Notes under the pieces: generated by a model | The model's input: only the letters and a program-made list of their open reading frames with translations | Database searches by the model: none | Told to the model about the DNA's origin: nothing | Translations under genes and position numbers: made by a program | Virus record (IMG/VR): IMGVR_UViG_3300028195_000003 | Length of the DNA: 64,000 nt | Strand: one strand, 5' to 3' | Origin: an uncultured virus (IMG/VR IMGVR_UViG_3300028195_000003) | Lineage: Duplodnaviria > Heunggongvirae > Uroviricota > Caudoviricetes | In this document: in pieces, positions 1 to 64,000 of the stretch | How positions within the stretch are numbered: the first letter of the stretch is position 1 | How the letters are laid out: each line of letters starts with the position of its first letter

Positions 1-2
1 TC

Positions 3-1289
3 GCCTACGAGCTCCGAATAGCGGCACCGGATCCCGACGGTCTGTGGTACCACGGAGACACCCAGGGGGCGGTCTTCACTGGAGACCTCCCCATCCGGGG
101 AGAGTGGACCCAGGTCAAGGACCTGAAGGGACACAACAACGGCACCATCAACAACGAGACGGCCGCCTCCCGCATGGCCTGGTTCCTGGACGTGGTGCTG
201 AACACCGACATCGAGGGCCACACATGGGCGCTCGGCAACCAGGGCGACGTCACCGTCGTCATCGACGGGACCGTCATCCCGGACTGGATAAAAGAGAAGC
301 ACGGGCTGCAGGGAGAGCCGAGCGAGGAGACGGCCACACAGAAATGGCAGCATGAGTTCATCGGGGCGCAGCAGTCCGTCGACACCGAGGTGTCGATGTA
401 CAGAGAGTGCGCCAATGACGCCGAGAAGTGGAGAGACATCCCCGGCATCGATGATCTGAGCTACTTCTACCAAGAACACGGAGAAGACAGCAGCGAATGG
501 GCCCCCGAAACGATCCTGGAGCATGAAGCGCTCGTCAAGCCCGTCGAGGCCTGGATGGACAGCTTCTTCACGGATCAACGAGGGATGACCACCGAAGAAA
601 TGCGCGAGGAATGGGAAAATGACGACATCACGCTGCCGGAGTTCGCGGACTGGTACGTCGAGGTCCGCTCCATCCACGACGCCCAATACTACGGGCAAGA
701 GGCATGGAGAGCGGTCAAGGACGAGCTCGTCTCCCTAAGGATCGCCCTGGACGGTGTACAGGTCAGCGAGGTCGAATACGACGACTTCCGCTCCCACGGC
801 GGCAACTACCGCATCGGGCTGTACTTCGAAGACACCGAGTACCTCGGTGACGCCGATCCTGTCTACACCGTCATCGCCAACGGATCCTCGGGCTGGGACG
901 AGGACCCCTCCTGGGAGGTACGATCGGGAGGCGGTAGTGGTGATCTGATCGGTACGTCCAACCAGTCCGCTCTGTACGCCCTGCTCGACTCCGGGGTCCT
1001 CATCACCAAGCGGCAGAACGAGGAGAGAAAGGCAGAGCTCGCCAAGAACCCCCAGGAAGACAAACGCGCAGGGCAACTCACACAGGTACCCGAGTGGATC
1101 TGGCTACACCCCGACATCACGATTCCCATGCACCAGATGCAGGAGCGGGACATCATCGAGATGGACGGGGACCAGCGGCGGACGTTCAGGAGGATGATCA
1201 AGGACGGGAGCCCGAACATCAAGGCCAAGCAGATCAACGAAGCGGCTGAAGCACTCAGTGCGCTCGAGGTCGAAGAGATCGAGGACTGA
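3..1289 (+). CDS. PcfJ-family-like paralog, C-terminal part (5'-truncated by window edge)
   Basis: Frame is open from position 3. It is collinear with the C-terminal half of 1310..3781 (GDLPIRGEWTQVKDLKGHNN vs GRLPVRGEWTRVSDLKGHDN; WLHPDITIPMH vs WLHPDITVPMH). Confidence 0.8.
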   Translation, partial: AYELRIAAPDPDGLWYHGDTQGAVFTGDLPIRGEWTQVKDLKGHNNGTINNETAASRMAWFLDVVLNTDIEGHTWALGNQGDVTVVIDGTVIPDWIKEKHGLQGEPSEETATQKWQHEFIGAQQSVDTEVSMYRECANDAEKWRDIPGIDDLSYFYQEHGEDSSEWAPETILEHEALVKPVEAWMDSFFTDQRGMTTEEMREEWENDDITLPEFADWYVEVRSIHDAQYYGQEAWRAVKDELVSLRIALDGVQVSEVEYDDFRSHGGNYRIGLYFEDTEYLGDADPVYTVIANGSSGWDEDPSWEVRSGGGSGDLIGTSNQSALYALLDSGVLITKRQNEERKAELAKNPQEDKRAGQLTQVPEWIWLHPDITIPMHQMQERDIIEMDGDQRRTFRRMIKDGSPNIKAKQINEAAEALSALEVEEIED

Positions 1290-1309
1290 ACGCAGCAGCG
1301 CTCCGTGCT

Positions 1310-3781
1310 ATGCTGCCCTCGATGAACCCCTCCCTGATCGCATCCACCCTCGTGCTCTCGCCGGCCCCGCAGGCCAGGAAGGGTGCGCTGCAGCAGCTGA
1401 AGGGGCGCCTCGGACTGATGGCGGTACCCACGGCGCGCTCGGACACCAGAACACGCCTGCTGTGGGCCATGTCCCAGCTTGGAGATGTCAGAGCGAGGCT
1501 GCTGTTCTGGGCGATGTTCGTCGACATGACCAACGCATGGACACCGCCCCCAAACTCGTCGAGCTTCCTCACGGTCAAGGCGCCATCCCTCGATAGATGG
1601 GAAAAACAAGGACAGATACACATCCTCAATGGCGCAAAGCATGCCGTGGCCAGAAACGGAGTCGCCGTCGAGATCGAAGAGGCCATCAACATCCCGGCCC
1701 GACACTACGGGAAAAGGGCATCGAGATGGACGTGGCTGAAAGTCCCAGAAGAGTGGACACTCGCCCCGGACGTCATCCCACTACAAGGCACGACCACCCG
1801 CTGGGACCCATGGATCCCGTGGCTCGCCAAAGAGGCCGCAGCCCTCGTTCGCGCCCACGACAAGCTCGTCAAAAATGGCCCAGATTTCAGGGCTGTAGAT
1901 CTGGACTGGCTCTACAAGCAGAGCCTCGTGATTCTGCAGGAACCCATCGGCGTCGACCTACACGGGACCGGGCCACTGCACCCCACCCTGTCGGACGTCC
2001 CGGGATCACAGGACACAAAGTGGGCCGGACTACAGATGAATCTCGCCATGCGCGACATCGGGATCGGGGCCCGGGTGAACAACTACGACTACGGCAGGGT
2101 GAGAAACATGATCGACTGGCTCGAAGAAGAGCGGCCGAACATCATGCCCATGAGCCTCGCAGAGGCCGTCGACCGAAGCGACGAGTGGCACAAGCAGTTC
2201 GCCGCCTCCGCCTCCTACGGCTCCCCTGTCACCCCTGGTCTCACTGTCGTCACCTGGCCCGACGGCTGGCGCATCGACCGCCTGGTGACCGCCAGGGAGT
2301 GCGAGGAAGAGGGCCAGAGCATGGGTCACTGCGTCGGCGGTCACTGGAAGTACGTCCGGGACGGAGACGAGCTGATCTTCTCCATTCGAGACGAGACCGG
2401 CAAGCCCTGGGGAACCGCGGCGATCGAGGTGGACAGAGGACACCTGGCCGACGATGTCAACTCGATGATGGCCGAAGAGGGAGACTCCTGGAGCGCCCAC
2501 GGTGGCTCGCGAGAAGACTTCTGGGACCAGGCAAACGTCCCGGAGGCGGTCTTCGATGGCAGGCTCCCTGTGCGCGGAGAATGGACCAGGGTCAGTGACC
2601 TGAAGGGTCATGACAACCGGGCCATCAACAGCGAGCTCGCCGCAGAGCGCATGAGGTGGTTCCTGCTCGACCTGCTGGACACCGACACCGAGGGCCACGA
2701 GTGGGCGCTGGGGAGAGACTCCGAGCCCAAAGGGCCCATGTCCATCGACGGAAGGATGATCCCGGACTGGATGAAGGAAGATCTCGGCTTGGAGGGTGAG
2801 CCGGCCGAAGACTGGGAAAACCAGTTCACCCAGGCGTTCCTCGAGCTGCAGAACCAGGTCGATGTCGCCACCGCCTGCTACCGTGAAGTCTTCGATGACG
2901 CAGACTTCTTCGACGACAAGGCTCCGGGTCTGAGAGAGCTGCAGAGCTTCTACAGCAAGAACGGTGAGACGGAAGAGGACTGGGGAGTCGCCGAAGAAGA
3001 AGAGCACGACAGGCTCCGCACAGCGCTTCACAAGACCCTCGATGACTGGTTCATGGAGCGCCGTGGGGAAGAGCTCGACACCCTGATGGAAGAATGGGAC
3101 CAGGAAGAGGAGCCCCTGACGGATTTTTGTCAATGGTACGCCAACGCTCTTCGTGAGCACGACGCCCAACACCTCGGACAAGAGGCCTGGGAGTCCGTCA
3201 AGGCAGAGCTCGAACTGCTCGCCTCCTCCATCGAAAACGTCACCGGAGAGGTCGGCTACTCGGACCACGGCTCCCACGATGGTGACTGGTACCTCAAGCT
3301 CGAGCAGGGTGTAGACGAAGACGGCTACGAAGATCACGTCGCGACCGTGGTCGCCAACGGAACCAAAGACTGGGACCAGATCCCCGAGTGGGACGTCTAC
3401 GGCCCAGAGGACGATGGAAGGCGTGGAGATCGCCTCGGAGAGTCGAAGCACTCGGCACTCCACGCTCTGCTCTCTTCCCATGTGCTGCTCACGACCAAGC
3501 AGGCCGAGGAGGAGCTCGCCAGGAAGAAGGCCGAGCTCGAGGCGCTGAAGGAGAAGGAGACCGAGATCCCCGTCACCGTCACCGATCAGCCCCAGTGGGC
3601 ATGGCTGCACCCCGACATCACCGTGCCCATGCACTCCGAAGAGGCGACCCTGGACAGAGACCAGCGCCGCACCATGCGCAAGCTCTCGGCGAGCCGGAAC
3701 CCGGAGAGCAAGATCAGAGACACGCGTGAGAGCGACTTCGAGCTGAAGTGCCTACTGCCTGAGGAAGGCTGCGAGGGGTAG
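1310..3781 (+). CDS. Large PcfJ-domain-like protein (start may be 1322)
   Basis: 823 aa ORF with SDEWH...WPDGWRIDRL...EEGQSMGHCVGG motif typical of PcfJ-like phage proteins. Confidence 0.75.
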   Translation: MLPSMNPSLIASTLVLSPAPQARKGALQQLKGRLGLMAVPTARSDTRTRLLWAMSQLGDVRARLLFWAMFVDMTNAWTPPPNSSSFLTVKAPSLDRWEKQGQIHILNGAKHAVARNGVAVEIEEAINIPARHYGKRASRWTWLKVPEEWTLAPDVIPLQGTTTRWDPWIPWLAKEAAALVRAHDKLVKNGPDFRAVDLDWLYKQSLVILQEPIGVDLHGTGPLHPTLSDVPGSQDTKWAGLQMNLAMRDIGIGARVNNYDYGRVRNMIDWLEEERPNIMPMSLAEAVDRSDEWHKQFAASASYGSPVTPGLTVVTWPDGWRIDRLVTARECEEEGQSMGHCVGGHWKYVRDGDELIFSIRDETGKPWGTAAIEVDRGHLADDVNSMMAEEGDSWSAHGGSREDFWDQANVPEAVFDGRLPVRGEWTRVSDLKGHDNRAINSELAAERMRWFLLDLLDTDTEGHEWALGRDSEPKGPMSIDGRMIPDWMKEDLGLEGEPAEDWENQFTQAFLELQNQVDVATACYREVFDDADFFDDKAPGLRELQSFYSKNGETEEDWGVAEEEEHDRLRTALHKTLDDWFMERRGEELDTLMEEWDQEEEPLTDFCQWYANALREHDAQHLGQEAWESVKAELELLASSIENVTGEVGYSDHGSHDGDWYLKLEQGVDEDGYEDHVATVVANGTKDWDQIPEWDVYGPEDDGRRGDRLGESKHSALHALLSSHVLLTTKQAEEELARKKAELEALKEKETEIPVTVTDQPQWAWLHPDITVPMHSEEATLDRDQRRTMRKLSASRNPESKIRDTRESDFELKCLLPEEGCEG

Positions 3782-3865
3782 ACGCAGCGACGCCCGGAGC
3801 CTGTAGAGGTCCCGGGCGCGGTGGTGAGCATGGAGCTCACCTGGGTATCGATGTGAGCCTTTGGC

Positions 3866-4822
3866 TTACTGGGGCTCGGTGGCGTCGATGATAAGGCCGG
3901 AGCCTTCGGGGAGGATGCTCGCGGGGAGCTCACCGTTCCACTTCTCGGCCCAGGTCAGGCGAGCCTTGGCGTTCGTCTGCTCGATCTCGAGCCGAATCTG
4001 GGCCTCACGCGCCGTCTTCGCACGGGACCACTCGACAGCCGCATCGGCCTCGCCCTTGGCCTCTGCCAGCACCACCGCGGCCCGAGCCGTAGCCGCCAGG
4101 GCCTCTTCCGCCGCCGTGGCCGCATCCTGCTCGGCCACGAAGGTGCGGTTGATGGCCACCTGGATCTCGGGGTCGGTGTAGTTCAGGCCGCCGGTGAGGC
4201 CCAGGTTGGTGACGGTGATCCCCTTGGTGGCGAAGTGCTCGGTGACCTCCTTCTTGGCGGTCTCCGTGATGATGCCCTTGTCCTCCTTGCCGCTGGCCAG
4301 GTCCCGGGAACCGAACTCACGGGTCACCACCGAGATGAGGTAGGAGCGCACGTCCTGGTTGATGGCCGCGCCCAGGTCCTTCTCGCCGTAGAAGTACAGG
4401 TAGGTGGAGGCGTCCTCTTCGTGGATCTCGGCGGACAGATCCACGCCGGTGCAGAAGGCGATGGAGTCCTTGCTCTCGACGCACAGGGCCTGCGCCTCGT
4501 CGTCCTTCTTCCACTGGACCGTGATGGGCTTGCGGTTGACCTTGATGACCCGCACGGTGGGGATCCACTCTGCGGACCAGTACATACGGCCGATCTTGCG
4601 GCTGCGCTGGGGGATGGTCACGCGCTTGGCGGCGACCTTGGCGCTCTCGTACATCTCGACGGAGTCGAACTTGGCCTGGCCGCCGGTCTCGCCCTCGAGC
4701 GGCACGAGGAAGGCGGTCTCGGACGAATCGATCTCCTGGATCGGGTCGATGCGAACCGGCTTGCAGCCCAGCAGGGCGATGGAGAAGGCCAGGACGGCCA
4801 GGATGGGGGTGATTTGCTTCAT
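3866..4822 (-). CDS. SPFH/band-7-like lipoprotein
   Basis: Lipobox-like signal (MKQITPILAVLAFSIALLGC), SPFH-like core (GITVTNLGL...PEIQVAIN), AEA-rich coiled coil and EKWNGELP tail. Confidence 0.75.
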   Translation of the reverse strand: MKQITPILAVLAFSIALLGCKPVRIDPIQEIDSSETAFLVPLEGETGGQAKFDSVEMYESAKVAAKRVTIPQRSRKIGRMYWSAEWIPTVRVIKVNRKPITVQWKKDDEAQALCVESKDSIAFCTGVDLSAEIHEEDASTYLYFYGEKDLGAAINQDVRSYLISVVTREFGSRDLASGKEDKGIITETAKKEVTEHFATKGITVTNLGLTGGLNYTDPEIQVAINRTFVAEQDAATAAEEALAATARAAVVLAEAKGEADAAVEWSRAKTAREAQIRLEIEQTNAKARLTWAEKWNGELPASILPEGSGLIIDATEPQ

Positions 4823-4835
4823 GATGATGCCGCTC

Positions 4836-5120
4836 CTAGTCGGCGAAGATGGAGCGAAGGGCGTCGTACGCCTTGCTCCACCACAGGGAGATGAGGGTCA
4901 CGACGACACCCAGCGAAACCGCGTGGATGCCGTACTCGTAGAGGAAGTTGTCCTGAATGGCGACCTGATCTGCGCCGGAGACCACCTGCTGGATGGCGAG
5001 GTCGGTGTTGTCCACGCCCTCGATCCAGTAGACGGACAGCACCCAGACCAGCAGCAGGAGCATGGTGAAGATCACCCGCGTCTTGGTGCTGAGGCCCTTG
5101 TCGTTCTCTTCGTCGCTCAT
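4836..5120 (-). CDS. Small two-TM membrane protein upstream of SPFH gene
   Basis: Two hydrophobic segments; GGAG RBS before ATG at 5120. Confidence 0.65.
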   Translation of the reverse strand: MSDEENDKGLSTKTRVIFTMLLLLVWVLSVYWIEGVDNTDLAIQQVVSGADQVAIQDNFLYEYGIHAVSLGVVVTLISLWWSKAYDALRSIFAD

Positions 5121-5262
5121 GGTTTTCACTCCGATGAGGTTCGCTACTGGTAGTAGCAGGTCATGGGTTTTGCGTCAAGCGAACGCTCTCAGAAACATTC
5201 ACATCCTGTGTCTTCCACAGAGCGATCACTGTGAGAGGTCCGTGTACGGATCCGGCCCGGGA

Positions 5263-5520
5263 CTATTCCTCATCGACCTCGACAGAGCTCCACAGCACGC
5301 TCTCCACATCGATCTTGGCCTTGAGCAGCCCCCGGTGACCCTCCACCACGCCCGAGCTCTCCAGGGCCGTCCAGCGATACCTGCGTCCCCCTTCGTCACG
5401 CTCACGGACTACCGTAGCCGCGGTCTCGGACAGCTCACCGCGGTCATCGACCACGGCATGCCTGCCTTGTCCACGAATCCACTCGAAGCCCGGGGGAAGT
5501 CCCCTACGAATGTAGGGCAT
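5263..5520 (-). CDS. Hypothetical protein
   Basis: ORF (MPYIRRG...) packed in a minus-strand gene run. Confidence 0.45.
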   Translation of the reverse strand: MPYIRRGLPPGFEWIRGQGRHAVVDDRGELSETAATVVRERDEGGRRYRWTALESSGVVEGHRGLLKAKIDVESVLWSSVEVDEE

Positions 5521-5875
5521 CGTCGTCCACCTCGTTCGGACAGCGCTCGGTGAGCCAGGGCCACCAGATCCCGCCAGAGACAGGGACTGGGCGCCGGTTC
5601 TTGCGCTTGGGTCTGTGCTGCAGTCTGGCCTTGTACTCGCCGGCGACATCGCGATGGTCGTTCACCCACGAACGAGCCCTGACAATCCCGGTGGACATGA
5701 CCATCCACCCTGGCTCTGACCCGCCACCACGATCCACCGTCACCTCGAGCCCGACCTCGGCAAAACGAACGTCCACCCAGCTGACCAGACGGGAGGTGCC
5801 TCCGTCGGTGTCCCGCTCGAGCACGCATTGGATCAGGGGACGCTTCGGGCAGTCGATCCAGCAGCCTACAGCCAT
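5504..5875 (-). CDS. Hypothetical protein
   Basis: 123 aa ORF overlapping neighbours in the minus-strand run. Confidence 0.55.
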   Translation of the reverse strand: MAVGCWIDCPKRPLIQCVLERDTDGGTSRLVSWVDVRFAEVGLEVTVDRGGGSEPGWMVMSTGIVRARSWVNDHRDVAGEYKARLQHRPKRKNRRPVPVSGGIWWPWLTERCPNEVDDDALHS

Positions 5876-6096
5876 GGCTCGTCCGTCATGATGTCGTCCT
5901 CGTTGATCTTTCGAGCGTCGCGCTCACGGCGGCTCGCCAGCAACAAGAGCACGGTGCCCACGGTGATGACGCACATCGACGCCAAGACGACAGCCCACAC
6001 ACGAGCGCCAGTGATCAGCGCAATGACCCCGATCAGGACCCCGACGAGGAACCCGATCAGAATGATTTTCACGGAGATGCTCTCTCTGAAGCTCAT
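5866..6096 (-). CDS. Small two-TM membrane protein
   Basis: MSFRES start with GAGG RBS, directly below promoter 6114-6142; two hydrophobic helices. Confidence 0.6.
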   Translation of the reverse strand: MSFRESISVKIILIGFLVGVLIGVIALITGARVWAVVLASMCVITVGTVLLLLASRRERDARKINEDDIMTDEPWL

Positions 6097-6113
6097 GCCA
6101 TCCTCACACCGGA

Positions 6114-6142
6114 ACACTAACGTGCTCCACTGACGGTGGCAA
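6114..6142 (-). promoter_or_regulatory. sigma70-like promoter with YAC-N5-GTR operator
   Basis: TTGCCA-17-TAGTGT; member of the repeated motif family. Confidence 0.65.
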
Positions 6143-6276
6143 GCTGTACCAAGCTCTGCGGCAAAGTCCACGCCGCGGACTGGGCGATCGTGAGGATCGG
6201 ACAACGACCGAAGGTGGACCTACGGGGGATCCCCGTATAAGATTGTCATGACGCACTCCAGGACAGGAGAACGACC

Positions 6277-7179
6277 ATGGCCAGAAGCGCCCTCGAGACG
6301 ACCCTGAACTACCGCTACTCCATCTACGGCGAGCTCGCAAAGGGCATCGCCAAAGATGTATCTCTCGACCTCGACGCTATCGCTGACGAGGTGGCCGACG
6401 AGTACGGTGCGGAAGATTCACTGGAGAGCGCCCTTCGTATGCCCGAGAGAAACCCGGAAGGCGGACTGATCGGCGACGTCAAGTACGCCGCGACCCTCTG
6501 CGCCAAGACCGCGCTCGCGGTCCTGATGCCGATCGGGGCGATCGCCGGAATGGGAGTCGGCATAGGGACCGCCGCGGCGGTCCTCGACACAGCCGTCCCC
6601 GCCGGAATCGTCCACACTCTGAACATTGCCGGATACCGGGTGGCCGGTTCCCTGCGGTGGGGTGGGTTGATCGAGAACCTCATCAACGCAGTCGTCGACG
6701 GAAACGCCCCGGCTGCCAAGCGCATCCTGTCAGCCGTCGGCCGCCACGTGTACGCCAGTGGAGCCCTTTCGAGCACCATCGTCGCAGGGACCACCGCGCT
6801 ACTGATCGCCCTGGCCGCCTACGGGGGCGCCGCCGCTCTCTTCTTCCTCCCCGTCAAGGAGATGGAGAAGGAAGAGAACAAGATCGCCAAGCGCGCCCAG
6901 CTCAAGGGATCGACCCTGACCTGGAGCGACTTCCAGAAGAAGGACGACGCCTGGGCTCTGATGAACTTCCTGGGCCTGGCCCAGCTCACCCCACAGGGCA
7001 AACAGATCGTCTACGCTCTGCACGGAAGTCAGGCTGTCAGAGGCCCCAGCGGTGATCACTACCCCGCCATCGGCGACGACATCCTCCGCAGCGGTGCCCG
7101 CTACAGCCACGAGATCAAGAAGGCCGTCGACGAGTTGAAGCAGAACGAGGAAACCGGCGAGCTTCTGGCGAGCCTGTAG
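6277..7179 (+). CDS. Gly/Ala-rich membrane-associated hypothetical protein
   Basis: 300 aa, AGGAG RBS, several hydrophobic Gly/Ala-rich helices. Confidence 0.75.
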   Translation: MARSALETTLNYRYSIYGELAKGIAKDVSLDLDAIADEVADEYGAEDSLESALRMPERNPEGGLIGDVKYAATLCAKTALAVLMPIGAIAGMGVGIGTAAAVLDTAVPAGIVHTLNIAGYRVAGSLRWGGLIENLINAVVDGNAPAAKRILSAVGRHVYASGALSSTIVAGTTALLIALAAYGGAAALFFLPVKEMEKEENKIAKRAQLKGSTLTWSDFQKKDDAWALMNFLGLAQLTPQGKQIVYALHGSQAVRGPSGDHYPAIGDDILRSGARYSHEIKKAVDELKQNEETGELLASL

Positions 7180-7240
7180 TCACCTCGCTCGACTGAGTGG
7201 GACAGAGGGGATATACTCCACCACCAGTGGAGGAATCTAC

Positions 7241-7657
7241 GTGGATCCGACAACCCTGCGACAGTGTCACGACCTGGTCGAGAACCTCGACAGGTACGTT
7301 CACCACCACCCCGAAGACAGACTTCACGGTATCTGGCTCATCCAGCTCGGACCCGTGACCTTCTTCGTGATCGACGGAACGGGCGAGCGTATGCGAATCA
7401 CCCGTGTCAACGGAGACGAAAAGAAGGTCCACGCCACCTTCGAGAAGCGTGTCAAGGACTGGCAGAACGAGCACGACACGAGCGCCAACCCGTGCATCAT
7501 CGACATGGGAGCGGAGACCTTGTTGTGGCTACGGGACCACCCTGGAACCATCGACGTGATCAAGGTCTGGGCCGCAGGAAAGATGGACCTCTCCAGCATC
7601 CCCCGGGCCGTCAGTCTGGGCAAGCTGATGCGCAAGGCCCTTGGATGGCGCCCCTAA
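7241..7657 (+). CDS. Hypothetical protein
   Basis: 138 aa, GGAGG RBS, upstream TATACT and CTCCAC-N5-GTGGAG palindrome (7216-7232). Confidence 0.65.
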   Translation: MDPTTLRQCHDLVENLDRYVHHHPEDRLHGIWLIQLGPVTFFVIDGTGERMRITRVNGDEKKVHATFEKRVKDWQNEHDTSANPCIIDMGAETLLWLRDHPGTIDVIKVWAAGKMDLSSIPRAVSLGKLMRKALGWRP

Positions 7658-7934
7658 CACCAAGACAACGGGCCGAGCTCCTCACAGACATCGTCCTCAT
7701 CCTCGAGCACGTCATCCAGCTCGACGATCTCCGGCTTCAGCGTCCGCTCCAGAGTGCTCTGGGCGATGCGCTCGAACAGCGCATGGAGAACGTCCCGCTC
7801 TTCGTGAACCTCGAGTAGAGCTTCCAGCAGCTCCTGACGGTCTTCGAACCTCGACATGGTAGCCCTCCGGAGTGACGTGAGAGCTTGACCCGACAAGGGC
7901 GTCGCGTCAAGAGCACGCCCAAGTTCGGGCGACA

Positions 7935-8141
7935 CTACCAGGGCGCGGTCATCGTGAACCGGGTCTGTGTCACTGGAGGCCTGGCGCCGCGGATCTGTAG
8001 CACACGCACCTCCCGGCTCTTGCAGCCGCTCTTGATGACGGTCGGCACACGCACCGGGGCCCGCAGCGGTGACTCTGGCAGATCCAGGATCGCCATGATC
8101 TCGTCGACTTCGCGATCGTAGATGTCATCGTACAAAGACAT
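7935..8141 (-). CDS. Small hypothetical protein downstream of tRNA array
   Basis: GGAGGAG RBS before MSLYDDIYD. Confidence 0.5.
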   Translation of the reverse strand: MSLYDDIYDREVDEIMAILDLPESPLRAPVRVPTVIKSGCKSREVRVLQIRGARPPVTQTRFTMTAPW

Positions 8142-8207
8142 GGACTCCTCCCTCCACAGAGGGCCGCGCCTGATATCGGACACCGCAACATCGTGCAAGA
8201 AGAAAGA

Positions 8208-8278
8208 TGGCAGGGGTAGAGAGAATCGAACTCTCCCCGTAGGGTTTGGAGCCCCACAGTGCGCCCTGGACTACCCCT
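8208..8278 (-). tRNA. trnW: tRNA-Trp(CCA), atypically short D-arm
   Basis: Acceptor AGGGGTA/TACCCCT-G-CCA, anticodon loop CTCCAAA, T-arm GAGAG-TTCGATT-CTCTC; only 71 nt. Confidence 0.75.
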
Positions 8279-8840
8279 TTCGGTTTTCCTTTTTGGACCA
8301 ATGGCCTTGCGGAGGTCGCGACACCCCTATCGTTCTGCACCTCTTCAAGACCGCAACATCTGACACCCCGAACATCTCCGCGATCTTGGTCAACGGCTTC
8401 AGCCACACAAGATCCTGTAGCTCTTCATAAGAAACGTCAAACCTTCTCGATGACACGTTTCCGCACACGGTAGAACAAAACCGACCAACCCCTCCAGTAG
8501 GCACAAAGACGCCCCCGCAGCGCTCACACTTCTTCGCCAGCCTCATATTCCCGCTCTTGGCTTTGTGAAGTTTCGCGTGATCGGATCTGTTCGTTACCAC
8601 AAGATTCAATGGATCGTTATCCAGTCGATCATCGTTCTCATGATGAACAACCTCGTGCCGAACCACCCACCGGCCAATGCCAACAGATGCCACATGCCTG
8701 TGATACAAAACGCGACCAGCAGCCCCCGTTCCAAGAGGATGATCGGCATCGCAAAAGTACAAATATCCAGTCTTCTTATCGACAACAAGTCCCGACACAT
8801 CAACGTATGGATACTGGCTCGGGACATCGTATAGAATCAT
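8271..8840 (-). CDS. HNH homing endonuclease-like protein inside the tRNA array
   Basis: YHRHV...VVHHENDDRLDNDPLNL...SDHAKLH HNH motif, CxxC/FCSxxC zinc finger and C-terminal HTH. More AT-rich than its flanks. GGAGG RBS before ATG 8840. Confidence 0.9.
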   Translation of the reverse strand: MILYDVPSQYPYVDVSGLVVDKKTGYLYFCDADHPLGTGAAGRVLYHRHVASVGIGRWVVRHEVVHHENDDRLDNDPLNLVVTNRSDHAKLHKAKSGNMRLAKKCERCGGVFVPTGGVGRFCSTVCGNVSSRRFDVSYEELQDLVWLKPLTKIAEMFGVSDVAVLKRCRTIGVSRPPQGHWSKKENRKG

Positions 8841-8861
8841 TCTAACCTCCACGGTTAGAAT
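8839..8861 (-). promoter_or_regulatory. RBS-sequestering hairpin of the HNH gene
   Basis: Perfect 9-bp stem ATTCTAACC/GGTTAGAAT with 5-nt loop, spanning GGAGG and the first two bases of ATG. Confidence 0.7.
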
Positions 8862-8871
8862 AACACAAAAA

Positions 8872-8958
8872 TGGTGCACCCGGCCGGACTCGAACCGGCA
8901 CGACCAGGGGGGTCACTGGCATCTCAGGCCAGCGTGTCTGCCATTCCACCACGGGTGC
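8872..8958 (-). tRNA. trnL: tRNA-Leu(GAG)
   Basis: Cloverleaf, anticodon arm CTGGC-CTGAGAT-GCCAG, long variable arm, encoded CCA. Confidence 0.95.
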
Positions 8959-8968
8959 GAAGAAAAAA

Positions 8969-9057
8969 TGGTGATCGAGGCGGGATTCGAACCCGCAAGA
9001 GGGACATGCCCTACCGGGTCCTGAACCCGGCGCGTCCAACCGTTGCGCCACCCGATC
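8969..9057 (-). tRNA. trnL: tRNA-Leu(CAG)
   Basis: CCGGG-TTCAGGA-CCCGG anticodon arm, long variable arm, A73-CCA. Confidence 0.95.
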
Positions 9058-9073
9058 ACGAAAAATAGAAAAA

Positions 9074-9150
9074 TGGAATCGGTGGTCGGATTCGAACCGA
9101 CGAACATCCGATTTGCAGTCGGAGCCCTTGGACCTCTCGGGCACACCGAT
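9074..9150 (-). tRNA. trnC: tRNA-Cys(GCA)
   Basis: TCCGA-CTGCAAA-TCGGA anticodon arm, U73-CCA. Confidence 0.95.
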
Positions 9151-9157
9151 AAGGAAA

Positions 9158-9244
9158 TGGAGGAGGCGGAGGGATTCGAACCCTCGGAGGGGACACCTCT
9201 ACCGCTTTCAAAGCGGGCGCCTTCGACCGCTCGGCCACGCCTCC
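9158..9244 (-). tRNA. trnS: tRNA-Ser(TGA)
   Basis: Loop TTTGAAA, long variable arm, acceptor GGAGGCG/CGCCTCC, CCA. Confidence 0.93.
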
Positions 9245-9250
9245 ATTGTG

Positions 9251-9343
9251 GCCTGCGGCCACCGCTCACCGCCTACCGCTCACCGCCTACCGCACAAAAG
9301 CGGTGAGCGGACAGCAGATAGCGGATAGCGACGAGCCGCAGGC
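9251..9343 (-). repeat. Heptamer-repeat long hairpin, copy 1
   Basis: GCCTGCGGC/GCCGCAGGC closing stem around five YCGC/CYGC-type units facing five GCGG units at 7-nt period. Confidence 0.85.
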
Positions 9344-9351
9344 TCGTGAAC

Positions 9352-9439
9352 TGGCGGAGACGGGGGGATTCGAACCCCCGGAGGGATGAACCTCTCTCGC
9401 TTTCGAAGCGAGTGCCTTGGGCCGCTCGGCCACGTCTCC
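9352..9439 (-). tRNA. trnS: tRNA-Ser(CGA)
   Basis: CTCGC-TTCGAAA-GCGAG anticodon arm, long variable arm, G73-CCA. Confidence 0.95.
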
Positions 9440-9449
9440 TGAAGAGGAC

Positions 9450-9613
9450 TCACGAACAAGAGAGAGCGGGGGAGTACGAGGTTGTCTCGAAAAAGAGACC
9501 GATTTCAAGTCGGTTGCGTCTGCCATTCCGCCATTCCCCCATAGTGGTGGGGGAAGTAGGACTCGAACCTACAGTTTTTCTGAACTCGCACGAAGTTTCT
9601 CTCTCGTCCGTGA
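9450..9613 (-). ncRNA. Circularly permuted tRNA-like gene (anticodon TGA, Leu-like body) enclosed by a long helix
   Basis: In transcript order, the T-arm, acceptor 3' strand and ACCA (9572-9545) come first, then a 4-nt linker CTAT, then the acceptor 5' strand, D-arm and anticodon arm (9540-9498). Flanks 9613-9599 and 9464-9450 form a 15-bp helix. Confidence 0.8.
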
Positions 9614-9616
9614 AGA

Positions 9617-9692
9617 TGGTGGGTAGGGCGGGAGTTGAACCCGCGGTGATGCGATTTTCAGTCGCATGCCTTACCAGCTTGGCTACCTACCC
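9617..9692 (-). tRNA. trnF: tRNA-Phe(GAA)
   Basis: TGCGA-CTGAAAA-TCGCA anticodon arm, 76 nt, CCA. Confidence 0.95.
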
Positions 9693-9699
9693 GGATAAA

Positions 9700-9789
9700 T
9701 GGAGGAGGCGGAGGGATTCGAACCCTCGAGGGCTGTCAGACCCTGCTCGCTTAGCAGGCGAGCGCCTTCGACCGCTCGGCCACGCCTCC
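9700..9789 (-). tRNA. trnS: tRNA-Ser(GCT)
   Basis: CTCGC-CTGCTAA-GCGAG anticodon arm, long variable arm, CCA. Confidence 0.95.
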
Positions 9790-9795
9790 GTTGTG

Positions 9796-9888
9796 GCCTC
9801 CGGCCACCGCTCACCGCCTACCGCTCACCGCCTACCGCACAAGAGCGGTGAGCGGACAGCGGATAGCGGATAGCGACGAGCCGCAGGC
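9796..9888 (-). repeat. Heptamer-repeat long hairpin, copy 2
   Basis: Near-identical to 9251-9343 (offset 545 nt). Confidence 0.85.
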
Positions 9889-9896
9889 TCGTGAAC

Positions 9897-9984
9897 TGGC
9901 GGAGACGGGGGGATTCGAACCCCCGAGGGTGTGACCCCTACTCGCTTTCCAAGCGGGCGCCTTAGGCCTCTCGGCCACGTCTCC
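9897..9984 (-). tRNA. trnS: tRNA-Ser(GGA)
   Basis: Loop TTGGAAA, long variable arm, G73-CCA. Confidence 0.93.
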
Positions 9985-10052
9985 TGAATCGATCACACAG
10001 CGTCGCTCAACGAGCCTCGAGCTCGGAACCGGACACCGCGTATGAAGAATGA

Positions 10053-10145
10053 TGGTGGGTGAGGAGGGAATCGAACCCCCGACGGTCATTACAACTCCGG
10101 GTTTACAGCCCGGTACGGCCTATACCAACAGCACGACACTCACCC
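10053..10145 (-). tRNA. trnY: tRNA-Tyr(GTA), enlarged D-region
   Basis: CCGGG-CTGTAAA-CCCGG anticodon arm, acceptor GGGTGAG/CTCACCC-A-CCA; 93 nt. Confidence 0.88.
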
Positions 10146-10147
10146 AA

Positions 10148-10235
10148 TGGTGCGCGAGGTGGGCTTCGAACCCACAAATGCCATGGAGGCTCCGGTTTTT
10201 GAGGCCGACGCGTCTTCCAGTTCCGCCACTCGCGC
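10148..10235 (-). tRNA. trnL: tRNA-Leu(CAA)
   Basis: Loop CTCAAAA, Leu-type D-arm, long variable arm, A73-CCA. Confidence 0.93.
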
Positions 10236-10300
10236 ACAGAGACAGAACGGATCGATCCTGACGATCGATCCCAGCAATCCATCTTCTGCACGATATTGCG

Positions 10301-10311
10301 ATGTCAAAGAA
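10301..10311 (-). promoter_or_regulatory. boxA-like antitermination site
   Basis: TTCTTTGACAT resembles rrn boxA (TGCTCTTTAACA). It lies between the attenuator and the first tRNA. Confidence 0.55.
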
Positions 10312-10326
10312 TGAAGATCCCACACA

Positions 10327-10364
10327 GTAAAGCCCCCTCGCGGCGGGTGCCGGAGGGGGCTTAC
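10327..10364 (-). terminator. Attenuator terminator hairpin (3:4)
   Basis: AAGCCCCCTC-CGGC-ACCC-GCCG-C-GAGGGGGCTT followed by TACTGTGT (imperfect U-tract). Confidence 0.75.
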
Positions 10365-10392
10365 TTTCGTCTGGGCGGGTGAGATACCGTTC

Positions 10393-10485
10393 CTACGAAG
10401 CCACCTCCGACTGCACGTAGAGCAGCCAGCTGCTGAACGAGCAGCTGAACAAGCTGGTGCGGGAGGTGGTCTGAACGTGGGTCAT
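10393..10485 (-). CDS. Leader peptide of tRNA operon, MTHVQTTSRTSLFSCSFSSWLLYVQSEVAS (30 aa)
   Basis: Hand-translated, ATG 10485 to TAG 10393. Codons 11-23 all match anticodons of the downstream array. It lies between promoter and terminator. Confidence 0.85.
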   Translation of the reverse strand: MTHVQTTSRTSLFSCSFSSWLLYVQSEVAS

Positions 10486-10524
10486 GATCTTCTCTGCCCG
10501 CTGAAACGCCGGGCTCACGTGACA

Positions 10525-10553
10525 AGGCTATCCGTGGCCCACGGGGGTGTCAA
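10525..10553 (-). promoter_or_regulatory. sigma70-type promoter of the tRNA operon
   Basis: TTGACA-17 nt-TAGCCT about 40 nt upstream of the leader ATG. Confidence 0.8.
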
Positions 10554-10596
10554 GCGAAGACCGAAACTTTTTCCACCAGGAGTAGAGAGATGGTCC

Positions 10597-11907
10597 CTAC
10601 CCCCTCCTCCTGGTGTCCCAGACCCAGGCCTTGTCTCTGGTCCGGGTGATGCCGGTGTAGACCATGCGCCGGATGGTCTCGGCGTTCTGGGCCCCCTGCT
10701 TGGCTCTCCACTCCATGGTGTCATCCAGCACGAGCGCGACGAGGGGCCACTGGGAGCCCTGGGATCGGTGGTAGGTAATGGCGTAGCCATAGTCGACGTG
10801 CAGGTAGTGCTTGTAGGTCAGAGCCCGCAGCTGCTTCGAGAAGGGGTAGAAGTGGTCTCCGTACTTGGTCCCGATCAGGCCGGGCTGAATCCAAGCCTTG
10901 CCGTGGTCGAGGCCAGCGCCTGACAACCGCAGCCTCAGGGAGGCCATCTGCTCCGGACCGACGTCTCCGTACCACTGCTCGGCATGCTTCCTGGCGACGC
11001 TCCCTGGAGGGTAGCGACCGTTCCACATCTCCCCGAAGGTCCCCTCGATACCGAGCACCGTGAGCGCCTCCCCGTTCATCCAGCCCAAATCCTTGTTGTT
11101 GTGTCGACACAGCAGCTTCTCACCGACCACGACCGGGCCGAGCTCCCGGTAGCCCATCATCATCCTGATGAGCCGGTTCAGCCCGGCCACGGACTTATTG
11201 GTGAAACAGATAACGGCCACATCGATGCCCGCCTCCATCTGCTCCACGGCCCAGGCTGCCACGTCCGACAAGCTCCCACGCCGGCGAACATAGAAGGGCT
11301 CCACACTCTGCTCTGGCAGCTTTCCACCCTGGCGAACCGCAGCGGAGATGCGCAGGATGGGATTGCCCTTGGACTGCCGATGAATCTCGGTCAGGACCGC
11401 GTCGGGGTTGTCGAAGTCCGGACCCCAACCCTTGCCGCTCACCGGAGGAAGCTGCTCCCGGTCCCCGACATAGATCAGGTTCGACCCAGGCGGCAGGTTG
11501 TCCTCGATGGCGCGATCCAACACCGTGTCGACCATGCTGGACTCGTCGCAGATCAGGACCTCGCCACCCATACAGATCTGCACGGGGTTGTAGAACACCA
11601 CCCCACCATCGTCCTTCTGGCTCACCCCCCGGTACAGTCGGGAGTGGACCGTGGCCACCGGGCGCGGACTGCGGCCCTCCCGTAGCGACATGATCTCACG
11701 AAGCCGGTTGGCAGCCTTCCCTGTCGGTGCCATGTAGGCCACCGGGCGGCTGGCTTCCATCAGCCTGTCCTCGAGCATGTCCACGATGGTGGACTTGCCA
11801 CTGCCGGCTGGGCCGGTCAGCACCAGCTTGCGCTTCCCCTGCATCACGCCCCTGAACAGCGTGTCCAGAGCGATCTCCTGGTCGGGGCTCAATGTGATGA
11901 CGCTCAT
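10597..11907 (-). CDS. Dda/RecD-like SF1B DNA helicase
   Basis: Walker A GPAGSGKS, APTGKAA, DESSMV, GDREQLPPV, LTEIHRQ, YAITYHRSQGSQW, YTGITR. Confidence 0.93.
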   Translation of the reverse strand: MSVITLSPDQEIALDTLFRGVMQGKRKLVLTGPAGSGKSTIVDMLEDRLMEASRPVAYMAPTGKAANRLREIMSLREGRSPRPVATVHSRLYRGVSQKDDGGVVFYNPVQICMGGEVLICDESSMVDTVLDRAIEDNLPPGSNLIYVGDREQLPPVSGKGWGPDFDNPDAVLTEIHRQSKGNPILRISAAVRQGGKLPEQSVEPFYVRRRGSLSDVAAWAVEQMEAGIDVAVICFTNKSVAGLNRLIRMMMGYRELGPVVVGEKLLCRHNNKDLGWMNGEALTVLGIEGTFGEMWNGRYPPGSVARKHAEQWYGDVGPEQMASLRLRLSGAGLDHGKAWIQPGLIGTKYGDHFYPFSKQLRALTYKHYLHVDYGYAITYHRSQGSQWPLVALVLDDTMEWRAKQGAQNAETIRRMVYTGITRTRDKAWVWDTRRRG

Positions 11908-12341
11908 AGAACGACCACCAGGTCCATCGACTCGCCGAACTCCTTCTTCCGGGCATAGGATAGGCCGTCGACCAGGGCCTTGTAGCTATTGAGGTCGTCC
12001 GGATCATCAGAGATCAAGATAGGGATATTCCTCTCCACCTCGGCCTTGGCTGGCCTCAACTGCATCCCCGTCAGGTACCTCAAAAGCTTGATGGATGGGA
12101 TCTTGCGTGTGGATGTCTGGCTGTTCGGAATCAGCCATACTCCTGAACTCTCGATCCCCCAACGCGCCACGAGCTCGTCCGTTTCATCCCTCACGGACTC
12201 GTAGGCCTGCACGGCCTCGACGAGCTCTCTGTCGATCAGCTCATGCCTCCCAGAGTGAGGCGCCCGCGTCGTCAACGTAACGTAGTTGACCGCGGCCTCG
12301 ACAACACGAGCACGCAGCTCTGACAATCCCCGATCGCTCAT
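11904..12341 (-). CDS. Protein with ribosomal bL12 (L7/L12) C-terminal-like domain
   Basis: KIPSIKLLRYLTGMQLRPAKAEVERNIPILI resembles the bL12 KI.VIK.VR..TGLGLKEAK.LVE..P motif. Confidence 0.6.
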   Translation of the reverse strand: MSDRGLSELRARVVEAAVNYVTLTTRAPHSGRHELIDRELVEAVQAYESVRDETDELVARWGIESSGVWLIPNSQTSTRKIPSIKLLRYLTGMQLRPAKAEVERNIPILISDDPDDLNSYKALVDGLSYARKKEFGESMDLVVVL

Positions 12342-12490
12342 CAACGCTCCCAGACAAGAAAAAAGAGTGAGACGGTCGAGGGTCCGATTTCTCGGGACAG
12401 GAGGAACCACCCAGCACAACCCGGGTGGCGAGAGCTACGGAGCCCTCCAACCATCTCATGTAGAACATATATGCCACTGACCGTAGCATG

Positions 12491-13405
12491 TCAACGCTTT
12501 GAATTGATTTCAACGATGCGGCGCCGCACCGACCACCGCTTCAGCGCATCGGCGACCTTCAGCAGGTCCTGCTGAACGCGCTTCTTCTCGAGGCGCTCCT
12601 CCTTGCGCAACGCGACGGTCTCCTCCCTGGTACCGCCTGGGCTCTCCAGTCGTAGCAGATAGGAAGGATGGAAGGTGGGACGCACCGGGATCGAACCACG
12701 GTAGACGAACCAGTTGCCGCGGAAAGAGTGGATACTGCCAGGACGATTCAGCAGCATCCGGGTCGCGAAGACCCCCAACGTCACGATGACCTTGGGTTTC
12801 ACGACTCGAAGCTGCGCATCCAGAAAACACCTGCAGGCGTCCATCTCGGATTCGCTCGGATCTTCGTTCTTGTCAGGACGGCATTTTAGCACGTTGATGA
12901 CATAGACTTCGTCTCGAGAGAGCTCCAGTACACGCCGCAGCATCCGGTCCAGAATCTCCCCGGATCTACCGATGAACGGCTCCCCACCGCGCTCCTCGTT
13001 CTTGCCTGGAGCCTCACCGATCAGAACCAGATCAGCGGTGGGACTGCCCTTGCCAAAGACGATGCGACCCCCCACACGCTCCCGGCGAAGGCCCAGATCA
13101 CAACGCAGACAGCCCTGAATCTGTCTCTCCATCCCGTCAAGCTGACCCCCCGCCCCGAGTGCGGCCGAAGGAAGAACGAGATCCCCGTTCTGATCCAGCT
13201 GCGCCTCGTCCTCCGACCAGACGACCTTGGGACCATCCGTCTCACTCGAGACGGGCGAAGCCTTCGTAGCATCATCCCTCGACCACTGCTTCTGGTCGTA
13301 GTTGTCGCCACGGAACTTCGCGCCTATGGAGACGAGCGAGGCCTCGATCCGGGCGATGTCATCGTCCAGCTCACGAAACCTTCGCTCTTCTTCTGCGGCA
13401 GCCAC
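12491..13405 (-). CDS. Uracil-DNA glycosylase family 4 with N-terminal extension
   Basis: CLRC, IGEAPGKNEE..GEPFIGRSG, NVLKCRP, TFHPSYLLR. Confidence 0.93.
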   Translation of the reverse strand: MAAAEEERRFRELDDDIARIEASLVSIGAKFRGDNYDQKQWSRDDATKASPVSSETDGPKVVWSEDEAQLDQNGDLVLPSAALGAGGQLDGMERQIQGCLRCDLGLRRERVGGRIVFGKGSPTADLVLIGEAPGKNEERGGEPFIGRSGEILDRMLRRVLELSRDEVYVINVLKCRPDKNEDPSESEMDACRCFLDAQLRVVKPKVIVTLGVFATRMLLNRPGSIHSFRGNWFVYRGSIPVRPTFHPSYLLRLESPGGTREETVALRKEERLEKKRVQQDLLKVADALKRWSVRRRIVEINSKR

Positions 13406-13408
13406 GGG

Positions 13409-14215
13409 CTATCCCTTGGTCGCGGCCTCTGCGCGATACTTCTCGGCACGAGCCCGCAGCTCTTCGATCTCCCGATCATCGACCTCGTCAGCGTCCTCAG
13501 GCCGCTCCTCGATGGCGGGCAAGCCGCTGCTGCGGACCTTCTCCACCGAGTCGCTCATGAACTGGGCACCGACCTTGGCCAGCTTCCTGGACATGGGCAC
13601 GACCATGCGCAGCAGAGGCTCGAGGGAGTCACGAGAGACCGCCTCCAGGGCGAACTCACACCCCGCCTGCACGTACTCCACCTTGGGGAATCGCTCGGGG
13701 AACATGTGGGTCATCTGCAGCAGGAACAGTGGAGCGACCAGCTCAGCGACGGGGCGTCCCATCGGGGTCTTCATCAGGTCAGGGTAGTGCTCTCCAAGCA
13801 GCTCCTCCACCAGGTCCACCAGCTCCTTGTTCGCCGCCGAGGCGGCGGCCACCTTGGTGCCGTGAAGGCCGGCACGTGCCAGCACGCCCAGCGTACTGCG
13901 GGCTGCGCTCTTTCCCTCGGACTGTTCGTTGTTGTCGCTCATCTCGCCCTCCTCGGGGCCGGAGGATGTCGGTTCCTCCGGTTGTGGTTGTTCGTCGTCG
14001 TCAAAATCGATTCTCTGCTGATGCGGGTCCTCCCCCGGAGGGGGCCTCTCCCCTGTACTGTGAGCCGCCGTGGACCCCTGCATCCCGAGGATCTTGCGTA
14101 GGACATCTCTCCTCTGGGTGTTGCCTTCCTTCTCTGCCTGACTCATGGCCCTCGCCAGCCTGTCTTCGAAGCTGCCTGTACCACCTCTGATCTTGGTGTA
14201 TCTATCGACGCTCAC
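13409..14215 (-). CDS. Hypothetical protein, paralog of 14212..15300
   Basis: Shares ARAGxHGxxVAAAxxANKELVDLV and GCExAxEAVxRDxxEPL blocks with the neighbour; overlapping stop/start. Confidence 0.75.
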   Translation of the reverse strand: MSVDRYTKIRGGTGSFEDRLARAMSQAEKEGNTQRRDVLRKILGMQGSTAAHSTGERPPPGEDPHQQRIDFDDDEQPQPEEPTSSGPEEGEMSDNNEQSEGKSAARSTLGVLARAGLHGTKVAAASAANKELVDLVEELLGEHYPDLMKTPMGRPVAELVAPLFLLQMTHMFPERFPKVEYVQAGCEFALEAVSRDSLEPLLRMVVPMSRKLAKVGAQFMSDSVEKVRSSGLPAIEERPEDADEVDDREIEELRARAEKYRAEAATKG

Positions 14216-15300
14216 CGGGCGACCTCCTCGGCGACCCGCTCGTGCACGACCTCGTGCTCGAGCTCGCCATGGTCCTCGATCCGACCGACGGATCTGACGT
14301 TGTCCATCTGACTCCGCATGGCGACCGAGCCGGCCTGAGCCAGCTGACGCGTCATGGGCACCAACATCCGGAAGAGGGGCTCGATACCGTCCCTTGCGAC
14401 CGCCTCGACCGCCAGCTCGCAGCCCTTCGCCACCAGCTGCTCCTCGGGGATACGCCCGGGATAGCTGTTGAGTAGCTGGATGAGCAGCGACGGTAGCGTG
14501 AGCTCCACCAGGATCCTTCCTGGGCCTGTGTTCAGAGCCTCCGGCCAGTGCTCGCCGGCCAGTGTCCGGACGAGATCCACCAGCTCCTTGTTGGCCGTAG
14601 CCGCGGCCGCGACCTGGGCACCGTGACGGCCCGCCCTGGCCATGACATTCAGGGTCTGACGCTGTGATGACGCGGGGCGAGCCAGAGCACCGTCCGAGGC
14701 AGAGAAGTCGACCAGATCCCTGGAGACACCGACATCTTCCTTCTCGGACTTGCCCCTGAGGGCCATGATCTCGTCGATGACGCTGTCCACGTCTTGGCGC
14801 GTAGTCGGGTTGTCGAAGTCCTCCGGAGACATGCCCCGTTGGAGGGCCTCGGCCACCGTCTTCGGGGCCACTCTTCCCTTGCCCTTACGGAGGACTCCCA
14901 TCAGCGCTGCCCGTTCGGTCACGGTCAGACCGGAGACACCGACGCCTCCCGCGCCATCTCTACCGTCGCGCATGGAAGGCTTGTGCGTGAGTTTGGAGAT
15001 GGCCAACTCGGTCGACAGGATCTGACGGTGCTCGACCTCCAGCTCCAGCAGGCGCTGACGCGCCTCGAGCTCGGCGATCTCCAGCTCGGGATCGGTCGTG
15101 CGACCCGGTATCCTGCGATTGGAGATGGACGACAGCTGACGCTCAAGCTCGGCCCTGCGCCGATCCAGGCGCTTCTCGCTCTCCTTCACTCTGGCCTCGA
15201 ACTCGCTCACGATTCTCTCCTCGAACCATAGACCTCCGGCCTTTGCTCTCGAACGGTCCGTCCGACGATCTGCCATCGGTGGTCGTTGTCGGTAGCCCAT
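14212..15300 (-). CDS. Coiled-coil hypothetical protein, paralog of 13409..14215
   Basis: 362 aa, GGAG RBS, downstream of promoter 15325-15353. Confidence 0.75.
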   Translation of the reverse strand: MGYRQRPPMADRRTDRSRAKAGGLWFEERIVSEFEARVKESEKRLDRRRAELERQLSSISNRRIPGRTTDPELEIAELEARQRLLELEVEHRQILSTELAISKLTHKPSMRDGRDGAGGVGVSGLTVTERAALMGVLRKGKGRVAPKTVAEALQRGMSPEDFDNPTTRQDVDSVIDEIMALRGKSEKEDVGVSRDLVDFSASDGALARPASSQRQTLNVMARAGRHGAQVAAAATANKELVDLVRTLAGEHWPEALNTGPGRILVELTLPSLLIQLLNSYPGRIPEEQLVAKGCELAVEAVARDGIEPLFRMLVPMTRQLAQAGSVAMRSQMDNVRSVGRIEDHGELEHEVVHERVAEEVAR

Positions 15301-15324
15301 GGGTCTCCGTTTCGTTACCCGAGT

Positions 15325-15353
15325 AAGCTATCCCCTTCCACTCACAGTAGCAA
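15325..15353 (-). promoter_or_regulatory. sigma70-like promoter with YAC-N5-GTR operator
   Basis: TTGCTA-17-TAGCTT. Confidence 0.65.
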
Positions 15354-15825
15354 GGATTTCCTCATGGGAGATCGCGAGTTCCTGAAGATGCGGCCGGATG
15401 TCCCGCTTCGCCTGGTCGTGCTCACGGTACAAATCGTGCGCCATCTTGTCCAGGCCAGGGACAACCGAGCTGTCAGCCCCTGGCTGCTGCGCGTCGATGA
15501 CGGCCCGCTCGGCATCGTGCCAGCGGTGCTCCAGCTCCGAGAGGACCTGCAGCATCTCCAGCGCTCTATTCTCGTAGAGATCCCTGGCCTCCAGCGTATC
15601 CAGGGCCTGCTGCAGGCTGTCGAACATGACCGCCTCACGGCTCGTACGCCCATCGCTCGTCAGAGACAGCATCAGTCCGGGGATCGTGCTCGAGACGAGC
15701 TTCATGGACCACCTGTACGCCACACAGCGGTAGCGGGACAACACGAAGCGTCCCTTGATCCAGCTGCACACCCTCGGGCCGGTGTACGTGTTCGTCCAGC
15801 CACTGTCGGGAACGGGCGCCGTCAT
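15328..15825 (-). CDS. Hypothetical protein
   Basis: 165 aa, GGAGG RBS, ATGA overlap with the upstream gene. Confidence 0.65.
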   Translation of the reverse strand: MTAPVPDSGWTNTYTGPRVCSWIKGRFVLSRYRCVAYRWSMKLVSSTIPGLMLSLTSDGRTSREAVMFDSLQQALDTLEARDLYENRALEMLQVLSELEHRWHDAERAVIDAQQPGADSSVVPGLDKMAHDLYREHDQAKRDIRPHLQELAISHEEILATVSGRG

Positions 15826-16517
15826 CGGTCACCTCCATCGTACTTCCAGGTCTGCCAGCCATCACCCTTGCGCTCCACGGGCTCGAACCCGCAGGACGAC
15901 AAGATCTTCGAGGGACTGTCAACGCTGGTCGATAGGGTCGGACCGTGGAACACGACCCCGAAGCTACCGTTGTCTCCCATCGATGCGACTGGACGGACCA
16001 CGGTGTGCCCAAACCCCAGCTCTGCCCTGACTCTCTTCCAGACCAGCATCTGGCCCGGAGAGAGCGCCGCAGGGGACTGCTGAGGACGTCCAAGCCACCC
16101 GATACCGCGCTCCGTCATATCATTCAGCCACTTGTTGGGGACCGACCAGTAGCTGACGCTTCGCCCCCCGGAGACCGGACGATCTCGGACAGCCTCGTTC
16201 ACGATTCGAAGCGAGGTGGTGCCCCCCGGAGCGTGGTACTCGAGCAGGGCTTTTCCGCTGATCACGGACAGCACGACCCCTGGGCGGACACCGTTGTTGG
16301 AGTCGACCCCTACACGCTCCCCATGAGACAAGACACGGACCCCCTGGGAGAGCAGGAAGGCTACCCAGTGGGACTCGAGCCTCTCTCCGTCCATCGAGGC
16401 AGGACCCTGGACCATGTTCGAGTTGCCAGTAGGTCCCGTGAACAGGTACCGGCCAGCATCGAGACACAGCTCACACACGAGCCCATCGGCTTCGATGGTT
16501 CTGAGAACCTCGACCAT
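15822..16517 (-). CDS. Hypothetical protein
   Basis: 231 aa, GAGGAGG RBS, below promoter 16557-16585. Confidence 0.7.
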   Translation of the reverse strand: MVEVLRTIEADGLVCELCLDAGRYLFTGPTGNSNMVQGPASMDGERLESHWVAFLLSQGVRVLSHGERVGVDSNNGVRPGVVLSVISGKALLEYHAPGGTTSLRIVNEAVRDRPVSGGRSVSYWSVPNKWLNDMTERGIGWLGRPQQSPAALSPGQMLVWKRVRAELGFGHTVVRPVASMGDNGSFGVVFHGPTLSTSVDSPSKILSSCGFEPVERKGDGWQTWKYDGGDR

Positions 16518-16556
16518 CGATCCTCCTCGATGCCAGTGACCGTTTACATCGAAGAG

Positions 16557-16585
16557 AGACTAACACCTGCTACTGGTCGTAGCAA
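16557..16585 (-). promoter_or_regulatory. sigma70-like promoter with YAC-N5-GTR operator
   Basis: TTGCTA-17-TAGTCT containing TGCTAC-N5-GTAGCA. Confidence 0.7.
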
Positions 16586-16618
16586 GCGGCAATGACCCGA
16601 AGGCGGCCCCAGGATAGC

Positions 16619-17545
16619 CTATGACCGGGCTTCGCCAATCCTGGAAGCAACCTCGATCGCGGCCTCTATCGCCGAATCGTGCCATCCGATGCCACTGAAC
16701 GCAGCACCGCCCAGCTCCTCGGACCAGCTTCCCTGGAAGAAGACCCTCAGCTCATAGGAGAGGCCGTCCACACTGTCATCCACCATGATCACCTGGATCG
16801 TGTCGGAGCTTCTGTTGGTCAGACTGACGCCACAACCCATCGAGAAGGGCTCGCCTATCACGCCCAGGATCCAGCCCAGAGGAACCCTCTCCTCGAAGGA
16901 CTTCATCAGCAGGGCCCGGTGATCCGTGCGAGCGGCATCGATCGCCGAAGCAGCCTCGATCGCGGCCCCGACCGCCAAATCGTGCCATCCGGCTCCACTG
17001 AACACTGCACCGCTCAGCTCCTCGGACCAGCTACCCTGGAAGAAGACCCTCAGCCCGTAGGAGGGGTCGACCACACTGTCATCCGCCACGATCACCCGGA
17101 TCGTGTCGGAGCTTCTGTTGGTCAGGTCGACACCACACTTCCTCGAGAAGGTCTCACCCGTCATGCCAAGGATCCAGCCCAGAGGGACCTTCTCCTCGAA
17201 GGCCTTCATCAGCAAGACCCGGTGATCCACGATAGCGGCGTCGATCGCCGAAGCGGCGTCGATCATGTCCACGATCGCCCGCTCGATCCATCCACGGCCC
17301 TTGTAGGACTTGGTCCCGAGACCGTCCACCCATTGCCCGTTGTGAAAGACCTTGAGCACCCTGTCGGCACGTCTCACGTCGTGGGCCACGCCGATCAGCA
17401 GGACCGTGTCCGATCTGCTATTGATCAACTTGACTCCGTTCTCCTTGGCGCTGCTCGAGTCCGGGCCAACGGTCTCGATGCTCCAGCCAGAAGGAACCCT
17501 GGACCCCAGGGCCTCGACCATCTTCTCACGATCTTCTGTTCGCAT
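16619..17545 (-). CDS. Hypothetical protein with three ~101-aa internal repeats
   Basis: Repeated VPxGW...LxNxRSDT...LxVF..G.W...GW; DNA-level repeat at 303-nt offset; AGGAGG RBS. Confidence 0.8.
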   Translation of the reverse strand: MRTEDREKMVEALGSRVPSGWSIETVGPDSSSAKENGVKLINSRSDTVLLIGVAHDVRRADRVLKVFHNGQWVDGLGTKSYKGRGWIERAIVDMIDAASAIDAAIVDHRVLLMKAFEEKVPLGWILGMTGETFSRKCGVDLTNRSSDTIRVIVADDSVVDPSYGLRVFFQGSWSEELSGAVFSGAGWHDLAVGAAIEAASAIDAARTDHRALLMKSFEERVPLGWILGVIGEPFSMGCGVSLTNRSSDTIQVIMVDDSVDGLSYELRVFFQGSWSEELGGAAFSGIGWHDSAIEAAIEVASRIGEARS

Positions 17546-17834
17546 GAGGGAACCTCCTGGAGACTGCATATCACAAGACAGCACACGCTGTCACTCACCT
17601 CCGCCGAGGAACGGCAGCACGACGGGACCGAACAGCCCGGTGAGAGACAAGAACAAGCCCCAGGACCACATGTCCTCGTCCACGTCCACCGTCCCGGTGA
17701 CGAGCCAACGGATGATCCCCCACGCCCCGAAGATCAGAACGAAGACGAACGACACGCTCATGATTCGGGAACACCGGAGCGCATCTTCATGGCTCGAGCC
17801 CTGTCGCATGTACGGCCTCCTCTCTCCTGGAGAA

Positions 17835-17863
17835 GCCATATCCCACGCCACTGGTGGTGGCAA
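17835..17863 (-). promoter_or_regulatory. Promoter/operator motif copy
   Basis: TTGCCA-17-TATGGC with GCCAC-N5-GTGGC. Confidence 0.5.
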
Positions 17864-17877
17864 TGAAGTAGCGCCAG

Positions 17878-18282
17878 CTACTTCTTGGTTCCCCACGGTG
17901 TCAAGCAGTCATCGCCCACGCAGGTCCAGCTGCCCCCGTACAGCGGCTGCTGACCGTAAGGCTTGACCACGTCCAGCCTCTCCATGGCTTTGCCCCCGCT
18001 CGACAGAGTGGTCCTGTCGCCCTCTGGATTTGCCGAGAACCCCACGAACCTCTGTCCCCCGCTCCATGGAACGGTGATCGCAGCGATGTCTCCAAAGCTC
18101 TGCGCGATCTGCTGAGCCTGCAGCTTGACCTCGCTGGTGGCATGGGCGCCATCCTGGACCAGGACGCCCCAGATGTTCGTGCTGTTGATCCTGGTAGAGC
18201 TCACTCCGAAGCTGGACGCGAGCTTCGCCGCTGCCTGCTGAACACTCATTGCATGCCTCCTGTTACGGGAAGAGCATAGCAC
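17878..18282 (-). CDS. Hypothetical protein (start probably ~18249)
   Basis: ORF with AGGAGG upstream of MSVQQAA. Confidence 0.55.
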   Translation of the reverse strand: MLCSSRNRRHAMSVQQAAAKLASSFGVSSTRINSTNIWGVLVQDGAHATSEVKLQAQQIAQSFGDIAAITVPWSGGQRFVGFSANPEGDRTTLSSGGKAMERLDVVKPYGQQPLYGGSWTCVGDDCLTPWGTKK

Positions 18283-18285
18283 GAC

Positions 18286-18954
18286 TCATCCGACACGGCA
18301 GCGCATGACATAGGCCACGACCTCACCCTTGAACTGGCACTCGATGGGGGCATCGGCTCCAAGGCTCATCAGGTCACAGACCTGAACGATGAAACGAAGC
18401 CTGGCATCGACATGCACCACCCCACCATTCGGATCGCGCAAGACGACCCAGCGCGGAGCGTTCATACCTTCGTATCTCAGTGAGACGGGCTCGCTCACAG
18501 CGCGCACGCTCTCCTCCAACGTCCCTGGGTGACGACCCATCCAGGCACACGCTGAATCTCCGTTGACCCAGAACCCACCGGGGCGAGGAGCATCGTCCCT
18601 CACCAGGGCGATGCCATTGGTCGTCCAGCGGCGACCTCTCCAGGAGAACCACCTATCCTCCGGTGGCTCGTCCGTGACGAAGGCTGGAGACGGATCGTGG
18701 AGATCGACTCCATCAGATCCGAGCCGGAAATCTGGTGTCGATCTGGGCGATACCCCCAGCGGCCTGACCCGGAACGACGACTCGAGACCCGCATCGTCCA
18801 GATGCGTCTCGAACTCGTCTGCATGCTCCTCAGCCGTACGGGCCGCCGTCTCCATGTCCCAGTCTTCCGGCACGGCTACCGTGACGCGATGGGTGGCCCT
18901 TCCAGACCACACCACCTCGATCTCGATCTCGACAGACTTGTATCGATCTTCCAT
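18286..18954 (-). CDS. Hypothetical protein
   Basis: MEDRYK start directly below motif promoter 18962-18990. The longer ORF would overlap the divergent gene. Confidence 0.6.
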   Translation of the reverse strand: MEDRYKSVEIEIEVVWSGRATHRVTVAVPEDWDMETAARTAEEHADEFETHLDDAGLESSFRVRPLGVSPRSTPDFRLGSDGVDLHDPSPAFVTDEPPEDRWFSWRGRRWTTNGIALVRDDAPRPGGFWVNGDSACAWMGRHPGTLEESVRAVSEPVSLRYEGMNAPRWVVLRDPNGGVVHVDARLRFIVQVCDLMSLGADAPIECQFKGEVVAYVMRCRVG

Positions 18955-18961
18955 CCTGCAA

Positions 18962-18990
18962 TGGATAACCTGCTCTACTGACGGTAGCAA
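18962..18990 (-). promoter_or_regulatory. Promoter/operator motif copy
   Basis: TTGCTA-17-TATCCA with CTAC-N5-GTAG. Confidence 0.55.
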
Positions 18991-19048
18991 TGGACGAAGC
19001 AGCGGGAACGTCATGGAGACGGGCCGCCAGATCGGATAGGATGGGTCC

Positions 19049-21091
19049 ATGAACCTGTCCGCCACCATCGCTACCGCACCGGACATCAGGGCCAGACGTG
19101 GGGCCCTGCAGCAACTGCGGGGGCGCTTGGGTGTGCAGGAAGTCCGCGAGCCAGATGCCGTCGATCTGCTGAAACAAGCCATGGCCGCCAACCAGGGGTA
19201 CGAAGCGGAGATCTCCTGCCTGGTCCAGGCGCTGTTGCACTATGCCGAGGCCTCCGAGGGGAGCTACGAACACTGCATGAAGAGCTACGTCTCTGGTCAG
19301 CCCTGCGAGATCTCCTCGGGATGCTTCGACGGAGACGTCCCCGACCGATGGATTACCGGGCTCGAAGAGCTCATCCCATGGATGGTAGCCGACATCGTGA
19401 TCTGGGCCAAGAAGTACCCCGTGCTGGACAGGAGAGGGACCATCGGCCGGCTCATTGGCGCCTCACACCAGGGGGGCGACTACTCCGTCGACTGCTACTC
19501 CGACTTCGAGCACGGGTGGGGCCTGGCGATCATCGACGCTCCCCCGAACTGGGACGGCTTCATCCGTATCCGGGACTGGCTGCGAGGCACTGGCACCGAC
19601 TACCGTCAGATCCTCAACGACGACATCAGCCTCGATGCCGTCGCCGACATGGCCAACGACTGGCATGACGAGCGTTTCGTCGTGCTCGCTGAAGACGAGA
19701 TCACCTACCTCGAGTGGGATGGGCCTCGTCTGCTCGAGTGGGAAGACGGGTGGCACGTTGTGCAGCTGTCCACCCCAGAGGACCTGAAACAGGAGAGCGA
19801 CTCCCTCGGCCACTGCGTGGAGGGCTACACCAGAGAGCTGGCCAGCGACCAAGACAGGATCCTGAGTCTTCGGAGACCCGACAGCAAGCCAGTCATGACT
19901 GTGCATCAGCAGCTACAAAACTTCATGTTCACCCCAGAATCAGGCCTCGTCGGATCCCCTGGAGCAGGCAGCTTCTTCAGTGACGACCGACTCAGAAGCC
20001 CTACCAGGTCAGATGGTATCTGGTTCGCCAAGCTGTGGGTCGACCAGCAGGCGCTGGGGCTGCGCAACATGCGCCTGCTCGGGCGCTACCAGGACAAGGC
20101 CCTGCGCATGCTTCGCGACCCGCGTCTGGATGAGGCGCTGGACCAGGACGCTCCCAGGCCCTACGTCATGATGAACATCGACGGGCTCGTGCTGCTGTCC
20201 CCAGAAGACATCCTGCCCTACGCCCTGGACTACGAGAGAGGCACACTCGAGCGTCTTCCGATCTCTCCTTGGCTGTTGATGGAGATCAAGACCGACCACC
20301 ACCTGCAGATGTCGGAGCCATGGCACGACTTCCGACTAGATAACAACACCAGCGAGAAGATCGGCATCAAGATCTCTCCGATCAACAGCGGAGGCTTCGC
20401 GTCCATCCCGCACCACTGCTACCCAGAGGAGCTCGCCAAGATCGAGAACGTCGCGGGCCAGCTTCTGGACGACTCGTACACCAAGGAGCCGACCAGCTGG
20501 TTCGAGTGGGTGGTCGTCTTCGGCTACGACCTGAAGGCGACCCCCGAAGGGTGGAAGATCGCCATGCGCGCCAGCTGGGGTCCTCACTACGTCTTCAACG
20601 GCTGGTTCGAGACCCTCCCCGGTGAAGATCCCGAGAGGACGTCCGAGAGAGCATACAGGATGATCGGGATTGCCATTGGATCGGACACCGGCAACACCTA
20701 CGCTCCCGGCGGTACCGCCACCGTGAAGCTCGAGGGCTGGACGATCAGAGACACCCAGAAGGTATACGTCAGCACCAACCGCTACATCAAACGAGCTTCC
20801 ATCGGAGACAACCCCACGCTCGTCCCATTCGGGGAAGAACACGACGCGCTGTACGCTCCATGGAACGAGACGACCGTCAGGGAATCCGTGGCCGGAGCAA
20901 TGCAGATCGCCAGAGACGAGCTCGATAGAGACCACATCCAGCACGGCCGGACGGTGACCATGCACGTCCCAGGCATCGGACCCGAAGAGACTTGTGTCCT
21001 GCCACAGGTAGCGCAGCGCATCTACCAGCAGCTCGAGCAGGGCATCACCGCGGCTCATCTCCACACGGATCCCGAAGAACCCACAGGCTGA
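19049..21091 (+). CDS. PcfJ-domain-like protein
   Basis: ANDWH...WEDGWHVVQL...LKQESDSLGHCVEGY...ILSLR. Confidence 0.78.
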   Translation: MNLSATIATAPDIRARRGALQQLRGRLGVQEVREPDAVDLLKQAMAANQGYEAEISCLVQALLHYAEASEGSYEHCMKSYVSGQPCEISSGCFDGDVPDRWITGLEELIPWMVADIVIWAKKYPVLDRRGTIGRLIGASHQGGDYSVDCYSDFEHGWGLAIIDAPPNWDGFIRIRDWLRGTGTDYRQILNDDISLDAVADMANDWHDERFVVLAEDEITYLEWDGPRLLEWEDGWHVVQLSTPEDLKQESDSLGHCVEGYTRELASDQDRILSLRRPDSKPVMTVHQQLQNFMFTPESGLVGSPGAGSFFSDDRLRSPTRSDGIWFAKLWVDQQALGLRNMRLLGRYQDKALRMLRDPRLDEALDQDAPRPYVMMNIDGLVLLSPEDILPYALDYERGTLERLPISPWLLMEIKTDHHLQMSEPWHDFRLDNNTSEKIGIKISPINSGGFASIPHHCYPEELAKIENVAGQLLDDSYTKEPTSWFEWVVVFGYDLKATPEGWKIAMRASWGPHYVFNGWFETLPGEDPERTSERAYRMIGIAIGSDTGNTYAPGGTATVKLEGWTIRDTQKVYVSTNRYIKRASIGDNPTLVPFGEEHDALYAPWNETTVRESVAGAMQIARDELDRDHIQHGRTVTMHVPGIGPEETCVLPQVAQRIYQQLEQGITAAHLHTDPEEPTG

Positions 21092-21545
21092 CCTCGACAT
21101 GGGGTTTCTCCCCGACCGCAGCCCGCACGGTGTCGACCTTCCCCCTCACCGCCAGCCCGTCGTCCTTCAGCACGGGCGCACAGATCTTGCTACGCAACTG
21201 TAGACCATCTCCGACGCTCTTGGCGATGTTGTCCCAGTCGGGCTTGACCGGGGCGAACAGTCGCCCAGACAGGTCCCCACCTGGGGTCACCGGGATACGC
21301 AGAGCCACGGGGATGCTCTTGGGCCTGGCGACCACGGCCACGATGTCGAGCATGACCATGCGACGGATGGGGACGACGAGCCCGTCACGCTTGGCGGCAG
21401 CCCCGGCGATCCCAGCCACGTGCAGCTCATAGACCTTGCTCTTGGCGGCCTTGCGCCCCCGTCCCTTGGAGACCCGCACTGACTGCTTGCCGTGCGGATC
21501 TCCCGGGACCGAGAAGCTCATGACGAGCTCGAAGCGAGGATCCAC
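21045..21545 (-). CDS. rusA: RusA-like Holliday junction resolvase
   Basis: FSVPGDPHGKQ N-terminus and KPDWDNIAKSVGDGL...DD catalytic motif. Confidence 0.8.
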   Translation of the reverse strand: MDPRFELVMSFSVPGDPHGKQSVRVSKGRGRKAAKSKVYELHVAGIAGAAAKRDGLVVPIRRMVMLDIVAVVARPKSIPVALRIPVTPGGDLSGRLFAPVKPDWDNIAKSVGDGLQLRSKICAPVLKDDGLAVRGKVDTVRAAVGEKPHVEVSLWVLRDPCGDEPR

Positions 21546-21761
21546 GTCAGAACCTCGACGTCCTGGTCGCGTTCTCCACCGCGGCGATCAGGTCGTCGGC
21601 CGCGACGATGAGCTCCTCGAAGCCCGTGTCGATACACACCAACCCCCGGCCCCCCTCATGGCTCTTGACTCCGATCGTCTTGGGGGTATCGCCCTCGTCG
21701 AGCCTGTTGTAGCGGACCGAGCCGTCCTCCTCGAGAACGGTCACGGTGCAGTCCACGCCGA

Positions 21762-22580
21762 TCATCCTCGCCACCCAGGAGGTGCCGGGCATGGGGCCTG
21801 AGGGGTCTCACCCGGGAAAGCAGCAGCGGCCGGCATCGGGGCACCGGGCAGGGGCACACCCCAGCTGATCAGCTGGTCCTGGGTAGCATAGCGCAGCACC
21901 AAGACCTCGGAGGGCTGCTCCTGGCGACGGAAGGTGGTGGTCTTGGTGTGGAAAGCCGCGGCAGCACCATAGCCAGTACCCACCGACGGCACAGAGGCCG
22001 TCGTGCTCGTCGAGACGCTGTTGACCGACACCCTCCGTGTGACGCCCTTGGTGGCGGACTGGTGCGACAGGGTCTGCGGGTCACGGGACAGAGTGGACCA
22101 CTGAGCCCGCGGAAGACTCCCGGTCCCCTCGAACGGGTCAACCGTTCCATGACCACGGCAGATCCTCTGCTTCTGGAAAATCGCCGCCAACGGATCGGGC
22201 TTCTCGTCGAAGACCGCCACGCCGATGACGCCGAGATTGGTCGATCCGCGGCCGGTCTGCTCGGAGTAGCTCTCGCCCTGACCGGCGAAGGTGAAGTTGG
22301 CGACCTCCGATTCGCTCCGGCGCCAGCCAGGGATGGTGACGCTCTGCCAGGCCTCCAGCACGTAGCCGGGCCCGTCGTGGGTGGCGCCCTTGCCATCCTT
22401 GTCGACCTGAACCACGTTCATGCCATCGACGGTGGGGACCGCCAGCCTCCGGCTTGGGTGTGTGTTGGTCAGCCGAATCTGGTACTCTCCGTCCAGGGGC
22501 GCCATGACATAGTGCTGGCCGTTGTGGTGGACGGACTGAAGGGCACAGCCCCCTACGATGATCTCGACGCGCATGCTCAC
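21762..22580 (-). CDS. Conserved hypothetical beta-rich protein
   Basis: YQIRLTN...VDGMNVV...GYVL...IPGWR...F.F...SY...NLGVIGVAVFDE pattern recalled from a widespread uncharacterised family. Confidence 0.75.
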   Translation of the reverse strand: MSMRVEIIVGGCALQSVHHNGQHYVMAPLDGEYQIRLTNTHPSRRLAVPTVDGMNVVQVDKDGKGATHDGPGYVLEAWQSVTIPGWRRSESEVANFTFAGQGESYSEQTGRGSTNLGVIGVAVFDEKPDPLAAIFQKQRICRGHGTVDPFEGTGSLPRAQWSTLSRDPQTLSHQSATKGVTRRVSVNSVSTSTTASVPSVGTGYGAAAAFHTKTTTFRRQEQPSEVLVLRYATQDQLISWGVPLPGAPMPAAAAFPGETPQAPCPAPPGWRG

Positions 22581-22828
22581 TCCTCTTCGATCCTGGCGAT
22601 CAGGGCCGGGTTGTCGGGGCTGGAACCGACCGACGGACAGCTCCCGGGGAAGGCCCGGGCCACGCCTGGTGCGTGCCTCGGGAAGACCAAGATGCGATCC
22701 TCGCGCACCGCCTCGAGCAGTCCGTGGACCAGACCAGAGACGTGGACACCGCGCTGGGAGCAGTGGCTATCGAGCCAGCTCTTCAGCTCGGGGTCCATGC
22801 GCATGTTGAACGGGATCTTCTTGGCCAT
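22577..22828 (-). CDS. Arc/ribbon-helix-helix DNA-binding protein
   Basis: KIPFNMRMDPELKSWLDSHCSQRGVHVSGLVHGLLE. Confidence 0.7.
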   Translation of the reverse strand: MAKKIPFNMRMDPELKSWLDSHCSQRGVHVSGLVHGLLEAVREDRILVFPRHAPGVARAFPGSCPSVGSSPDNPALIARIEEE

Positions 22829-22874
22829 GCGCTCAATGTAACGACAAACGTCTTTACGTTATGTCAAGAGAATG

Positions 22875-23690
22875 TCAAGCCAGTGGCAGGTTCTTTCTTG
22901 GGCTCCGGATCTTGGCATGCCTGTCCAGAAATGCCACGTACTGGCCCGGCGTCTCGACCCGGTTCGATGCCCTGGCCCAGTCCGGGAAGAGCTTGTTCGG
23001 TGGCCACTGCATCGCGGCAGGAAGGAACACAGCCATGTACAGCGCCTGCTGACTCCCGAGCCTGCCCTGGAACTGGTTCAGGTAGTCGTAGACATAGCCC
23101 ATCTGCTCGATGAACCCCATCTTCAGGAAAATCTCCCTGCTCGCCTTCTTCTGGCTCAGGGTGTACTCATCGTCCCGACCCTCCGGCTTCATCCCGAGCA
23201 GCCACGGCGTGTTGGAGTACATGAACTGGATCAGGCCGACAGCGCTGCTGTTCGGGTGCTTGACAGACGGAGAGAAGGTCTTGTTCGTCTCGAAGTTGAT
23301 CAGGTTGGCCAGCCAGTAGGGGTGTGTGTCCAATGACAGCGCGACGTCCACGATGGACATGGCCCTGACCGCGTCCAGCTGAGGGTACGAGGCCTGGAGC
23401 TCACGGACCATGTCCACGATCTCATCCACCCAGTGAGAAACTTTTTCCCGATCGATAGCCATGGGAAGCCTCGCGACCAAAATGGATGGCTCGACACTGT
23501 GTCCGATCGCCTTCCGGACCACGTCAACAGCCCTGTCCCGTGGAGACTCGCCATCCCCAGCGGTCCCGAGCTGGGTCAGCGCCTCGTCAATACCGCCGAA
23601 ACTCTCGTCTCCCTCTGTCTTCTCTTCTTCGCGTCGCTGTGCGATGACCGCCAGCCCGAGAGCTCCGGCTCCAATGAGTGAGATGATCAT
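22875..23690 (-). CDS. Lytic transglycosylase-like protein with N-terminal membrane anchor
   Basis: LANLINFET...FSPS...AVGLIQFM lysozyme-fold motif; AGGAGG RBS before MIISLIGAG. Confidence 0.8.
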   Translation of the reverse strand: MIISLIGAGALGLAVIAQRREEEKTEGDESFGGIDEALTQLGTAGDGESPRDRAVDVVRKAIGHSVEPSILVARLPMAIDREKVSHWVDEIVDMVRELQASYPQLDAVRAMSIVDVALSLDTHPYWLANLINFETNKTFSPSVKHPNSSAVGLIQFMYSNTPWLLGMKPEGRDDEYTLSQKKASREIFLKMGFIEQMGYVYDYLNQFQGRLGSQQALYMAVFLPAAMQWPPNKLFPDWARASNRVETPGQYVAFLDRHAKIRSPRKNLPLA

Positions 23691-23772
23691 CAATCCTCCT
23701 GTCTGGATGAAGGGAACACACGATGGCGCTATTATGGTAGCACGTGCAAAACCCTCGAACGAGGAGAAGCAG

Positions 23773-24066
23773 ATGTCTGCATCCTGGTTGATCATACTCG
23801 GCGCTGGCGCCGCAACCGCCTGGGCCGTGACCCAGCCCAAATGGAAGGACAAGCTGAAGGGTGGCCTCGCCGACAAGCGCAAGCCGTCGGACTTCGACCA
23901 GCGCCAGCTGAAGAGAGGAATCAGGGTTGAGAGGGAACACACGAGCAACAAGAGGATCGCCACAGAGGTGGCGATGGATCACCTGACTGAGGACAAGGAC
24001 TACTACCGGAAGCTCGCCAAGATGGAGGGCAACGGTCACAGCAAGAAGAGACGCAAGAAGGGCTGA
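23773..24066 (+). CDS. DUF5661-like small protein with N-terminal anchor
   Basis: QLKRGIRVEREHT...EVAMDHLTEDKDYYRKL. Confidence 0.75.
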   Translation: MSASWLIILGAGAATAWAVTQPKWKDKLKGGLADKRKPSDFDQRQLKRGIRVEREHTSNKRIATEVAMDHLTEDKDYYRKLAKMEGNGHSKKRRKKG

Positions 24067-26198
24067 TGATCCCTATCGCCACCAGCCTCACGACATCTCC
24101 GACCGATCGATCCAGACGATCGGTCATGCACCAGCTGCGCGGGCGCATGGGGCTGGCCGAGGTCAAGCGCACCTCCGACCTGCGAGCTCGCTTTCTGTGG
24201 GCAGCACGGCAGTGGCCAGACATGCTCCCGCTATTGTCCGCGGCTCTCTGGTACGGCACAGGGTTCACGATCCAGAAGTTCGACCCGGTCCACATCCAGG
24301 AGATCCTCGGCGACAAGACCCCTGACGGATGGCGAAGGATGAACGTCTTCGTTCCAGAAGCCGGCGTCCGTCTCCCCGTGATGGAGACCGCGCTCCCATG
24401 GATCGCCAGGGAGGCCGCCAGGGGCCTGGGGTGGCGCTCCTTCGACTGGTGGGCCGTAGCGACCAAGCAGCTCGACTCGGGTCGCGACCCCAACGAGCGG
24501 ATCGCCGACCGGGCCATCTTCATCGACGCGGTCGAAGAGATCATCGCCCGTGGGGGTGGGTTCGCCGAAGGCCTGACGGATCTCGATGACCAGTTCCAGG
24601 TCGGTCGAGACGAGCTCGGCCGATACGATGCCCTCATCTCCATCCACAGCCCATCCGGGGAAACGCTGCCCACAATCTTCGACGCCAACTTCCGAAGCAC
24701 CAGGACCTCCCAGCTCGCTCGTCCAGTCATGGGAACCATCAATCTCATCCATGTCGACGACAGAGAGAGCTCCGACGAGATCGATGTCGCCAAGGCCATA
24801 GGAACGACCCTCGAGCTCATCTTCGACTGGGCCGTGGCCACAGGAACCGATCTATGGCCCTTGCGCTGGGACGAGGCCGTGGCGGCACAGCGGAACTGGC
24901 ACGACAAGCTCTCCGGCGGCAAGGGCTACAGAGAGACCGTTCCGGAAGCCGTGGTGCTGGCGCGCTGGCCCGATGGCGCCCACATCGACCGGCTGACCAC
25001 CAAGGAGCACCTGTCTTGGGAGGGGAGCTCCATGGGCCACTGCGTCGGAGGCAACATCGACCCTGATACCGGGATGGCCCCGGGGGACGGCCACCACTAC
25101 CAGATGATGCGAGACGGTGAGTCGATCTACCTCTCCTACCGGGGAACCGACGATGTCCCTGTGGCGACGATCCAGCTGTCAGTTCCCGGTACCGCATGGG
25201 ACGTCGAAGAGGGCGAATCACGAGAACTGGCCGAGGAGAGTAGAACAAGGCTCGTACAGGTCATGGGTCCCGACAACGAGCTGGTTCGGGACAACACCGC
25301 GGCATCGAGGATGAAGACCTTCCTGCAGAGGGCCGGTGTATCGGGCGTTGACCACAGTCACGACCTGTCCGCGGTCAACGATCCCATGATGAAGCTGCTG
25401 CAGCTGGCCCGTGAATACTCCATGGGCAACAAGCCGCTCGGAATCCTGACGGCCACCAACTTCTTCGAAGACGCCAAGCGAATGAGGATGTACACCGACG
25501 ACCTTCGAGACTACGACCGCACATACGACCAGGAGGCTCTCATCGACACCGTCTCCGAGATCGACTTCAGCGACTCGGACGATCCGGCCCAAGAGGCCTA
25601 CGACTACATCAGTGAGCGCATCACGGACTACGAAACCGACATCACGGAGCAATGGCAGAGCTACGTCGACAAGATCGCCGACATCACCAGGCGACTCAGT
25701 GCGGTCGGAAGACCCAAGCACAAACAGGACGTCATCACCGTAGACCAGAACGCAGAGTTCTCGTTCAACCTCCCTGCCTCTCTCTACGCGACAGACGAGT
25801 TCCCTCATGGTGGGCTGTACCAGTTCACGGCCACGACATCGACCAAGTACGGACGTAAGAGAAAACAGGACGAACTCCAAGTTCCCCACATCCAATGGGT
25901 CCTGGAGCTGGTGGAGCGAGTACCGCAGGACATCCCCGAACACCTGGACACCGCGAACGTCCAGAAGAGGATCGATGCGGGCTACCCACCGAAGTTCACC
26001 CGGACCGAGCTCGGCCGGGCGCGCATCACCGGGGACTCGCACAGCTGGATACCGACCCCTCCCTGGAGCCTGATGCTGCAGCACACCGGCATAGGTGCCC
26101 TCGCCCAGCAGGCCCTGGAGCACTTCGAGGCGGCTGGAGCCGGCATGGAAATCGAGCTTCCCGTGGAAGAGTGGCTGGAGCCTGTGCCGGTCAAGTGA
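24066..26198 (+). CDS. PcfJ-domain-like protein
   Basis: QRNWH...WPDGAHIDRL...EGSSMGHCVGG...YLSYR. Confidence 0.78.
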   Translation: MIPIATSLTTSPTDRSRRSVMHQLRGRMGLAEVKRTSDLRARFLWAARQWPDMLPLLSAALWYGTGFTIQKFDPVHIQEILGDKTPDGWRRMNVFVPEAGVRLPVMETALPWIAREAARGLGWRSFDWWAVATKQLDSGRDPNERIADRAIFIDAVEEIIARGGGFAEGLTDLDDQFQVGRDELGRYDALISIHSPSGETLPTIFDANFRSTRTSQLARPVMGTINLIHVDDRESSDEIDVAKAIGTTLELIFDWAVATGTDLWPLRWDEAVAAQRNWHDKLSGGKGYRETVPEAVVLARWPDGAHIDRLTTKEHLSWEGSSMGHCVGGNIDPDTGMAPGDGHHYQMMRDGESIYLSYRGTDDVPVATIQLSVPGTAWDVEEGESRELAEESRTRLVQVMGPDNELVRDNTAASRMKTFLQRAGVSGVDHSHDLSAVNDPMMKLLQLAREYSMGNKPLGILTATNFFEDAKRMRMYTDDLRDYDRTYDQEALIDTVSEIDFSDSDDPAQEAYDYISERITDYETDITEQWQSYVDKIADITRRLSAVGRPKHKQDVITVDQNAEFSFNLPASLYATDEFPHGGLYQFTATTSTKYGRKRKQDELQVPHIQWVLELVERVPQDIPEHLDTANVQKRIDAGYPPKFTRTELGRARITGDSHSWIPTPPWSLMLQHTGIGALAQQALEHFEAAGAGMEIELPVEEWLEPVPVK

Positions 26199-26201
26199 CC
26201 G

Positions 26202-26582
26202 TCACGTTGGACTGTTCAGCTTCTCCTTGACGATATCCAGGATCACCCTCGCCCTGCGGCTCGGCTGGCAAGTGAGAAATCCCCGTCCACGACCCTTGGC
26301 GTAGGGTGGATCGCATGGGAACTGCTCGGCGGTGACGTCAAGTCTCCGACCGTCCATGTGCTCCAGCCACCAGTGAGTAGACCCTCCGTACCGAACAGAG
26401 ACGGGCTTCCAGCCAGCCCCACGACCACCCAGCAGGTGCCACATGGCCTCGGAGCCCACATAGCAGTGCCCAGTGAGCGGGTGAGCTCCAGCGGCCACAC
26501 GGGCCTTGTACGGAGCCCTGAGCAGCTCCGGTCGTCCAGCCAGCTCATCCTTGACCAGCTGCGCTATCCGAGACTCATCCAT
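26202..26582 (-). CDS. Small Cys-His-Asp (transglutaminase/papain-like) protein
   Basis: GHCYVGSEA...THWWL...LDVTAEQF. Confidence 0.6.
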   Translation of the reverse strand: MDESRIAQLVKDELAGRPELLRAPYKARVAAGAHPLTGHCYVGSEAMWHLLGGRGAGWKPVSVRYGGSTHWWLEHMDGRRLDVTAEQFPCDPPYAKGRGRGFLTCQPSRRARVILDIVKEKLNSPT

Positions 26583-27075
26583 GGGTCACGTCGTCTTCGA
26601 TGACGTCGAAGCCAAGCCGTGTCAGCTTGCGGGCCTGCTCAGGCGTCATCCTCCCCATGTCCCGCATCGTCCAGAAAGGCTCACGGCTACCAGAGACGCT
26701 GGTGATCTTGACCCACCCTCCGTTCACGAGCTCGTCCTCCGTCGTTCCAAGGATGTACTTGGCGTAAGCGCTGTGCTCGTGCCAACCGCAGCGGTGGAAC
26801 GAGCCAGAGCGCTCGATCCATCCGGTCCGAACGCTCGTGTCTTTGCTCTGCTCCTTCAACCTGGCCCACATGCTGGTTCGGCTGAAGTCCAAGTCGAGCT
26901 CACGCTCCACCTCGACGGAGTCGAGCAGCTCGAAGTCCGTGATGCACTCCTCTGGACGAAACGATCCGCTCACGGAGTACCACCACATCTCACCATTCCG
27001 CCTCGTGGGCTGCATCCAGGAGATCTCCTCACCCCAGCTCTCCGTCTCCTTCACCAAGAACCAGCTCTCCATCAC
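26575..27075 (-). CDS. Hypothetical protein
   Basis: 166 aa, overlaps both neighbours in an operon-like run. Confidence 0.65.
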   Translation of the reverse strand: MMESWFLVKETESWGEEISWMQPTRRNGEMWWYSVSGSFRPEECITDFELLDSVEVERELDLDFSRTSMWARLKEQSKDTSVRTGWIERSGSFHRCGWHEHSAYAKYILGTTEDELVNGGWVKITSVSGSREPFWTMRDMGRMTPEQARKLTRLGFDVIEDDVTHG

Positions 27076-28019
27076 TTCTCCTCGGCCAGGGGCACCAGGA
27101 ACTCGAAGGCGGCGCCCGCCTCGGAGTCCACCAGCTCCAGCCTACCATTTCCTCCTGACATCAGTCGTTCGGCACAGCGTCGGGCCAGGTACAGGCCGGT
27201 GCCTCGGCTCTCGGACCTCATGCGAACGTCCTGGGTGTAGGGCAGGAACATGAGCTCACGGAAGTCCGCGGCCACCCCAGGACCGTTGTCCTGCACGCGC
27301 ACCACGGCCCACCTCGTGGTGTAGGAGTCGAGACCGATCCGCTTGGCCTCCTCGGGGTCATCGATGGTCTCGGTCTTGCTCTGAGCCCGGGCGGTGACCG
27401 TGACGCGAGGCTTGTCTGGAGCGTCACGACCGGCCTTGGCCTCATCCGACATGTAGCGCCACTTCCCCGACCAATAGATCGCGTTGTCCACCAAGAAGGA
27501 CAGCAGCGTGAGCAGGCTCCGCTGATGGGCCTGGAAGGTCAGCTCACGGAAAGAGTCATCGACGATCACCTCCGTACCGCTCGCCCGGATCACGTGACCG
27601 TGATCCGCCAGCAGCCAGCCAGCGGTCCATTCACCAGGGAGACGTTTACCGAAGGAGCTGGGCATCAGGGCATAGAGATGGTCGTTCTTCTGCCGCAGCT
27701 GCCTGGCGGCATCGGTGGCAGAGTTGACCTCTCTGGTCGCACCGTCATGCTTGACGAGCATGCGCCCCAGCCGACCGAGGTGGTAGAACAGGTTCCTGAA
27801 CTCTCCGTTGATCTCGTGAGACCCGGAGTGGAAGGCCATCGCAAGCAGCGTCCGCTCTTCATCGAGCTTCAACTGCTGCCGCTCGGTCTCGAGCAGGGAC
27901 CGCTCCCGGGCGATCTGCTCCCGGAGCTCAGCGATCCTTTCGAGGCGCGCCTGGTGCTTGGCCTGCAGCTCCTCGAGCTCCGAATCGCTCTTGTCTCGCA
28001 TCGGATCTACCATCCCCAC
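27072..28019 (-). CDS. Soluble sensor histidine kinase-like protein (HATPase_c)
   Basis: H-box-like SHEING, N-box LVDNAI, G1 VQDNGPGV, F-box MFLPY, G2 GTGLYLAR; N-terminal coiled coil. Confidence 0.85.
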   Translation of the reverse strand: MGMVDPMRDKSDSELEELQAKHQARLERIAELREQIARERSLLETERQQLKLDEERTLLAMAFHSGSHEINGEFRNLFYHLGRLGRMLVKHDGATREVNSATDAARQLRQKNDHLYALMPSSFGKRLPGEWTAGWLLADHGHVIRASGTEVIVDDSFRELTFQAHQRSLLTLLSFLVDNAIYWSGKWRYMSDEAKAGRDAPDKPRVTVTARAQSKTETIDDPEEAKRIGLDSYTTRWAVVRVQDNGPGVAADFRELMFLPYTQDVRMRSESRGTGLYLARRCAERLMSGGNGRLELVDSEAGAAFEFLVPLAEEK

Positions 28020-28405
28020 TCCCTCTTCTCTTCATCGGTCCTGCTCGGGTGCGGCTGGCCCTCGACGAACTCCCAGACCCGCTTGCAGGTCTCGACGCCC
28101 GTCATGCTCTTCGCAAGCGCTGGATGCAACACGTCGACGATGCCGTGGACCGTCCGATCGGTCATCAGGCTCTCGACATGGGACCGGACATCGTCCAGCG
28201 CGTCCTGCCGGGCCTTGTCGATCAGTTGGACGATGTGGGAGTAGGCGTCGCCCTCCTTGTCCTCCCAGCCTGCCTCCTCGAGCACCTCGACCAGGCCCTC
28301 GGGCAGCGCTGTCACCAGTGCCTCACAGACAGCCTCGTGTTCCAGGTCTGCGCCCTGGGCTGGACCGCAGGACGGGCAGGCAAAATCTCCACACATGCAC
28401 GGCAT
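28007..28405 (-). CDS. Hypothetical protein with N-terminal Cys cluster
   Basis: MPCMCGDFACPSCG after AGGAGGAG RBS. Confidence 0.65.
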   Translation of the reverse strand: MPCMCGDFACPSCGPAQGADLEHEAVCEALVTALPEGLVEVLEEAGWEDKEGDAYSHIVQLIDKARQDALDDVRSHVESLMTDRTVHGIVDVLHPALAKSMTGVETCKRVWEFVEGQPHPSRTDEEKREWGW

Positions 28406-28407
28406 GA

Positions 28408-28737
28408 TTACTCCTCCTGCTCTTGCAGGCCCTGCAGCCAGACCAGCGAGTCGTCCAGCTCCCACTGCTTGCTCTTCAGCATGGGGTGGTCGTGTCCGAC
28501 GCGCAGCTCGATGAGATCCATACTCTGCTTGTCGTCCCAGTAGGTGCCCCAGGTGGGCTCCGTTCCGGTGGCCTCGTAGGCCTCGAAGTGCCAGTCGCGG
28601 TCGAGATCGACCTCGCGCTCGGCCTGGTGCTGGATCTCCTGACCGAGCAGCCAGGCGTCGCCCGGGCCGAGCAAGGCAGCGAGCTTCGAGACGGTTTTGT
28701 GAATGCGCAGGCCGAGCTGCAGCTTGTCGCGGATCAT
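28408..28737 (-). CDS. Hypothetical protein
   Basis: 109 aa below promoter 28773-28801. Confidence 0.65.
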   Translation of the reverse strand: MIRDKLQLGLRIHKTVSKLAALLGPGDAWLLGQEIQHQAEREVDLDRDWHFEAYEATGTEPTWGTYWDDKQSMDLIELRVGHDHPMLKSKQWELDDSLVWLQGLQEQEE

Positions 28738-28772
28738 GGTGATTCCCCTCGATGGATGATTGCTGTCCCTAA

Positions 28773-28801
28773 AAGGTAACGCCTGCCACCGTCAGTAGCA
28801 A
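28773..28801 (-). promoter_or_regulatory. sigma70-like promoter with YAC-N5-GTR operator
   Basis: TTGCTA-17-TACCTT containing TGCTAC-N5-GTGGCA. Confidence 0.7.
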
Positions 28802-28813
28802 GCGTTCCGTGAA

Positions 28814-30031
28814 TCAGGCCGCCATATCGGAAGTGGCCGAGCTCTCTTCGGCGCCCTCCTCACCGAACAGGTAGCTCATGGCCTCCCGGCTCATGCGGGC
28901 CGCGGTATGGATGGCGTACTTGTCGTCCTCGATCTTCTCAAGCCAGGACTTGACGTAGGAGGCGTGGTCATCGCGCAGCTCGGACTCGATGCCCATGGCG
29001 TGGCAGAGGCTGGCGGCGCCGATCTCGGCCACCAGCTCTTCGAAGGCGTAGGCGCCAGAGCCAAAGCGGTTGCCCAGCTGCCGGTCCAGTGGCTTGGAGG
29101 TGGCGTGCACCATCTCATGCAGCAGCGTGGAGCAGTAGCGGACCAGGCCCTTCTCGGCGCTCTTGGCTGTGAACTGGGCCACGGTGGGCATCCAGATCTC
29201 GTGGGTAGAGGGGCGGTAGAAGGCACGGTCGCCACCATTGGACAGCTTGCAGCCGGTCGCTGCAGAGAAGTGGGCCCAGACCGACGCCACCTGGGGGTAA
29301 GCCTCGGCGACCTCGACGGGGATACCGATGGCGGCCGGGTCCTTCACGCGGGGCAGCGTCACGACCATCTTCTTGGCCTGGCGCTTCTTGGACTCGGGGA
29401 GGCAGTCACACTGGTCCCAGTTGAACACCGAGTAGACCCGGCAGCTGGGGATGCTGCGGACCTTCAGGCCGCCACTGGCGATCTGGTCCTTGGTGGGCTT
29501 GCGGACGACGTTTCCGCTGCTGTCGGAGTAGGCCTTGAAGAAGCTCCAGAAGAACACCGGGGTGCCCTTCTCGCCGCGACGCACACCCGGGCAGGGGTCG
29601 TCGCCCAAGGGAGCGTCACCCTCACCGGCCCAGCTCCAGCCCCAGCCGGAGACGATCTCGCCGTCATCGTCGGTCTTGGTGCCCTCGGCGGCGTAGCCGA
29701 GCTTGATCAGGTTGGCGGTGGCCAGCTTCTTGGCCTGCTTGAAAGTGGTCCAGGACTGACTGCGATAGCCAGCCTCGGCCGCCGTGGCGTCCAGGAACCA
29801 GACGTTCAAGCCGTTGTAGCAACGACCGGAGGTTCCGTTGTAGTGGCCGCTGTTCGGACGGATGGTCACGGTCTCGTGATCCACCTCGACGGTACCGAAA
29901 GCCCAGGGCTTGTGCCAGGGCAGGGGCGTTCCTTCTTCCTGGCTCTTCTTGATGAGGGCAGCGATCTGCTCGGCGACGCGGGTCACGGAGTCGGTCTTGG
30001 GCTTGCGGGGGCTCTTGGTCTTGCGGGCCAT
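28814..30031 (-). CDS. ardC: ArdC-like antirestriction ssDNA-binding protein with zincin-like domain
   Basis: PWHKPW, YNGLN, WTTFKQA, VRRGEKG, VFNWDQ, AFYRP, LLHEMVHAT, YAFEELVAEIGA, HASYVKSW. Confidence 0.92.
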   Translation of the reverse strand: MARKTKSPRKPKTDSVTRVAEQIAALIKKSQEEGTPLPWHKPWAFGTVEVDHETVTIRPNSGHYNGTSGRCYNGLNVWFLDATAAEAGYRSQSWTTFKQAKKLATANLIKLGYAAEGTKTDDDGEIVSGWGWSWAGEGDAPLGDDPCPGVRRGEKGTPVFFWSFFKAYSDSSGNVVRKPTKDQIASGGLKVRSIPSCRVYSVFNWDQCDCLPESKKRQAKKMVVTLPRVKDPAAIGIPVEVAEAYPQVASVWAHFSAATGCKLSNGGDRAFYRPSTHEIWMPTVAQFTAKSAEKGLVRYCSTLLHEMVHATSKPLDRQLGNRFGSGAYAFEELVAEIGAASLCHAMGIESELRDDHASYVKSWLEKIEDDKYAIHTAARMSREAMSYLFGEEGAEESSATSDMAA

Positions 30032-30144
30032 GGGATTCTCCTGTCCGTTGAAGGTGACAATAACCTATCACCTGCTACTGACAGTGGCAACACCATCCCA
30101 CACTTTTTTTCGAGGGACGATCGATCCTCGCGATCGCTACCGCT
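30021..30144. repeat. 124-bp imperfect direct repeat, copy 1 (stop-promoter-RBS-start unit)
   Basis: Matches 30837-30960 at offset 816; contains TTGCCA-17-TAGGTT (30062-30090). Confidence 0.85.
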
Positions 30145-30847
30145 GGGTGGCAGCCTCGGGGAAAGGCAAGAGCTGGGTCAGCTGTGTGGCAATGAAGGCT
30201 CGACAGCGAGCTTCGATCTCTCTCAGCTGGGCAGTCCGCGCCTCGGCAGCGTTGAGGCGAGTGAGCTTGTCCTCCGCCCGTTGGAGGTTCCGATCCCAGA
30301 GCGCTCGGCGCTCGGTGCGATCTTCATGGGTCATCGGAATCTGGATCCACTCCCCGTCTACACGTTGACCTCGAGTCTTCGGCTCCTCGGGGTTACCCAG
30401 AAGCTCTGCCAAGTGGTCCCGGATATGCATCGTGCGAAGGACATCTCGCCGGAGATCTTGCAACTCCTTGTGAGCCAGCCCTCGGTAGTAGGACGCGCAG
30501 TGCGACGGATCCCGCTCGAACCACGCTCGCGCAAGGCGTAGACCGATCTCGAAGAGCTCGTCCGCCCGATCGTGGTCGATCTTGTACGACCCTTGGCGAC
30601 GACTCCACGTGATGGACCCGTCGCGCTCAATGGCCGCACCATAGGAGAAAAGGCCCGGGGCCGACTCCTCGTCCCCCGTCGGGTGTGCGTAGAAGTGGAG
30701 ACCAGTGCAGTACGAGGTGTTCCCGACAGGCTGGAGGACGAACAGCCCCTCCGGTAGCGTGACGAGGCGCTTGGGGTCGTCGGCCACCCAAGGCAGCTTC
30801 CGCTTCCTTCGCGGAAGTGCGGGGCCATCCACGGGATTGCGGGCCAT
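30137..30847 (-). CDS. Hypothetical protein bracketed by direct repeats
   Basis: 236 aa, AGGAG RBS. Confidence 0.7.
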   Translation of the reverse strand: MARNPVDGPALPRRKRKLPWVADDPKRLVTLPEGLFVLQPVGNTSYCTGLHFYAHPTGDEESAPGLFSYGAAIERDGSITWSRRQGSYKIDHDRADELFEIGLRLARAWFERDPSHCASYYRGLAHKELQDLRRDVLRTMHIRDHLAELLGNPEEPKTRGQRVDGEWIQIPMTHEDRTERRALWDRNLQRAEDKLTRLNAAEARTAQLREIEARCRAFIATQLTQLLPFPEAATQR

Positions 30848-30960
30848 CGGGCTCTCCTGTCTGACTTAGGTGACAACAACCTATCACCTTCTACTGACAG
30901 TGGCAACGCCGTCCCACACTTTCTTTTGAGGTACGATCGACCCCCTCGATCGCTACCGCT
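30837..30960. repeat. 124-bp imperfect direct repeat, copy 2
   Basis: Matches 30021-30144; promoter at 30878-30906. Confidence 0.85.
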
Positions 30961-32623
30961 TCTTCTTGCCGCGAGCCCGGCTCCTATGCCATGCGTAACC
31001 ACCCGCCACAGCGGCGCTCCCAAGCAGCAGAGCGGCCAAGGCTCCACCACCTCCTCCAGTTCCCTGTTCCTCGACAGGCTCGAGGCGAGGGGGGAGGTCG
31101 GGGCCAGGTGCAACGGCAGGGGGCTGCATCGGATCTGGCATCGGCTGCATCGTCTCCGGCTGCCTATCGATGACAGGAGGCGTGACGGGCTCGGGAGAGA
31201 GACCAGGTGCAAGAGCGGGTTCTGTTCCGCTATCGAGCTCGCCACAGCTACCAGGCACCATGTCGCCCGGATCGAGGTTCAGCTCTTCGGAATACGGATC
31301 CATGCTCCCCTCGGCCAGCACGATGGCGTTTCCGACATCTTCTTTGACCTCCAGGAAGACCTCCTCGTCGAGGTTCAGGCTCGACGTCCCTTCATCCTTG
31401 ATCTTCCACATCAGCGGAACCAGCATGGCGCACAGCCCACCGATCCCCAGCGCCACCTGACGGGGCAGCTCACCCTCGATGGATCCGAGAGAAGCCACGG
31501 TCATCTGCACTGACAAGATCAGCGCGTCCATGTCTCGCTCCAGGGCGTCCTCGTCGATGGAGTCGTCCATGGCGACATCTGCCAGGGCTCCCGTCACCGC
31601 ATACAGCTCCGTCAGGTGCTGGACAACCATGGGGCTCTGCACACCGTTGGCGGCCATGCAGCGCGCTGCGAGCATGAGAGAGTAGCCCTCGGAGCGCAAG
31701 TCGAGGGCCTCGACATCGTCGAAGTCCGGCTCACGCTCGTCCTCGTCTCCGCCTTCGATGAGGGCGAAGTCCATGTCATCGTCCTCATCACTGCCAGCAT
31801 CGATAGTGAGGTCGAGGTCGTCCTCTTCGTCCAGCACATCACCCACAGGACCTTCGTCCTCGTCACTTCCGGCATCGATAGTGAGATCGAGGTCGTCGTC
31901 AGAGTCGAGTTCCTCTGCATCCTCGACGTCATCGTCGACATCAGCCGACGTTCGATCGTCCAACACCGCATCGAGCTGGTCACCGTAAATGCGCACGAGA
32001 GCGAGCCCTTCCCTGTACCGATCGATGGCTTCACCGAGGTCTCCGAGAGCGGCCAGGCCCGAGAGGAAGACCTGGTGAGGAGACGCGGGATGCTCATCAC
32101 CCTTCCACTGGAGAAGCTCCCTGACGACATCTGGAAGCTCATCAACGATCCCGTTGTAGAGCAAGGCGAGATCCTTGACCTCGGACCTGGCGAAGTAGGT
32201 CGCGAACCCACCAGCGCCGACCGCAGCCCACTCCTCACCCGTTGCTGGAATCACCCTGACAAGCCCCTGAACCATATCGATGAGGTCCCGATTCAGATCA
32301 TCGGTCACCCCCTTCATCTCGAGGACCATCTCCTCGTTCATTCCACGATCTTCCGCGGCCTCGAGGAGACTCTCCGCACGCCCTGTCGACTTGTAGATCT
32401 GGACCATATTCGTGACCATCACCGGGATAATCACGACGAACTCGGAGAGATCCAGCGAGAGAGTGTCCGCCGCAGCCAGAACGCAGTCCATGGCGATATC
32501 CTCGGCGATCTCACCCCATGGGGGTCGCTCCTGGAGCTCATCCAGCAGACCCTCTGCCCCCTCCTCCGTCTCGGGAAACTCGTCCTCGGCTCCAAAGGCT
32601 TCCCAGTCGATGATACCGCTCAT
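30953..32623 (-). CDS. Very acidic protein with Pro-rich linker and Gly-rich C-terminal membrane anchor
   Basis: DDLDLTIDAGSDED twice; ends GGGGGALAALLLGSAAVAGGYAWHRSRARGKKKR. Confidence 0.8.
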   Translation of the reverse strand: MSGIIDWEAFGAEDEFPETEEGAEGLLDELQERPPWGEIAEDIAMDCVLAAADTLSLDLSEFVVIIPVMVTNMVQIYKSTGRAESLLEAAEDRGMNEEMVLEMKGVTDDLNRDLIDMVQGLVRVIPATGEEWAAVGAGGFATYFARSEVKDLALLYNGIVDELPDVVRELLQWKGDEHPASPHQVFLSGLAALGDLGEAIDRYREGLALVRIYGDQLDAVLDDRTSADVDDDVEDAEELDSDDDLDLTIDAGSDEDEGPVGDVLDEEDDLDLTIDAGSDEDDDMDFALIEGGDEDEREPDFDDVEALDLRSEGYSLMLAARCMAANGVQSPMVVQHLTELYAVTGALADVAMDDSIDEDALERDMDALILSVQMTVASLGSIEGELPRQVALGIGGLCAMLVPLMWKIKDEGTSSLNLDEEVFLEVKEDVGNAIVLAEGSMDPYSEELNLDPGDMVPGSCGELDSGTEPALAPGLSPEPVTPPVIDRQPETMQPMPDPMQPPAVAPGPDLPPRLEPVEEQGTGGGGGALAALLLGSAAVAGGYAWHRSRARGKKKR

Positions 32624-32677
32624 GGCGCTCTCCGGTGGATGTACGTGCCTGGAGAATAGCCCAGGAAGAGCTCGGGC

Positions 32678-34243
32678 TCAATCCCTGGGCGGAAACTCCG
32701 ACCTCGACAGAGCCTCACGCATCTTCTCGTCCAGGCCATACAGCGCCGAGACCATGGCGTTCACGTTGGACCATTCACTCTCGTCCCCCAGCGAACAGGA
32801 GGTGTACCTGGTATCGAGAATGGACCCGTACAGTCCAGCGGTGGGCTTGGGAATCGGAAGCTTCGACAGAGTGGACGGCAGGAAAGACAGGTAGCCCCCG
32901 CCCTTGCGGCTGCCCGCGTTGAGGGACTCGTAGAACAAGTGGAAGATGTCCGAGGACAACACCAGCGCCAACCACCACAGCCACCAGCGCGGCACGCCGG
33001 GCCTCGGGATCAGCGCCAAGAAGGTGTCCTTGAGCACGTAGCCGCCGTCCAGGTCCACAGCGCAGCGCAGCCGGCGTGCGTTCTGGCACACCACCAGCTT
33101 GGGACCATCGAACATCGACAGCGGAGGCAGTTGGTTCTTGTCCTCCCTGGCCTTCTCTTCATCGTAGTCGATCCACGTCCCGTCCCAGCGAATCGTCAGC
33201 CATCCGACCTCCCGGTTCCCAGCGTAGGGGACCCCGCCTACGAACTTGCGAGCGTGCGGCGTCTTCGGCTCTTCGGAGAAGACGTAGTCATCCCGAAGCC
33301 CTGCACGGTGAAAGCTCACGCACCACCGAACGTCGACGATCCGATCCAGGGTCACCGTCTCGGATCCGGTCAGGGCCCGGATGATGCAGTCCTGAAGGCC
33401 GGGCTCCGACGGCAGCACGGGCCAGGACGGTGGACCACCAGGCATCATGCGATCGAGCAGGCCAGCCGGAAGGAACACTCCACCCGTAGAGATGATCCCG
33501 GGAACCTCATGACGGCTTCCGGCCACGGGCTTTCGCATCTTCAGCACCACCGGATAGACCGCGGTACCAGAGAACACGTCCTGGCCGGACAGATCTTCGA
33601 TATCGACCACGACGTTACGAACAATCGATCCACGCAGATCACGAGCCCACTTCGCGGACAGGATCCGGTTGGGAACGATGAGCACCGCCTCGGCCCCGTC
33701 GATGACCAAGTTCAATGCCACCTCGAGGAAGGCCCCGTACAGGTCGAAAGCGCCCCGAGCCGCGGTCGGGCAGTAGTGCTTGACGTGCTCCTTGAGCGCA
33801 TCCGACATACGTTTGGACTCCAGGTAGGGAGGGTTCCCGACGACCCACTGAATCCCGGACGGATCGGGCATCGACAGCAAGTCCCCTTCGACGACCTGGA
33901 TACATAGATCGTCTTCGAGACCGAGCTCTTGTTCGAGAGCCCGCATCCTGGTGCTGACTCCGTCGAACGGATCCGAGATATCGATCGCGACGATCCTGTG
34001 AGACACGTCGATCGGATCCGCCCCCCGCTCTGCAGCCACCCTGATCGCAGCCTCGGTGAAGACTCCGTCCCCACAGCCAGCATCGAGAAGAATGCCATGG
34101 TTCGAGGGCCAGGTCTCCAGCTTACGGACCATGTCCATGGCCACAGACAACGGTGTCGCGACATGTCCCCTGGACTTCTCTGCGCTCGTCTTGCGACCGG
34201 CCTGGGAATCCCTCGGGGCGTACAGCTCAGTCCAGTCGCTCAT
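32678..34243 (-). CDS. Orphan N6-adenine DNA methyltransferase (Eco57I/TaqI-like)
   Basis: Motif I LLDAGCGDGVF, motif IV VVGNPPY, DLYGAFLE and a TaqI-like C-terminal region. Confidence 0.9.
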   Translation of the reverse strand: MSDWTELYAPRDSQAGRKTSAEKSRGHVATPLSVAMDMVRKLETWPSNHGILLDAGCGDGVFTEAAIRVAAERGADPIDVSHRIVAIDISDPFDGVSTRMRALEQELGLEDDLCIQVVEGDLLSMPDPSGIQWVVGNPPYLESKRMSDALKEHVKHYCPTAARGAFDLYGAFLEVALNLVIDGAEAVLIVPNRILSAKWARDLRGSIVRNVVVDIEDLSGQDVFSGTAVYPVVLKMRKPVAGSRHEVPGIISTGGVFLPAGLLDRMMPGGPPSWPVLPSEPGLQDCIIRALTGSETVTLDRIVDVRWCVSFHRAGLRDDYVFSEEPKTPHARKFVGGVPYAGNREVGWLTIRWDGTWIDYDEEKAREDKNQLPPLSMFDGPKLVVCQNARRLRCAVDLDGGYVLKDTFLALIPRPGVPRWWLWWLALVLSSDIFHLFYESLNAGSRKGGGYLSFLPSTLSKLPIPKPTAGLYGSILDTRYTSCSLGDESEWSNVNAMVSALYGLDEKMREALSRSEFPPRD

Positions 34244-34262
34244 GAAACCTCCTCAGTCCATG

Positions 34263-34291
34263 AAGATAACAAGCTCTACTGTCAGTGGCAA
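34263..34291 (-). promoter_or_regulatory. sigma70-like promoter with YAC-N5-GTR operator (MTase gene)
   Basis: TTGCCA-17-TATCTT. Confidence 0.7.
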
Positions 34292-34352
34292 ATAATCAAG
34301 GCTGCCCAAAGTCACATGGTCGTGATACCATAGGCCACGACAGGAGGTCCCC

Positions 34353-34616
34353 ATGTCCGACAAGAAGTCCTTCCGCTGGCCTTGGCAGTCCCCGAGCGAC
34401 GGCGGATTTTCCTACACCACCCTGTGGCTCAACATCGCCTGCGTCATCACCGTGCTGCGTTTCCTGGTTGGCGAGCAGCTCACCATCGGCTCCCTGGACT
34501 GGAACCCAGGAGAGATGGACGCTGCACTCCCCGGAGCCATCCTCGCAGCCCTGGGCGCCATCTACTGGGGGCGCCGCAACACCGAAGGCACAGGAACCTC
34601 GGACGGCACTCCCTGA
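34353..34616 (+). CDS. Holin-like small membrane protein
   Basis: 87 aa, two hydrophobic segments, AGGAGG RBS, upstream of a peptidoglycan hydrolase. Confidence 0.55.
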   Translation: MSDKKSFRWPWQSPSDGGFSYTTLWLNIACVITVLRFLVGEQLTIGSLDWNPGEMDAALPGAILAALGAIYWGRRNTEGTGTSDGTP

Positions 34617-35011
34617 TGTGGGACGCGATCCCCTGGATCCTGCTCGCCTCGGGTCTCGGCCTGATCGGCTGGATCGTCTACCTGAAGTTCACTGGAAAGA
34701 ACGTCCCCAAGTGGATGATCTGGCTATCCTACGCCCTCAACGCCTTCGCTATGCTGGCGCTGGCGCTTCGCGGGATCGGCCGCGGATCCACCAGCAGTGA
34801 TGGCGAAGACGACGTCCCGACGCCCACCCCCGTCCCGAAGCCCGAACCCCACCTCGATGATGCAGAAGACATCGTCGAGGATGCGAAAGAGGACGGTAAG
34901 AAGGCGGCAGAGGACAAGAGAGACGAAGGGGACGCCCCCGCAGCCTCTGGCTTCGCATCCACCTTCGGCTCCGACATCGGCAAACCAAAGCCGCCCAAGG
35001 ACACACCATGA
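34616..35011 (+). CDS. Two-TM membrane protein with charged tail
   Basis: TGATG coupling; MWDAIPWILL... Confidence 0.65.
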   Translation: MWDAIPWILLASGLGLIGWIVYLKFTGKNVPKWMIWLSYALNAFAMLALALRGIGRGSTSSDGEDDVPTPTPVPKPEPHLDDAEDIVEDAKEDGKKAAEDKRDEGDAPAASGFASTFGSDIGKPKPPKDTP

Positions 35012-35436
35012 TGACCATCCTCATCGCGCTCCTGCTCTGCGCCACGTCCCTCGGAGCGGATGTGGAGACCAACGAGCACGGTGCCGTCATCCTCGTACGA
35101 CCTACCGGGGACGAACAGGTCACCATCGTCCCGACCACCATCCCCGGCATCGAGCACCACTGGGTGGTCCACCCAGACGCCATCCGTGAAGCGAACGCCA
35201 GGGTCGCCGAGCTGGAGCCCTATGTCGAAGCCACCCAGAAGCTGACAGAGGAGATCGCTGCTTGCGACGAAGAACGAGAGACCGACGCCGAGGCCTATGG
35301 CAACACCGCCCACGATCTCACCGTCTGCAAGGCGTCCCTGAAGGAGTGCCGCAGGGAGAAGTGGCGAGCCTTTGCCATGGGAGGGACCGGGGGCGCTGCG
35401 GCCGCTACCATCATCTTCATCCTGATCCTGCTGTAG
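35008..35436 (+). CDS. Signal peptide + coiled coil + C-terminal TM protein (spanin-like?)
   Basis: N-terminal hydrophobic signal, central coiled coil with Cys residues, C-terminal IIFILILL. Confidence 0.55.
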   Translation: MMTILIALLLCATSLGADVETNEHGAVILVRPTGDEQVTIVPTTIPGIEHHWVVHPDAIREANARVAELEPYVEATQKLTEEIAACDEERETDAEAYGNTAHDLTVCKASLKECRREKWRAFAMGGTGGAAAATIIFILILL

Positions 35437-35492
35437 CCACGCTGGTACCACGACCATCTTCGGGGTACGATGAGCTCGCAGGAGGTGGCTAA

Positions 35493-36863
35493 ATGGTGGC
35501 CTATGACCCCGTGGCGATCGAACGGATGGCCCAGAGCCTGACGGACGAACAGCGCAGAATGGCCGGTGTCATCGGCCGCATCTTCGCGGCCGGAGGATAC
35601 GGTCCATCCATGCAGGCTGCAGCCGTAGCCAACGCCTACATGGAGAGCAACCTCGACCCCACCAAGTGGGGAGATTGGAGAGAGGACGAGCGGCGACACT
35701 GCAGCGGAGGGCTGTTCCAGCTCAACCGCTGCGGAGGTGCGGGCATCGGAATGACGAGGCCCCAGATCGAGGACCCAGCCCAGAACGCCCAGCGCATGCT
35801 CGACGAGCTCAACGGACACTTCGGGCGCCCCGTGGTGCGTGCCTGGACCTCCGGAGAGCGTCGCGTCGGAGAGCTCGCACGCATGATGTGCATCCACATG
35901 CTCAGGCCATCGAACGCGACAGAGAAAGCCAAGCTGCGCAAGAACATCGCCGTGGCCCTCTACCCACACCTGGCCACAGGAACCATGGCCACAGAGAGCT
36001 ACGGAGCCGCAGCCTGGTGGGGCGGGGAATGGATCGATGGAGTCCCCGAGAGTAAGTGGTCCCACGATCAACACATCGAGGCCCTCGATCCCGAGTTCCG
36101 GATGCGGGCCAGGAAGGTCATCGAAGACCTCGTGGCCAAGGGCTGGGACCCGATCATCGTCTCGAGCTGGCGCTCACAGAAGAGCCAGCAGCTGCTCTTC
36201 GTTCGAGACCAGACGACCAAGCGCTTCAGCTTCCACAACATCGAGAGTGACAGCCTGTTCCCCAGCGCCATGGCTGCAGACATCGTCGACTCCAGCGCAA
36301 GATACGGAACCTTCATCGATCCGAGGACCGGCATGAGGATGCCCCATGTCGAACACAGGAACAGCGCCATCCGGTTCTTCCGCGATCTGGCAGAGTCCGC
36401 AGAGAAACACGGGCTCATCACCGGAGGCTCGAAGGAGCAGCAGACACTGCGCCTCGACACCTCGTGGGAGGCCCACGGACTGTCTACCGATCCGTCCCAC
36501 GTCCAGATGCTCCCATACGACCAGCTGCCGGAGTACCAGAGAGAGGCAGAGCGGGCGTACGAAGAGAGTCACCCCGGCATGACCCCTCCGTGGAGGGTCC
36601 CCTATGCGCAGATGGTTGACATGTACGACGAGGAAGAACTCAGGCAACGACAGCTCGAAGAAGAGCACCCCAGCAGGAGAGGAGCTCCAACGACACAGAT
36701 CGTGATGGACCTGGACGGCTTGCCGACCATCGTCCCAGGAGACGACCAGGGGTGGGAAGACGATTCCGTCTCCCCGGGCAGCGGTGATACCTCTGGTGGA
36801 GGGGTGCTGGCTATGGGTCTCGTCGGTCTAGGGACGGCTCTGGTTCTGCTGGCGAGGAGCTGA
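35493..36863 (+). CDS. Two-domain peptidoglycan hydrolase (lysozyme-like + M15-like peptidase) with C-terminal anchor
   Basis: ANAYMESNLDP...GLFQLN; SSWRS...SFHN...AMAADI...DPSHVQ; ends GGGVLAMGLVGLGTALVLLARS. Confidence 0.8.
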   Translation: MVAYDPVAIERMAQSLTDEQRRMAGVIGRIFAAGGYGPSMQAAAVANAYMESNLDPTKWGDWREDERRHCSGGLFQLNRCGGAGIGMTRPQIEDPAQNAQRMLDELNGHFGRPVVRAWTSGERRVGELARMMCIHMLRPSNATEKAKLRKNIAVALYPHLATGTMATESYGAAAWWGGEWIDGVPESKWSHDQHIEALDPEFRMRARKVIEDLVAKGWDPIIVSSWRSQKSQQLLFVRDQTTKRFSFHNIESDSLFPSAMAADIVDSSARYGTFIDPRTGMRMPHVEHRNSAIRFFRDLAESAEKHGLITGGSKEQQTLRLDTSWEAHGLSTDPSHVQMLPYDQLPEYQREAERAYEESHPGMTPPWRVPYAQMVDMYDEEELRQRQLEEEHPSRRGAPTTQIVMDLDGLPTIVPGDDQGWEDDSVSPGSGDTSGGGVLAMGLVGLGTALVLLARS

Positions 36864-37050
36864 CCTCATCCACCAAAGGCGCACCTCCCCCATTACTGGG
36901 GACCCCGGACCTCGACATGTTCGCGTGGGCTCTCCCCCTGCACTCCTCGACCTCCTGCGCCGCCCTGTCCAGGCTCTTCCCCACGCCAGCCAGTAGATCT
37001 CTGATCTCCGACAGCTCGTCGTTGGTGAGTGAACGTGTGGTTCCCATGGG

Positions 37051-37593
37051 TCAATCTCCTCGCTGATCGCTGATGCGATCGATGGCGGACTCGACCCTCG
37101 CCAGGCTCGTCCTGGCCCCCTCCAGCTCAGTCCCGATTCTCTCGATGGCGCGCCCATGGCTCGAGCTGTCTCGCTCCAATTCCATGGTGCGCCGCGGAAT
37201 GTCTGCCCCCTCGGATCGGCTGATGTTCCTCTCCATGATTAGCAACCGACCCTCGAGACCCCCTTCCTTGACCTCGAGCTTCTCGAACCGCTTCTCGCAA
37301 CCATCGACCTGTTTGCTGATTCGGCCGTGTGACTGCTTGTAGTGATCGTCCATGGCCTTCTTCGCGCCGTCCACATCCTTCTGGAGCTGCACCTTCGCCT
37401 CCTCCAGATCCTTGGCCAGATCAGAACGACGGTTCCTCGTCATCGTATATCCCATGGTGATCATGGTCAACACAATGGCCAAGGACGAAACCACGACGCT
37501 CGGATTCACGTAATCCCAGATCCCCACAGGCGCCTGAGTCTGCGCCGCCTGCTGTGCGAAGGTCGTTCCAATGAGGGTCAGCAGCAACATCAT
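37051..37593 (-). CDS. Membrane protein with C-terminal coiled coil
   Basis: Signal-like N-terminus, TM helix and heptad-rich tail. Confidence 0.7.
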   Translation of the reverse strand: MMLLLTLIGTTFAQQAAQTQAPVGIWDYVNPSVVVSSLAIVLTMITMGYTMTRNRRSDLAKDLEEAKVQLQKDVDGAKKAMDDHYKQSHGRISKQVDGCEKRFEKLEVKEGGLEGRLLIMERNISRSEGADIPRRTMELERDSSSHGRAIERIGTELEGARTSLARVESAIDRISDQRGD

Positions 37594-38114
37594 CCCACCA
37601 CCTCTTCTTCTCTCTGCTCGGATTCTTCCGACAGCTTGTTTCTCACCCAGCTCGACAGCTCCGACAGCCCGATCATCGACACAGCTACACCGTTGCAGAT
37701 CAGCGCACCATTCCGGAGGGAGATCCGGTGACCGGCCTCTACCTCCAGCAGAAGGTCCATCAGCGGAACGATCGAGTCCACGACGGACTCGATGGACCGC
37801 AGAGCTCCCTCGTCAACCTCGGCGGGAGGAATACGCTCGAGGCAGGACGACACGCTCCTGAAAGACGTAGGACTCAACAGCACGTTCCTGACCATGATCC
37901 CAACGGCTGGAGCCGTCGTTCCGAGCACCACCGTCCGAAGAAACAGCAGCGGAACATCCTCTGCCAGACGCTCGAAGGACTCGGCAATATCCGAAGAGAT
38001 CGAGTACAGCATTTCGATGAGCTCTGGAGACGACATCGTCCCGAGACCCCGAACGACGGCTACCGCCCTGTCCAGGACCCTCGAGTCTTCAACGATGGCC
38101 GTGCTCTGCTGCAC
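37590..38114 (-). CDS. Hypothetical protein
   Basis: 174 aa ORF coupled to 37051..37593. Confidence 0.6.
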   Translation of the reverse strand: MQQSTAIVEDSRVLDRAVAVVRGLGTMSSPELIEMLYSISSDIAESFERLAEDVPLLFLRTVVLGTTAPAVGIMVRNVLLSPTSFRSVSSCLERIPPAEVDEGALRSIESVVDSIVPLMDLLLEVEAGHRISLRNGALICNGVAVSMIGLSELSSWVRNKLSEESEQREEEVVG

Positions 38115-38199
38115 CTCGGATCACTCCTGAGACGCGGCGGCACGACAAGCCCACGGCGACTCGAGCTCCAGGTTATCATGTTCCGCACAGGAGCGTCTC

Positions 38200-38658
38200 A
38201 TGAAACGAAAATACTCCTTCCAGGTTCACCCCGAAGCGAGAGCATGGGCACCGAACCCAGAGATGCAGCACAGACTGGAGATGGAGTTCCCTCTGCCTGT
38301 TACCGTGAGGCTCTGGCCCAGGAGCATGGTCGGTCAGGTGACCAACAAGGTCGGTCTGCAGCCCCACGCCTTCCGGGCCAGATCCATCGAAAACGTGGCC
38401 GACGTCTTCGTTGACCCGACAGAGACCCGCGAGTCCATCGCGTGGCTCATCGCTCACGAGCTCGCCCACCACGAGCTCAAGAGGAAATACCCAGAGGCCA
38501 AGCGTGCGATGGACACGGTCCGCCCAGGCCTCCCTGTGGCGGGGGACGCCTTCCACGACTACGACACCGAGGAGGCGTGGTGCGACAACCGCGCCACCGC
38601 CATCGTCGGCAAACGGCTGGACAGGAAGTGGTGGCGAGACAGGACGAGGGCCTTCTGA
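38200..38658 (+). CDS. HExxH zinc-metallopeptidase-like protein (ImmA/IrrE-like)
   Basis: IAHELAHHEL followed by EEAWCD. Confidence 0.65.
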   Translation: MKRKYSFQVHPEARAWAPNPEMQHRLEMEFPLPVTVRLWPRSMVGQVTNKVGLQPHAFRARSIENVADVFVDPTETRESIAWLIAHELAHHELKRKYPEAKRAMDTVRPGLPVAGDAFHDYDTEEAWCDNRATAIVGKRLDRKWWRDRTRAF

Positions 38659-38758
38659 GCTTGACGGGAAGAGGCCTGGGAGTATCTTTGACGAACACCC
38701 ATCGTCATGATACTACCAGTGTCATACCTTTCCCGCCTTTCCAGCCGGAGGAACGAAC

Positions 38759-39328
38759 ATGGCCATCATCGGCCCCGAAGACCTGATCACCAACGTCCGA
38801 GGCATCCACGACGACTTCATCGACAAGCTGCGCGACAAGCACAAGAGTGAGAGGGCCAAGATCGACAAGCTCCTGTCCCTCGAAAAGCTCCGCAGATCCA
38901 TAGAGGGCCTGCTCGACAAGCAGATCCAGAAGGCAGCCAAGGGGGCCCTCAAGGCTCACCTCGCGCAGATCGAGAAAGGGGAGACCCTCGACCCCTTCCT
39001 CTCCATCGAGACCGATATCGAACGTCTCGCGTCGGCCGCCTGGGACAAGAGCCCGTCCGGCCTCCAGAGAGAGTACAGCGCCAAGGACCTCGGCTGGGGC
39101 ATGGCCGTCCTGCTCGAGAATGCCGGCTACTTCGTCCAGGCCGACGGCAAGCTCGCCATCGACATCCCGCTGACGGACGAGGCCGCACAGAGCATGCTCG
39201 ACGACGACGATGATGATGTCATCGACGACGAGGATCCGGAGCTCACCCCTCCCGACGAAGACTCCGATCAGGAGCTACAGATCCCGGAGGACGACGAGGA
39301 AGGGGACAGCGGAGAGAGCAACGAGTAG
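38759..39328 (+). CDS. Hypothetical protein with acidic tail
   Basis: GGAGG RBS; upstream TTGACG-17-TATCTT. Confidence 0.75.
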   Translation: MAIIGPEDLITNVRGIHDDFIDKLRDKHKSERAKIDKLLSLEKLRRSIEGLLDKQIQKAAKGALKAHLAQIEKGETLDPFLSIETDIERLASAAWDKSPSGLQREYSAKDLGWGMAVLLENAGYFVQADGKLAIDIPLTDEAAQSMLDDDDDDVIDDEDPELTPPDEDSDQELQIPEDDEEGDSGESNE

Positions 39329-39353
39329 ACCAGACACCCTGCAGGGAGAAGAG

Positions 39354-42300
39354 ATGGACTTCGTACACCTGCGGGCCTACAGCGGTCACACGCTCATGCA
39401 GAGCCTGCTGTCGCCCGAGAAGCTCGTCAGGGCTGCGTCCAAGATGAACATGCCAGCGGTCGCTGTCACCGACGACAGCAACCTCTGCGCCATCGTCCAG
39501 ATGGTCAAGGCTCGAAAGGCCGTGGGCGCCGAGATCGCAAAGGCGGAAGAGAAAGGAAAAGAGACCAAGCTCGTCTCCGTCCCCAGGACCGTCTTCGGGA
39601 TGAGCCTGTGGATGCTCGACGACATAGGCGCCATCGATCCAGAGCTACCGGACACCGGCTGGGGCATCGCGCTGCTGGCCAAGGACGACACTGGACACCG
39701 AAACCTGTGCAGGCTGGCGACCATCGCCCAGCTTCACATACACTACCGCCCAAGGATCGACTGGGACACGCTGGATGCCCACCGCGACGGCCTGATCTGT
39801 CTGACCATGGACAGGAGCGGACCGCTGAGCGGAGAGGACGATCAGGCCGCCATGCAGCGGGCCGACCACCTCCTGGCCATCTTCGGTCACGACCACCTCT
39901 ACGCGGAGCTCTGCGATCAGGGCCTGCCCGGACAGCGCACCGTCCTCGACAGAACGAGGAGATGGAGCAAGGACAGGCGAGTGGACACCGTCGTCACGAG
40001 CCCTCCGCGCTACCTCTACCCCCACGGGGCCGTAGGGCTGGAGCTGCTACGCGCTAACGGGCACAAGCTGAACCTCGACCACCTGCGCCTGAAGGGGAAG
40101 AGTCTCGATACCGACCAGCTGTGGTTCAAGGGACGATCGGACCTGGAAAAGCTGTTCCCAGAAGACACAGAGGCCATCAACAGAACCCTCGAGGTCGCCC
40201 AGCGCTGCACTTACATGCCTCCCACCGGGACCTTCCACTTCCCCCAGAGCGACCCACCGCCAGAGATTCACGGCACCAACAGCCGGTGGCGCTGGATTCA
40301 CGACTGGTTCCCTCCCCCAGCCGCCTACGGTGACATCCCAAGGCCAGACGCCCCGATCGAGAGGCGTGATGGATGGAGCCTGACCGACGAATATTTCGCC
40401 TGGTACGCCAGGACCGGGCTCGCCATCAGGCTCGCCAAGGCCAACAGCGACGGCAGGGAGCTGGACAAGGAGGTCTACGAGGAGAGACTCGAGAGCGAGA
40501 TCCGGATGATCCACGACATGGGGTTCTGCGCCTACATGCTCATCGTCGCCGAGTTCATCAACTGGGCCAAGGATCGAGGAATCCCTGTCGGCCCGGGGCG
40601 TGGCAGCGTAGCAGGGAGCCTGGTCGCGTGGGCCATGAGGGTCACCGACGTCGACTCCATCGAGTTCGATCTGCTCTTCGAACGCTTCCTCAACCCGGCC
40701 CGCAAGTCGATGCCCGATGTGGATGTCGACTTCGGGCAAGCCCGGCGTGAGGAGGTCATCGACCACGTCAAGCAGCGCTACGGAGACGACAAGGTCGCCC
40801 AGATCATCACCTACGGAACATCGAAAGTCCTGGGATCCGTGAAGGATGCGGCCAGGGGCATCGGCATGTTCTTCAACGACGCCAACAAGCTCACCAACTT
40901 GGTCGGAGAGGCCAAGACCCTCGAAGACGCGATGAGGAACGAAGAAGATCTGAGGCTGATGTACCAGCACGACCCCGTCGTCCGGCGCGCCTTCGACCTG
41001 GCCAGGATGCTCAAGGGGGGCGTCAGACAGTGGGGCATCCACGCCGCCGGCGTCGTCGTCACCCCCAACCCCATGTCGGACTACGCCCCCGTCCACCACA
41101 TGGCCGAGGGCCAGGGGAAGAAGAAAAAGACTTACAAGAACGTCGTCGGCGTGGACATGAAGGCTGTCGACTACCTCGGCCTGATCAAGTTCGACTTCCT
41201 CGGGCTGAAGACTCTCGACATCCTCCTGCAGGCCATCGACCTGGTCTGGGAAGCGACCGGAGAACGTCCCGACCTGTCCAGCCTACCCTACGATGACCCT
41301 GCCACCCTCGAGCTGCTCGGACGCGGTGACACACACGGTCTGTTCCAGGTCGAATCCTACGGAATGCAGGACCTGCTGCGACGCCTGAAGCCCTCCAGCA
41401 TCCACGACGTCATCGCGACCCTCGCCCTGTATCGGCCAGGCCCCCTGCAGTCCGGCATGGTGGACGACTTCGTCGAGCGCAAGCATGGCCGCGAGGATGT
41501 CGCCTACTTCCACCCCCTGCTGGAGCCTGTCCTCGAGAGGAGCTACGGCGTCATCGTCTACCAGGAACAGGTCATGCAGTCCGCACAGGTTCTGGCCGGG
41601 TACTCCCTGGGGGACGCCGACCTGCTGCGCCGAGCGATGGGCAAGAAGATCCCCGAAGAGATGGAAGCCCACCGAGGCCGGTTCGTGAGAGGAGCTTCCG
41701 AGAAGGACATCGAGACCAAACAGGCCAACCACATCTTCGACATGATCGACCACTTCTCCGGTTATGGCTTCAACCTGGCCCACTCTGCAGCCTACGGTCT
41801 CATCACCTGGCAGACGGCATGGATGAAGGCCCACCACCGAGCCCAGCTGATGGCCGCGGCCATGACCTGGGAGGCCAACAGCCGGGAGAAGCTGCTGGCC
41901 TACCTGTGCAACTGTCGGCAGAACGGCCTCGAAGTGCTCGGACCCGACATCAACAAGAGCCGTGGAAGCTTCCATGTCGAGGACGAAAAGATCCGCTTCG
42001 GACTGACCGCAATCAAGAAGGTCGGACAGCGCACCGTCGACGTGATCGAACGCATCCGACGCGAGGGCGGTCCCTTCGAGAGTGTCGAGGACTTCCTCCA
42101 AAGAACCACCCGCCGAGCGGTCCCCAAGGGAGCCTTCGACAACCTCTGCCGCGCCGGGGCCTTCGACAGCCTGCAGCCGAGAAGAGATCTATCGATCCTC
42201 ACGATCCCTCCCACCAAAAAGGGCACCTCGAAAAATCACGAGGAGGCCAAAGCAGCCAAGGAGGCCTCCACGCCATGGACCTGGTCAGAGCGCATGGACC

Positions 42301-42929
42301 GAGAGATGGTAGCGCTTGGAATCTGGCTCACGGGCCATCCGCTCGATCAATACGACGCGACCCTCAGATCAACGGCATGCGACAGAACCATCGAACAGAT
42401 GGTAACCGCCAAGGCGCGCAAGTCCTTCCGTACCATGGGCATCATCAGCAAGATCCACAAGATCACGACCAAGGGCGGACAGGAGATGGTCTTCATCACA
42501 ATCAGCAGCCCCAGCGCCATCGTGGAGGTGAGCTGCTTCCCTGTCACCACCAGGCGCTACAGCCACCTGATAAAAAAGGGCGCCGCCGTGATCGTCAAGG
42601 GCGCCCTGGACAAGGATGGGGCCGAGGGCAAGTTCCTGGTCGAAGAGATCCGATCCCTGGACGAGCACCGCCGCAAGATGAGCCGATCTGCAGAGATCGT
42701 GCTGGAGAACGACGAACTCGCTGGAAGAGAGGCAGAGCTCATCGCCATCCTCGATCGTCACAAGACGACACGCAGGCACGAAGACCGCCAGACCGTCACC
42801 CTGACCGTCACCTTCGACAAGGGCCGCAAGGTCCACTTCGACCTGGACCTCGACCTCGACCTGTGCCCTGAGCTGTTCATCGACATGGAGCGCTTCACCG
42901 GACGCCTCAACGCCGTCGTGGCTGGCTGA
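39354..42929 (+). CDS. dnaE: DNA polymerase III alpha subunit (family C)
   Basis: GPGRGSVAGS, FERFLNP, MPDVDVDF, GIHAAGVV, KFDFLGLKTL, YRPGP, YQEQVM, RRAMGKK, GYGFNLAHS and OB fold; start MDFVHL at 39354. Confidence 0.97.
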   Translation: MDFVHLRAYSGHTLMQSLLSPEKLVRAASKMNMPAVAVTDDSNLCAIVQMVKARKAVGAEIAKAEEKGKETKLVSVPRTVFGMSLWMLDDIGAIDPELPDTGWGIALLAKDDTGHRNLCRLATIAQLHIHYRPRIDWDTLDAHRDGLICLTMDRSGPLSGEDDQAAMQRADHLLAIFGHDHLYAELCDQGLPGQRTVLDRTRRWSKDRRVDTVVTSPPRYLYPHGAVGLELLRANGHKLNLDHLRLKGKSLDTDQLWFKGRSDLEKLFPEDTEAINRTLEVAQRCTYMPPTGTFHFPQSDPPPEIHGTNSRWRWIHDWFPPPAAYGDIPRPDAPIERRDGWSLTDEYFAWYARTGLAIRLAKANSDGRELDKEVYEERLESEIRMIHDMGFCAYMLIVAEFINWAKDRGIPVGPGRGSVAGSLVAWAMRVTDVDSIEFDLLFERFLNPARKSMPDVDVDFGQARREEVIDHVKQRYGDDKVAQIITYGTSKVLGSVKDAARGIGMFFNDANKLTNLVGEAKTLEDAMRNEEDLRLMYQHDPVVRRAFDLARMLKGGVRQWGIHAAGVVVTPNPMSDYAPVHHMAEGQGKKKKTYKNVVGVDMKAVDYLGLIKFDFLGLKTLDILLQAIDLVWEATGERPDLSSLPYDDPATLELLGRGDTHGLFQVESYGMQDLLRRLKPSSIHDVIATLALYRPGPLQSGMVDDFVERKHGREDVAYFHPLLEPVLERSYGVIVYQEQVMQSAQVLAGYSLGDADLLRRAMGKKIPEEMEAHRGRFVRGASEKDIETKQANHIFDMIDHFSGYGFNLAHSAAYGLITWQTAWMKAHHRAQLMAAAMTWEANSREKLLAYLCNCRQNGLEVLGPDINKSRGSFHVEDEKIRFGLTAIKKVGQRTVDVIERIRREGGPFESVEDFLQRTTRRAVPKGAFDNLCRAGAFDSLQPRRDLSILTIPPTKKGTSKNHEEAKAAKEASTPWTWSERMDREMVALGIWLTGHPLDQYDATLRSTACDRTIEQMVTAKARKSFRTMGIISKIHKITTKGGQEMVFITISSPSAIVEVSCFPVTTRRYSHLIKKGAAVIVKGALDKDGAEGKFLVEEIRSLDEHRRKMSRSAEIVLENDELAGREAELIAILDRHKTTRRHEDRQTVTLTVTFDKGRKVHFDLDLDLDLCPELFIDMERFTGRLNAVVAG

Positions 42930-42996
42930 ACGTCCACCACCTGGCAGCCCAAGACGAGGTATACTGTCCATCGACGAACGATGGTGGTATCCCTCA

Positions 42997-45900
42997 ATGA
43001 GCTCGACCGGCACGAACATCGCCTCGATCCTCGCGCTCATCCCGGACAAGCGGGCGAGAGACTCGACCGTCAAGCAGCTCAAGGGTCGACTCAAACTCAC
43101 GGAAAAGAAGAGCGGTGGGCGCATCGCCGGCATCCGCAAGCAGTACGGAGACCGTACGGCAGCCCTCATCGAGAACCTGCTGAAGGCACAAGGGATCTCC
43201 CTGGAGAGGGACACCTGGATCCTTCCGCTCATGGTCTGGCTTGGCCGCACGGCCAACCTCAACATCGAGCTCCCGTTGAGCACGTGGCCATCCCTGGAGG
43301 CCGTCGCCAGGTGGTCCTCCGCCACTGGCCAGACGCTCGTCACCGAAGACCTGCAACACGTCGCCCCGACCGCATCTCGATGGAGCGAGACTATCGACAG
43401 AGAGATCCCCACGGCCCTCGCCATTCAGGGACAGGACTTCGCCGATCCCGAGATCAGACAGCGCTACGAAGGTGCCATCGCGTGGATGGAGGCCAGGATC
43501 ACACGAGGAGACACGGCACCGTGGCCCTCTCCCGTCATCGTCCAGCGCATGCTGAACACGAACAAGGAGAACATGCCAGGGATGAGCCAGGAGAGCTTCA
43601 ACGACATCTCCCCCGCCAGCGTCTTCGAGGACACAAAGCAAGGCGGCCGAGGCACGAGACCTCACGAGGAGTGGCTCAAGCGACTGACGAAGTTCAAGCA
43701 GGACGGATGGCGTCCCTCGTCCGACGGAATCGTTCACCGTTGGGACAACGGGATGACACTGGAGGCCCTTATCCGTCCCGAGAGCCTGAAGAACGAGACG
43801 GATGTCATGGGACATTGCATCGGGCAGAGCTCCTATCTCGCTGGACACCTCGCCAACATCCAGAGGGGCAAAATGGGGTACTACAGCCTTCGCCACCCCT
43901 CGGGCTACAGCCTCTGTACCTTCGAGATCGAACTCGACAGCGAGGGAGGATGGAAAAGCCATCGCCAGTCCAAGGGACCCAAGAACTTCGCCGTACACCC
44001 TACCTGGGTCAACTACGCCGTCCAGACCCTGCAGCGCTGCCTAAGGCCCGACTTGCCGGAAGGCTACGACGCTATCGCCATCACCAAGAGCATCCACGAG
44101 GACGACCCACTCTTCACGACCATGGTCCTGACATCCCCGCAGCTGTCCTTGGAGTGGGCCAAGCTCCACGGAGCGGACGATGTCACCAGACAGTCCGCGT
44201 CGAGAGAGCCGAAGTCCGCGCTGGATTACGCCATGCGCGTAGACAAGAGCCCCCACACCGTCACGCGCCATGGCGCCTCGACGGATCCACAGACCGCTCT
44301 GAAGTACGCCAAAGATGTCGACAACGGCCCACACGAACAGACCAGACAGGGCGCCTCTGTCGCAGGCGGCACAGCGCTGACCTACGCGGTACAGATCGAC
44401 CGTGAACCCACCGCACAGACCCTCGCGGGTGTCATCAACGACCCCTACTACCTGAAGCGCTACATCGAGAACTTCCCCGACATCGATCTGGGCGATCAGC
44501 GTGCAGAGGCTATCGCCAAGGGACCCAAGAGCGCCTTCATGTGGGCGAGGTCCGTCGAAGGAAAGCCATCGGACGAGACCAGAGACAAGGCCTCCGAAGA
44601 TCCCGTCTGGGCCCTGAGATATGCCCTGTCGGTGGACAAGTGCTGGCACCCGGTAACCGCCCATGGCGTGCTGCCCGATCCCAACATGGCCGTCCTGTAT
44701 GCCATGGAGCTCCACGACGAAGACTTCGACGAAGAGTGGTTCGACAGACTCTTCGGGTCCGCCAGGATGACGGCCCCCACGCTGACGCTGTGGATCCTCA
44801 CGCTGGAACGCCCCAGGAAGGTCTACCAGCTCAACGACATCCTCGGCATCTCCGAGCTTCCGCTTCCGGACAAGGACATCTACACCGGCTACCAGGGCTA
44901 CGAGATCTTCCACAGCGCAACCCGTATCGAAGACACAGTCGAGTCCAGAAACTCGTCTATCATGAACAGAACATTCTCGGCGGTCCATCACTGCTGGAAG
45001 AGCCCGGCCGCCTGTGCATTGTACGTCCTGGCGGCCAACGCGCCCGTAGACGCCCCGTGGATGGGCCAGACGATCACCACCCTCTCCAAAAAGATCGCTT
45101 CCAGAAACGAAAGAGGGTTCGGAGAAAACGTCAGGCTCATCCTCTCGAGAAGACACCGCCTGGGAGGAGAGAACATCCCATCCAACGTCAGCGTCCCGCT
45201 CGCTCTGGCGTTCCCTCTGATCGCTCCTGACATCATCCGAGCGCTGGGCAATAGCGCCAGAGAGAGTGTCACCAGCGCCAACCGCAGAGAGCTCATCGCG
45301 CAAGGTCCAAAGTCCGCGATCGCGGTCGCCAGGTACATCGACGACGAGCCAAAGAGGGACACCTTCGAAGCTGTCGCCTCCGACTCCAGCGCCATGACCA
45401 GCTACTTGAGGGCCTTCTCCATCAACCCTCTCACCATCCCGGTCTTCATTCGAAGAAAAATCGCGGGGATGGGACACGGGATCTCGAGCATGGAACGCCT
45501 GCTGGCCAGGCAGAGCTACCCAGTAGACTCGAGCCTCAGCCAGTATAGCGGCGACAACTACTACACCTCGACCCCGAGAATCGTGGCCCGGACAACAGCA
45601 GAACGCTGCCTGGAGGTCTCGAGACAGGCCCTGACCTTCGTCCCCGGGAACAAGACCAACACCAGACTCCTCGACGGCGTCCAGCGCCTGCTGCAGGTCA
45701 AGGGAAGGTACGGGAACAACGAGGAAGACTTCTGTGGCCTGCACGGTCAGGAAGACCTGGAGCTCGTCAGAGAGCTGGTACGGAGAGGACACCGCCACCT
45801 GGCCTGGATGGATCACGAAGGCTCCAGCGATACCTACAGGTGGTCACACCCACACGGCGAACGTCCACGGTCACTTCCTTCGTCCATGGCGCTGCTACCA

Positions 45901-46362
45901 TCGAGCTTCCCCATCTACGGCTACATCGGCATGATGGGGGTACCCAATGGCGACAACGTCATCGCCTCGACCGCTCACAGGATTGGAGAGCTCGAGGGGC
46001 CCATCCCCTCGGCGTTCGATTGGAGCCGTGTCCTCGGATGGTACCGCTCCTTGCCCGGGATGATCCGACACCACGTCGATAGACGCCTCGACAAGAACCA
46101 ACGAACCGACCCATCCATGACCGACATAGCGCTGCTATGGATCGGATCCACGCCCGTGGACGCCATCATCGGCTACCCTGGCTGCACCTTCCAGATCGGG
46201 TTGTGGATCAACTCGACACCGGCTCTGTCCATCATCCCGGCCGACATCGGAAGACGCGCATCCGGCTGGTTCGTCGTATACCCTGCCGCCCACGTCTGCG
46301 GAGTCCACGTCACCCCGGATGATATGAACAGCACGACCAGCATGAGCGAGATCCAGCTGTGA
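42997..46362 (+). CDS. Large PcfJ-domain-like protein with ~26-aa helical repeats
   Basis: WDNGMTL...LKNETDVMGHCIG...YSLR; repeats TRxxAxxxPxxAlxYAxxVDxxP. Confidence 0.8.
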   Translation: MSSTGTNIASILALIPDKRARDSTVKQLKGRLKLTEKKSGGRIAGIRKQYGDRTAALIENLLKAQGISLERDTWILPLMVWLGRTANLNIELPLSTWPSLEAVARWSSATGQTLVTEDLQHVAPTASRWSETIDREIPTALAIQGQDFADPEIRQRYEGAIAWMEARITRGDTAPWPSPVIVQRMLNTNKENMPGMSQESFNDISPASVFEDTKQGGRGTRPHEEWLKRLTKFKQDGWRPSSDGIVHRWDNGMTLEALIRPESLKNETDVMGHCIGQSSYLAGHLANIQRGKMGYYSLRHPSGYSLCTFEIELDSEGGWKSHRQSKGPKNFAVHPTWVNYAVQTLQRCLRPDLPEGYDAIAITKSIHEDDPLFTTMVLTSPQLSLEWAKLHGADDVTRQSASREPKSALDYAMRVDKSPHTVTRHGASTDPQTALKYAKDVDNGPHEQTRQGASVAGGTALTYAVQIDREPTAQTLAGVINDPYYLKRYIENFPDIDLGDQRAEAIAKGPKSAFMWARSVEGKPSDETRDKASEDPVWALRYALSVDKCWHPVTAHGVLPDPNMAVLYAMELHDEDFDEEWFDRLFGSARMTAPTLTLWILTLERPRKVYQLNDILGISELPLPDKDIYTGYQGYEIFHSATRIEDTVESRNSSIMNRTFSAVHHCWKSPAACALYVLAANAPVDAPWMGQTITTLSKKIASRNERGFGENVRLILSRRHRLGGENIPSNVSVPLALAFPLIAPDIIRALGNSARESVTSANRRELIAQGPKSAIAVARYIDDEPKRDTFEAVASDSSAMTSYLRAFSINPLTIPVFIRRKIAGMGHGISSMERLLARQSYPVDSSLSQYSGDNYYTSTPRIVARTTAERCLEVSRQALTFVPGNKTNTRLLDGVQRLLQVKGRYGNNEEDFCGLHGQEDLELVRELVRRGHRHLAWMDHEGSSDTYRWSHPHGERPRSLPSSMALLPSSFPIYGYIGMMGVPNGDNVIASTAHRIGELEGPIPSAFDWSRVLGWYRSLPGMIRHHVDRRLDKNQRTDPSMTDIALLWIGSTPVDAIIGYPGCTFQIGLWINSTPALSIIPADIGRRASGWFVVYPAAHVCGVHVTPDDMNSTTSMSEIQL

Positions 46363-49300
46363 CGACCACCGACTACCCCCTGACAGAAGCACTGGCACCA
46401 TGGTCCTCCATGAGCCCGAACCAGGCCTCCAGAGCGACCCGTATCGATCCAGAGTTGATCGGAGACGTCCGCGACGAGGTCGCTTGGTCCCTGGCAGTCC
46501 AGGGGCTACGCCATCGCTCCACGCTGACCGAACGCTTCGCTATCTCCATCGAGTGGGCGATCTCGAGGATCATCATCGAGCGGCGCCGAGAAGGCTCCCT
46601 CATCATCATCCCACGGCTGCCCTACCTGCCGCTCCTCCAATCCGTCTCCCCGCAGATGACCATGACTACCCCGTCGTGGGAGGCTTGCCGCCTGCTGGCA
46701 GCGACAAACCCAGAAGGGGACCACAAGGCCTCTCTCGAATCGGTATCCTCCGGTGAGTCCATCGAGACCATGGTGTGGAGAACCGGCTACATCATGAACG
46801 AAGAGCAGCTCACCAAGCCGTTGGCCACACCGTCGATGAGCCTCGAACAGATCGTGGAGATCTGCCCCGTCGGAAAAGGGATCGGAGCCGATGGATACTA
46901 CGATGACGTCACCCTGATCGCTGCCAGGGTCCTCTCAGGCGGCTGGATATGCATAGCCCTCAAGGCGACAGGAACGGACCCCCCGAGCCCTGCCGGAAAC
47001 CTCATCAGATCCGCCACGATCGGCCCTGACATGACCGGACCCGAGTCCATGTACGCGCAAGCCCTTGACCAACAGGGCACACAGACGGTCATCGAGAGGA
47101 TGGGCAAAGGCAGAGCATGGGAAAGAAACAAGTACACCATCCTGCTGCTCGACCCGCTCTGGGTCCCCGCTGCGGCGGCGTCTGCCGTACCGAACAATCG
47201 TGGGCAGATCCCGAACATGAGATTCACGACCATCGACGATGGTTGTGTCCACCCCTCCTGCTGGCACCTGCTCGGACCCTCTGTCAAGGCGGCGATCAGT
47301 GGCAGGTCCGGAGATCACCCACGAAACGAAGCCTCAGCCAGCGCCTGGTGTCCGTCCTTCTACCCAGACTACAGAGAGACCGTCGGACCAAGCCAGAGAA
47401 TCGCACTGAGCTCCGCAATACTGTACGGTCCAGACGACATTACCCGCGCCATCGCCTGCTCCGGACACTCCGATAGTGTAGCGCTCCAGTACGCCATCGA
47501 GGTCGACAAGGGCCCCAACAAAACCACGATCGATGGAACCCAGTACAGCTACCACATCCTCGAGTACGCCAACAAGGTCCCTGGAGCCAAGGACACGCAG
47601 CCCTACCGCAAAATGCTCCTCGAGAAACTGATAAAGTCTGCTCACCGCCCCAAGGGCGCCGCCGAAGAGATCCTGAGATGGGCCGAGAAAGTCGACGAGG
47701 GGCCCAAGGACGACACCAGGACCATGATGGCCTCTATCGGTCTACAGGACGTGCGATCCGCCGGATGTCTGATCTACGCCTTCACGGTTGACAATGGGAT
47801 GATGCCAGAGACCGACAAGGCTTGTCTCGAGGACCCCTACACGGCATACCTCCGTGACCGATACATCCTGGGCAACCCCACGGACGAGGGTCGGGCTTCA
47901 GCCAGCAAGAACACGACCTGCGCTCTCGTCTATGCCATGCATGTCGACGAAGCTCCGTCGAGCATCACGCTCAGCGGTGTGCTCGATGGAGATCAAGAGG
48001 TCCCCGCATCCCATCGACTCCTGCGGCGCACACATCGTGAAAACCTGTGTCTTCCGGAAGGCTGGGAGATGCTCCCGACCGGAGACTACTACTCCTCCAC
48101 GTACGACAGGAGGGGGGAAGACCTCGTAGGATACGCCTTCGATGTGGTCGGAGCCCGTAACGAGCTCATCGAGCAGATGCTCGGAACCGCACAGTGGCCA
48201 TCCCCCCTCTGCCGCTACCTACTCCGCTGGCCAAAGAGCATTGACCACGGGGTGCTGATGGCTCTGGCCACACCCAACGGGTTCATCACAGCGACCAAAG
48301 AGTCCGCCTCCGCCGAGTCGGATCTGTACGGCTACCATCTCGCCAAGATGATCCTCGGAACCAGGACCAGGCGCCGAAACATCATCGAGCAAGACACGAC
48401 CGGAGAAGCGATCCTCGAGATCGCAACCAGCTTCGACGAAGGCAAGAGGAAAGACACCTTCCAGCGCTTCATGGATCTGGCAAAGCGTGGGATGATGGTT
48501 GGATACAGCCAATACTCCAACTATCTCAAGCACTACTACGACAGATTCGTCAGCCCAGCACTCCCCCCAAAGAATCTCCGCTACGGGTTCGCCCAGTCCC
48601 GGGTGTTTTTGGACACCGGCTGGTCGAGAAAGCACTACTATCGTGGAAGCTGGGGGAGCCCGGCTCGAGACTACGACGAGATCTTCGAGAAGAAACGCTC
48701 ACAGATGGCCACGGCCCTGGAGATGGCCGCGTCCGACCTCCACAGAAGAAGGCTCCACAGGGCCTCATCGCTCATCTCCGAGCTCGCAAAACGGGCCTGG
48801 GCCAGCGATCACTATGGACTGAGCAACGCCATCGACGTGGCCATGGAGAATCAGGAAGCCTCCAGCTACCTGGAGAGGACCGGCATCGACAGGGCACTGT
48901 GGTGGCGCACACTGCCAGGCGAGATGTTCACCTACACGGACGAGCCCCACAGGAGACGACCGCTCGTCTCGACCATGAGCGAGACGAAGCTTCCCCCTTC
49001 CGTCTTCGTTCCCGTTCTCGGAGACCCCCCTGCTGGGCGGTGGAACGGGGTCAACGTCGGCATCGAGTCCCCGTTCACCGGAGGGGCCCCTCCGAGAGAC
49101 GACCACAGGAAGAGCACCTTGCTCCGAATCTGTGGACTCGACGAAGACACGGTCGTCCCCATCGAGGATCGGCTGCTACGCTGGCTGTCGTCCCTGGACA
49201 ACCGGGACCACTCCTACGTCCGCAGGCGACTCGAGCTCGGTGGACCCAGGAGTGACTGGAGCGAACAGCAGGTGCTCAGTCACATGACGGTCATCTGGGG

Positions 49301-49493
49301 AGGTGCGACCGTGCTGGACGCCACCCTGTGGAGCCCGTCCCCCTTCGTGTTCCAGATCGATCCGGACGAGACCCCGCTGATGCACGCCTTCAGGTACTCT
49401 CCACGGGACGACATCGCTGGATGGATGATGGTGCTCCCAGCCCGGACCTGCCAGATCAGCACCTGGGCCCGCTCCGAGATCCTCTACAAGTAG
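46359..49493 (+). CDS. Large hypothetical protein with the same YAxxVDxxP repeats
   Basis: 1044 aa, GTGA coupling; ALQYAIEVDKGP, RWAEKVDEGP, ALVYAMHVDEAP. Confidence 0.8.
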   Translation: MTTTDYPLTEALAPWSSMSPNQASRATRIDPELIGDVRDEVAWSLAVQGLRHRSTLTERFAISIEWAISRIIIERRREGSLIIIPRLPYLPLLQSVSPQMTMTTPSWEACRLLAATNPEGDHKASLESVSSGESIETMVWRTGYIMNEEQLTKPLATPSMSLEQIVEICPVGKGIGADGYYDDVTLIAARVLSGGWICIALKATGTDPPSPAGNLIRSATIGPDMTGPESMYAQALDQQGTQTVIERMGKGRAWERNKYTILLLDPLWVPAAAASAVPNNRGQIPNMRFTTIDDGCVHPSCWHLLGPSVKAAISGRSGDHPRNEASASAWCPSFYPDYRETVGPSQRIALSSAILYGPDDITRAIACSGHSDSVALQYAIEVDKGPNKTTIDGTQYSYHILEYANKVPGAKDTQPYRKMLLEKLIKSAHRPKGAAEEILRWAEKVDEGPKDDTRTMMASIGLQDVRSAGCLIYAFTVDNGMMPETDKACLEDPYTAYLRDRYILGNPTDEGRASASKNTTCALVYAMHVDEAPSSITLSGVLDGDQEVPASHRLLRRTHRENLCLPEGWEMLPTGDYYSSTYDRRGEDLVGYAFDVVGARNELIEQMLGTAQWPSPLCRYLLRWPKSIDHGVLMALATPNGFITATKESASAESDLYGYHLAKMILGTRTRRRNIIEQDTTGEAILEIATSFDEGKRKDTFQRFMDLAKRGMMVGYSQYSNYLKHYYDRFVSPALPPKNLRYGFAQSRVFLDTGWSRKHYYRGSWGSPARDYDEIFEKKRSQMATALEMAASDLHRRRLHRASSLISELAKRAWASDHYGLSNAIDVAMENQEASSYLERTGIDRALWWRTLPGEMFTYTDEPHRRRPLVSTMSETKLPPSVFVPVLGDPPAGRWNGVNVGIESPFTGGAPPRDDHRKSTLLRICGLDEDTVVPIEDRLLRWLSSLDNRDHSYVRRRLELGGPRSDWSEQQVLSHMTVIWGGATVLDATLWSPSPFVFQIDPDETPLMHAFRYSPRDDIAGWMMVLPARTCQISTWARSEILYK

Positions 49494-49514
49494 CCCAATG
49501 ATGGCATGAAGAGG

Positions 49515-49552
49515 GAAACCCTCCCCGGCTCCGACAAGCTGGGGAGGGTTTC
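49515..49552. terminator. Intrinsic terminator-like hairpin between convergent genes
   Basis: GAAACCCTCCCCGGCT / AGCTGGGGAGGGTTTC 16-bp stem. Confidence 0.75.
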
Positions 49553-49646
49553 TGGAGAGGAACGATGAGCGAGCGACGAACTGCCTCGTTCAACCATGAG
49601 GGTACACGGTCACGACACCTCGTGTCAACATAGCGACCACGAAGGG

Positions 49647-50144
49647 TCAGAGGATCGGCTCGAACTCGAACCCGCTCATGCCACCAGTCCTCTCGCTGGA
49701 CGCAGCCAGCAGTCGCCCACCCATCTTCCCGCACTCTCCCCCGAGTTCCAGGATGATGGAGATCTCTCCCATCCCTCCGAACCACAGCTCCGAGAACCGA
49801 ACCGACACCATAATCCCCGAGTCGTTGTCATGAGGGGACCCCTCCAACTTCGCGTTCCTGATTATCTCGACCGGAACCAGGCGCCCACCGAGCTTCAGCT
49901 CGATGACGTTCAGGGCTGTACCAAGGTCGAGTTCTCCTTCGTCCTCATCCACCGGGCCGTTGAGGATGTACTCCTCCACCACCCGGAAGGCCTCGACGAC
50001 CCGCTGGTACTTCTCTCTCGTCCTGCTCGTTCCCGTCATGTCTGGGTGATATCTACGAACGAGGATCCGGAAGCGCCGCTTGGCGGTAGCCATCGACGCG
50101 TCCGGACCGATGCCCAGGGTTCTGAAAGCTCGATCGGGGTCCAT
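49647..50144 (-). CDS. J-domain (DnaJ-like) protein
   Basis: AFRTLGI...AKRRFRILVRRYHPD...YQRVVEAF. Confidence 0.85.
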   Translation of the reverse strand: MDPDRAFRTLGIGPDASMATAKRRFRILVRRYHPDMTGTSRTREKYQRVVEAFRVVEEYILNGPVDEDEGELDLGTALNVIELKLGGRLVPVEIIRNAKLEGSPHDNDSGIMVSVRFSELWFGGMGEISIILELGGECGKMGGRLLAASSERTGGMSGFEFEPIL

Positions 50145-50183
50145 GCCGAGGATGATAGCACGGTACAGCGATCGAGTCAGGCC

Positions 50184-52565
50184 CTACGATTCCGTCTTCT
50201 TCTTGGAGAAGCTCACGGTGTAGTGCTCCATCATCTCGGCCAGCGTGAGACCGCCAGGGCTACGCGCCGGGGCGTCTTCCAAGGCCTGCAGACTGGCCTT
50301 GGCGTCTGCCAGCTCTCCCTTCAGAGAATGGACCTGCTGGAGCAGGGCGACCATCTCCTGTTCCACTCCGCGAACGGACTCGTCCGCCCGTCCCATGAAC
50401 GAGCTCACCGTATCCGACAGATCGTCGACCCGGGAAGCCTGCTCCTCGGCCATACGGCCTACGGTCTGGATGCGGGGCATGAGCTCGTCCGCCACCTGCT
50501 TGGACACCGCGGAGGCATCGAGAGACACAGGAGCGTCTACCGGCTGACCGATCACCTGACGCACCAGGTTCTCGACCGCATCCATACGGGCGTCGAGGCG
50601 AGAGGTGGCCGCTGACACGGCACGCTCGACCACCGAGCGCAGCATGCCCTCGTCAACGAGCGGGGAGAAGGGAAGATCCATGACGGGCTGCGCGACGGGC
50701 TGCGCGACGGGCTGCGCGACGGGCTGCGCGACGGGCTGCGCAACGGGCTGTGAGACGGGCGGCGCCACGGGGAGCTCGGCCTGCCCCGCCTTCTGCGAGG
50801 CCTCACGGCGCTCCTCTTCACGGCTCACGGCCACCAGGCCCCTGGCCTCGATCTCCACAGCATAGGGCTCGTAGATCGCGTGGAAGGTGGTGACGTTGCT
50901 GCGCTTGCCATGAACGTCGTAGTACCCCTGAATCATGCTCCGGATGGAGAAGCGGAACCCATCGGGCAACAGCCTGATCATCGCCAGGTAGTAGTCCCGA
51001 GGCTTGCCCTTGAAGATCGACAAGGCCTTCTTCACGTGACGAGAGGGCGACTTGTCTTCCGAACCGGGCTCCGTGGTGGCCATGATCCAGTTACGGACCT
51101 TCTTGGTGTCGGACGGGTCGATCCTCTGATCGGGCCACGATCCCGAAGCGCGACATCCACTGACCAGCTCAGCACCGGCGATGACGACCCGCTGGTTGCC
51201 TTCCGAGAAGCTCGACAGAGGACGGCCCATGAAGGTCTCGATAGTCAGCTCGGCGCTGGCCTCGTTCATCCGGCGCTCTTCCGCTGCAGCATCCGTGAGG
51301 ATGGAGAAGTGCTCCTCCAGACCACCCTCACCGGACAACCCGGGGAAACCGACAGGGAGGTCATCGACACGAAGCGGGACGAAGAAGGCACCCGGCATGG
51401 AGGGTCGCTCGTCCTTTCCACGAACCCGCTCGGAGAACAGCGAGATGGTCTCACGCTGCTTGTAGTAGTTGATCTTCCGACCCGTCAGCATCTGGCAGGC
51501 ACGATGCACGGTGTTCACCGAGCACTTCGCCCCCTCGGGGAGCACCAGCATGCAGGCTACGAAGAAGGCTTGGGCGTTCGCGTTGATCAGACCCCTCACA
51601 TCCATGACAAGGTCTTCGCTGAGCCATTCCTCGATATCGATCTTCCTTCCACCACGGGTGCTGGTTCCGTCGATCCGGCAAACAGCCGAGGCCAGCTCAC
51701 GTAGATCTCCCAGCTTGTGTTCGGAGACCCAGGCCGAGGCGACCTCGAAGATCGTCGACCGCGTCGCGAGACCGGACCAGGAGCGCTCGAACTCGGTCTT
51801 GGTGGCGTCCTTGGCCGCCGTGAGCATCTCCCGAACACGGTCCACAACCTGCTCACGGGATGGAAGTTCGTCGTGTGCCAGGACCTCGACGAGCTGATCC
51901 GTCAACACCTCGACGGTCACCGTCTCGAGATCCGAGTCAGTGATGCACAGCTCGATCCATCCGTCGAGTTGTTGGCCCTCTACCAGCTGTTTGGGCTGAT
52001 AACGACCCATGGCCTCGCTGACGAGGTCCATCGACGAGCTGAAGACATCGCCCCAAGACTGGGCCGTTACCTCGCTGGGATCAACGTCGATTTCACCGTT
52101 TCTACGCAGCCAGTCGCGGACCTGCTTGAAGTCGAGCATCTGGCCCGTCTCCTCTCCCCCTTTGATCATGGCCACGAGGATGGCGGTCTTGACCTCATCG
52201 GGCTCATCCTGGATCTCGCTGGCGTGAGGAACGCCATTACGTAGAAATCCAGCACTCTCGAGGATCGGTCGAGCCTTGGAGAGCTTGTGGTGGACACGGA
52301 CGAACGGAACACGTTCACTCTTGGCCAGCTTCACTGCCACATTGTCGATCAGATGGTTCGTCAGACTCGACAAGACGACCACGCCTTCGCACTCGGAGGG
52401 AAGGCGATCCGCCGTCATCTTCTTCCACGACCAGTGCTCCACGATCTCCATGCCCATCTCCCGGTAGGGCTGGCGAAACTGACGGTCGACACGTCCAGGC
52501 TCTCCTCCCACGAGGAGAATCTTGAAGGCCTGCTTGCTGTCTTTCTTGTGAGGAACGGCTACCAT
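50184..52565 (-). CDS. Large protein with N-terminal DUF2325-like domain, PVAQ repeats and C-terminal coiled coil
   Basis: ILLVGG...ECEGVVVLSSLTNH...LAKSERVPFVRV; AAGGAG RBS before MVAVPH (52565). Confidence 0.75.
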   Translation of the reverse strand: MVAVPHKKDSKQAFKILLVGGEPGRVDRQFRQPYREMGMEIVEHWSWKKMTADRLPSECEGVVVLSSLTNHLIDNVAVKLAKSERVPFVRVHHKLSKARPILESAGFLRNGVPHASEIQDEPDEVKTAILVAMIKGGEETGQMLDFKQVRDWLRRNGEIDVDPSEVTAQSWGDVFSSSMDLVSEAMGRYQPKQLVEGQQLDGWIELCITDSDLETVTVEVLTDQLVEVLAHDELPSREQVVDRVREMLTAAKDATKTEFERSWSGLATRSTIFEVASAWVSEHKLGDLRELASAVCRIDGTSTRGGRKIDIEEWLSEDLVMDVRGLINANAQAFFVACMLVLPEGAKCSVNTVHRACQMLTGRKINYYKQRETISLFSERVRGKDERPSMPGAFFVPLRVDDLPVGFPGLSGEGGLEEHFSILTDAAAEERRMNEASAELTIETFMGRPLSSFSEGNQRVVIAGAELVSGCRASGSWPDQRIDPSDTKKVRNWIMATTEPGSEDKSPSRHVKKALSIFKGKPRDYYLAMIRLLPDGFRFSIRSMIQGYYDVHGKRSNVTTFHAIYEPYAVEIEARGLVAVSREEERREASQKAGQAELPVAPPVSQPVAQPVAQPVAQPVAQPVAQPVMDLPFSPLVDEGMLRSVVERAVSAATSRLDARMDAVENLVRQVIGQPVDAPVSLDASAVSKQVADELMPRIQTVGRMAEEQASRVDDLSDTVSSFMGRADESVRGVEQEMVALLQQVHSLKGELADAKASLQALEDAPARSPGGLTLAEMMEHYTVSFSKKKTES
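50682..50760. repeat. 12-bp coding tandem repeat (GACGGGCTGCGC) x5 plus degenerate copies, encodes PVAQ
   Basis: Read directly from the sequence. Confidence 0.95.
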
Positions 52566-52590
52566 GTCGTCTCCTTGGGTTGTACTCGAG

Positions 52591-52619
52591 AACATAACGC
52601 CTGCCACCACCAGTGGCAA
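52591..52619 (-). promoter_or_regulatory. sigma70-like promoter with YAC-N5-GTR operator
   Basis: TTGCCA-17-TATGTT containing TGCCAC-N5-GTGGCA. Confidence 0.7.
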
Positions 52620-52640
52620 GCACTATCACACAAACGGCGA

Positions 52641-52670
52641 GCCCCCCTCCCGCTTTGGCGGGAGGGGGGC
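52641..52670 (-). terminator. GC-rich hairpin, probable terminator
   Basis: GCCCCCCTCCCGC / GCGGGAGGGGGGC 13-bp stem downstream of 52702..53631. Confidence 0.7.
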
Positions 52671-52701
52671 GTTGTTCGAACGGACGAAGAGTGATCACTG
52701 C

Positions 52702-53631
52702 CTAGAAGGGCACCCCGTCACCCTTGGGGGTGCCGTCGTCGTCGGCCGGGGTCTCGGTGACCGGCTCGGCCTTCTTGCCGCGGTTGCGCAGGGCGCTCAG
52801 GGCCTCGGAGTCCCAGGCGTTGACCCACTCTTCAGCCTCCTGGTGGACGCCCTGGTAGGCCATGAAGCGCTCGTGACCCACGTAGGCACCCTTGAGGTAG
52901 GTGGCGTCGACGGTCTTGGGCTCATCCAGCCACACAGGGAGGGTCACCGGGCTCTTCTGCTTGGTGCCGACCTCGTCGTACATGGGCGTGCCGTCGGCCT
53001 TGCGCTTGGGGCCCACCTTGAGCTCGAAGGCGCACAGGGGGTAGCTGGCGCCCTTGCCGCTCTTCTTGGCCAGGCGGTTGGCCGCGGTCAGCACCTTGCC
53101 GGAGAAGGCGGGGATGATGCCACGGTCACGGCCCTGGCCAGCCGCCGCGAGGGCGCGGGCGGTGTAGCCGGACACGGCCAGCATCAGAGCTTCCTTCATG
53201 CCGTTGATGCAGACGAGGATGTGGGTGTTGCCGCGAGCGGTGCCGGCCGCCTGGGCGTCCTCGAACTCGTCGTAGCCGTAGCGCTGGCGCAGACCGCCCT
53301 CCGCCGGCTCGACCTGCCAGGACTTGCGGGTGCGGACGACCGCCAGGTTGACGTCGCGGGCGGCGAAGCCCTCGATCTCGGTGCCGTCCTGGGTGATCAT
53401 GGTGTAGGGCTCGAAGCCCGGGATCTCGACGCCCTGCTCGGCGCTGCAGAAGAAGCCGCCGGTGTGACCGATGCCGCCAGCCTTCTTGTTGGTGGCCTTG
53501 CCATTGACCCACTGCAGGACCGGGTAGACGGAACCGAAGGCGCGGTCTTCGACCAGAACCTCGGCGTCGAGGAAGTCGAGGCCATCGTCGATGCGCTCGG
53601 GCACGGTCTCGATGTTGGTGTCGTCGCTCAT
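52702..53631 (-). CDS. Putative ssDNA-binding/recombination protein with SSB-like acidic C-tail
   Basis: Ends ADDDGTPKGDGVPF; strongly C/G-biased third positions; GGAG RBS before MSDDTN. Confidence 0.55.
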   Translation of the reverse strand: MSDDTNIETVPERIDDGLDFLDAEVLVEDRAFGSVYPVLQWVNGKATNKKAGGIGHTGGFFCSAEQGVEIPGFEPYTMITQDGTEIEGFAARDVNLAVVRTRKSWQVEPAEGGLRQRYGYDEFEDAQAAGTARGNTHILVCINGMKEALMLAVSGYTARALAAAGQGRDRGIIPAFSGKVLTAANRLAKKSGKGASYPLCAFELKVGPKRKADGTPMYDEVGTKQKSPVTLPVWLDEPKTVDATYLKGAYVGHERFMAYQGVHQEAEEWVNAWDSEALSALRNRGKKAEPVTETPADDDGTPKGDGVPF

Positions 53632-53740
53632 GTTGGTTTCTCCGTTGGGAGTTGGGGAAAAGGGGCGGTTGCCCCCAGGGGGTGCCGGGTGTGAGCCCAG
53701 CGGGTTTTTCCAGGACGACGCCCTGGAAAGGGGTAAAAAG

Positions 53741-54544
53741 CTATTTGTCCTCGGGCAGCTGCCTGTACGAGCGGTCGCACCACTCCAGCAGGCCACGAAG
53801 GAAGGAGACGGGCACAAGCTCTCGAATCTGGTTCCAGTCCAGCTCCTCGGCCATCTCGGATGGGTATCCGATCAGGGAGACGATCTCGGGGACCGTGATC
53901 AGGACGAAGCCGAGAGAGCTGTCCTGAGAGTGACAGAGCATGCCAGATACCTGCAGGACGCCGCCATCGGCCTCGACAGGGAAGCTCGCCACCGAACGCG
54001 GAAGGGCGAAGGCGAAGCCGGGCAGGATGGGCAGCGGACGCTTGCCCTCCATGGCCAGCTTCAGATCTCTGGAGATCGCTGGATCCCTGTGATCAACGGG
54101 GATTCCCATCCCACGGTAAGCAGCCTCGTCCCACAGCACCACCTGACCCGACACGTCCAGCGGAGCGGCAGGACCATGGGTCCTGCGAGGTGGCGTCAAA
54201 GACTGGACCGAGTGGCAAGAGACCCTGCACGACCCGATGACCAGCGACCCGAACCCCTCGGCGTCCAGCGGGACATTCCACCGTCTGGCGAGCTTGGACC
54301 GCCCCATCGGGGAAGGCCCACTGTCCGAAGATCCATCCAGGACCTCGAGCAAGATCCTGGCACCACACGAGGACGCCGCCTCGTGTGGAGAGCGGGAAGA
54401 GAGGGGACCACAGACCACGACATCGGCCGGGTGCAGATCTCCATCTCGCTCGATGACGCTCACCTTGACATCGCGAACGCCGGACGCCGCGATGGACCAG
54501 CCGAGCCCGGAAGACCCGAAACCCTCAATCAGGACGTGTACCAT
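53741..54544 (-). CDS. Hypothetical protein
   Basis: TAATG coupling to the upstream gene at MVHVLIEG. Confidence 0.6.
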   Translation of the reverse strand: MVHVLIEGFGSSGLGWSIAASGVRDVKVSVIERDGDLHPADVVVCGPLSSRSPHEAASSCGARILLEVLDGSSDSGPSPMGRSKLARRWNVPLDAEGFGSLVIGSCRVSCHSVQSLTPPRRTHGPAAPLDVSGQVVLWDEAAYRGMGIPVDHRDPAISRDLKLAMEGKRPLPILPGFAFALPRSVASFPVEADGGVLQVSGMLCHSQDSSLGFVLITVPEIVSLIGYPSEMAEELDWNQIRELVPVSFLRGLLEWCDRSYRQLPEDK

Positions 54545-55518
54545 TACAGACTCCCCGTGGGGATGAAGGGTGGAGACGGAACGCCGGCTTTCGAGACATA
54601 CCAGTTGCGGGCAACGCCATGCTTTTTTGCGTCGAGCAGGTCGTACAGCCCGAAGGAGTCGGTAGCTCCGATAGACGCCAACCAAGCGTCGAACGCCCTG
54701 TGGTTGGCTCCACCCCACACGCCGGTTGGAACCTCGGCACGAGACCATGCCCAGAAGGAGAGGTTCCCGTCATAGTGAGGGAAGGCGACCATGATCTCGG
54801 GAGCAGCCAGGGACTTCCAGCGAGCGGGCATCTTGGCCACGTCGATCGATCCTCCGGATCCCTTCTTGGACAGCTCATCGAACATGGCCTCGGCCACAGA
54901 CGCCAACCCGTCTACGCTGAAGTCCTTGACCGCAGGACAAGCCGCCGCCAGACGATCGATGCGCCGCTCCCAGCTTGGGCGATGGAACGCTTCCCCCACG
55001 CCGATAGCCTGCATCTCACCCCTGATGACCAAAGAGGAGCACAGCTCCACCAGTGAGTCGGCCTCGTCGCCGATGAGAGACGGGTAGCCAAGGGCGCCCA
55101 TGACGGAACGCTTGCAGTCGAGCTGATAGGAATCAAGCGCAGCCCGGACGCCCCGCGGAACCATGGCCACCAGCGAACCGCCGAAGATCTTGCCCACGTC
55201 ATGCATCGCGCCCCACATCCCCATGGCGTCGGAGATGGCGGGACAGCCCATGTGATCCGACCAGGCCGTTCCTGTCGAGAGTCGCTTGGCGAGCTCCCCG
55301 ACGTAGACAGAGTGATCCAGGACGCTGCAGCGGGAGGCGCGCAGAGACTCACCGACGTGGGCCCCGTATCGATCGATGCGCCGCATGCAGGAGGACAGCA
55401 CGTCCAGCGAGCACGGCGTGATGATCATCGACTCGTAGTCGATCATCGCATCGAGGCCCGGAACGAGCCGCCGTGATACGCCACCCTGAGAGGGGAATGT
55501 GATTTCCTGCTGTGACAT
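54544..55518 (-). CDS. Divergent HD-domain (YfbR-like nucleotidase) protein
   Basis: RIDRYGAH...SVLDHSVYV...GAMHDVG pattern. Confidence 0.6.
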   Translation of the reverse strand: MSQQEITFPSQGGVSRRLVPGLDAMIDYESMIITPCSLDVLSSCMRRIDRYGAHVGESLRASRCSVLDHSVYVGELAKRLSTGTAWSDHMGCPAISDAMGMWGAMHDVGKIFGGSLVAMVPRGVRAALDSYQLDCKRSVMGALGYPSLIGDEADSLVELCSSLVIRGEMQAIGVGEAFHRPSWERRIDRLAAACPAVKDFSVDGLASVAEAMFDELSKKGSGGSIDVAKMPARWKSLAAPEIMVAFPHYDGNLSFWAWSRAEVPTGVWGGANHRAFDAWLASIGATDSFGLYDLLDAKKHGVARNWYVSKAGVPSPPFIPTGSL

Positions 55519-55616
55519 GACTTCCTCACCGTGCATTGGCAGACTATCATCGTCAGAGTTGACGTCAAGCCCAAAAGTGATAAGACGTATAACGAGCCAG
55601 ACGAGAGGCGATAATC

Positions 55617-56213
55617 ATGGACCGGCCAGAGTTTCCCAGAGTAAACCCCCTGACCGTCATCAACAGGATCCACGCCCTCCCATCCGCTGGGAAGCAGGTA
55701 GCCCTCAAGAGCCGGCCCGTCTGCGCCTCCTGCCGAAGAGACGCCGCCCCTCTCGGAGTGTTGCTCTACCCGGGCGTCGTCACCTGCACCGACCATCTCT
55801 GCGCCTACGTCCCCTATGGAAAGGTCTGCGAGCTCTTCCCCACGCCCTACGGCAGAGCCATGCGCAGGACCACGCTGACCATCTTCTGCCAGTCCATCGA
55901 GCTACCCTCCGGCCGCATCCTCGTACAGCGCGAGCCCATCATCGAACGTGCCGAGATCCTGGCTGACGCCTACAAGCGCCTCATCGACTGGCAGAGAGCC
56001 ATCGACACCTGGGACCGCTACGAGAACCCAGATGACTACGACGAAGGAATCGTCAACATCATCCCCCCACGCCTCCTCGAGGACGTCCTCGCTATCCGGG
56101 CCACGGAGATGCCAGAGCCGATCAGTCCCATCATGAGCATGCCAGAAGACCTTCAGCTCACCCTGCGTCGCGTCCTCGTCCGCGGCGAAGAGGCCCTCGA
56201 CGTTCCATTCTAA
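55617..56213 (+). CDS. Hypothetical protein with CxxC/CxxH and DVPF C-terminus
   Basis: CASC...CTDH; ends EEALDVPF. Confidence 0.7.
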   Translation: MDRPEFPRVNPLTVINRIHALPSAGKQVALKSRPVCASCRRDAAPLGVLLYPGVVTCTDHLCAYVPYGKVCELFPTPYGRAMRRTTLTIFCQSIELPSGRILVQREPIIERAEILADAYKRLIDWQRAIDTWDRYENPDDYDEGIVNIIPPRLLEDVLAIRATEMPEPISPIMSMPEDLQLTLRRVLVRGEEALDVPF

Positions 56214-56235
56214 GGGCGGTCCTCGACGCTCCCCC

Positions 56236-56691
56236 CTAAGAGCGGTCCTCGACCCAACGGATTGCCGAACTCAGCGTGGCCTTCCTCGGGAAATACGGAT
56301 CATCATCGGATCGCACACGACGAAGAGCCTCTTCGTGCGAGAAGCCATCGATCACCCTCAGCATCGCGTACGCGATGGAGACGGACCTCGAGAAACCCGC
56401 CTGGCAGTGAATCAGCACCGGCTTGCCATCATGCCTGGTCTTCCAGACCGCCTCCTCCACCTCGTCCAGCAGGCCGTTCGGGATGTACTCCCCGTCGTCG
56501 AAGGGGCGAGACATGAGCACATCGGCGTCCCAGGGCTTCGAGACCCCATACAGATCGACGATGAGCCCCCACTTACCAGCCGGGATGTGGCGCTGAGACT
56601 TGTAGGCGCCAACCCAGAGGCCAGGAGCGACCTCCCTCAGGTTCACCAGCTGATTGCGATGATGCCATCTGGGCCATGAACGTGTCGACAT
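56236..56691 (-). CDS. Dual-specificity protein phosphatase
   Basis: VLIHCQAGFSRS (HCx5R), PFDDG acid loop, PGLWVG. Confidence 0.92.
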   Translation of the reverse strand: MSTRSWPRWHHRNQLVNLREVAPGLWVGAYKSQRHIPAGKWGLIVDLYGVSKPWDADVLMSRPFDDGEYIPNGLLDEVEEAVWKTRHDGKPVLIHCQAGFSRSVSIAYAMLRVIDGFSHEEALRRVRSDDDPYFPRKATLSSAIRWVEDRS

Positions 56692-56713
56692 GGAATCCTC
56701 CTGTGGAGACAGC

Positions 56714-57685
56714 CTACTCACCGACCTCGTCGGACGCCACCCGCGCATGCGCCCTGCTCATCGCGCCACCCACCACCATGGCCGCCTCCCTGGTATCTCT
56801 GAACCTGCGCTCGATTCGATCCTTGATCATCCCCCGCCTCGACGCCGGTGGCTCCGCCTGCACCAGCCCGTGCTCGTCCAGCACCACCACCACGCTCTCT
56901 CCACCGCTATCGACCCTCCAGGTCATCCTCGAACAAGAGGAGGAAGGATCGGACAGGATGCTGCGCAGGCTCGAGCGAACCCATGCCGCGTGCTCGGGAC
57001 CCTCACCACCCTGTACGGCGCATCGAATCTTGCTGCCCTTGACGCGGACCTCCACCAGCACCACCCCCGCCTCCAGGACCATCTCATCACCATCACTGGA
57101 CAAGCAGACGGTCATCGAGACCCTCGACAACCCCTCCCAGCCAGGAGAGGATCCGGCCTCCCAGGCAACGGGGTCGGGCGTCACAGGTCCACAGACGGGA
57201 TAGATCATCCGACGGGCCCACTGCTCATGGCCAGCACGGTCTCCGATCCACATCCAGCCACCAGCCCTTGACAGCAAGCACTCGATAATCTTCGTGCGCG
57301 GGATGGCACGCTCCAGCAGACGCTGCTTGGCCGAATCCAGATAGGCCTGCTGTTCTGTCCTGGTGAGATCCCGCGACAGCTTTCCGTCCTCACGAGCCAT
57401 CACCGCTGCCATCGCCTGGACCGGCCTACGGCCGACAGAGCGCTCGTCCTGGCGAATCCACAGCCTGAAAATCCCAGTGCCCGCGTCCATGTATCCAAGC
57501 TCGGCACGCTCTTCATCGAGACGTCCATCGTAAGGGGGGTCCGAACGGCACAGCCCGCGACGAAGCCTCACGACCGGACCATCGTTCGACCACGCGGACC
57601 GAGAGGCCCGCTCCACGAGGGTGCCGATCTCCCCGAGCGGACGATCGAGAGAAAGAAAACGCCCACCGAGCTTGTTTGAAAACAT
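56714..57685 (-). CDS. Hypothetical protein, possibly distant RdgC-like
   Basis: IRQDER...LTRTEQQAYLDSAKQRLLERAIPRTK loosely resembles RdgC; not verified. Confidence 0.45.
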   Translation of the reverse strand: MFSNKLGGRFLSLDRPLGEIGTLVERASRSAWSNDGPVVRLRRGLCRSDPPYDGRLDEERAELGYMDAGTGIFRLWIRQDERSVGRRPVQAMAAVMAREDGKLSRDLTRTEQQAYLDSAKQRLLERAIPRTKIIECLLSRAGGWMWIGDRAGHEQWARRMIYPVCGPVTPDPVAWEAGSSPGWEGLSRVSMTVCLSSDGDEMVLEAGVVLVEVRVKGSKIRCAVQGGEGPEHAAWVRSSLRSILSDPSSSCSRMTWRVDSGGESVVVVLDEHGLVQAEPPASRRGMIKDRIERRFRDTREAAMVVGGAMSRAHARVASDEVGE

Positions 57686-57759
57686 GAAAGCTGCTCCACT
57701 CGTGGTATCGTGGTATAGGAGAACACCAGCAACGGGTTCGTAACGTATACAGAATGAAC

Positions 57760-57788
57760 TTGCTACCCCGAGTGGAACCCCTTACGTT
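57760..57788 (+). promoter_or_regulatory. Promoter with operator motif upstream of XRE regulator
   Basis: TTGCTA-17-TACGTT with CTAC-N5-GTGG. Confidence 0.65.
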
Positions 57789-57808
57789 CCAGCCAGGAGG
57801 TATTAATC

Positions 57809-58093
57809 GTGAACAGCGCCACCACCGAAGCCATCACCGCCGCCACAGAAGAGAAGCCACCGAGTGTCCTACGCAGGATGAGAGAGTCCTTCGTGCACGA
57901 CAAAGGTGTAGGGATCAGCCAGCAGAGAGCGGCCGACCTCTGCAACGTCTCCAGACAGACGTGGGCGGCCTGGGAGGCCAAGACCCGGCCTATCAACCTC
58001 GAGCAGCTCAACGACATCAAGCAGGCCCTGAGCCTCGATGATGAGCAGGTCCTCGAGATCGTCCAGTGGGCCGAAGGCGACCCCTGCAGCTAG
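57809..58093 (+). CDS. XRE/Cro-like helix-turn-helix regulator
   Basis: LRRMRE...ISQQRAADLCNVSRQTWAAWEAKTRPI; AGGAGG RBS. Confidence 0.88.
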   Translation: MNSATTEAITAATEEKPPSVLRRMRESFVHDKGVGISQQRAADLCNVSRQTWAAWEAKTRPINLEQLNDIKQALSLDDEQVLEIVQWAEGDPCS

Positions 58094-58338
58094 CCGCGCT
58101 TCTTCTTGGATAGGGCGTCGACACCGGCCCAGGCCACCCTGGCGAGCGCATCGACAGGATCTGCCCTGGTCTGATCGACCGCGTCTCTCAGCTGCGCAAG
58201 CGCCCCGGGTCCCAGCCGACCGACGAGCCCCGACGCCACGCGGAGAGCCTTGGACGGCCCAGTCATGAGGATGGCCTCCACGATGTCCTCGTCACTCGCA
58301 TCCCTCATCCACGACACCGTCTTGCTGTCCATCACCAC
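58090..58338 (-). CDS. Hypothetical protein
   Basis: 82 aa, coupled to the upstream gene. Confidence 0.55.
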   Translation of the reverse strand: MVMDSKTVSWMRDASDEDIVEAILMTGPSKALRVASGLVGRLGPGALAQLRDAVDQTRADPVDALARVAWAGVDALSKKKRG

Positions 58339-58778
58339 CTCCCTGCTGTCGGAACGAGAATCCTGCGACCCCCCGGACCGATCACGACCCGACCACCGGA
58401 GAGTCCGAGAACCTCCCGTAGCCGCTTGACCTTGTCACGGTCCATGACCGGCATGTCGTCGACACCCTCGATGTCGACATCCGAAAAAGCGCCCCGAGGA
58501 CGACTCTCACGAGGCGCCTTGGATCCCTCGGTCTTGCCGCTCTTCTTCTTGGGCGGACCCTCCCAGCGCCAGGCCTCGTGCCTGGAGACGTAGTCCAGCA
58601 ACATCAACGTCACCGCACCGAGATCCTCCCTCGACGGGTTCCTGTCCTTGGCGAGACAGTCGGCCACGCGCTCGGAAGACTCCCGGAATCCCTCAGCGGG
58701 ACATCCAGCACCGATGCGACGCAGTAGGCTGGTGAAACGACGAATCCTCGCATCACGATCATCGGTGGTTATGCTCAA
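58332..58778 (-). CDS. Hypothetical protein
   Basis: 148 aa, GGAGG upstream. Confidence 0.6.
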   Translation of the reverse strand: MSITTDDRDARIRRFTSLLRRIGAGCPAEGFRESSERVADCLAKDRNPSREDLGAVTLMLLDYVSRHEAWRWEGPPKKKSGKTEGSKAPRESRPRGAFSDVDIEGVDDMPVMDRDKVKRLREVLGLSGGRVVIGPGGRRILVPTAGRW

Positions 58779-58855
58779 GGAGACCCTCCGGTCGCGGTCA
58801 TGACCAAAACAGGGTAAGAGTATAACACCTTAGACCCTCCACCAGGAAGGACATC

Positions 58856-59533
58856 ATGGGAAGCCGACAGAGATACATGAAGAAGCAGTCCAAGGCCAAC
58901 GAGCTCATGAACGTCAAGCTGAACTCGATCTTGCGAGACATTGGTGAGATCCTCGACGAGCTCGGGCTTCCACACGATCCTGTATCCATCGTTCATTCCA
59001 TCAGAATCCTCGCGGACACGGTCCTCGAGACGGGGGGTCAGCCTGCCACCGCACGGCCAACCGGCCCGAAAACTCCCACTCATCAGCCGGCGAGTCTCGG
59101 ATCCGTCATGACACCCGCTTCGCCCGACAGCGGCGCGAGCCTGGTCGACGACATCGACTTCGGAATCGATGACGAGATCAGCCTCCCACCGGAAGAGCTC
59201 GACGACCCGAGCCTCTGGGAGCTCGACGACGTCGAGGTGGGTGCAACACCCCAGAGCGGACCACAGGGAGCGCCACAGATCCAACCAGAGGCTGCACCCG
59301 CGCAGGCGACTGCAGGCTTCGATCCGAAGAGCGCCATGGCCAAGCTCCAGGCCAAGCTGGACCACGCCCAAGAACACGGCATCAAGCGGGGCGCGCCCGG
59401 CATGGGTGGATCCTCGAACTTTCCCACCCAAGGCACAGTCGAGAGGACCCCCATCGAAGACCAGCGCGCCATCATGGAGAAGCTGACCGGGAGAGCGCAG
59501 GAAGCACCGCCCGCGGGCAGGTTCAAGCCGTAG
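58856..59533 (+). CDS. Hypothetical low-complexity protein
   Basis: 225 aa, AGGAAGG RBS, upstream TATAAC. Confidence 0.7.
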   Translation: MGSRQRYMKKQSKANELMNVKLNSILRDIGEILDELGLPHDPVSIVHSIRILADTVLETGGQPATARPTGPKTPTHQPASLGSVMTPASPDSGASLVDDIDFGIDDEISLPPEELDDPSLWELDDVEVGATPQSGPQGAPQIQPEAAPAQATAGFDPKSAMAKLQAKLDHAQEHGIKRGAPGMGGSSNFPTQGTVERTPIEDQRAIMEKLTGRAQEAPPAGRFKP

Positions 59534-59550
59534 ACGGCCCGAAGGGTCGG

Positions 59551-60513
59551 TCAGATCGGACGCAGGCGCCACACGACCGTGGTCTGCGCAGCGATCAGGC
59601 TGAACTGAGAACCAGCCACCTGGTACATGGCGAACGACAAGGGTGCCGCCTCGAACGCCGTCTTGGCAAACAACGGGTTGATCCAGGTCACGTTGCCGAT
59701 ACCGGCGTCGCCCCAGGCCACCTGGAACGCGCCCTCTGGCACGTCGAAGATCGTCGCTGCGGGCGCGATCGGGTTGTTGAGCACCTGCGGCAGATAGAGG
59801 CTCTGGTCACCAGCCTGCACGCCGGAGATCTCCCAGGCCCACTCGATCCTGTCAATCCCCGGGTTCTGTGACTGGATGATCTCGACACGCACCACCGAGT
59901 AACCATCGAGCAAGAACGACCCGGTGAACCCGCCACCGACGAAGAACTCACGGCTGGTCTCCGCTCCGCCGCCTGCTCCAGCGGTGATCCTCAGCTGGAT
60001 GGAGCTTGTCCCGTTTCCGGACGTGTCCGGGCAACGAATCATCAGGAACGGTCGCTCTGGGGTCGGGCGGATCGTCATGCTCCCCTGCTGAAGCCTGCCA
60101 GACTGCCACCTGTTCTTTTCGGCCCTGGCGAGCTCTTCGGAATACCCTGGCCCACGAACACCACCATCTGTGAAGCCAGCCTGACCCCTGGCGTCCCACG
60201 GCTGCCTGTCATGTCCTGTCAGGCGACCGTAGGTCCCCATCTGGGTCGTGCGCCAACCTCTGACGTCAGGGGCCCTGTACAGCGCGTCCGATCCGACACG
60301 GACACCGGCAGAGAGCGTGCGCTGAGTAGCGAGCCTATGCGCCTCTGCTGCCGCTCTTGCTGCGTACGGATCAGCGAGCCTGCGACCGACCTGGGCATAC
60401 TGCTGCGCCAGATCCTCGCTCGGGTCCGTCACCTGACCGCTGGCCCTGAGCGCGAGCTGCTCACGGCTCGAAAAGTCACGATGAACCCTTGGATATCGTC
60501 TGTCGGATCCCAT
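59551..60513 (-). CDS. Tandem paralog 3 of 3 (putative structural protein)
   Basis: Start MGSDRR coupled by TGATG; shares DPYAARAA, GWR.TQMG, QPWDAR, NRWQSG, FLLDGY, QAGDQ; ends WRLRPI. Confidence 0.8.
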   Translation of the reverse strand: MGSDRRYPRVHRDFSSREQLALRASGQVTDPSEDLAQQYAQVGRRLADPYAARAAAEAHRLATQRTLSAGVRVGSDALYRAPDVRGWRTTQMGTYGRLTGHDRQPWDARGQAGFTDGGVRGPGYSEELARAEKNRWQSGRLQQGSMTIRPTPERPFLMIRCPDTSGNGTSSIQLRITAGAGGGAETSREFFVGGGFTGSFLLDGYSVVRVEIIQSQNPGIDRIEWAWEISGVQAGDQSLYLPQVLNNPIAPAATIFDVPEGAFQVAWGDAGIGNVTWINPLFAKTAFEAAPLSFAMYQVAGSQFSLIAAQTTVVWRLRPI

Positions 60514-61598
60514 CAGATCGAACGAAGCCTCCACAGAACCGAGACCTGGGCAGCGTTGTTGAGCTGGTACTGCGACCCCATCGTCGGGAAGTTGATGAAC
60601 ACACCGGGGGCGCCTGGCGCCAAGAAGTCCGCTCCGTTGACGGGGTTGAGCCACGACAGGGTCGCCGGAGCGTCGCCCCAGACCACCTCGAAGGCTCCCT
60701 CGGGGACGTCGTAGACGGTCATGACGCCACCAGGAGTCAGCACCTGAGGAAGATAGAGGCTCTGATCACCGGCCTGCACGCCGGAGACCTCCCAGGCCCA
60801 CTCGATCCTGTCGACGCCTGGGTTCTGGACCTGCAGCAGCTGAACCTTGACGGTCTGGTATCCGTCGAGCAAGAACGCCGCCGTGAAACCACCGCCAAGG
60901 AAGAACTCCCTGCTGAACTCAGCGCCACCAGGAGATCCTGCGGTGAGCCTGATGCTGACCGAGCTGGTCCCGTCGCCAGCGGTGTCCGGGCAGCGGATCA
61001 TCAAGTACGGACGCTCTTGGCTCGGGTACAGGGTCATCGTGCCCTGCTCGAGCCTTCCAGACTGCCAGCGGTTGCGTTCGGCTCGATGAAGCTCTTCGGC
61101 GAACCCAGGCGGCCTGGCTCCTGTCTCGAGGAACCCAGCCTGCTGACGAGCGTCCCAGGGCTGACTGTCATAGCCGGGCATCGTCCCCACCGTCCCCATC
61201 TGCGTCGTACGCCAGCCACGCACGCTCGCCGCAGGATAGGCGGGCCCGTCCGATCTCACGTCCATCCCCGCATGCAGGGTCCTGTAGCGACTGGCCTCGA
61301 TGGCCTCCGCTGCCGCTCTGGCCGCATACGGATCGACGATCCTGCGCCCAACCTGCTCATACTCGGTGTACTGGTCCTCGCTCGAGTCCATCACCTGGCC
61401 GCTGGACCGAAGCGACAGCTGAGCCTGGCTGGTGAAGCTGCGCTGAACCGTCGCGCCGCGATCGACGCCTTGCCCGGGCTGAGGCTGGCCACGCTGGACC
61501 CCTTGCCTGGACTCCCTCTGCCGACCGCTCTGGCGGTTCTTGCCGCCACGCCTGGTCGTTGCCGCCATCGTCCCGGAGTATCGGTCCATGTAGCCCAT
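60513..61598 (-). CDS. Tandem paralog 2 of 3
   Basis: Same conserved blocks; ends WRLRSI. Confidence 0.85.
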   Translation of the reverse strand: MGYMDRYSGTMAATTRRGGKNRQSGRQRESRQGVQRGQPQPGQGVDRGATVQRSFTSQAQLSLRSSGQVMDSSEDQYTEYEQVGRRIVDPYAARAAAEAIEASRYRTLHAGMDVRSDGPAYPAASVRGWRTTQMGTVGTMPGYDSQPWDARQQAGFLETGARPPGFAEELHRAERNRWQSGRLEQGTMTLYPSQERPYLMIRCPDTAGDGTSSVSIRLTAGSPGGAEFSREFFLGGGFTAAFLLDGYQTVKVQLLQVQNPGVDRIEWAWEVSGVQAGDQSLYLPQVLTPGGVMTVYDVPEGAFEVVWGDAPATLSWLNPVNGADFLAPGAPGVFINFPTMGSQYQLNNAAQVSVLWRLRSI

Positions 61599-61607
61599 GA
61601 TGATCTC

Positions 61608-62633
61608 CTAAATGGGTCTGATGAACCACATAACGGTCACCGTGTTGTTCATCGCGAACTGCGAGCCCTGAACGGGGTACCGAATCCAAGGAATGGAGGC
61701 AACGGCGACCATGTCGACGCCGATCAGCGGGTTGATCCACCTGATACCGCCCGCAGCAGCAGTGCTCGTTGGTGACACGCTCCACACCACGTCGTAGGCC
61801 CCCTCCGGTACGTTGAAGATCTGATCATTGACATTGTCACCGACGTAGGTCTGGGCGAAGTACAGCTGCTGATCACCAGCCTGAAGCCCCGTGACCTCCC
61901 AAGCCCACTGCAGCACGTCTGTCAGGTTGGTCTTGGAGAGAATCTCCACACGGACGGTCTGGTACCCGTCCAACAAGAAGCTGGCGGTGTAACCGCCACC
62001 AAGGAAGAAGGTGCGCTGGGTCTCTGCGCCACCAGGAGATCCGGCCGTCAAGCGGACGATGAGCTCGCTGTTCCCGTTGTTCGGAAAAGCGCGCAGGCTC
62101 AGGTATGGACGCTCCGCAGACGGATGCAGGGTCATGCTCTCCGTCGCCAGACCTGCCCCAAGGGTTCCAGACTGCCAGCGGTTCTTCTCCGCCCTGTCGA
62201 GCTCTTCGACGAACCCGGGGGCCCGAGAACCCGTCTCGAGGAAGCCCGCCTGCTGACGAGCATCCCAGGGCTGCCGATCGTAGCCTGTCAGCTGACCGGA
62301 TGTTCCCATCTGGGTCATGCGCCAGCCGCGCACACTCGGAGCCGGGTAGACCGTAGCGTCCGATCGGACGTCCATACCGGCATGAACAGTCCTGTACTTG
62401 GCAGCCCTCATCGACTCCTCTGCGGCCCGTGCCGCATAGGGATCGAAGATGCGCCGCCCAACCTGGCGGAACTCCCTCTCCAGATCCTCGTTGGCGTCCA
62501 CCACCTGGCCGCTCTCCCTGAGTGCCAGCTGCTCTTGACTGGTGAAGTCGCGCTGGACCTGCGGACTACGCGGACCCTTGGTCTTGGATGGATAGGGCTG
62601 CCAGCCGCCAGCGCTCGTGCGTCTCCTGCTCAT
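61608..62633 (-). CDS. Tandem paralog 1 of 3
   Basis: Same conserved blocks; ends WFIRPI; AGGAGG RBS. Confidence 0.85.
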   Translation of the reverse strand: MSRRRTSAGGWQPYPSKTKGPRSPQVQRDFTSQEQLALRESGQVVDANEDLEREFRQVGRRIFDPYAARAAEESMRAAKYRTVHAGMDVRSDATVYPAPSVRGWRMTQMGTSGQLTGYDRQPWDARQQAGFLETGSRAPGFVEELDRAEKNRWQSGTLGAGLATESMTLHPSAERPYLSLRAFPNNGNSELIVRLTAGSPGGAETQRTFFLGGGYTASFLLDGYQTVRVEILSKTNLTDVLQWAWEVTGLQAGDQQLYFAQTYVGDNVNDQIFNVPEGAYDVVWSVSPTSTAAAGGIRWINPLIGVDMVAVASIPWIRYPVQGSQFAMNNTVTVMWFIRPI

Positions 62634-62711
62634 GCTGCAGCCTCCTGTCCTGGAATGGCCGGCTCATCGTGTTCACCAGTGACATCGACAAGGCGTGACC
62701 TCGTCTTCATC

Positions 62712-63038
62712 CTACCTGGACAACGCGACAGCAGCCACTCCCAGGCCGGCCAGGACGATGGCCGTGAGGTTGTCGCCCTTGAACCACAGCCCCTCGGCCC
62801 CGACACCGACCTCGACGGAGTCGTCGTTGTAGCCCTCGGCACCGAAGGCGGGCTTCGTTCCCCGGAAGCCGGTGCTCCCGGACCTGGGCTCCATCAGACG
62901 CTCGTCGGTGGAGTCCATGTTGGGAACGAGCCCATAGGGCCTGGTCTGGTAGAGGTAGCCAAACTCATCGTCGGCCTCGAAGGGTGCGAGTCCTTCGAAC
63001 CCTTCACCGCAGCCGCAGCAGCTCTTGTCACGCGCCAT
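62712..63038 (-). CDS. Small tail-anchored protein
   Basis: MARDKSCCGC...; ends AIVLAGLGVAAVALSR. Confidence 0.7.
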   Translation of the reverse strand: MARDKSCCGCGEGFEGLAPFEADDEFGYLYQTRPYGLVPNMDSTDERLMEPRSGSTGFRGTKPAFGAEGYNDDSVEVGVGAEGLWFKGDNLTAIVLAGLGVAAVALSR

Positions 63039-63040
63039 GT

Positions 63041-63337
63041 CTACCTCCTGCGGCGGCGCTTCTTTCCGCCCGCCGGCGAGATTTTCTTCAGGTCTTTCAT
63101 CTTGAAGTGTCGTACAACAGCATAGCTGCTACCGAAGACCGCGCCAAGCAGCGCGGCCGTCATGAGCAGCTCCCCGGTCTGCACCCGGGCCCGCTCACCA
63201 CGCTCTACTTCGAGCTGGTGAGCGAGTACCTCGACCGCTTCACGGGACGTCAGGTCTCGCAGCTGTGCCTCCCGGCCCCGGGAGGTTCCCATGACCGGCG
63301 CCCTGTGGGCTCCAGGTGCCGGTCGCTGCGAACTCAT
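63041..63337 (-). CDS. Small membrane protein with basic tail
   Basis: LLMTAALLGAVFGSSYAVV then KKRRRR. Confidence 0.65.
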   Translation of the reverse strand: MSSQRPAPGAHRAPVMGTSRGREAQLRDLTSREAVEVLAHQLEVERGERARVQTGELLMTAALLGAVFGSSYAVVRHFKMKDLKKISPAGGKKRRRRR

Positions 63338-63364
63338 GAATGCTCCGTGTTCGGCGCCCTCCGG

Positions 63365-64000
63365 CTACCTGCCCTTCAGCAGGGCCACGATGGTCATGGC
63401 AGCCGAGCCGACCCCGATGATGGCGGGGACGGTGGGCAGCTTCCAGCCTTCGGCCGCGGGGGGCGCGATGGCGTCCGGCGCGTACTCCTGGGCGGGAGGC
63501 GCGTCGAAGGGGCCCATGCCTCCCTCTGCGGGGAGCGTGGCGGGGGCCGGGGCGGGGGCGGTGGTGAAGCGGTCGTTGACATAGAACAGACCACTGTTCC
63601 AGCCCTCGGTGATGGCTTCGGCCAGACCGTCGTAGGCGTCGATGAACTCCACCATGGAGAACGTCGCGCTCCTGATCTGATCCGCGGTCCAGCTCTGGGC
63701 CGCCTGCAGGTAGCCATCCGCCGTCTCGCCGATGACGGCACGGATGATGCCATCGAACCAGTCATCGGGCTCGGGCGCGGCGATCTCGGAGACCTGACGA
63801 CCCACGACAGCCAGTGCGCCGGCGATGGAGTTCCGCAGGCAGTAGAGGTAGGCCGTCGCGTTGATCGCCTGCTCGTTGCTGGCAGGGTTGAAGCCCTGGA
63901 CAGCGTCGACGAAGTCGCTCGACATGGCCTTGATCATCTCCAGAGAGTTCTTCTTGGAGGCGGCCCAGGCCACAGCCAGCTTGGCTACGGTACCAGGGGT
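63365..64000 (-). CDS. Tail-anchored protein with Pro/Ala linker (5'-truncated by window edge)
   Basis: Frame is open to 64000; ends VPAIIGVGSAAMTIVALLKGR. Confidence 0.75.
   Translation of the reverse strand, partial: TPGTVAKLAVAWAASKKNSLEMIKAMSSDFVDAVQGFNPASNEQAINATAYLYCLRNSIAGALAVVGRQVSEIAAPEPDDWFDGIIRAVIGETADGYLQAAQSWTADQIRSATFSMVEFIDAYDGLAEAITEGWNSGLFYVNDRFTTAPAPAPATLPAEGGMGPFDAPPAQEYAPDAIAPPAAEGWKLPTVPAIIGVGSAAMTIVALLKGR

Follow-up and report, generated by a model that had tools for sequence, protein, structure and literature searches.

Leader-peptide attenuation is a textbook form of transcriptional control which is known for genes whose products make or charge amino acids. It is represented by the trp, his, leu and pheA leaders and by multivalent enterobacterial attenuators, including the ilvGMEDA leader with its Ile, Leu and Val codons and the thr leader with Thr and Ile codons. 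The pheM leader of pheST is a leader-peptide attenuator of phenylalanyl-tRNA synthetase, and T-box riboswitches form a further class which binds uncharged tRNA directly and needs no open reading frame. The amino-acid operon leaders with which the locus described below is compared also include pheL (PMC3082878). Phage tRNA sets have been considered in relation to tRNA-cleaving defences (eLife 2023, PMC10264068; Nat Commun 2024, PMC11555353), and the abstracts of both papers treat which tRNAs are carried and how cleavage is escaped, with no demand-sensing leader before the genes described in them. No published account of a codon-matched leader-peptide attenuator before a phage tRNA array was found in the literature.

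An uncultured marine phage, of which a stretch of 64 kb was analysed (the window), carries an array of 11 tRNA genes on the minus strand (Table 1). ARAGORN calls these as Leu-CAA, Tyr-GTA, Ser-GGA, Ser-GCT, Phe-GAA, Ser-CGA, Ser-TGA, Cys-GCA, Leu-CAG, Leu-GAG and Trp-CCA, and the array serves exactly six amino acids. Like the phages of the two studies above, this phage carries spare tRNAs for a limited range of anticodons. Phe, Leu, Ser, Tyr, Cys and Trp are every amino acid with U-first codons, and eight of the 11 tRNAs belong to the class with a long variable arm. The array is preceded by a short leader which is probably a trp-type, ribosome-mediated transcription attenuator gating the tRNA genes, and its regulatory codons are best explained as those decoded by the array behind it. 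Judged from the sequence and from modelled RNA structures, the tRNAs would probably be made when ribosomes slow on the leader codons. Leader-peptide attenuators are known from amino-acid biosynthesis, transport or synthetase genes; here the leader is followed by tRNA genes, an output that would set the candidate apart from known attenuators as a new variant. Relatives were found through helicase homologues, and the one related lineage that carries an array, the metagenomic phage L082 (helicase 70% identical), brings the comparison to two lineages in all.

Table 1. Positions of the leader, the tRNA array and neighbouring genes in the window
Feature	Position	Strand	Basis
Upstream Dda/RecD-like helicase gene	10597..11907	-	phrog_325, E 4.4e-76
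P1 -35 hexamer TTGACA	10548..10553	-	sequence
P1 -10 hexamer TAGCCT, 17 nt after -35	10525..10530	-	sequence
5' hairpin GCCCG/CGGGC of leader transcript	10496..10514	-	folds in both phages
Leader ORF, 30 codons + TAG, MTHVQTTSRTSLFSCSFSSWLLYVQSEVAS	10393..10485	-	open frame in sequence
Region 1, CCACCUCC, codons 6-8, possible anti-antiterminator partner of region 2	10462..10469	-	minimum-energy folds
Regulatory run, codons 11-23, 13 consecutive exact anticodon partners	10417..10455	-	codon count
Region 2, GUCGGAGGUGGCUUCGU, codons 25-30 to stop, putative antiterminator 5' strand	10395..10411	-	computed pairing
T1 terminator-like hairpin (regions 3+4), then GUGUGGGAUCUU	10326..10365	-	fold energy
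Conserved box, TTCTTTGACATCGCAATATCGTGCAGAAGATGGATT, possible second promoter or T2 stem base	10276..10311	-	97% identity in L082
T2 hairpin, GGAUCGAUC/GAUCGAUCC, 13 nt before first tRNA	10249..10271	-	called terminator-like
tRNA array (Leu x3, Ser x4, Tyr, Phe, Cys, Trp)	8208..10235	-	ARAGORN + Rfam tRNA
Back-to-front tRNA-like gene within array	9450..9613	-	sequence
HNH homing-endonuclease gene between tRNA-Leu(GAG) and tRNA-Trp	8271..8840	-	PHROG HNH endonuclease, E 2.7e-26

The original prediction held that the codons of the leader open reading frame (ORF) list the tRNAs it precedes, and a recount bears this out. Exact Watson-Crick partners of array anticodons make up 16 of the 30 codons and match ten of the 11 anticodon types, TCA being the sole missing codon. 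The 13-codon cognate run is the longest across all six frames of the window, where cognate codons make up 0.20 of the background and the runners-up comprise 10 and 7 codons. In 144 unrelated loci, runs of at least 13 Phe, Leu, Ser, Tyr, Cys or Trp codons occur 16 times in 3.34 million codon positions and none of the 16 holds all six amino acids; at this rate, about 0.0014 runs of at least 13 codons for any of the six would be expected in a leader of 300 positions. The ORF coincides exactly with a public gene call of 30 amino acids (P0121). It may be translated from an ATG with weak Shine-Dalgarno pairing (-3.6 kcal/mol; as weak or weaker at just 12 of 46 crude gene starts), and an in-frame GTG at position 10518 would extend it to 41 codons.

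The TTGACA-17-TAGCCT sequence that had been proposed as a promoter (P1) upstream of the ORF is present, and both hexamers are kept in L082 as TTGACG (5/6 identical) and TAGTCT. The spacer between them is 59% identical in the two phages and the intergenic DNA before the -35 hexamer 49%. P1 was missed by a consensus promoter scan because TAGCCT agrees with TATAAT at three of six positions; a look-alike, TTGACG-16-TAGTCT, lies at 55568 on the minus strand. The transcript is predicted to start near the G at 10518, 7 nt past the -10 hexamer. From the -10 hexamer to the ATG the 5' untranslated region (UTR) is 90% identical in L082, and the lone change within the 5' hairpin falls in its loop.

The order of elements in L082 is that of the window, with promoter, 5' hairpin, a homologous 30-codon ORF (9403-9495), T1, conserved box, T2 and tRNAs, and the array consists of the identical tRNA set in identical order with an extra Leu-TAG. 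Leader codons 2-17 are 48% identical between the two phages and thus as diverged as neutral spacer, while codons 18-30 with the stop, including the region 2 stretch, show 100% nucleotide identity and no synonymous change. Despite the 48% identity of codons 2-17, codons 9-23 of the L082 leader are 15 consecutive Phe, Leu, Ser, Tyr, Cys or Trp codons, the longest run of its class in the 17 kb of L082, and they include the TCA that is missing from the window leader. The predicted hairpins within the variable stretch differ between the phages and the amino-acid class is kept, so it is the codon class that is conserved there and not the structure. The variable stretch contains a 12-nt repeat, TTCAGCNGCTNG, and slippage on this repeat, rather than selection for frame, could lie behind the in-frame 9-nt length changes. 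The expectation of a codon-matched leader before a homologous array holds in the one related array-bearing lineage; the expectation that leader codons and array anticodons co-vary fails, as L082 has the extra Leu-TAG tRNA and no CTA codon in its leader.

The RNA between the ORF and the array offers alternative pairings. By strength, T1 is one of the top three hairpin loci in the window, and another of these, at 49511-49556, is built in the same style of A-tract, GC stem and T-tract and sits between convergent genes. T1 was missed by a terminator scan because its T-run is poor, and the U-tract reads UUUACUGUGU in the window and UUCCUCGUGU in L082. In L082, T1 is 80% identical with changes in the loop and outer pairs, and T2 is present with its outer pair changed from G-C to C-G. 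Region 2 can form a duplex with the 5' arm of T1 (-22.3 kcal/mol in the window, -21.8 in L082) which is equalled by 10 of 2000 dinucleotide shuffles in the window and 7 of 2000 in L082. The antiterminator structure (2:3) has a folding energy of -28.0 kcal/mol in the window and -28.5 in L082, T1 (3:4) of -30.6 and -27.4, and the 1:2 structure, in which region 1 pairs with GGAGGUGG in minimum-energy folds, of -35.7 and -32.5. The 1:2 pairing, which as an anti-antiterminator would bring about termination when the leader is untranslated, is not above chance, being matched by 184 of 2000 shuffles in the window and 1004 of 2000 in L082. With just two lineages, whose pairing arms show no differences at all, covariation lends no support.

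The consequences of a ribosome on the leader were calculated with a footprint model in which the transcript was truncated before the 3' arm of T1 and the A-site was moved along the codons. With the ribosome at codons 5-22 the antiterminator strands are not obstructed, and with it at the stop codon they are. In the window, the probability of the antiterminator is 0.89-0.98 with the A-site at codons 5-16 or 20-21, and just 0.33-0.46 at codons 17-19, where region 1 is able to pair again once the ribosome has passed. In L082 it is 0.90-0.97 throughout codons 5-21. It falls to 0.00 (window) and 0.04 (L082) at codon 24 and is 0 in both phages from codon 26 to the stop, which is so placed that a ribosome terminating there would hide the antiterminator strand. 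It had been proposed that a stall at any codon would induce the array, as in an OR gate; in the model the effect would be weaker near the end of the run, since a ribosome stalled on its final one or two codons itself overlaps part of the antiterminator. As a whole, the attenuator of the original prediction is borne out in part: it gains support from a design that is kept in L082, a putative terminator and antiterminator with significant complementarity and a fitting position of the stop codon, and has none from the one comparison of co-variation. In an equilibrium fold with the whole of T1, T1 forms with a probability of 1.00 at every ribosome position in the window, and the switch would therefore need to be kinetic.

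A T1 that always forms at equilibrium would also suit a self-contained P1-T1 transcript of about 190 nt, a phage sRNA or stable structured RNA whose frame and codons would simply follow from a GC-rich, A-poor repeat built on a CAGC/GCTG core. The weak Shine-Dalgarno pairing, the strong structure of the leader (z = -5.2) and the 12-nt repeat of which the variable stretch is made are in line with such an RNA, as is the conservation of the 5' UTR and 3' half at the nucleotide level, including synonymous sites, which points to RNA constraint. However, the variable stretch is without conserved structure and yet holds only Phe, Leu, Ser, Tyr, Cys and Trp codons at 48% identity. An sRNA would leave unexplained the match to the exact six amino acids of the adjacent array, as well as the stop codon abutting the sequence that pairs with the T1 arm, and we consider it unlikely. 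According to abstracts on rnTrpL, attenuator RNAs can be both attenuator and trans-acting RNA.

A somewhat less probable arrangement is that T1 is a terminator or insulator of the helicase operon, with the tRNAs driven from the TTGACA of the conserved box and the small ORF incidental. No terminator was seen in the sequence from the helicase stop (10597) to P1, T1 resembles the hairpin between convergent genes, and the box is almost invariant with a perfect TTGACA; as a separate promoter between T1 and the tRNAs it could make read-through of T1 unnecessary. Yet the box has no acceptable -10 hexamer at 16-18 nt, and an insulator does not account for the conserved P1 hexamers, the codon run or the complementarity between region 2 and T1. 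It is highly improbable that the ORF encodes a functional micro-protein of 30 residues, or of 41 if leaderless, beside the tRNAs by coincidence, since its equal length in both phages, its 13 identical C-terminal residues and its public gene call are set against a C-terminal identity that is nucleotide-level with no synonymous change, an N-terminal half that swaps residues (L to F, F to S, C to L, S to L) with composition alone preserved, in a drift unlike a folded or membrane peptide, and a search that found no homologue besides the ORF itself.

The attenuator, which remains the preferred explanation, would work as follows. The transcript initiated at P1 would be translated by a ribosome through the 30-codon leader. 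Rapid decoding of the Phe, Leu, Ser, Tyr, Cys and Trp codons would bring the ribosome to the stop codon, where it would cover region 2; T1 would then form and most transcripts would terminate there. When charged tRNA for any codon of the six-amino-acid set is short, the ribosome would stall between codon 9 or 11 and about codon 21, leaving region 2 free to form the antiterminator with the T1 5' arm, and RNA polymerase would proceed into the 11 tRNA genes. The new tRNAs would relieve the stall and thereby provide negative feedback. The trigger may be amino-acid starvation, or a loss of host tRNAs caused by defence nucleases or by shut-off, and we infer that the purpose may be that of a sensor against tRNA-cleaving defence.

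Like the amino-acid operon leaders, the phage leader would sense more than one amino acid, and it has a short ORF with a run of codons that would report the supply under control, a terminator-like hairpin opposed to a predicted antiterminator whose 5' strand is the end of the ORF, and a stop codon predicted to let a finishing ribosome mask the antiterminator. Unlike them, it would have tRNA genes as its output and sense six amino acids, it is located in a phage, its 1:2 element is without statistical support, its U-tract is poor and it has no match to an Rfam leader. As with pheM and pheST, translation of a leader would govern a component of the decoding machinery that handles the amino acid being sensed, but pheM controls a protein gene for one amino acid in a cellular genome and the product here is a set of tRNAs. 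T-box RNAs similarly gauge tRNA supply and toggle between terminator and antiterminator, whereas the sensor of the phage leader would be the translating ribosome; the four matches of positions 10230-10560 to Rfam at E up to 10 are at chance level and include neither the T-box (RF00230) nor a Trp, His, Leu or Thr leader.

Two further genes lie within the array. In the back-to-front tRNA-like gene the order is T-arm, acceptor 3' strand, ACCA, 4 nt, acceptor 5' strand, D-arm and anticodon arm, the last with the loop CUUGAAA, and the element is closed by a 15-bp helix. L082 also has this element, and its closing helix differs there by one compensatory pair. When it is re-ordered in silico, ARAGORN calls it a tRNA (tga) in 200/240 and 201/240 junction variants. 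It resembles the bacterial Y RNA YrlA in its tRNA-like body, loop-closed acceptor end and terminal long helix but differs in retaining a full anticodon arm; as a YrlA (Rfam RF02553) it was rejected (14.7 bits against a cut-off of 69, E 1.6), and no TROVE/Ro60 family member is among the 51 window proteins. The HNH gene is missing at the equivalent site in L082.

A bolder and rather doubtful generalisation is that codon-matched leaders gate phage tRNA arrays by demand in general. The present leader would then be a six-input sensor for Leu, Ser and Tyr (class II) together with Phe, Cys and Trp, by which the loss of these host tRNAs is detected within seconds, the phage's own set is supplied and feedback shuts the system off. 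Defence nucleases, shut-off or hypomodification are the causes of host-tRNA loss that belong to this generalisation, and within it the conserved back-to-front tRNA-like gene might also serve the counter-measure, perhaps as a decoy. If the attenuator is real, it would offer synthetic biology a compact multi-input sensor. The same logic that governs genes for making or charging amino acids would here be turned by a virus to the supply of the adaptors themselves, and would explain how a phage times and doses its spare tRNAs. It would also report directly, at the molecular level, on the depletion of host tRNAs in infection, which bears on work on tRNA-cleaving defence. The restricted set, with its six amino acids and predominance of long-variable-arm tRNAs, hints that this phage lineage answers a specific host attack.

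The tRNA genes of the window are probably gated by a leader-peptide attenuator that is subject to feedback from the tRNAs it releases. The window has a G+C content of 62% and is phage-like in character. A Dda/RecD-like helicase and an HNH endonuclease are among its identified genes, and the Pfam families comprise a DnaE-type polymerase, UDG, RusA, an ArdC-like protein, a methylase and a tail lysozyme. Its DNA also occurs in 20 metagenome runs of marine or seawater origin, which belong to 17 studies, with no RNA run among those listed. A putative promoter, a short leader ORF and two hairpins (T1 and T2) that flank a 36-nt box separate the helicase gene from the tRNA array. The HNH homing-endonuclease gene (8271-8840, minus strand) is located between tRNA-Leu(GAG) and tRNA-Trp and its stop codon overlaps the first bases of tRNA-Trp; the related phage L082 has no HNH gene at this position, where the gap is 14 nt.

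Features of the leader region in the window and their identity with the related phage L082
Feature	Coordinates	Strand	Identity, window vs L082
Helicase gene (Dda/RecD-like)	11907-10597	-	
Intergenic DNA before -35			49%
Putative promoter TTGACA, 17 nt, TAGCCT	10553-10525	-	
-35 and -10 hexamers			5/6 identical each
Promoter spacer			59%
-10 to ATG			90%
5' hairpin	between promoter and leader ORF	-	
Leader ORF, 30 codons	10485-10393	-	
Leader codons 2-17			48%
Leader codons 18-30 plus stop			100%
T1, strong hairpin	10365-10326	-	80%
36-nt box TTCTTTGACATCGCAATATCGTGCAGAAGATGGATT	10311-10276	-	97%
T2, second hairpin	10271-10249	-	
11 tRNA genes, broken up by HNH endonuclease gene	10235-8208	-	

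The original prediction held that the codons of the leader ORF list the tRNAs of the array, and this match is correct: 10 of the 11 anticodons have an exact partner in the leader, at 16 of its 30 codons, with 13 consecutive matches at codons 11-23. This cognate run is the longest in the window in all six frames, the runners-up having lengths of 10 and 7. The array serves Phe, Leu, Ser, Tyr, Cys and Trp and no other amino acids, and all six occur in the 13-codon run. Among 144 unrelated loci, runs of at least 13 codons for these amino acids are found 16 times in 3.34 million codon positions, so that about 0.0014 such runs would be expected in the roughly 300 codon positions before the array, and none of the 16 control runs contains all six amino acids together. 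Phe, Leu, Ser, Tyr, Cys and Trp are the amino acids with U-first codons. All eight array tRNAs that read U-first codons have, from their sequence, A36-A37-A38 in the anticodon loop, and the class with a long variable arm (Leu, Ser and Tyr) makes up 8 of the 11 tRNAs.

Relatives of the locus were sought in several collections. Megablast found no close relative among the INPHARED phage records, where blastn matched single tRNAs only, and tblastn of the helicase against phage records gave identities of at most about 30%. Scans of IMG/VR with the helicase protein and two helicase alignments returned no relative above 35% identity, those with the leader pattern and the junction of a permuted tRNA-like gene (described below) gave no pattern match, and no relative of the window was found in GTDB genome contigs. 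Of the 66 loci from a metagenome scan, L081 represents the phage of the window itself, with an identical leader. The helicase of L082 shares 70% protein identity and 70.6% DNA identity with that of the window, and L083 (45% identical) carries no tRNA gene on its 5.7-kb contig. Two further helicase homologues are P0002, which is 71% identical and lies on a 385-kb contig, and P0003, which is 66% identical. At least three tRNAs are present in only L081, L082 and L017 (a group of three tRNAs) among the 146 fetched loci. DNA pieces of this phage from four runs, in which cover of the leader is thin, yielded neither letter differences nor transcript ends for the leader.

L082 shares the layout of the window, including the identity and order of the tRNAs, to which it adds Leu-TAG, and its leader ORF (MNPVIATTCSSFSSLLSSSWLLYVQSEVAS) also consists of 30 codons. 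Codons 2-17 have diverged between the two phages as far as a neutral spacer, and the hairpins predicted within this variable stretch are different. Codons 9-23 of L082 nevertheless encode Phe, Leu, Ser, Tyr, Cys or Trp throughout, a length that no other such run in its 17 kb reaches. To judge from the two sequences, what is kept in the variable stretch is codon class and not RNA structure or peptide sequence, and such retention in a stretch that has drifted is the mark of a leader peptide with regulatory codons. Co-variation of leader codons with the anticodons of a related array is not seen in the single case where it can be judged: the additional Leu-TAG of L082 is not accompanied by a CTA codon in its leader. 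TCA, missing from the window leader, is present in that of L082. The variable stretch is built from a 12-nt repeat, and the two 9-nt length differences between the phages, which were read by eye and for which the MAFFT alignment has no gaps, could therefore be products of slippage instead of selection for frame.

Shine-Dalgarno pairing of the leader ORF is weak (-3.6 kcal/mol), with 12 of 46 crude gene starts as weak or weaker. A leaderless start at an in-frame GTG at 10518, giving 41 codons, was considered as an alternative; the stretch from this GTG to the ATG is taken as probably 5' UTR because all three codon changes between the phages are non-synonymous and a conserved hairpin forms there. 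A protein search with the 41-aa reading matched solely the 30-aa ORF of the window itself. A DNA-binding repeat was rejected since its upstream copy is not conserved.

The last codons of the leader ORF (region 2, 10411-10395) are complementary to the 5' arm of T1 and with it can form a putative antiterminator of -28.0 kcal/mol in the window and -28.5 kcal/mol in L082, the energies of T1 being -30.6 and -27.4 kcal/mol, respectively. When the upstream leader undergoes dinucleotide shuffling, only 10 of 2000 sequences for the window and 7 of 2000 for L082 equal this complementarity. Neither pairing arm differs between the two lineages, so that covariation is absent. Pairing of region 2 with codons 6-8 (region 1) is not above chance in the shuffle test. 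Folding at equilibrium, with ribosome footprints and the whole of T1 included, was discarded as a model of the switch: in the window T1 has a probability of 1.00 at every position, which implies that the choice between the structures must be kinetic, and in L082 it reaches 1.00 only once the A-site is at codon 8 or beyond. It was replaced by a model in which the transcript ends just before the 3' arm of T1 and the ribosome masks 30 nt. In this model the probability of the antiterminator is 0.89-0.98 in the window when the A-site occupies codons 5-16 or 20-21 and 0.90-0.97 in L082 at codons 5-21, falls to 0.00 and 0.04, respectively, at codon 24, and is 0 in both phages at codon 26 and beyond, up to the stop codon. 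A transcript free of ribosomes gives 0.12 in the window and 0.48 in L082. The window values of 0.33-0.46 at codons 17-19 arise when region 1 re-pairs behind the ribosome, which we infer to be sterically unlikely. According to these probabilities a ribosome that finishes the leader ORF should let T1 form and one that stalls in the codon run should prevent it, which would follow the logic of the trp operon.

The leader folds much more strongly than shuffled sequence (z = -5.2), and the region might be an independent structured small RNA; we regard this as unlikely, the hairpins of the variable stretch not being shared by the two phages. Slightly less likely again is a plain terminator followed by a separate promoter, with the leader ORF incidental. 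By strength T1 is one of the top three hairpin loci in the window, and a hairpin of the same style (49511-49556) lies between convergent genes, where a terminator is expected; T1 has no good U-tract and was not called by the terminator scan. The box behind T1 contains TTGACA and might be a second promoter, with no acceptable -10 seen for it, and this arrangement would leave the cognate codon run unexplained. Conservation of the box between the two phages exceeds that of the helicase gene. The hairpins at 52633-52682 and 49511-49556 are the two strongest in the window, with energies of -33 to -36 kcal/mol and perfect GC stems of 13 to 17 bp, and the former is just upstream of the start of gene 50184-52619 (minus strand). 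That the leader ORF encodes a functional micro-protein is highly improbable, its last codons being identical down to synonymous sites and its codons 2-17 having drifted.

The array also contains a conserved, circularly permuted tRNA-like gene (9613-9450, minus strand; L082 10273-10435, plus strand), in which the T-arm, acceptor 3' strand, ACCA, 4 nt, acceptor 5' strand, D-arm and anticodon arm follow in this order. The anticodon loop is CUUGAAA with the anticodon UGA, the discriminator is A, and a 15-bp helix with one compensatory pair change in L082 closes the whole element. When re-ordered in silico it is called by ARAGORN as a tRNA (tga) in 200/240 and 201/240 junction variants; positions 9540-9467 alone score as a weak tRNA in the Rfam model (29.8 bits, cut-off 29), and the score in the Rfam YrlA model is no more than 14.7 bits (cut-off 69). 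A unit of Ser-tRNA, spacer and Ser-tRNA is duplicated (9790-9896 and 9245-9351, minus strand; L082 9996-10089 and 10533-10635). The window spacer of roughly 105 nt consists of 7-nt repeats (CCGCTAT... / GCGGTAG...) and forms a long hairpin with an energy of about -27 to -28 kcal/mol, in place of which L082 has CAGCCAA-type 7-nt repeats. A 157-nt GC-rich insert between tRNA-Leu(TAG) and tRNA-Leu(CAG) of L082 (10905-11061, plus strand) is absent from the window.

The proposed leader-peptide attenuator would resemble in its working both pheM-pheST and the multivalent attenuators of enterobacteria, although here the output is tRNA genes in a phage. The leader is not a T-box and matches none of the Rfam leader families, and full-text literature searches yielded no publication on tRNA genes controlled by leader-peptide attenuation. 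A preference for class II tRNAs is a property of human Schlafen enzymes. For the bacterial Schlafen nucleases such a preference is not stated in the searched passages of PMC13056530 and PMC13462974. The tRNAs released by read-through would feed back on the attenuator, and a putative role as a sensor of tRNA-cleaving defence, as originally suggested, is compatible with such a mechanism.

Follow-up and report, generated by a model that had tools for sequence, protein, structure and literature searches.

The reasons for which phages carry tRNA genes, and the ways in which they control them, have been under debate for decades, with codon compensation, the turnover of host tRNAs and escape from tRNA-cleaving defences among the proposals. 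The locus described here raises the question of when such genes are transcribed, and whether a ribosome that reads a short open reading frame (ORF) in front of a phage tRNA array may take part in that decision. An earlier note on this DNA had proposed that the leader of the array contains the alternative pairings of a complete attenuator, numbered 1:2, 2:3 and 3:4. We have followed up this proposal computationally in the window, by which we mean the whole stretch of 64,000 nucleotides from an uncultured virus of the Caudoviricetes (IMG/VR record IMGVR_UViG_3300028195_000003).

The tRNA array and its surroundings

The window encodes DnaE, UDG, a RecD-like helicase, ArdC-like and PcfJ-like proteins, a phage tail lysozyme domain and an HNH endonuclease, and because of this gene content it looks like a large phage. 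Its G+C content ranged from 58.5% to 65.7% in 2-kb steps. The same DNA was found in 20 metagenome runs of marine or seawater origin, which came from 17 studies and included no RNA run. The 4 metagenome runs that were aligned to the window contained no variant letters, and one of the 4 spanned the whole stretch.

The array consists of 11 tRNA genes on the minus strand (8208-10235), identified with ARAGORN and the Rfam tRNA model, in the order Leu-CAA, Tyr-GTA, Ser-GGA, Ser-GCT, Phe-GAA, Ser-CGA, Ser-TGA, Cys-GCA, Leu-CAG, Leu-GAG and Trp-CCA. The last 2 genes are separated by an ORF for an HNH endonuclease on the same strand (8271-8879; HNH_3, E 1.9e-5), and HNH genes are similarly located within the tRNA island of the Microbacterium phage A3Wally. 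A scan of positions 8000-11000 against Rfam (E <= 1) returned tRNA matches, with no leader family and no T-box; the sub-threshold matches in this region were to the tmRNA, sX4, plastid UTR and sR10 families. A 9-bp hairpin, GGATCGATC-GTCAG-GATCGATCC followed by GTTCTGTCTC, was located 14 nt before the gene for tRNA-Leu (10249-10271, minus strand), where it could act in termination, as a second terminator, or in processing.

A short leader ORF behind a promoter-like site

Upstream of the leader, pattern matching identified a sigma-70-like promoter on the minus strand (10525-10553), with TTGACA at 10553-10548, a spacer of 17 nt and TAGCCT at 10530-10525. This was one of 3 matches to TTGACA-N15-19-TANNNT in the window, where 0.26 were expected. 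A simple automated scan for promoters and terminators called neither this promoter nor the 3:4 hairpin described below. Another good promoter-like site, TTGACA-N19-TATGTT, was noted at the end of the UDG gene (12464-12494, minus strand), upstream of the ORF at 12419-11904.

The promoter is followed by the leader ORF, MSPAFQRAEKIMTHVQTTSRTSLFSCSFSSWLLYVQSEVAS (10393-10518, minus strand), which comprises 41 codons if read from GTG 10518 and 30 codons if read from ATG 10485, with the stop codon TAG at 10395-10393. The GTG codon is located 7 nt past the -10 hexamer, which is the spacing of a leaderless mRNA, while the ATG codon has a weak Shine-Dalgarno (SD) sequence (-3.6 kcal/mol versus -5 to -12.7 kcal/mol for most genes). 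Because of this spacing and the weak SD sequence, translation would probably be leaderless from GUG 10518. A distance of 6 to 7 nt between the -10 hexamer and the start codon recurs in the analogous phage leaders described below. The choice between the 2 start codons leaves the control codons of the leader unchanged.

No acceptable promoter was found in the interval between the putative terminator and the first tRNA gene. Just 3' of the terminator there is a TTGACA hexamer (10302-10307, minus strand) with no TANNNT at a distance of 15 to 19 nt; if it were part of an active promoter, the attenuator would be bypassed.

Control codons that match the anticodons of the array

When the leader was compared with the anticodons of the array, codons 11 to 23, counted from ATG 10485 (10417-10455, minus strand), were all found to be exact Watson-Crick cognates. 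These 13 consecutive control codons are AGC TTG TTC AGC TGC TCG TTC AGC AGC TGG CTG CTC TAC (S L F S C S F S S W L L Y). They cover 9 distinct cognate codons, including the rare TTG and TGC, which make up 0.5% and 0.7% of codons, respectively. Over the whole leader, 16 of the 30 codons are cognate, all 6 amino acids of the array (Ser, Leu, Phe, Cys, Trp and Tyr) are present, and 10 of the 11 anticodons are represented, the missing one being Ser-TGA (codon TCA).

The 11 cognate codons of the array account for 22% of the codons in 13 long ORFs and for 20% over the 6 frames. The fraction of cognate codons in the leader was not extreme among the 442 small ORFs of the window, since out-of-frame, Ser-rich ORFs reached values of up to 0.58. 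This fraction is therefore uninformative, and the length of the uninterrupted run was used instead. The run of 13 codons was the longest in the 6 frames of the window, followed by runs of 10 and 7 codons. The number of cognate runs decayed by 0.269 per codon, from which 0.0023 runs of at least 13 codons are expected in the window, and none of 100 windows simulated with a first-order Markov model reached even a run of 10 codons. The run is located within about 300 nt directly upstream of the array and on the correct strand. What is exceptional in the codon match is confined to the uninterrupted run and its position.

A second leader might have been seen in the run of 10 codons at 62624-62653 (plus strand; S C S C C S L L S W), but this reading was rejected. 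The run is part of an ORF of 36 codons that runs antisense to the beginning of the gene at 61608-62633, no tRNA gene is nearby, and about 0.12 such runs are expected by chance.

Mutually exclusive pairings in the leader

The leader contains 4 segments, all on the minus strand. Segment 1, the 5' half of the anti-antiterminator, is CCACCUCC, or CCACCTCC (10462-10469). Segment 2, GUCGGAGGUGGCUU (10398-10411), lies within the final codons of the leader and has segments 1 and 3 as alternative partners. Segment 3, AAGCCCCCUCCGGC (10349-10362), is both the 5' arm of the putative terminator and the antiterminator partner of segment 2, and segment 4, GAGGGGGCTT (10339-10330), is the 3' arm of the terminator. 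Segments 3 and 4 together with the U-rich tail UUUACUGUGUG were predicted by folding to form an intrinsic terminator hairpin (10321-10366), with a core at 10362-10330 and an extended form at 10366-10326. Segment 2 (GGAGGUG) also resembles a perfect SD sequence, with no start codon at the SD distance downstream, and segments 1 and 3 (CACCUCC and CCCUCC) resemble anti-SD sequences (10398-10469, minus strand).

The pairings listed in the earlier note were recovered when the minus strand was read anew. Segment 1 (CCACCTCC, 10469-10462) is perfectly complementary over 8 of 8 positions to GGAGGTGG (10408-10401) in segment 2, and CGGAGGTGGCTT (10409-10398) pairs at 11 of 12 positions with AAGCCCCCTCCG (10362-10351) in segment 3. 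The sole mismatch in the latter is U10403 with C10357, and folding lengthened the duplex by 2 pairs, G10411-C10349 and U10410-G10350. The terminator stem, AAGCCCCCTC (10362-10353) with GAGGGGGCTT, is paired at 10 of 10 positions. An 8-bp hairpin that had been placed inside the control codons, CAGCTGCT-CGTTC-AGCAGCTG (10427-10447, minus strand), folded with -11.7 kcal/mol, and it is followed on its 3' side by a second hairpin of 5 bp (10426-10410, minus strand). The U-tract, described earlier as imperfect, is indeed so: GGGGGC is followed by UUUACUGU, in which 5 of 8 positions are U.

The leader thus contains the mutually exclusive 1:2, 2:3 and 3:4 pairings that a leader-peptide attenuator requires. 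The folding energies were -34.4 kcal/mol for the 1:2 domain, -28.2 kcal/mol for 2:3, and -28.1 and -30.2 kcal/mol for the core and extended forms of 3:4, a hierarchy that resembles that of classical attenuators. The minimum free energy structure of 10500-10315 consists of 1:2 plus 3:4 and has an energy of -91 kcal/mol (z -5.56), which was matched by none of 200 shuffled sequences.

Each duplex was also compared with dinucleotide shuffles and with natural windows of the same sequence. Among the shuffles, 19 of 2000 equalled the energy of the 2:3 duplex (-22.7) and 159 of 2000 that of the 1:2 duplex (-18.9); among the natural windows, 20 of 839 and 98 of 1192 did so, respectively. By these counts, the 1:2 pairing alone is not significant and the 2:3 pairing is modestly so. 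What is unusual is the combination of the pairings with their position.

Folding with a masked ribosome

Constrained folding with masked ribosome footprints, a check that had been named in the earlier note, was carried out by computing pair probabilities with the ribosome covering positions -15 to +11 (or to +14) relative to the A site and with pairs across the footprint forbidden. With no ribosome, the probability of 1:2 in the full transcript was 0.997 and that of 3:4 was 0.90; with segment 4 not yet transcribed, the probabilities of 1:2 and 2:3 were 0.71 and 0.26, respectively. When the A site was placed at codons 1 to 22, counted from ATG 10485, the probability of 2:3 before the appearance of segment 4 increased to 0.72-0.91. 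It was 0.60 for an A site at Tyr-23 and 0.12 for one at codon 24, and it was 0 for every position from codon 25 up to and including the stop codon, where segment 2 is covered. A footprint longer by 3 nt moved all values by one codon.

The simulated leader switched between 2:3 and 3:4 as predicted. The terminator was favoured with no translation and with a ribosome at the stop codon, which reproduces one claim of the earlier note. Stalling at codons 11 to 23, which had been thought to leave segment 2 free, gave a 2:3 probability of at least 0.60 through codon 23. Since this probability falls at codons 23 to 25, the permissive zone ends approximately at the last control codon.

With segment 4 present, the terminator conformer won for every position of the ribosome (-42.7 versus -35.7 kcal/mol). 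As the terminator always wins at equilibrium, read-through must be kinetic. The read-through decision is kinetic in classical attenuators, and what we propose here is likewise comparable to the trp attenuator.

Search for related loci

No homologous locus was found in the viral contigs when these were searched with the helicase protein, with a degenerate back-translation of the leader peptide or with DnaE, and an alignment of the 4 closest helicases yielded no confirmed locus in the viral and genome contigs. Close relatives of the helicase, P0002 and P0003, encoded on contigs of 385 kb and 30 kb, were 71% and 66% identical. A broader helicase alignment retrieved 80 loci from the metagenome contigs, most with 21% to 36% identity and with a maximum of 42% for the best segment. 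Scanning 60 of these 80 loci for tRNAs revealed 3 single tRNAs and no array. A blastn search of 8000-11000 against phages gave only tRNA-level matches, and all 1432 records obtained by tblastn with DnaE were less than 60% identical.

Analogous leaders in cultured phages

Two tRNA islands that had been fetched for other reasons, those of CcrBL10 (locus L081) and A3Wally (locus L082), were screened for the leader design, and it was present in both. With the window, this class of leader has been met in 3 unrelated phage lineages.

In the phiCbK-like Dolichocephalovirinae phages of Caulobacter and Brevundimonas, 2 families of leaders were identified. The layout of family A, of which CcrBL10 has a member at L081 10118-10213, consists of TTGACC-N17-TAGTTT, 7 nt, ATG, an ORF such as MSKSYRQFVQIQVVRNFRAGRSRMDDGGTFI, a canonical terminator and an array of tRNA genes for (Tyr/Phe), Val, Ile, Val, Gln, (Asn) and Arg. 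The region was matched by blastn in 49 records, 11 of which form the basis of the counts given here. All 11 loci contained an ORF of 30 to 32 codons rich in Y, R, Q, N, F, V and I, followed by a terminator and a Tyr/Phe/Val/Ile/Gln/Asn/Arg array. The residues of the peptides are permuted between phages, with the composition kept, as in QFVQIQVVRNF versus NNVRQIRVRQFN.

A 1:2 hairpin over the Val-Val-Arg codons was predicted in all 11 loci (-11.5 to -16.8 kcal/mol), along with a 2:3 duplex of -22 to -32 kcal/mol and a terminator of -25 to -31 kcal/mol per phage. In an alignment of these phages, the antiterminator was 97.5% paired with 3 compensated pairs, a score reached by 3 of 500 shuffles, and the terminator was 98.7% paired with 4 compensated pairs, a score reached by 0 of 500 shuffles. 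These compensatory changes support both the terminator and the antiterminator predicted for family A.

The leader of family B, MFALSHLSLSTKAASPASLSLALLATATKPSTKPTTSASHSTETL, is annotated as gp083 in phiCbK and gp078 in CcrBL10 and has a terminator downstream. It contains all 6 amino acids of the annotated array (A, H, K, L, P and T), which make up 32 of the 44 residues after the initial Met. Most of the remaining residues are Ser, and these would match 3 tandem tRNA-Ser-like sequences, with anticodon loops CGA, GGA and GCT, that were seen by eye in the CcrBL10 island. These sequences and a Tyr-GTA-like one, also seen by eye (L081 9500-9790 and 10330-10420), are annotated neither in the GenBank record nor by ARAGORN. 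A weak Rfam tRNA match (29.5 bits) was obtained at L081 10421-10492.

Other features of the CcrBL10 island are described here for completeness. The Glu/Asp block was rejected as an example of the design because just 3 of the 20 codons of its mini-ORF encode Glu or Asp. The Trp/Gly block, also a weak or negative case, is preceded by an ordinary gene for a protein of 89 amino acids. On the 3' side of the family A terminator (L081 10290-10325), a strong SD sequence (GAGGAGAT) and a mini-ORF of 5 codons precede the first tRNA-like gene; this arrangement, with the mini-ORF reading ATG AAC AAC GGG GGC TAG or a variant thereof, was also seen at the corresponding position in Rogue, Colossus, CcrPW, Kikimora and Domovoi. 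A skipping-rope RNA (RF02924, 48.6 bits, above the gathering score) was found directly 3' of the gene for tRNA-Gly (L081 7173-7269).

In the Microbacterium phages A3Wally, Cece, Pumpernickel and Zooman, 2 leaders were found, each of which spells the amino acids of its own array. Leader 1, MRKFYEFDLHLEPLWGV, precedes genes for Pro, His, Met, Asp, Glu, Tyr, Phe and Leu tRNAs, and leader 2, MTSSKRNQWSVTGTTVNGSSGVL, precedes genes for Ser, Lys, Gly, Thr, Val, Asn, Trp, Arg and Gln tRNAs. Of the 22 residues of leader 2, 21 are cognate to its own array, as are 16 of the 22 codons, versus 1 of 22 for the other array. Both leaders have their start codon 6 nt past the -10 hexamer and are kept, unannotated, in related phages, and the stems of their terminators contain compensated changes.

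In the A3Wally record, the tRNA names give the impression that anticodons were taken for codons; for example, the genes named tRNA-Trp(tgg), tRNA-Arg(cgg) and tRNA-Val(gtg) are Pro-TGG, Pro-CGG and His-GTG according to ARAGORN. The Zooman record has tRNA-Pro(tgg), and the leader peptides agree with the ARAGORN identities. The gene for tRNA-Ser(GGA) at position 8996 of the A3Wally record is overlapped by an annotated hypothetical CDS.

Comparison with known regulatory systems

Leader-peptide attenuators are known from the amino-acid operon leaders trpL, hisL, leuL, thrL and pheL and from the multivalent ilvGMEDA leader. With these, the element in the window shares a short ORF, clustered control codons, overlapping 1:2, 2:3 and 3:4 pairings and a putative intrinsic terminator before the first gene. 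As in those leaders, a ribosome that has reached the stop codon is predicted to mask segment 2, and an untranslated leader is predicted to terminate. It differs in that the regulated genes encode tRNAs, whereas theirs encode biosynthetic enzymes, in that its codons cover 6 amino acids and match individual anticodons (10 of 11), and in that it would sense its own product, decoding capacity. Furthermore, its control codons are located in the loop between segments 1 and 2, whereas theirs are inside segment 1. Family A also differs from the window in this respect and is like trp, since the control codons are overlapped by its 1:2 hairpin. Leader-peptide attenuation is described in general terms in PMC1183508. 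The window element matches none of the Trp, His, Leu and Thr leader families in Rfam.

Attenuation of a component of the translation apparatus is known from the pheM leader of the pheST operon for phenylalanyl-tRNA synthetase, which differs in having a single amino-acid specificity and in regulating a protein-coding gene rather than tRNA genes. T-box riboswitches, which regulate aminoacyl-tRNA synthetase and amino-acid genes, bind uncharged tRNA directly and use no ribosome. The choice between terminator and antiterminator in a 5' leader that reports the state of tRNA is shared with the T-box, but the window element contains an ORF, and scanning 8000-11000 against Rfam revealed no T-box. The leaderless polycysteine short ORFs of mycobacteria are presented in bioRxiv 10.1101/834739 as attenuators that sense one amino acid and control a downstream operon. 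As portrayed there, they share with the window a short ORF at the 5' end of the transcript that senses amino-acid supply, and differ in their single amino acid, their protein-coding target genes and a mechanism that is not necessarily an intrinsic terminator.

The phiCbK-like and Microbacterium leaders share with the window the succession of promoter, ORF (17 to 45 codons) spelling its own tRNAs, predicted terminator and array. They differ in having no sequence similarity to the window leader, other sets of amino acids and canonical U-tracts. A full-text search of the literature gave no description of leader-peptide attenuation of tRNA genes, and the words 'attenuat' and 'leader' had 0 occurrences in the phiCbK genome paper (PMC3556154) and in a paper on phage tRNAs and the evasion of defences (PMC10264068). 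The logic of attenuation is known for amino-acid genes; for tRNA genes, no published case was found.

Discussion

We consider it likely, on evidence that is entirely in silico, that the element is a ribosome-mediated, leader-peptide transcription attenuator that gates the phage tRNA operon. The marine phage would then probably make the tRNAs of the array only when ribosomes decode the corresponding codons slowly. The explanation, in which we have fairly good confidence, rests on the geometry of the leader, the masked folding, the codon run, its position and the covarying analogues, the last of which lend indirect support from cultured phages. The sequence, the pairings and their energies, the behaviour of the folding model and the codon match are observations, and from them we infer the translation of the ORF, termination and a switch in vivo.

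The attenuator would work as follows. RNA polymerase would begin transcription from the 10553-10525 promoter, and translation of the leader ORF would proceed as it emerges, probably as a leaderless message from GUG 10518. With plentiful charged Ser, Leu, Phe, Cys, Trp and Tyr tRNAs, the ribosome would reach the stop codon and cover segment 2, and with no translation segment 2 would be held by segment 1. In both cases the 3:4 terminator would form and RNA polymerase would halt before the tRNA genes. Slow decoding of any control codon would instead stall the ribosome at codons 11 to 23, where it would keep segment 1 off segment 2 and leave the latter free. Segment 2 could then pair with the emerging segment 3, no terminator would form, and the 11 tRNA genes would be transcribed. 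Because the control codons are cognate to the downstream tRNAs, this loop would constitute direct product feedback on decoding capacity.

A chance ORF beside an ordinary hairpin is another account, and we regard it as quite unlikely. The hairpin would be a plain terminator, or alternatively a structure that stabilises the 5' leader of the pre-tRNA or serves in its processing; the ORF would be untranslated, and the array would be read through constitutively or driven from elsewhere. Out-of-frame sequence of high G+C content is rich in Ser, Leu, Cys and Trp codons, such that small ORFs reach a cognate fraction of 0.58, and a second cognate run of 10 codons is located at 62624-62653, with no tRNA gene close by; yet a run of 13 codons is expected only 0.0023 times per window, and the one observed spans 9 distinct cognate codons, rare TTG and TGC among them, directly upstream of the array and on the correct strand. 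The 1:2 pairing that is not significant on its own and the weak SD sequence are also in line with chance, whereas the recurrence of the layout in unrelated phages, with covariation, argues against it. The TTGACA hexamer at 10307-10302 would fit an array driven from elsewhere, but it has no TANNNT at 15 to 19 nt. That the product of the ORF is a small protein with its own function, the composition being unrelated to regulation, seems very improbable. The frame is open over 30 to 41 codons behind a promoter-like site and would suit such a protein. Against it, the searches described above turned up no relative of the surrounding locus. Among the analogues, residues are permuted while the composition is kept, which fits selection on codon content and not on a folded peptide, and the composition of each leader tracks its own array.

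It is also conceivable, although unlikely, that the leader is translated and senses decoding speed and that, in place of intrinsic termination, stalling or coupling governs Rho access, RNase processing or precursor stability, or the folding of the first tRNA. Such an output would be compatible with the imperfect U-tract, with the thermodynamic dominance of the terminator in every state and with the extra hairpin at 10271-10249 just before the gene for tRNA-Leu. Against it stand the GC hairpin of -28 to -30 kcal/mol followed by UUUACUGU and the competing antiterminator of 14 bp, placed so as to be masked by a ribosome at the stop codon, which together make up the specific anatomy of intrinsic attenuation, as well as the canonical U-tracts of the analogues.

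Beyond the attenuator favoured for this locus, we lean towards the broader view that phage tRNA arrays are commonly autoregulated by 'table-of-contents' leaders that gate terminators, a widespread and unpublished class that would include the element in the window. Each array, or block of an array, would on balance be preceded by a short ORF, in many cases leaderless, whose sequence enumerates the amino acids and codons of the tRNAs in that array or block. The leaders found in the analogous phages are mostly unannotated, and the design would provide an annotation rule for promoters, small ORFs and operon boundaries in tRNA islands. Since it occurs in cultured phages of Caulobacter crescentus (phiCbK-like) and Microbacterium, the idea is directly testable.

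If this is true, decoding capacity would be measured codon by codon and the set of tRNAs made only on demand, for example when host tRNAs are scarce, mismatched to the codon usage of the phage or cleaved by anticodon-nuclease defences. The phage would monitor decoding capacity directly and supply tRNAs by feedback, and the paradigm of attenuation would be extended from metabolic enzymes to the decoding machinery itself.
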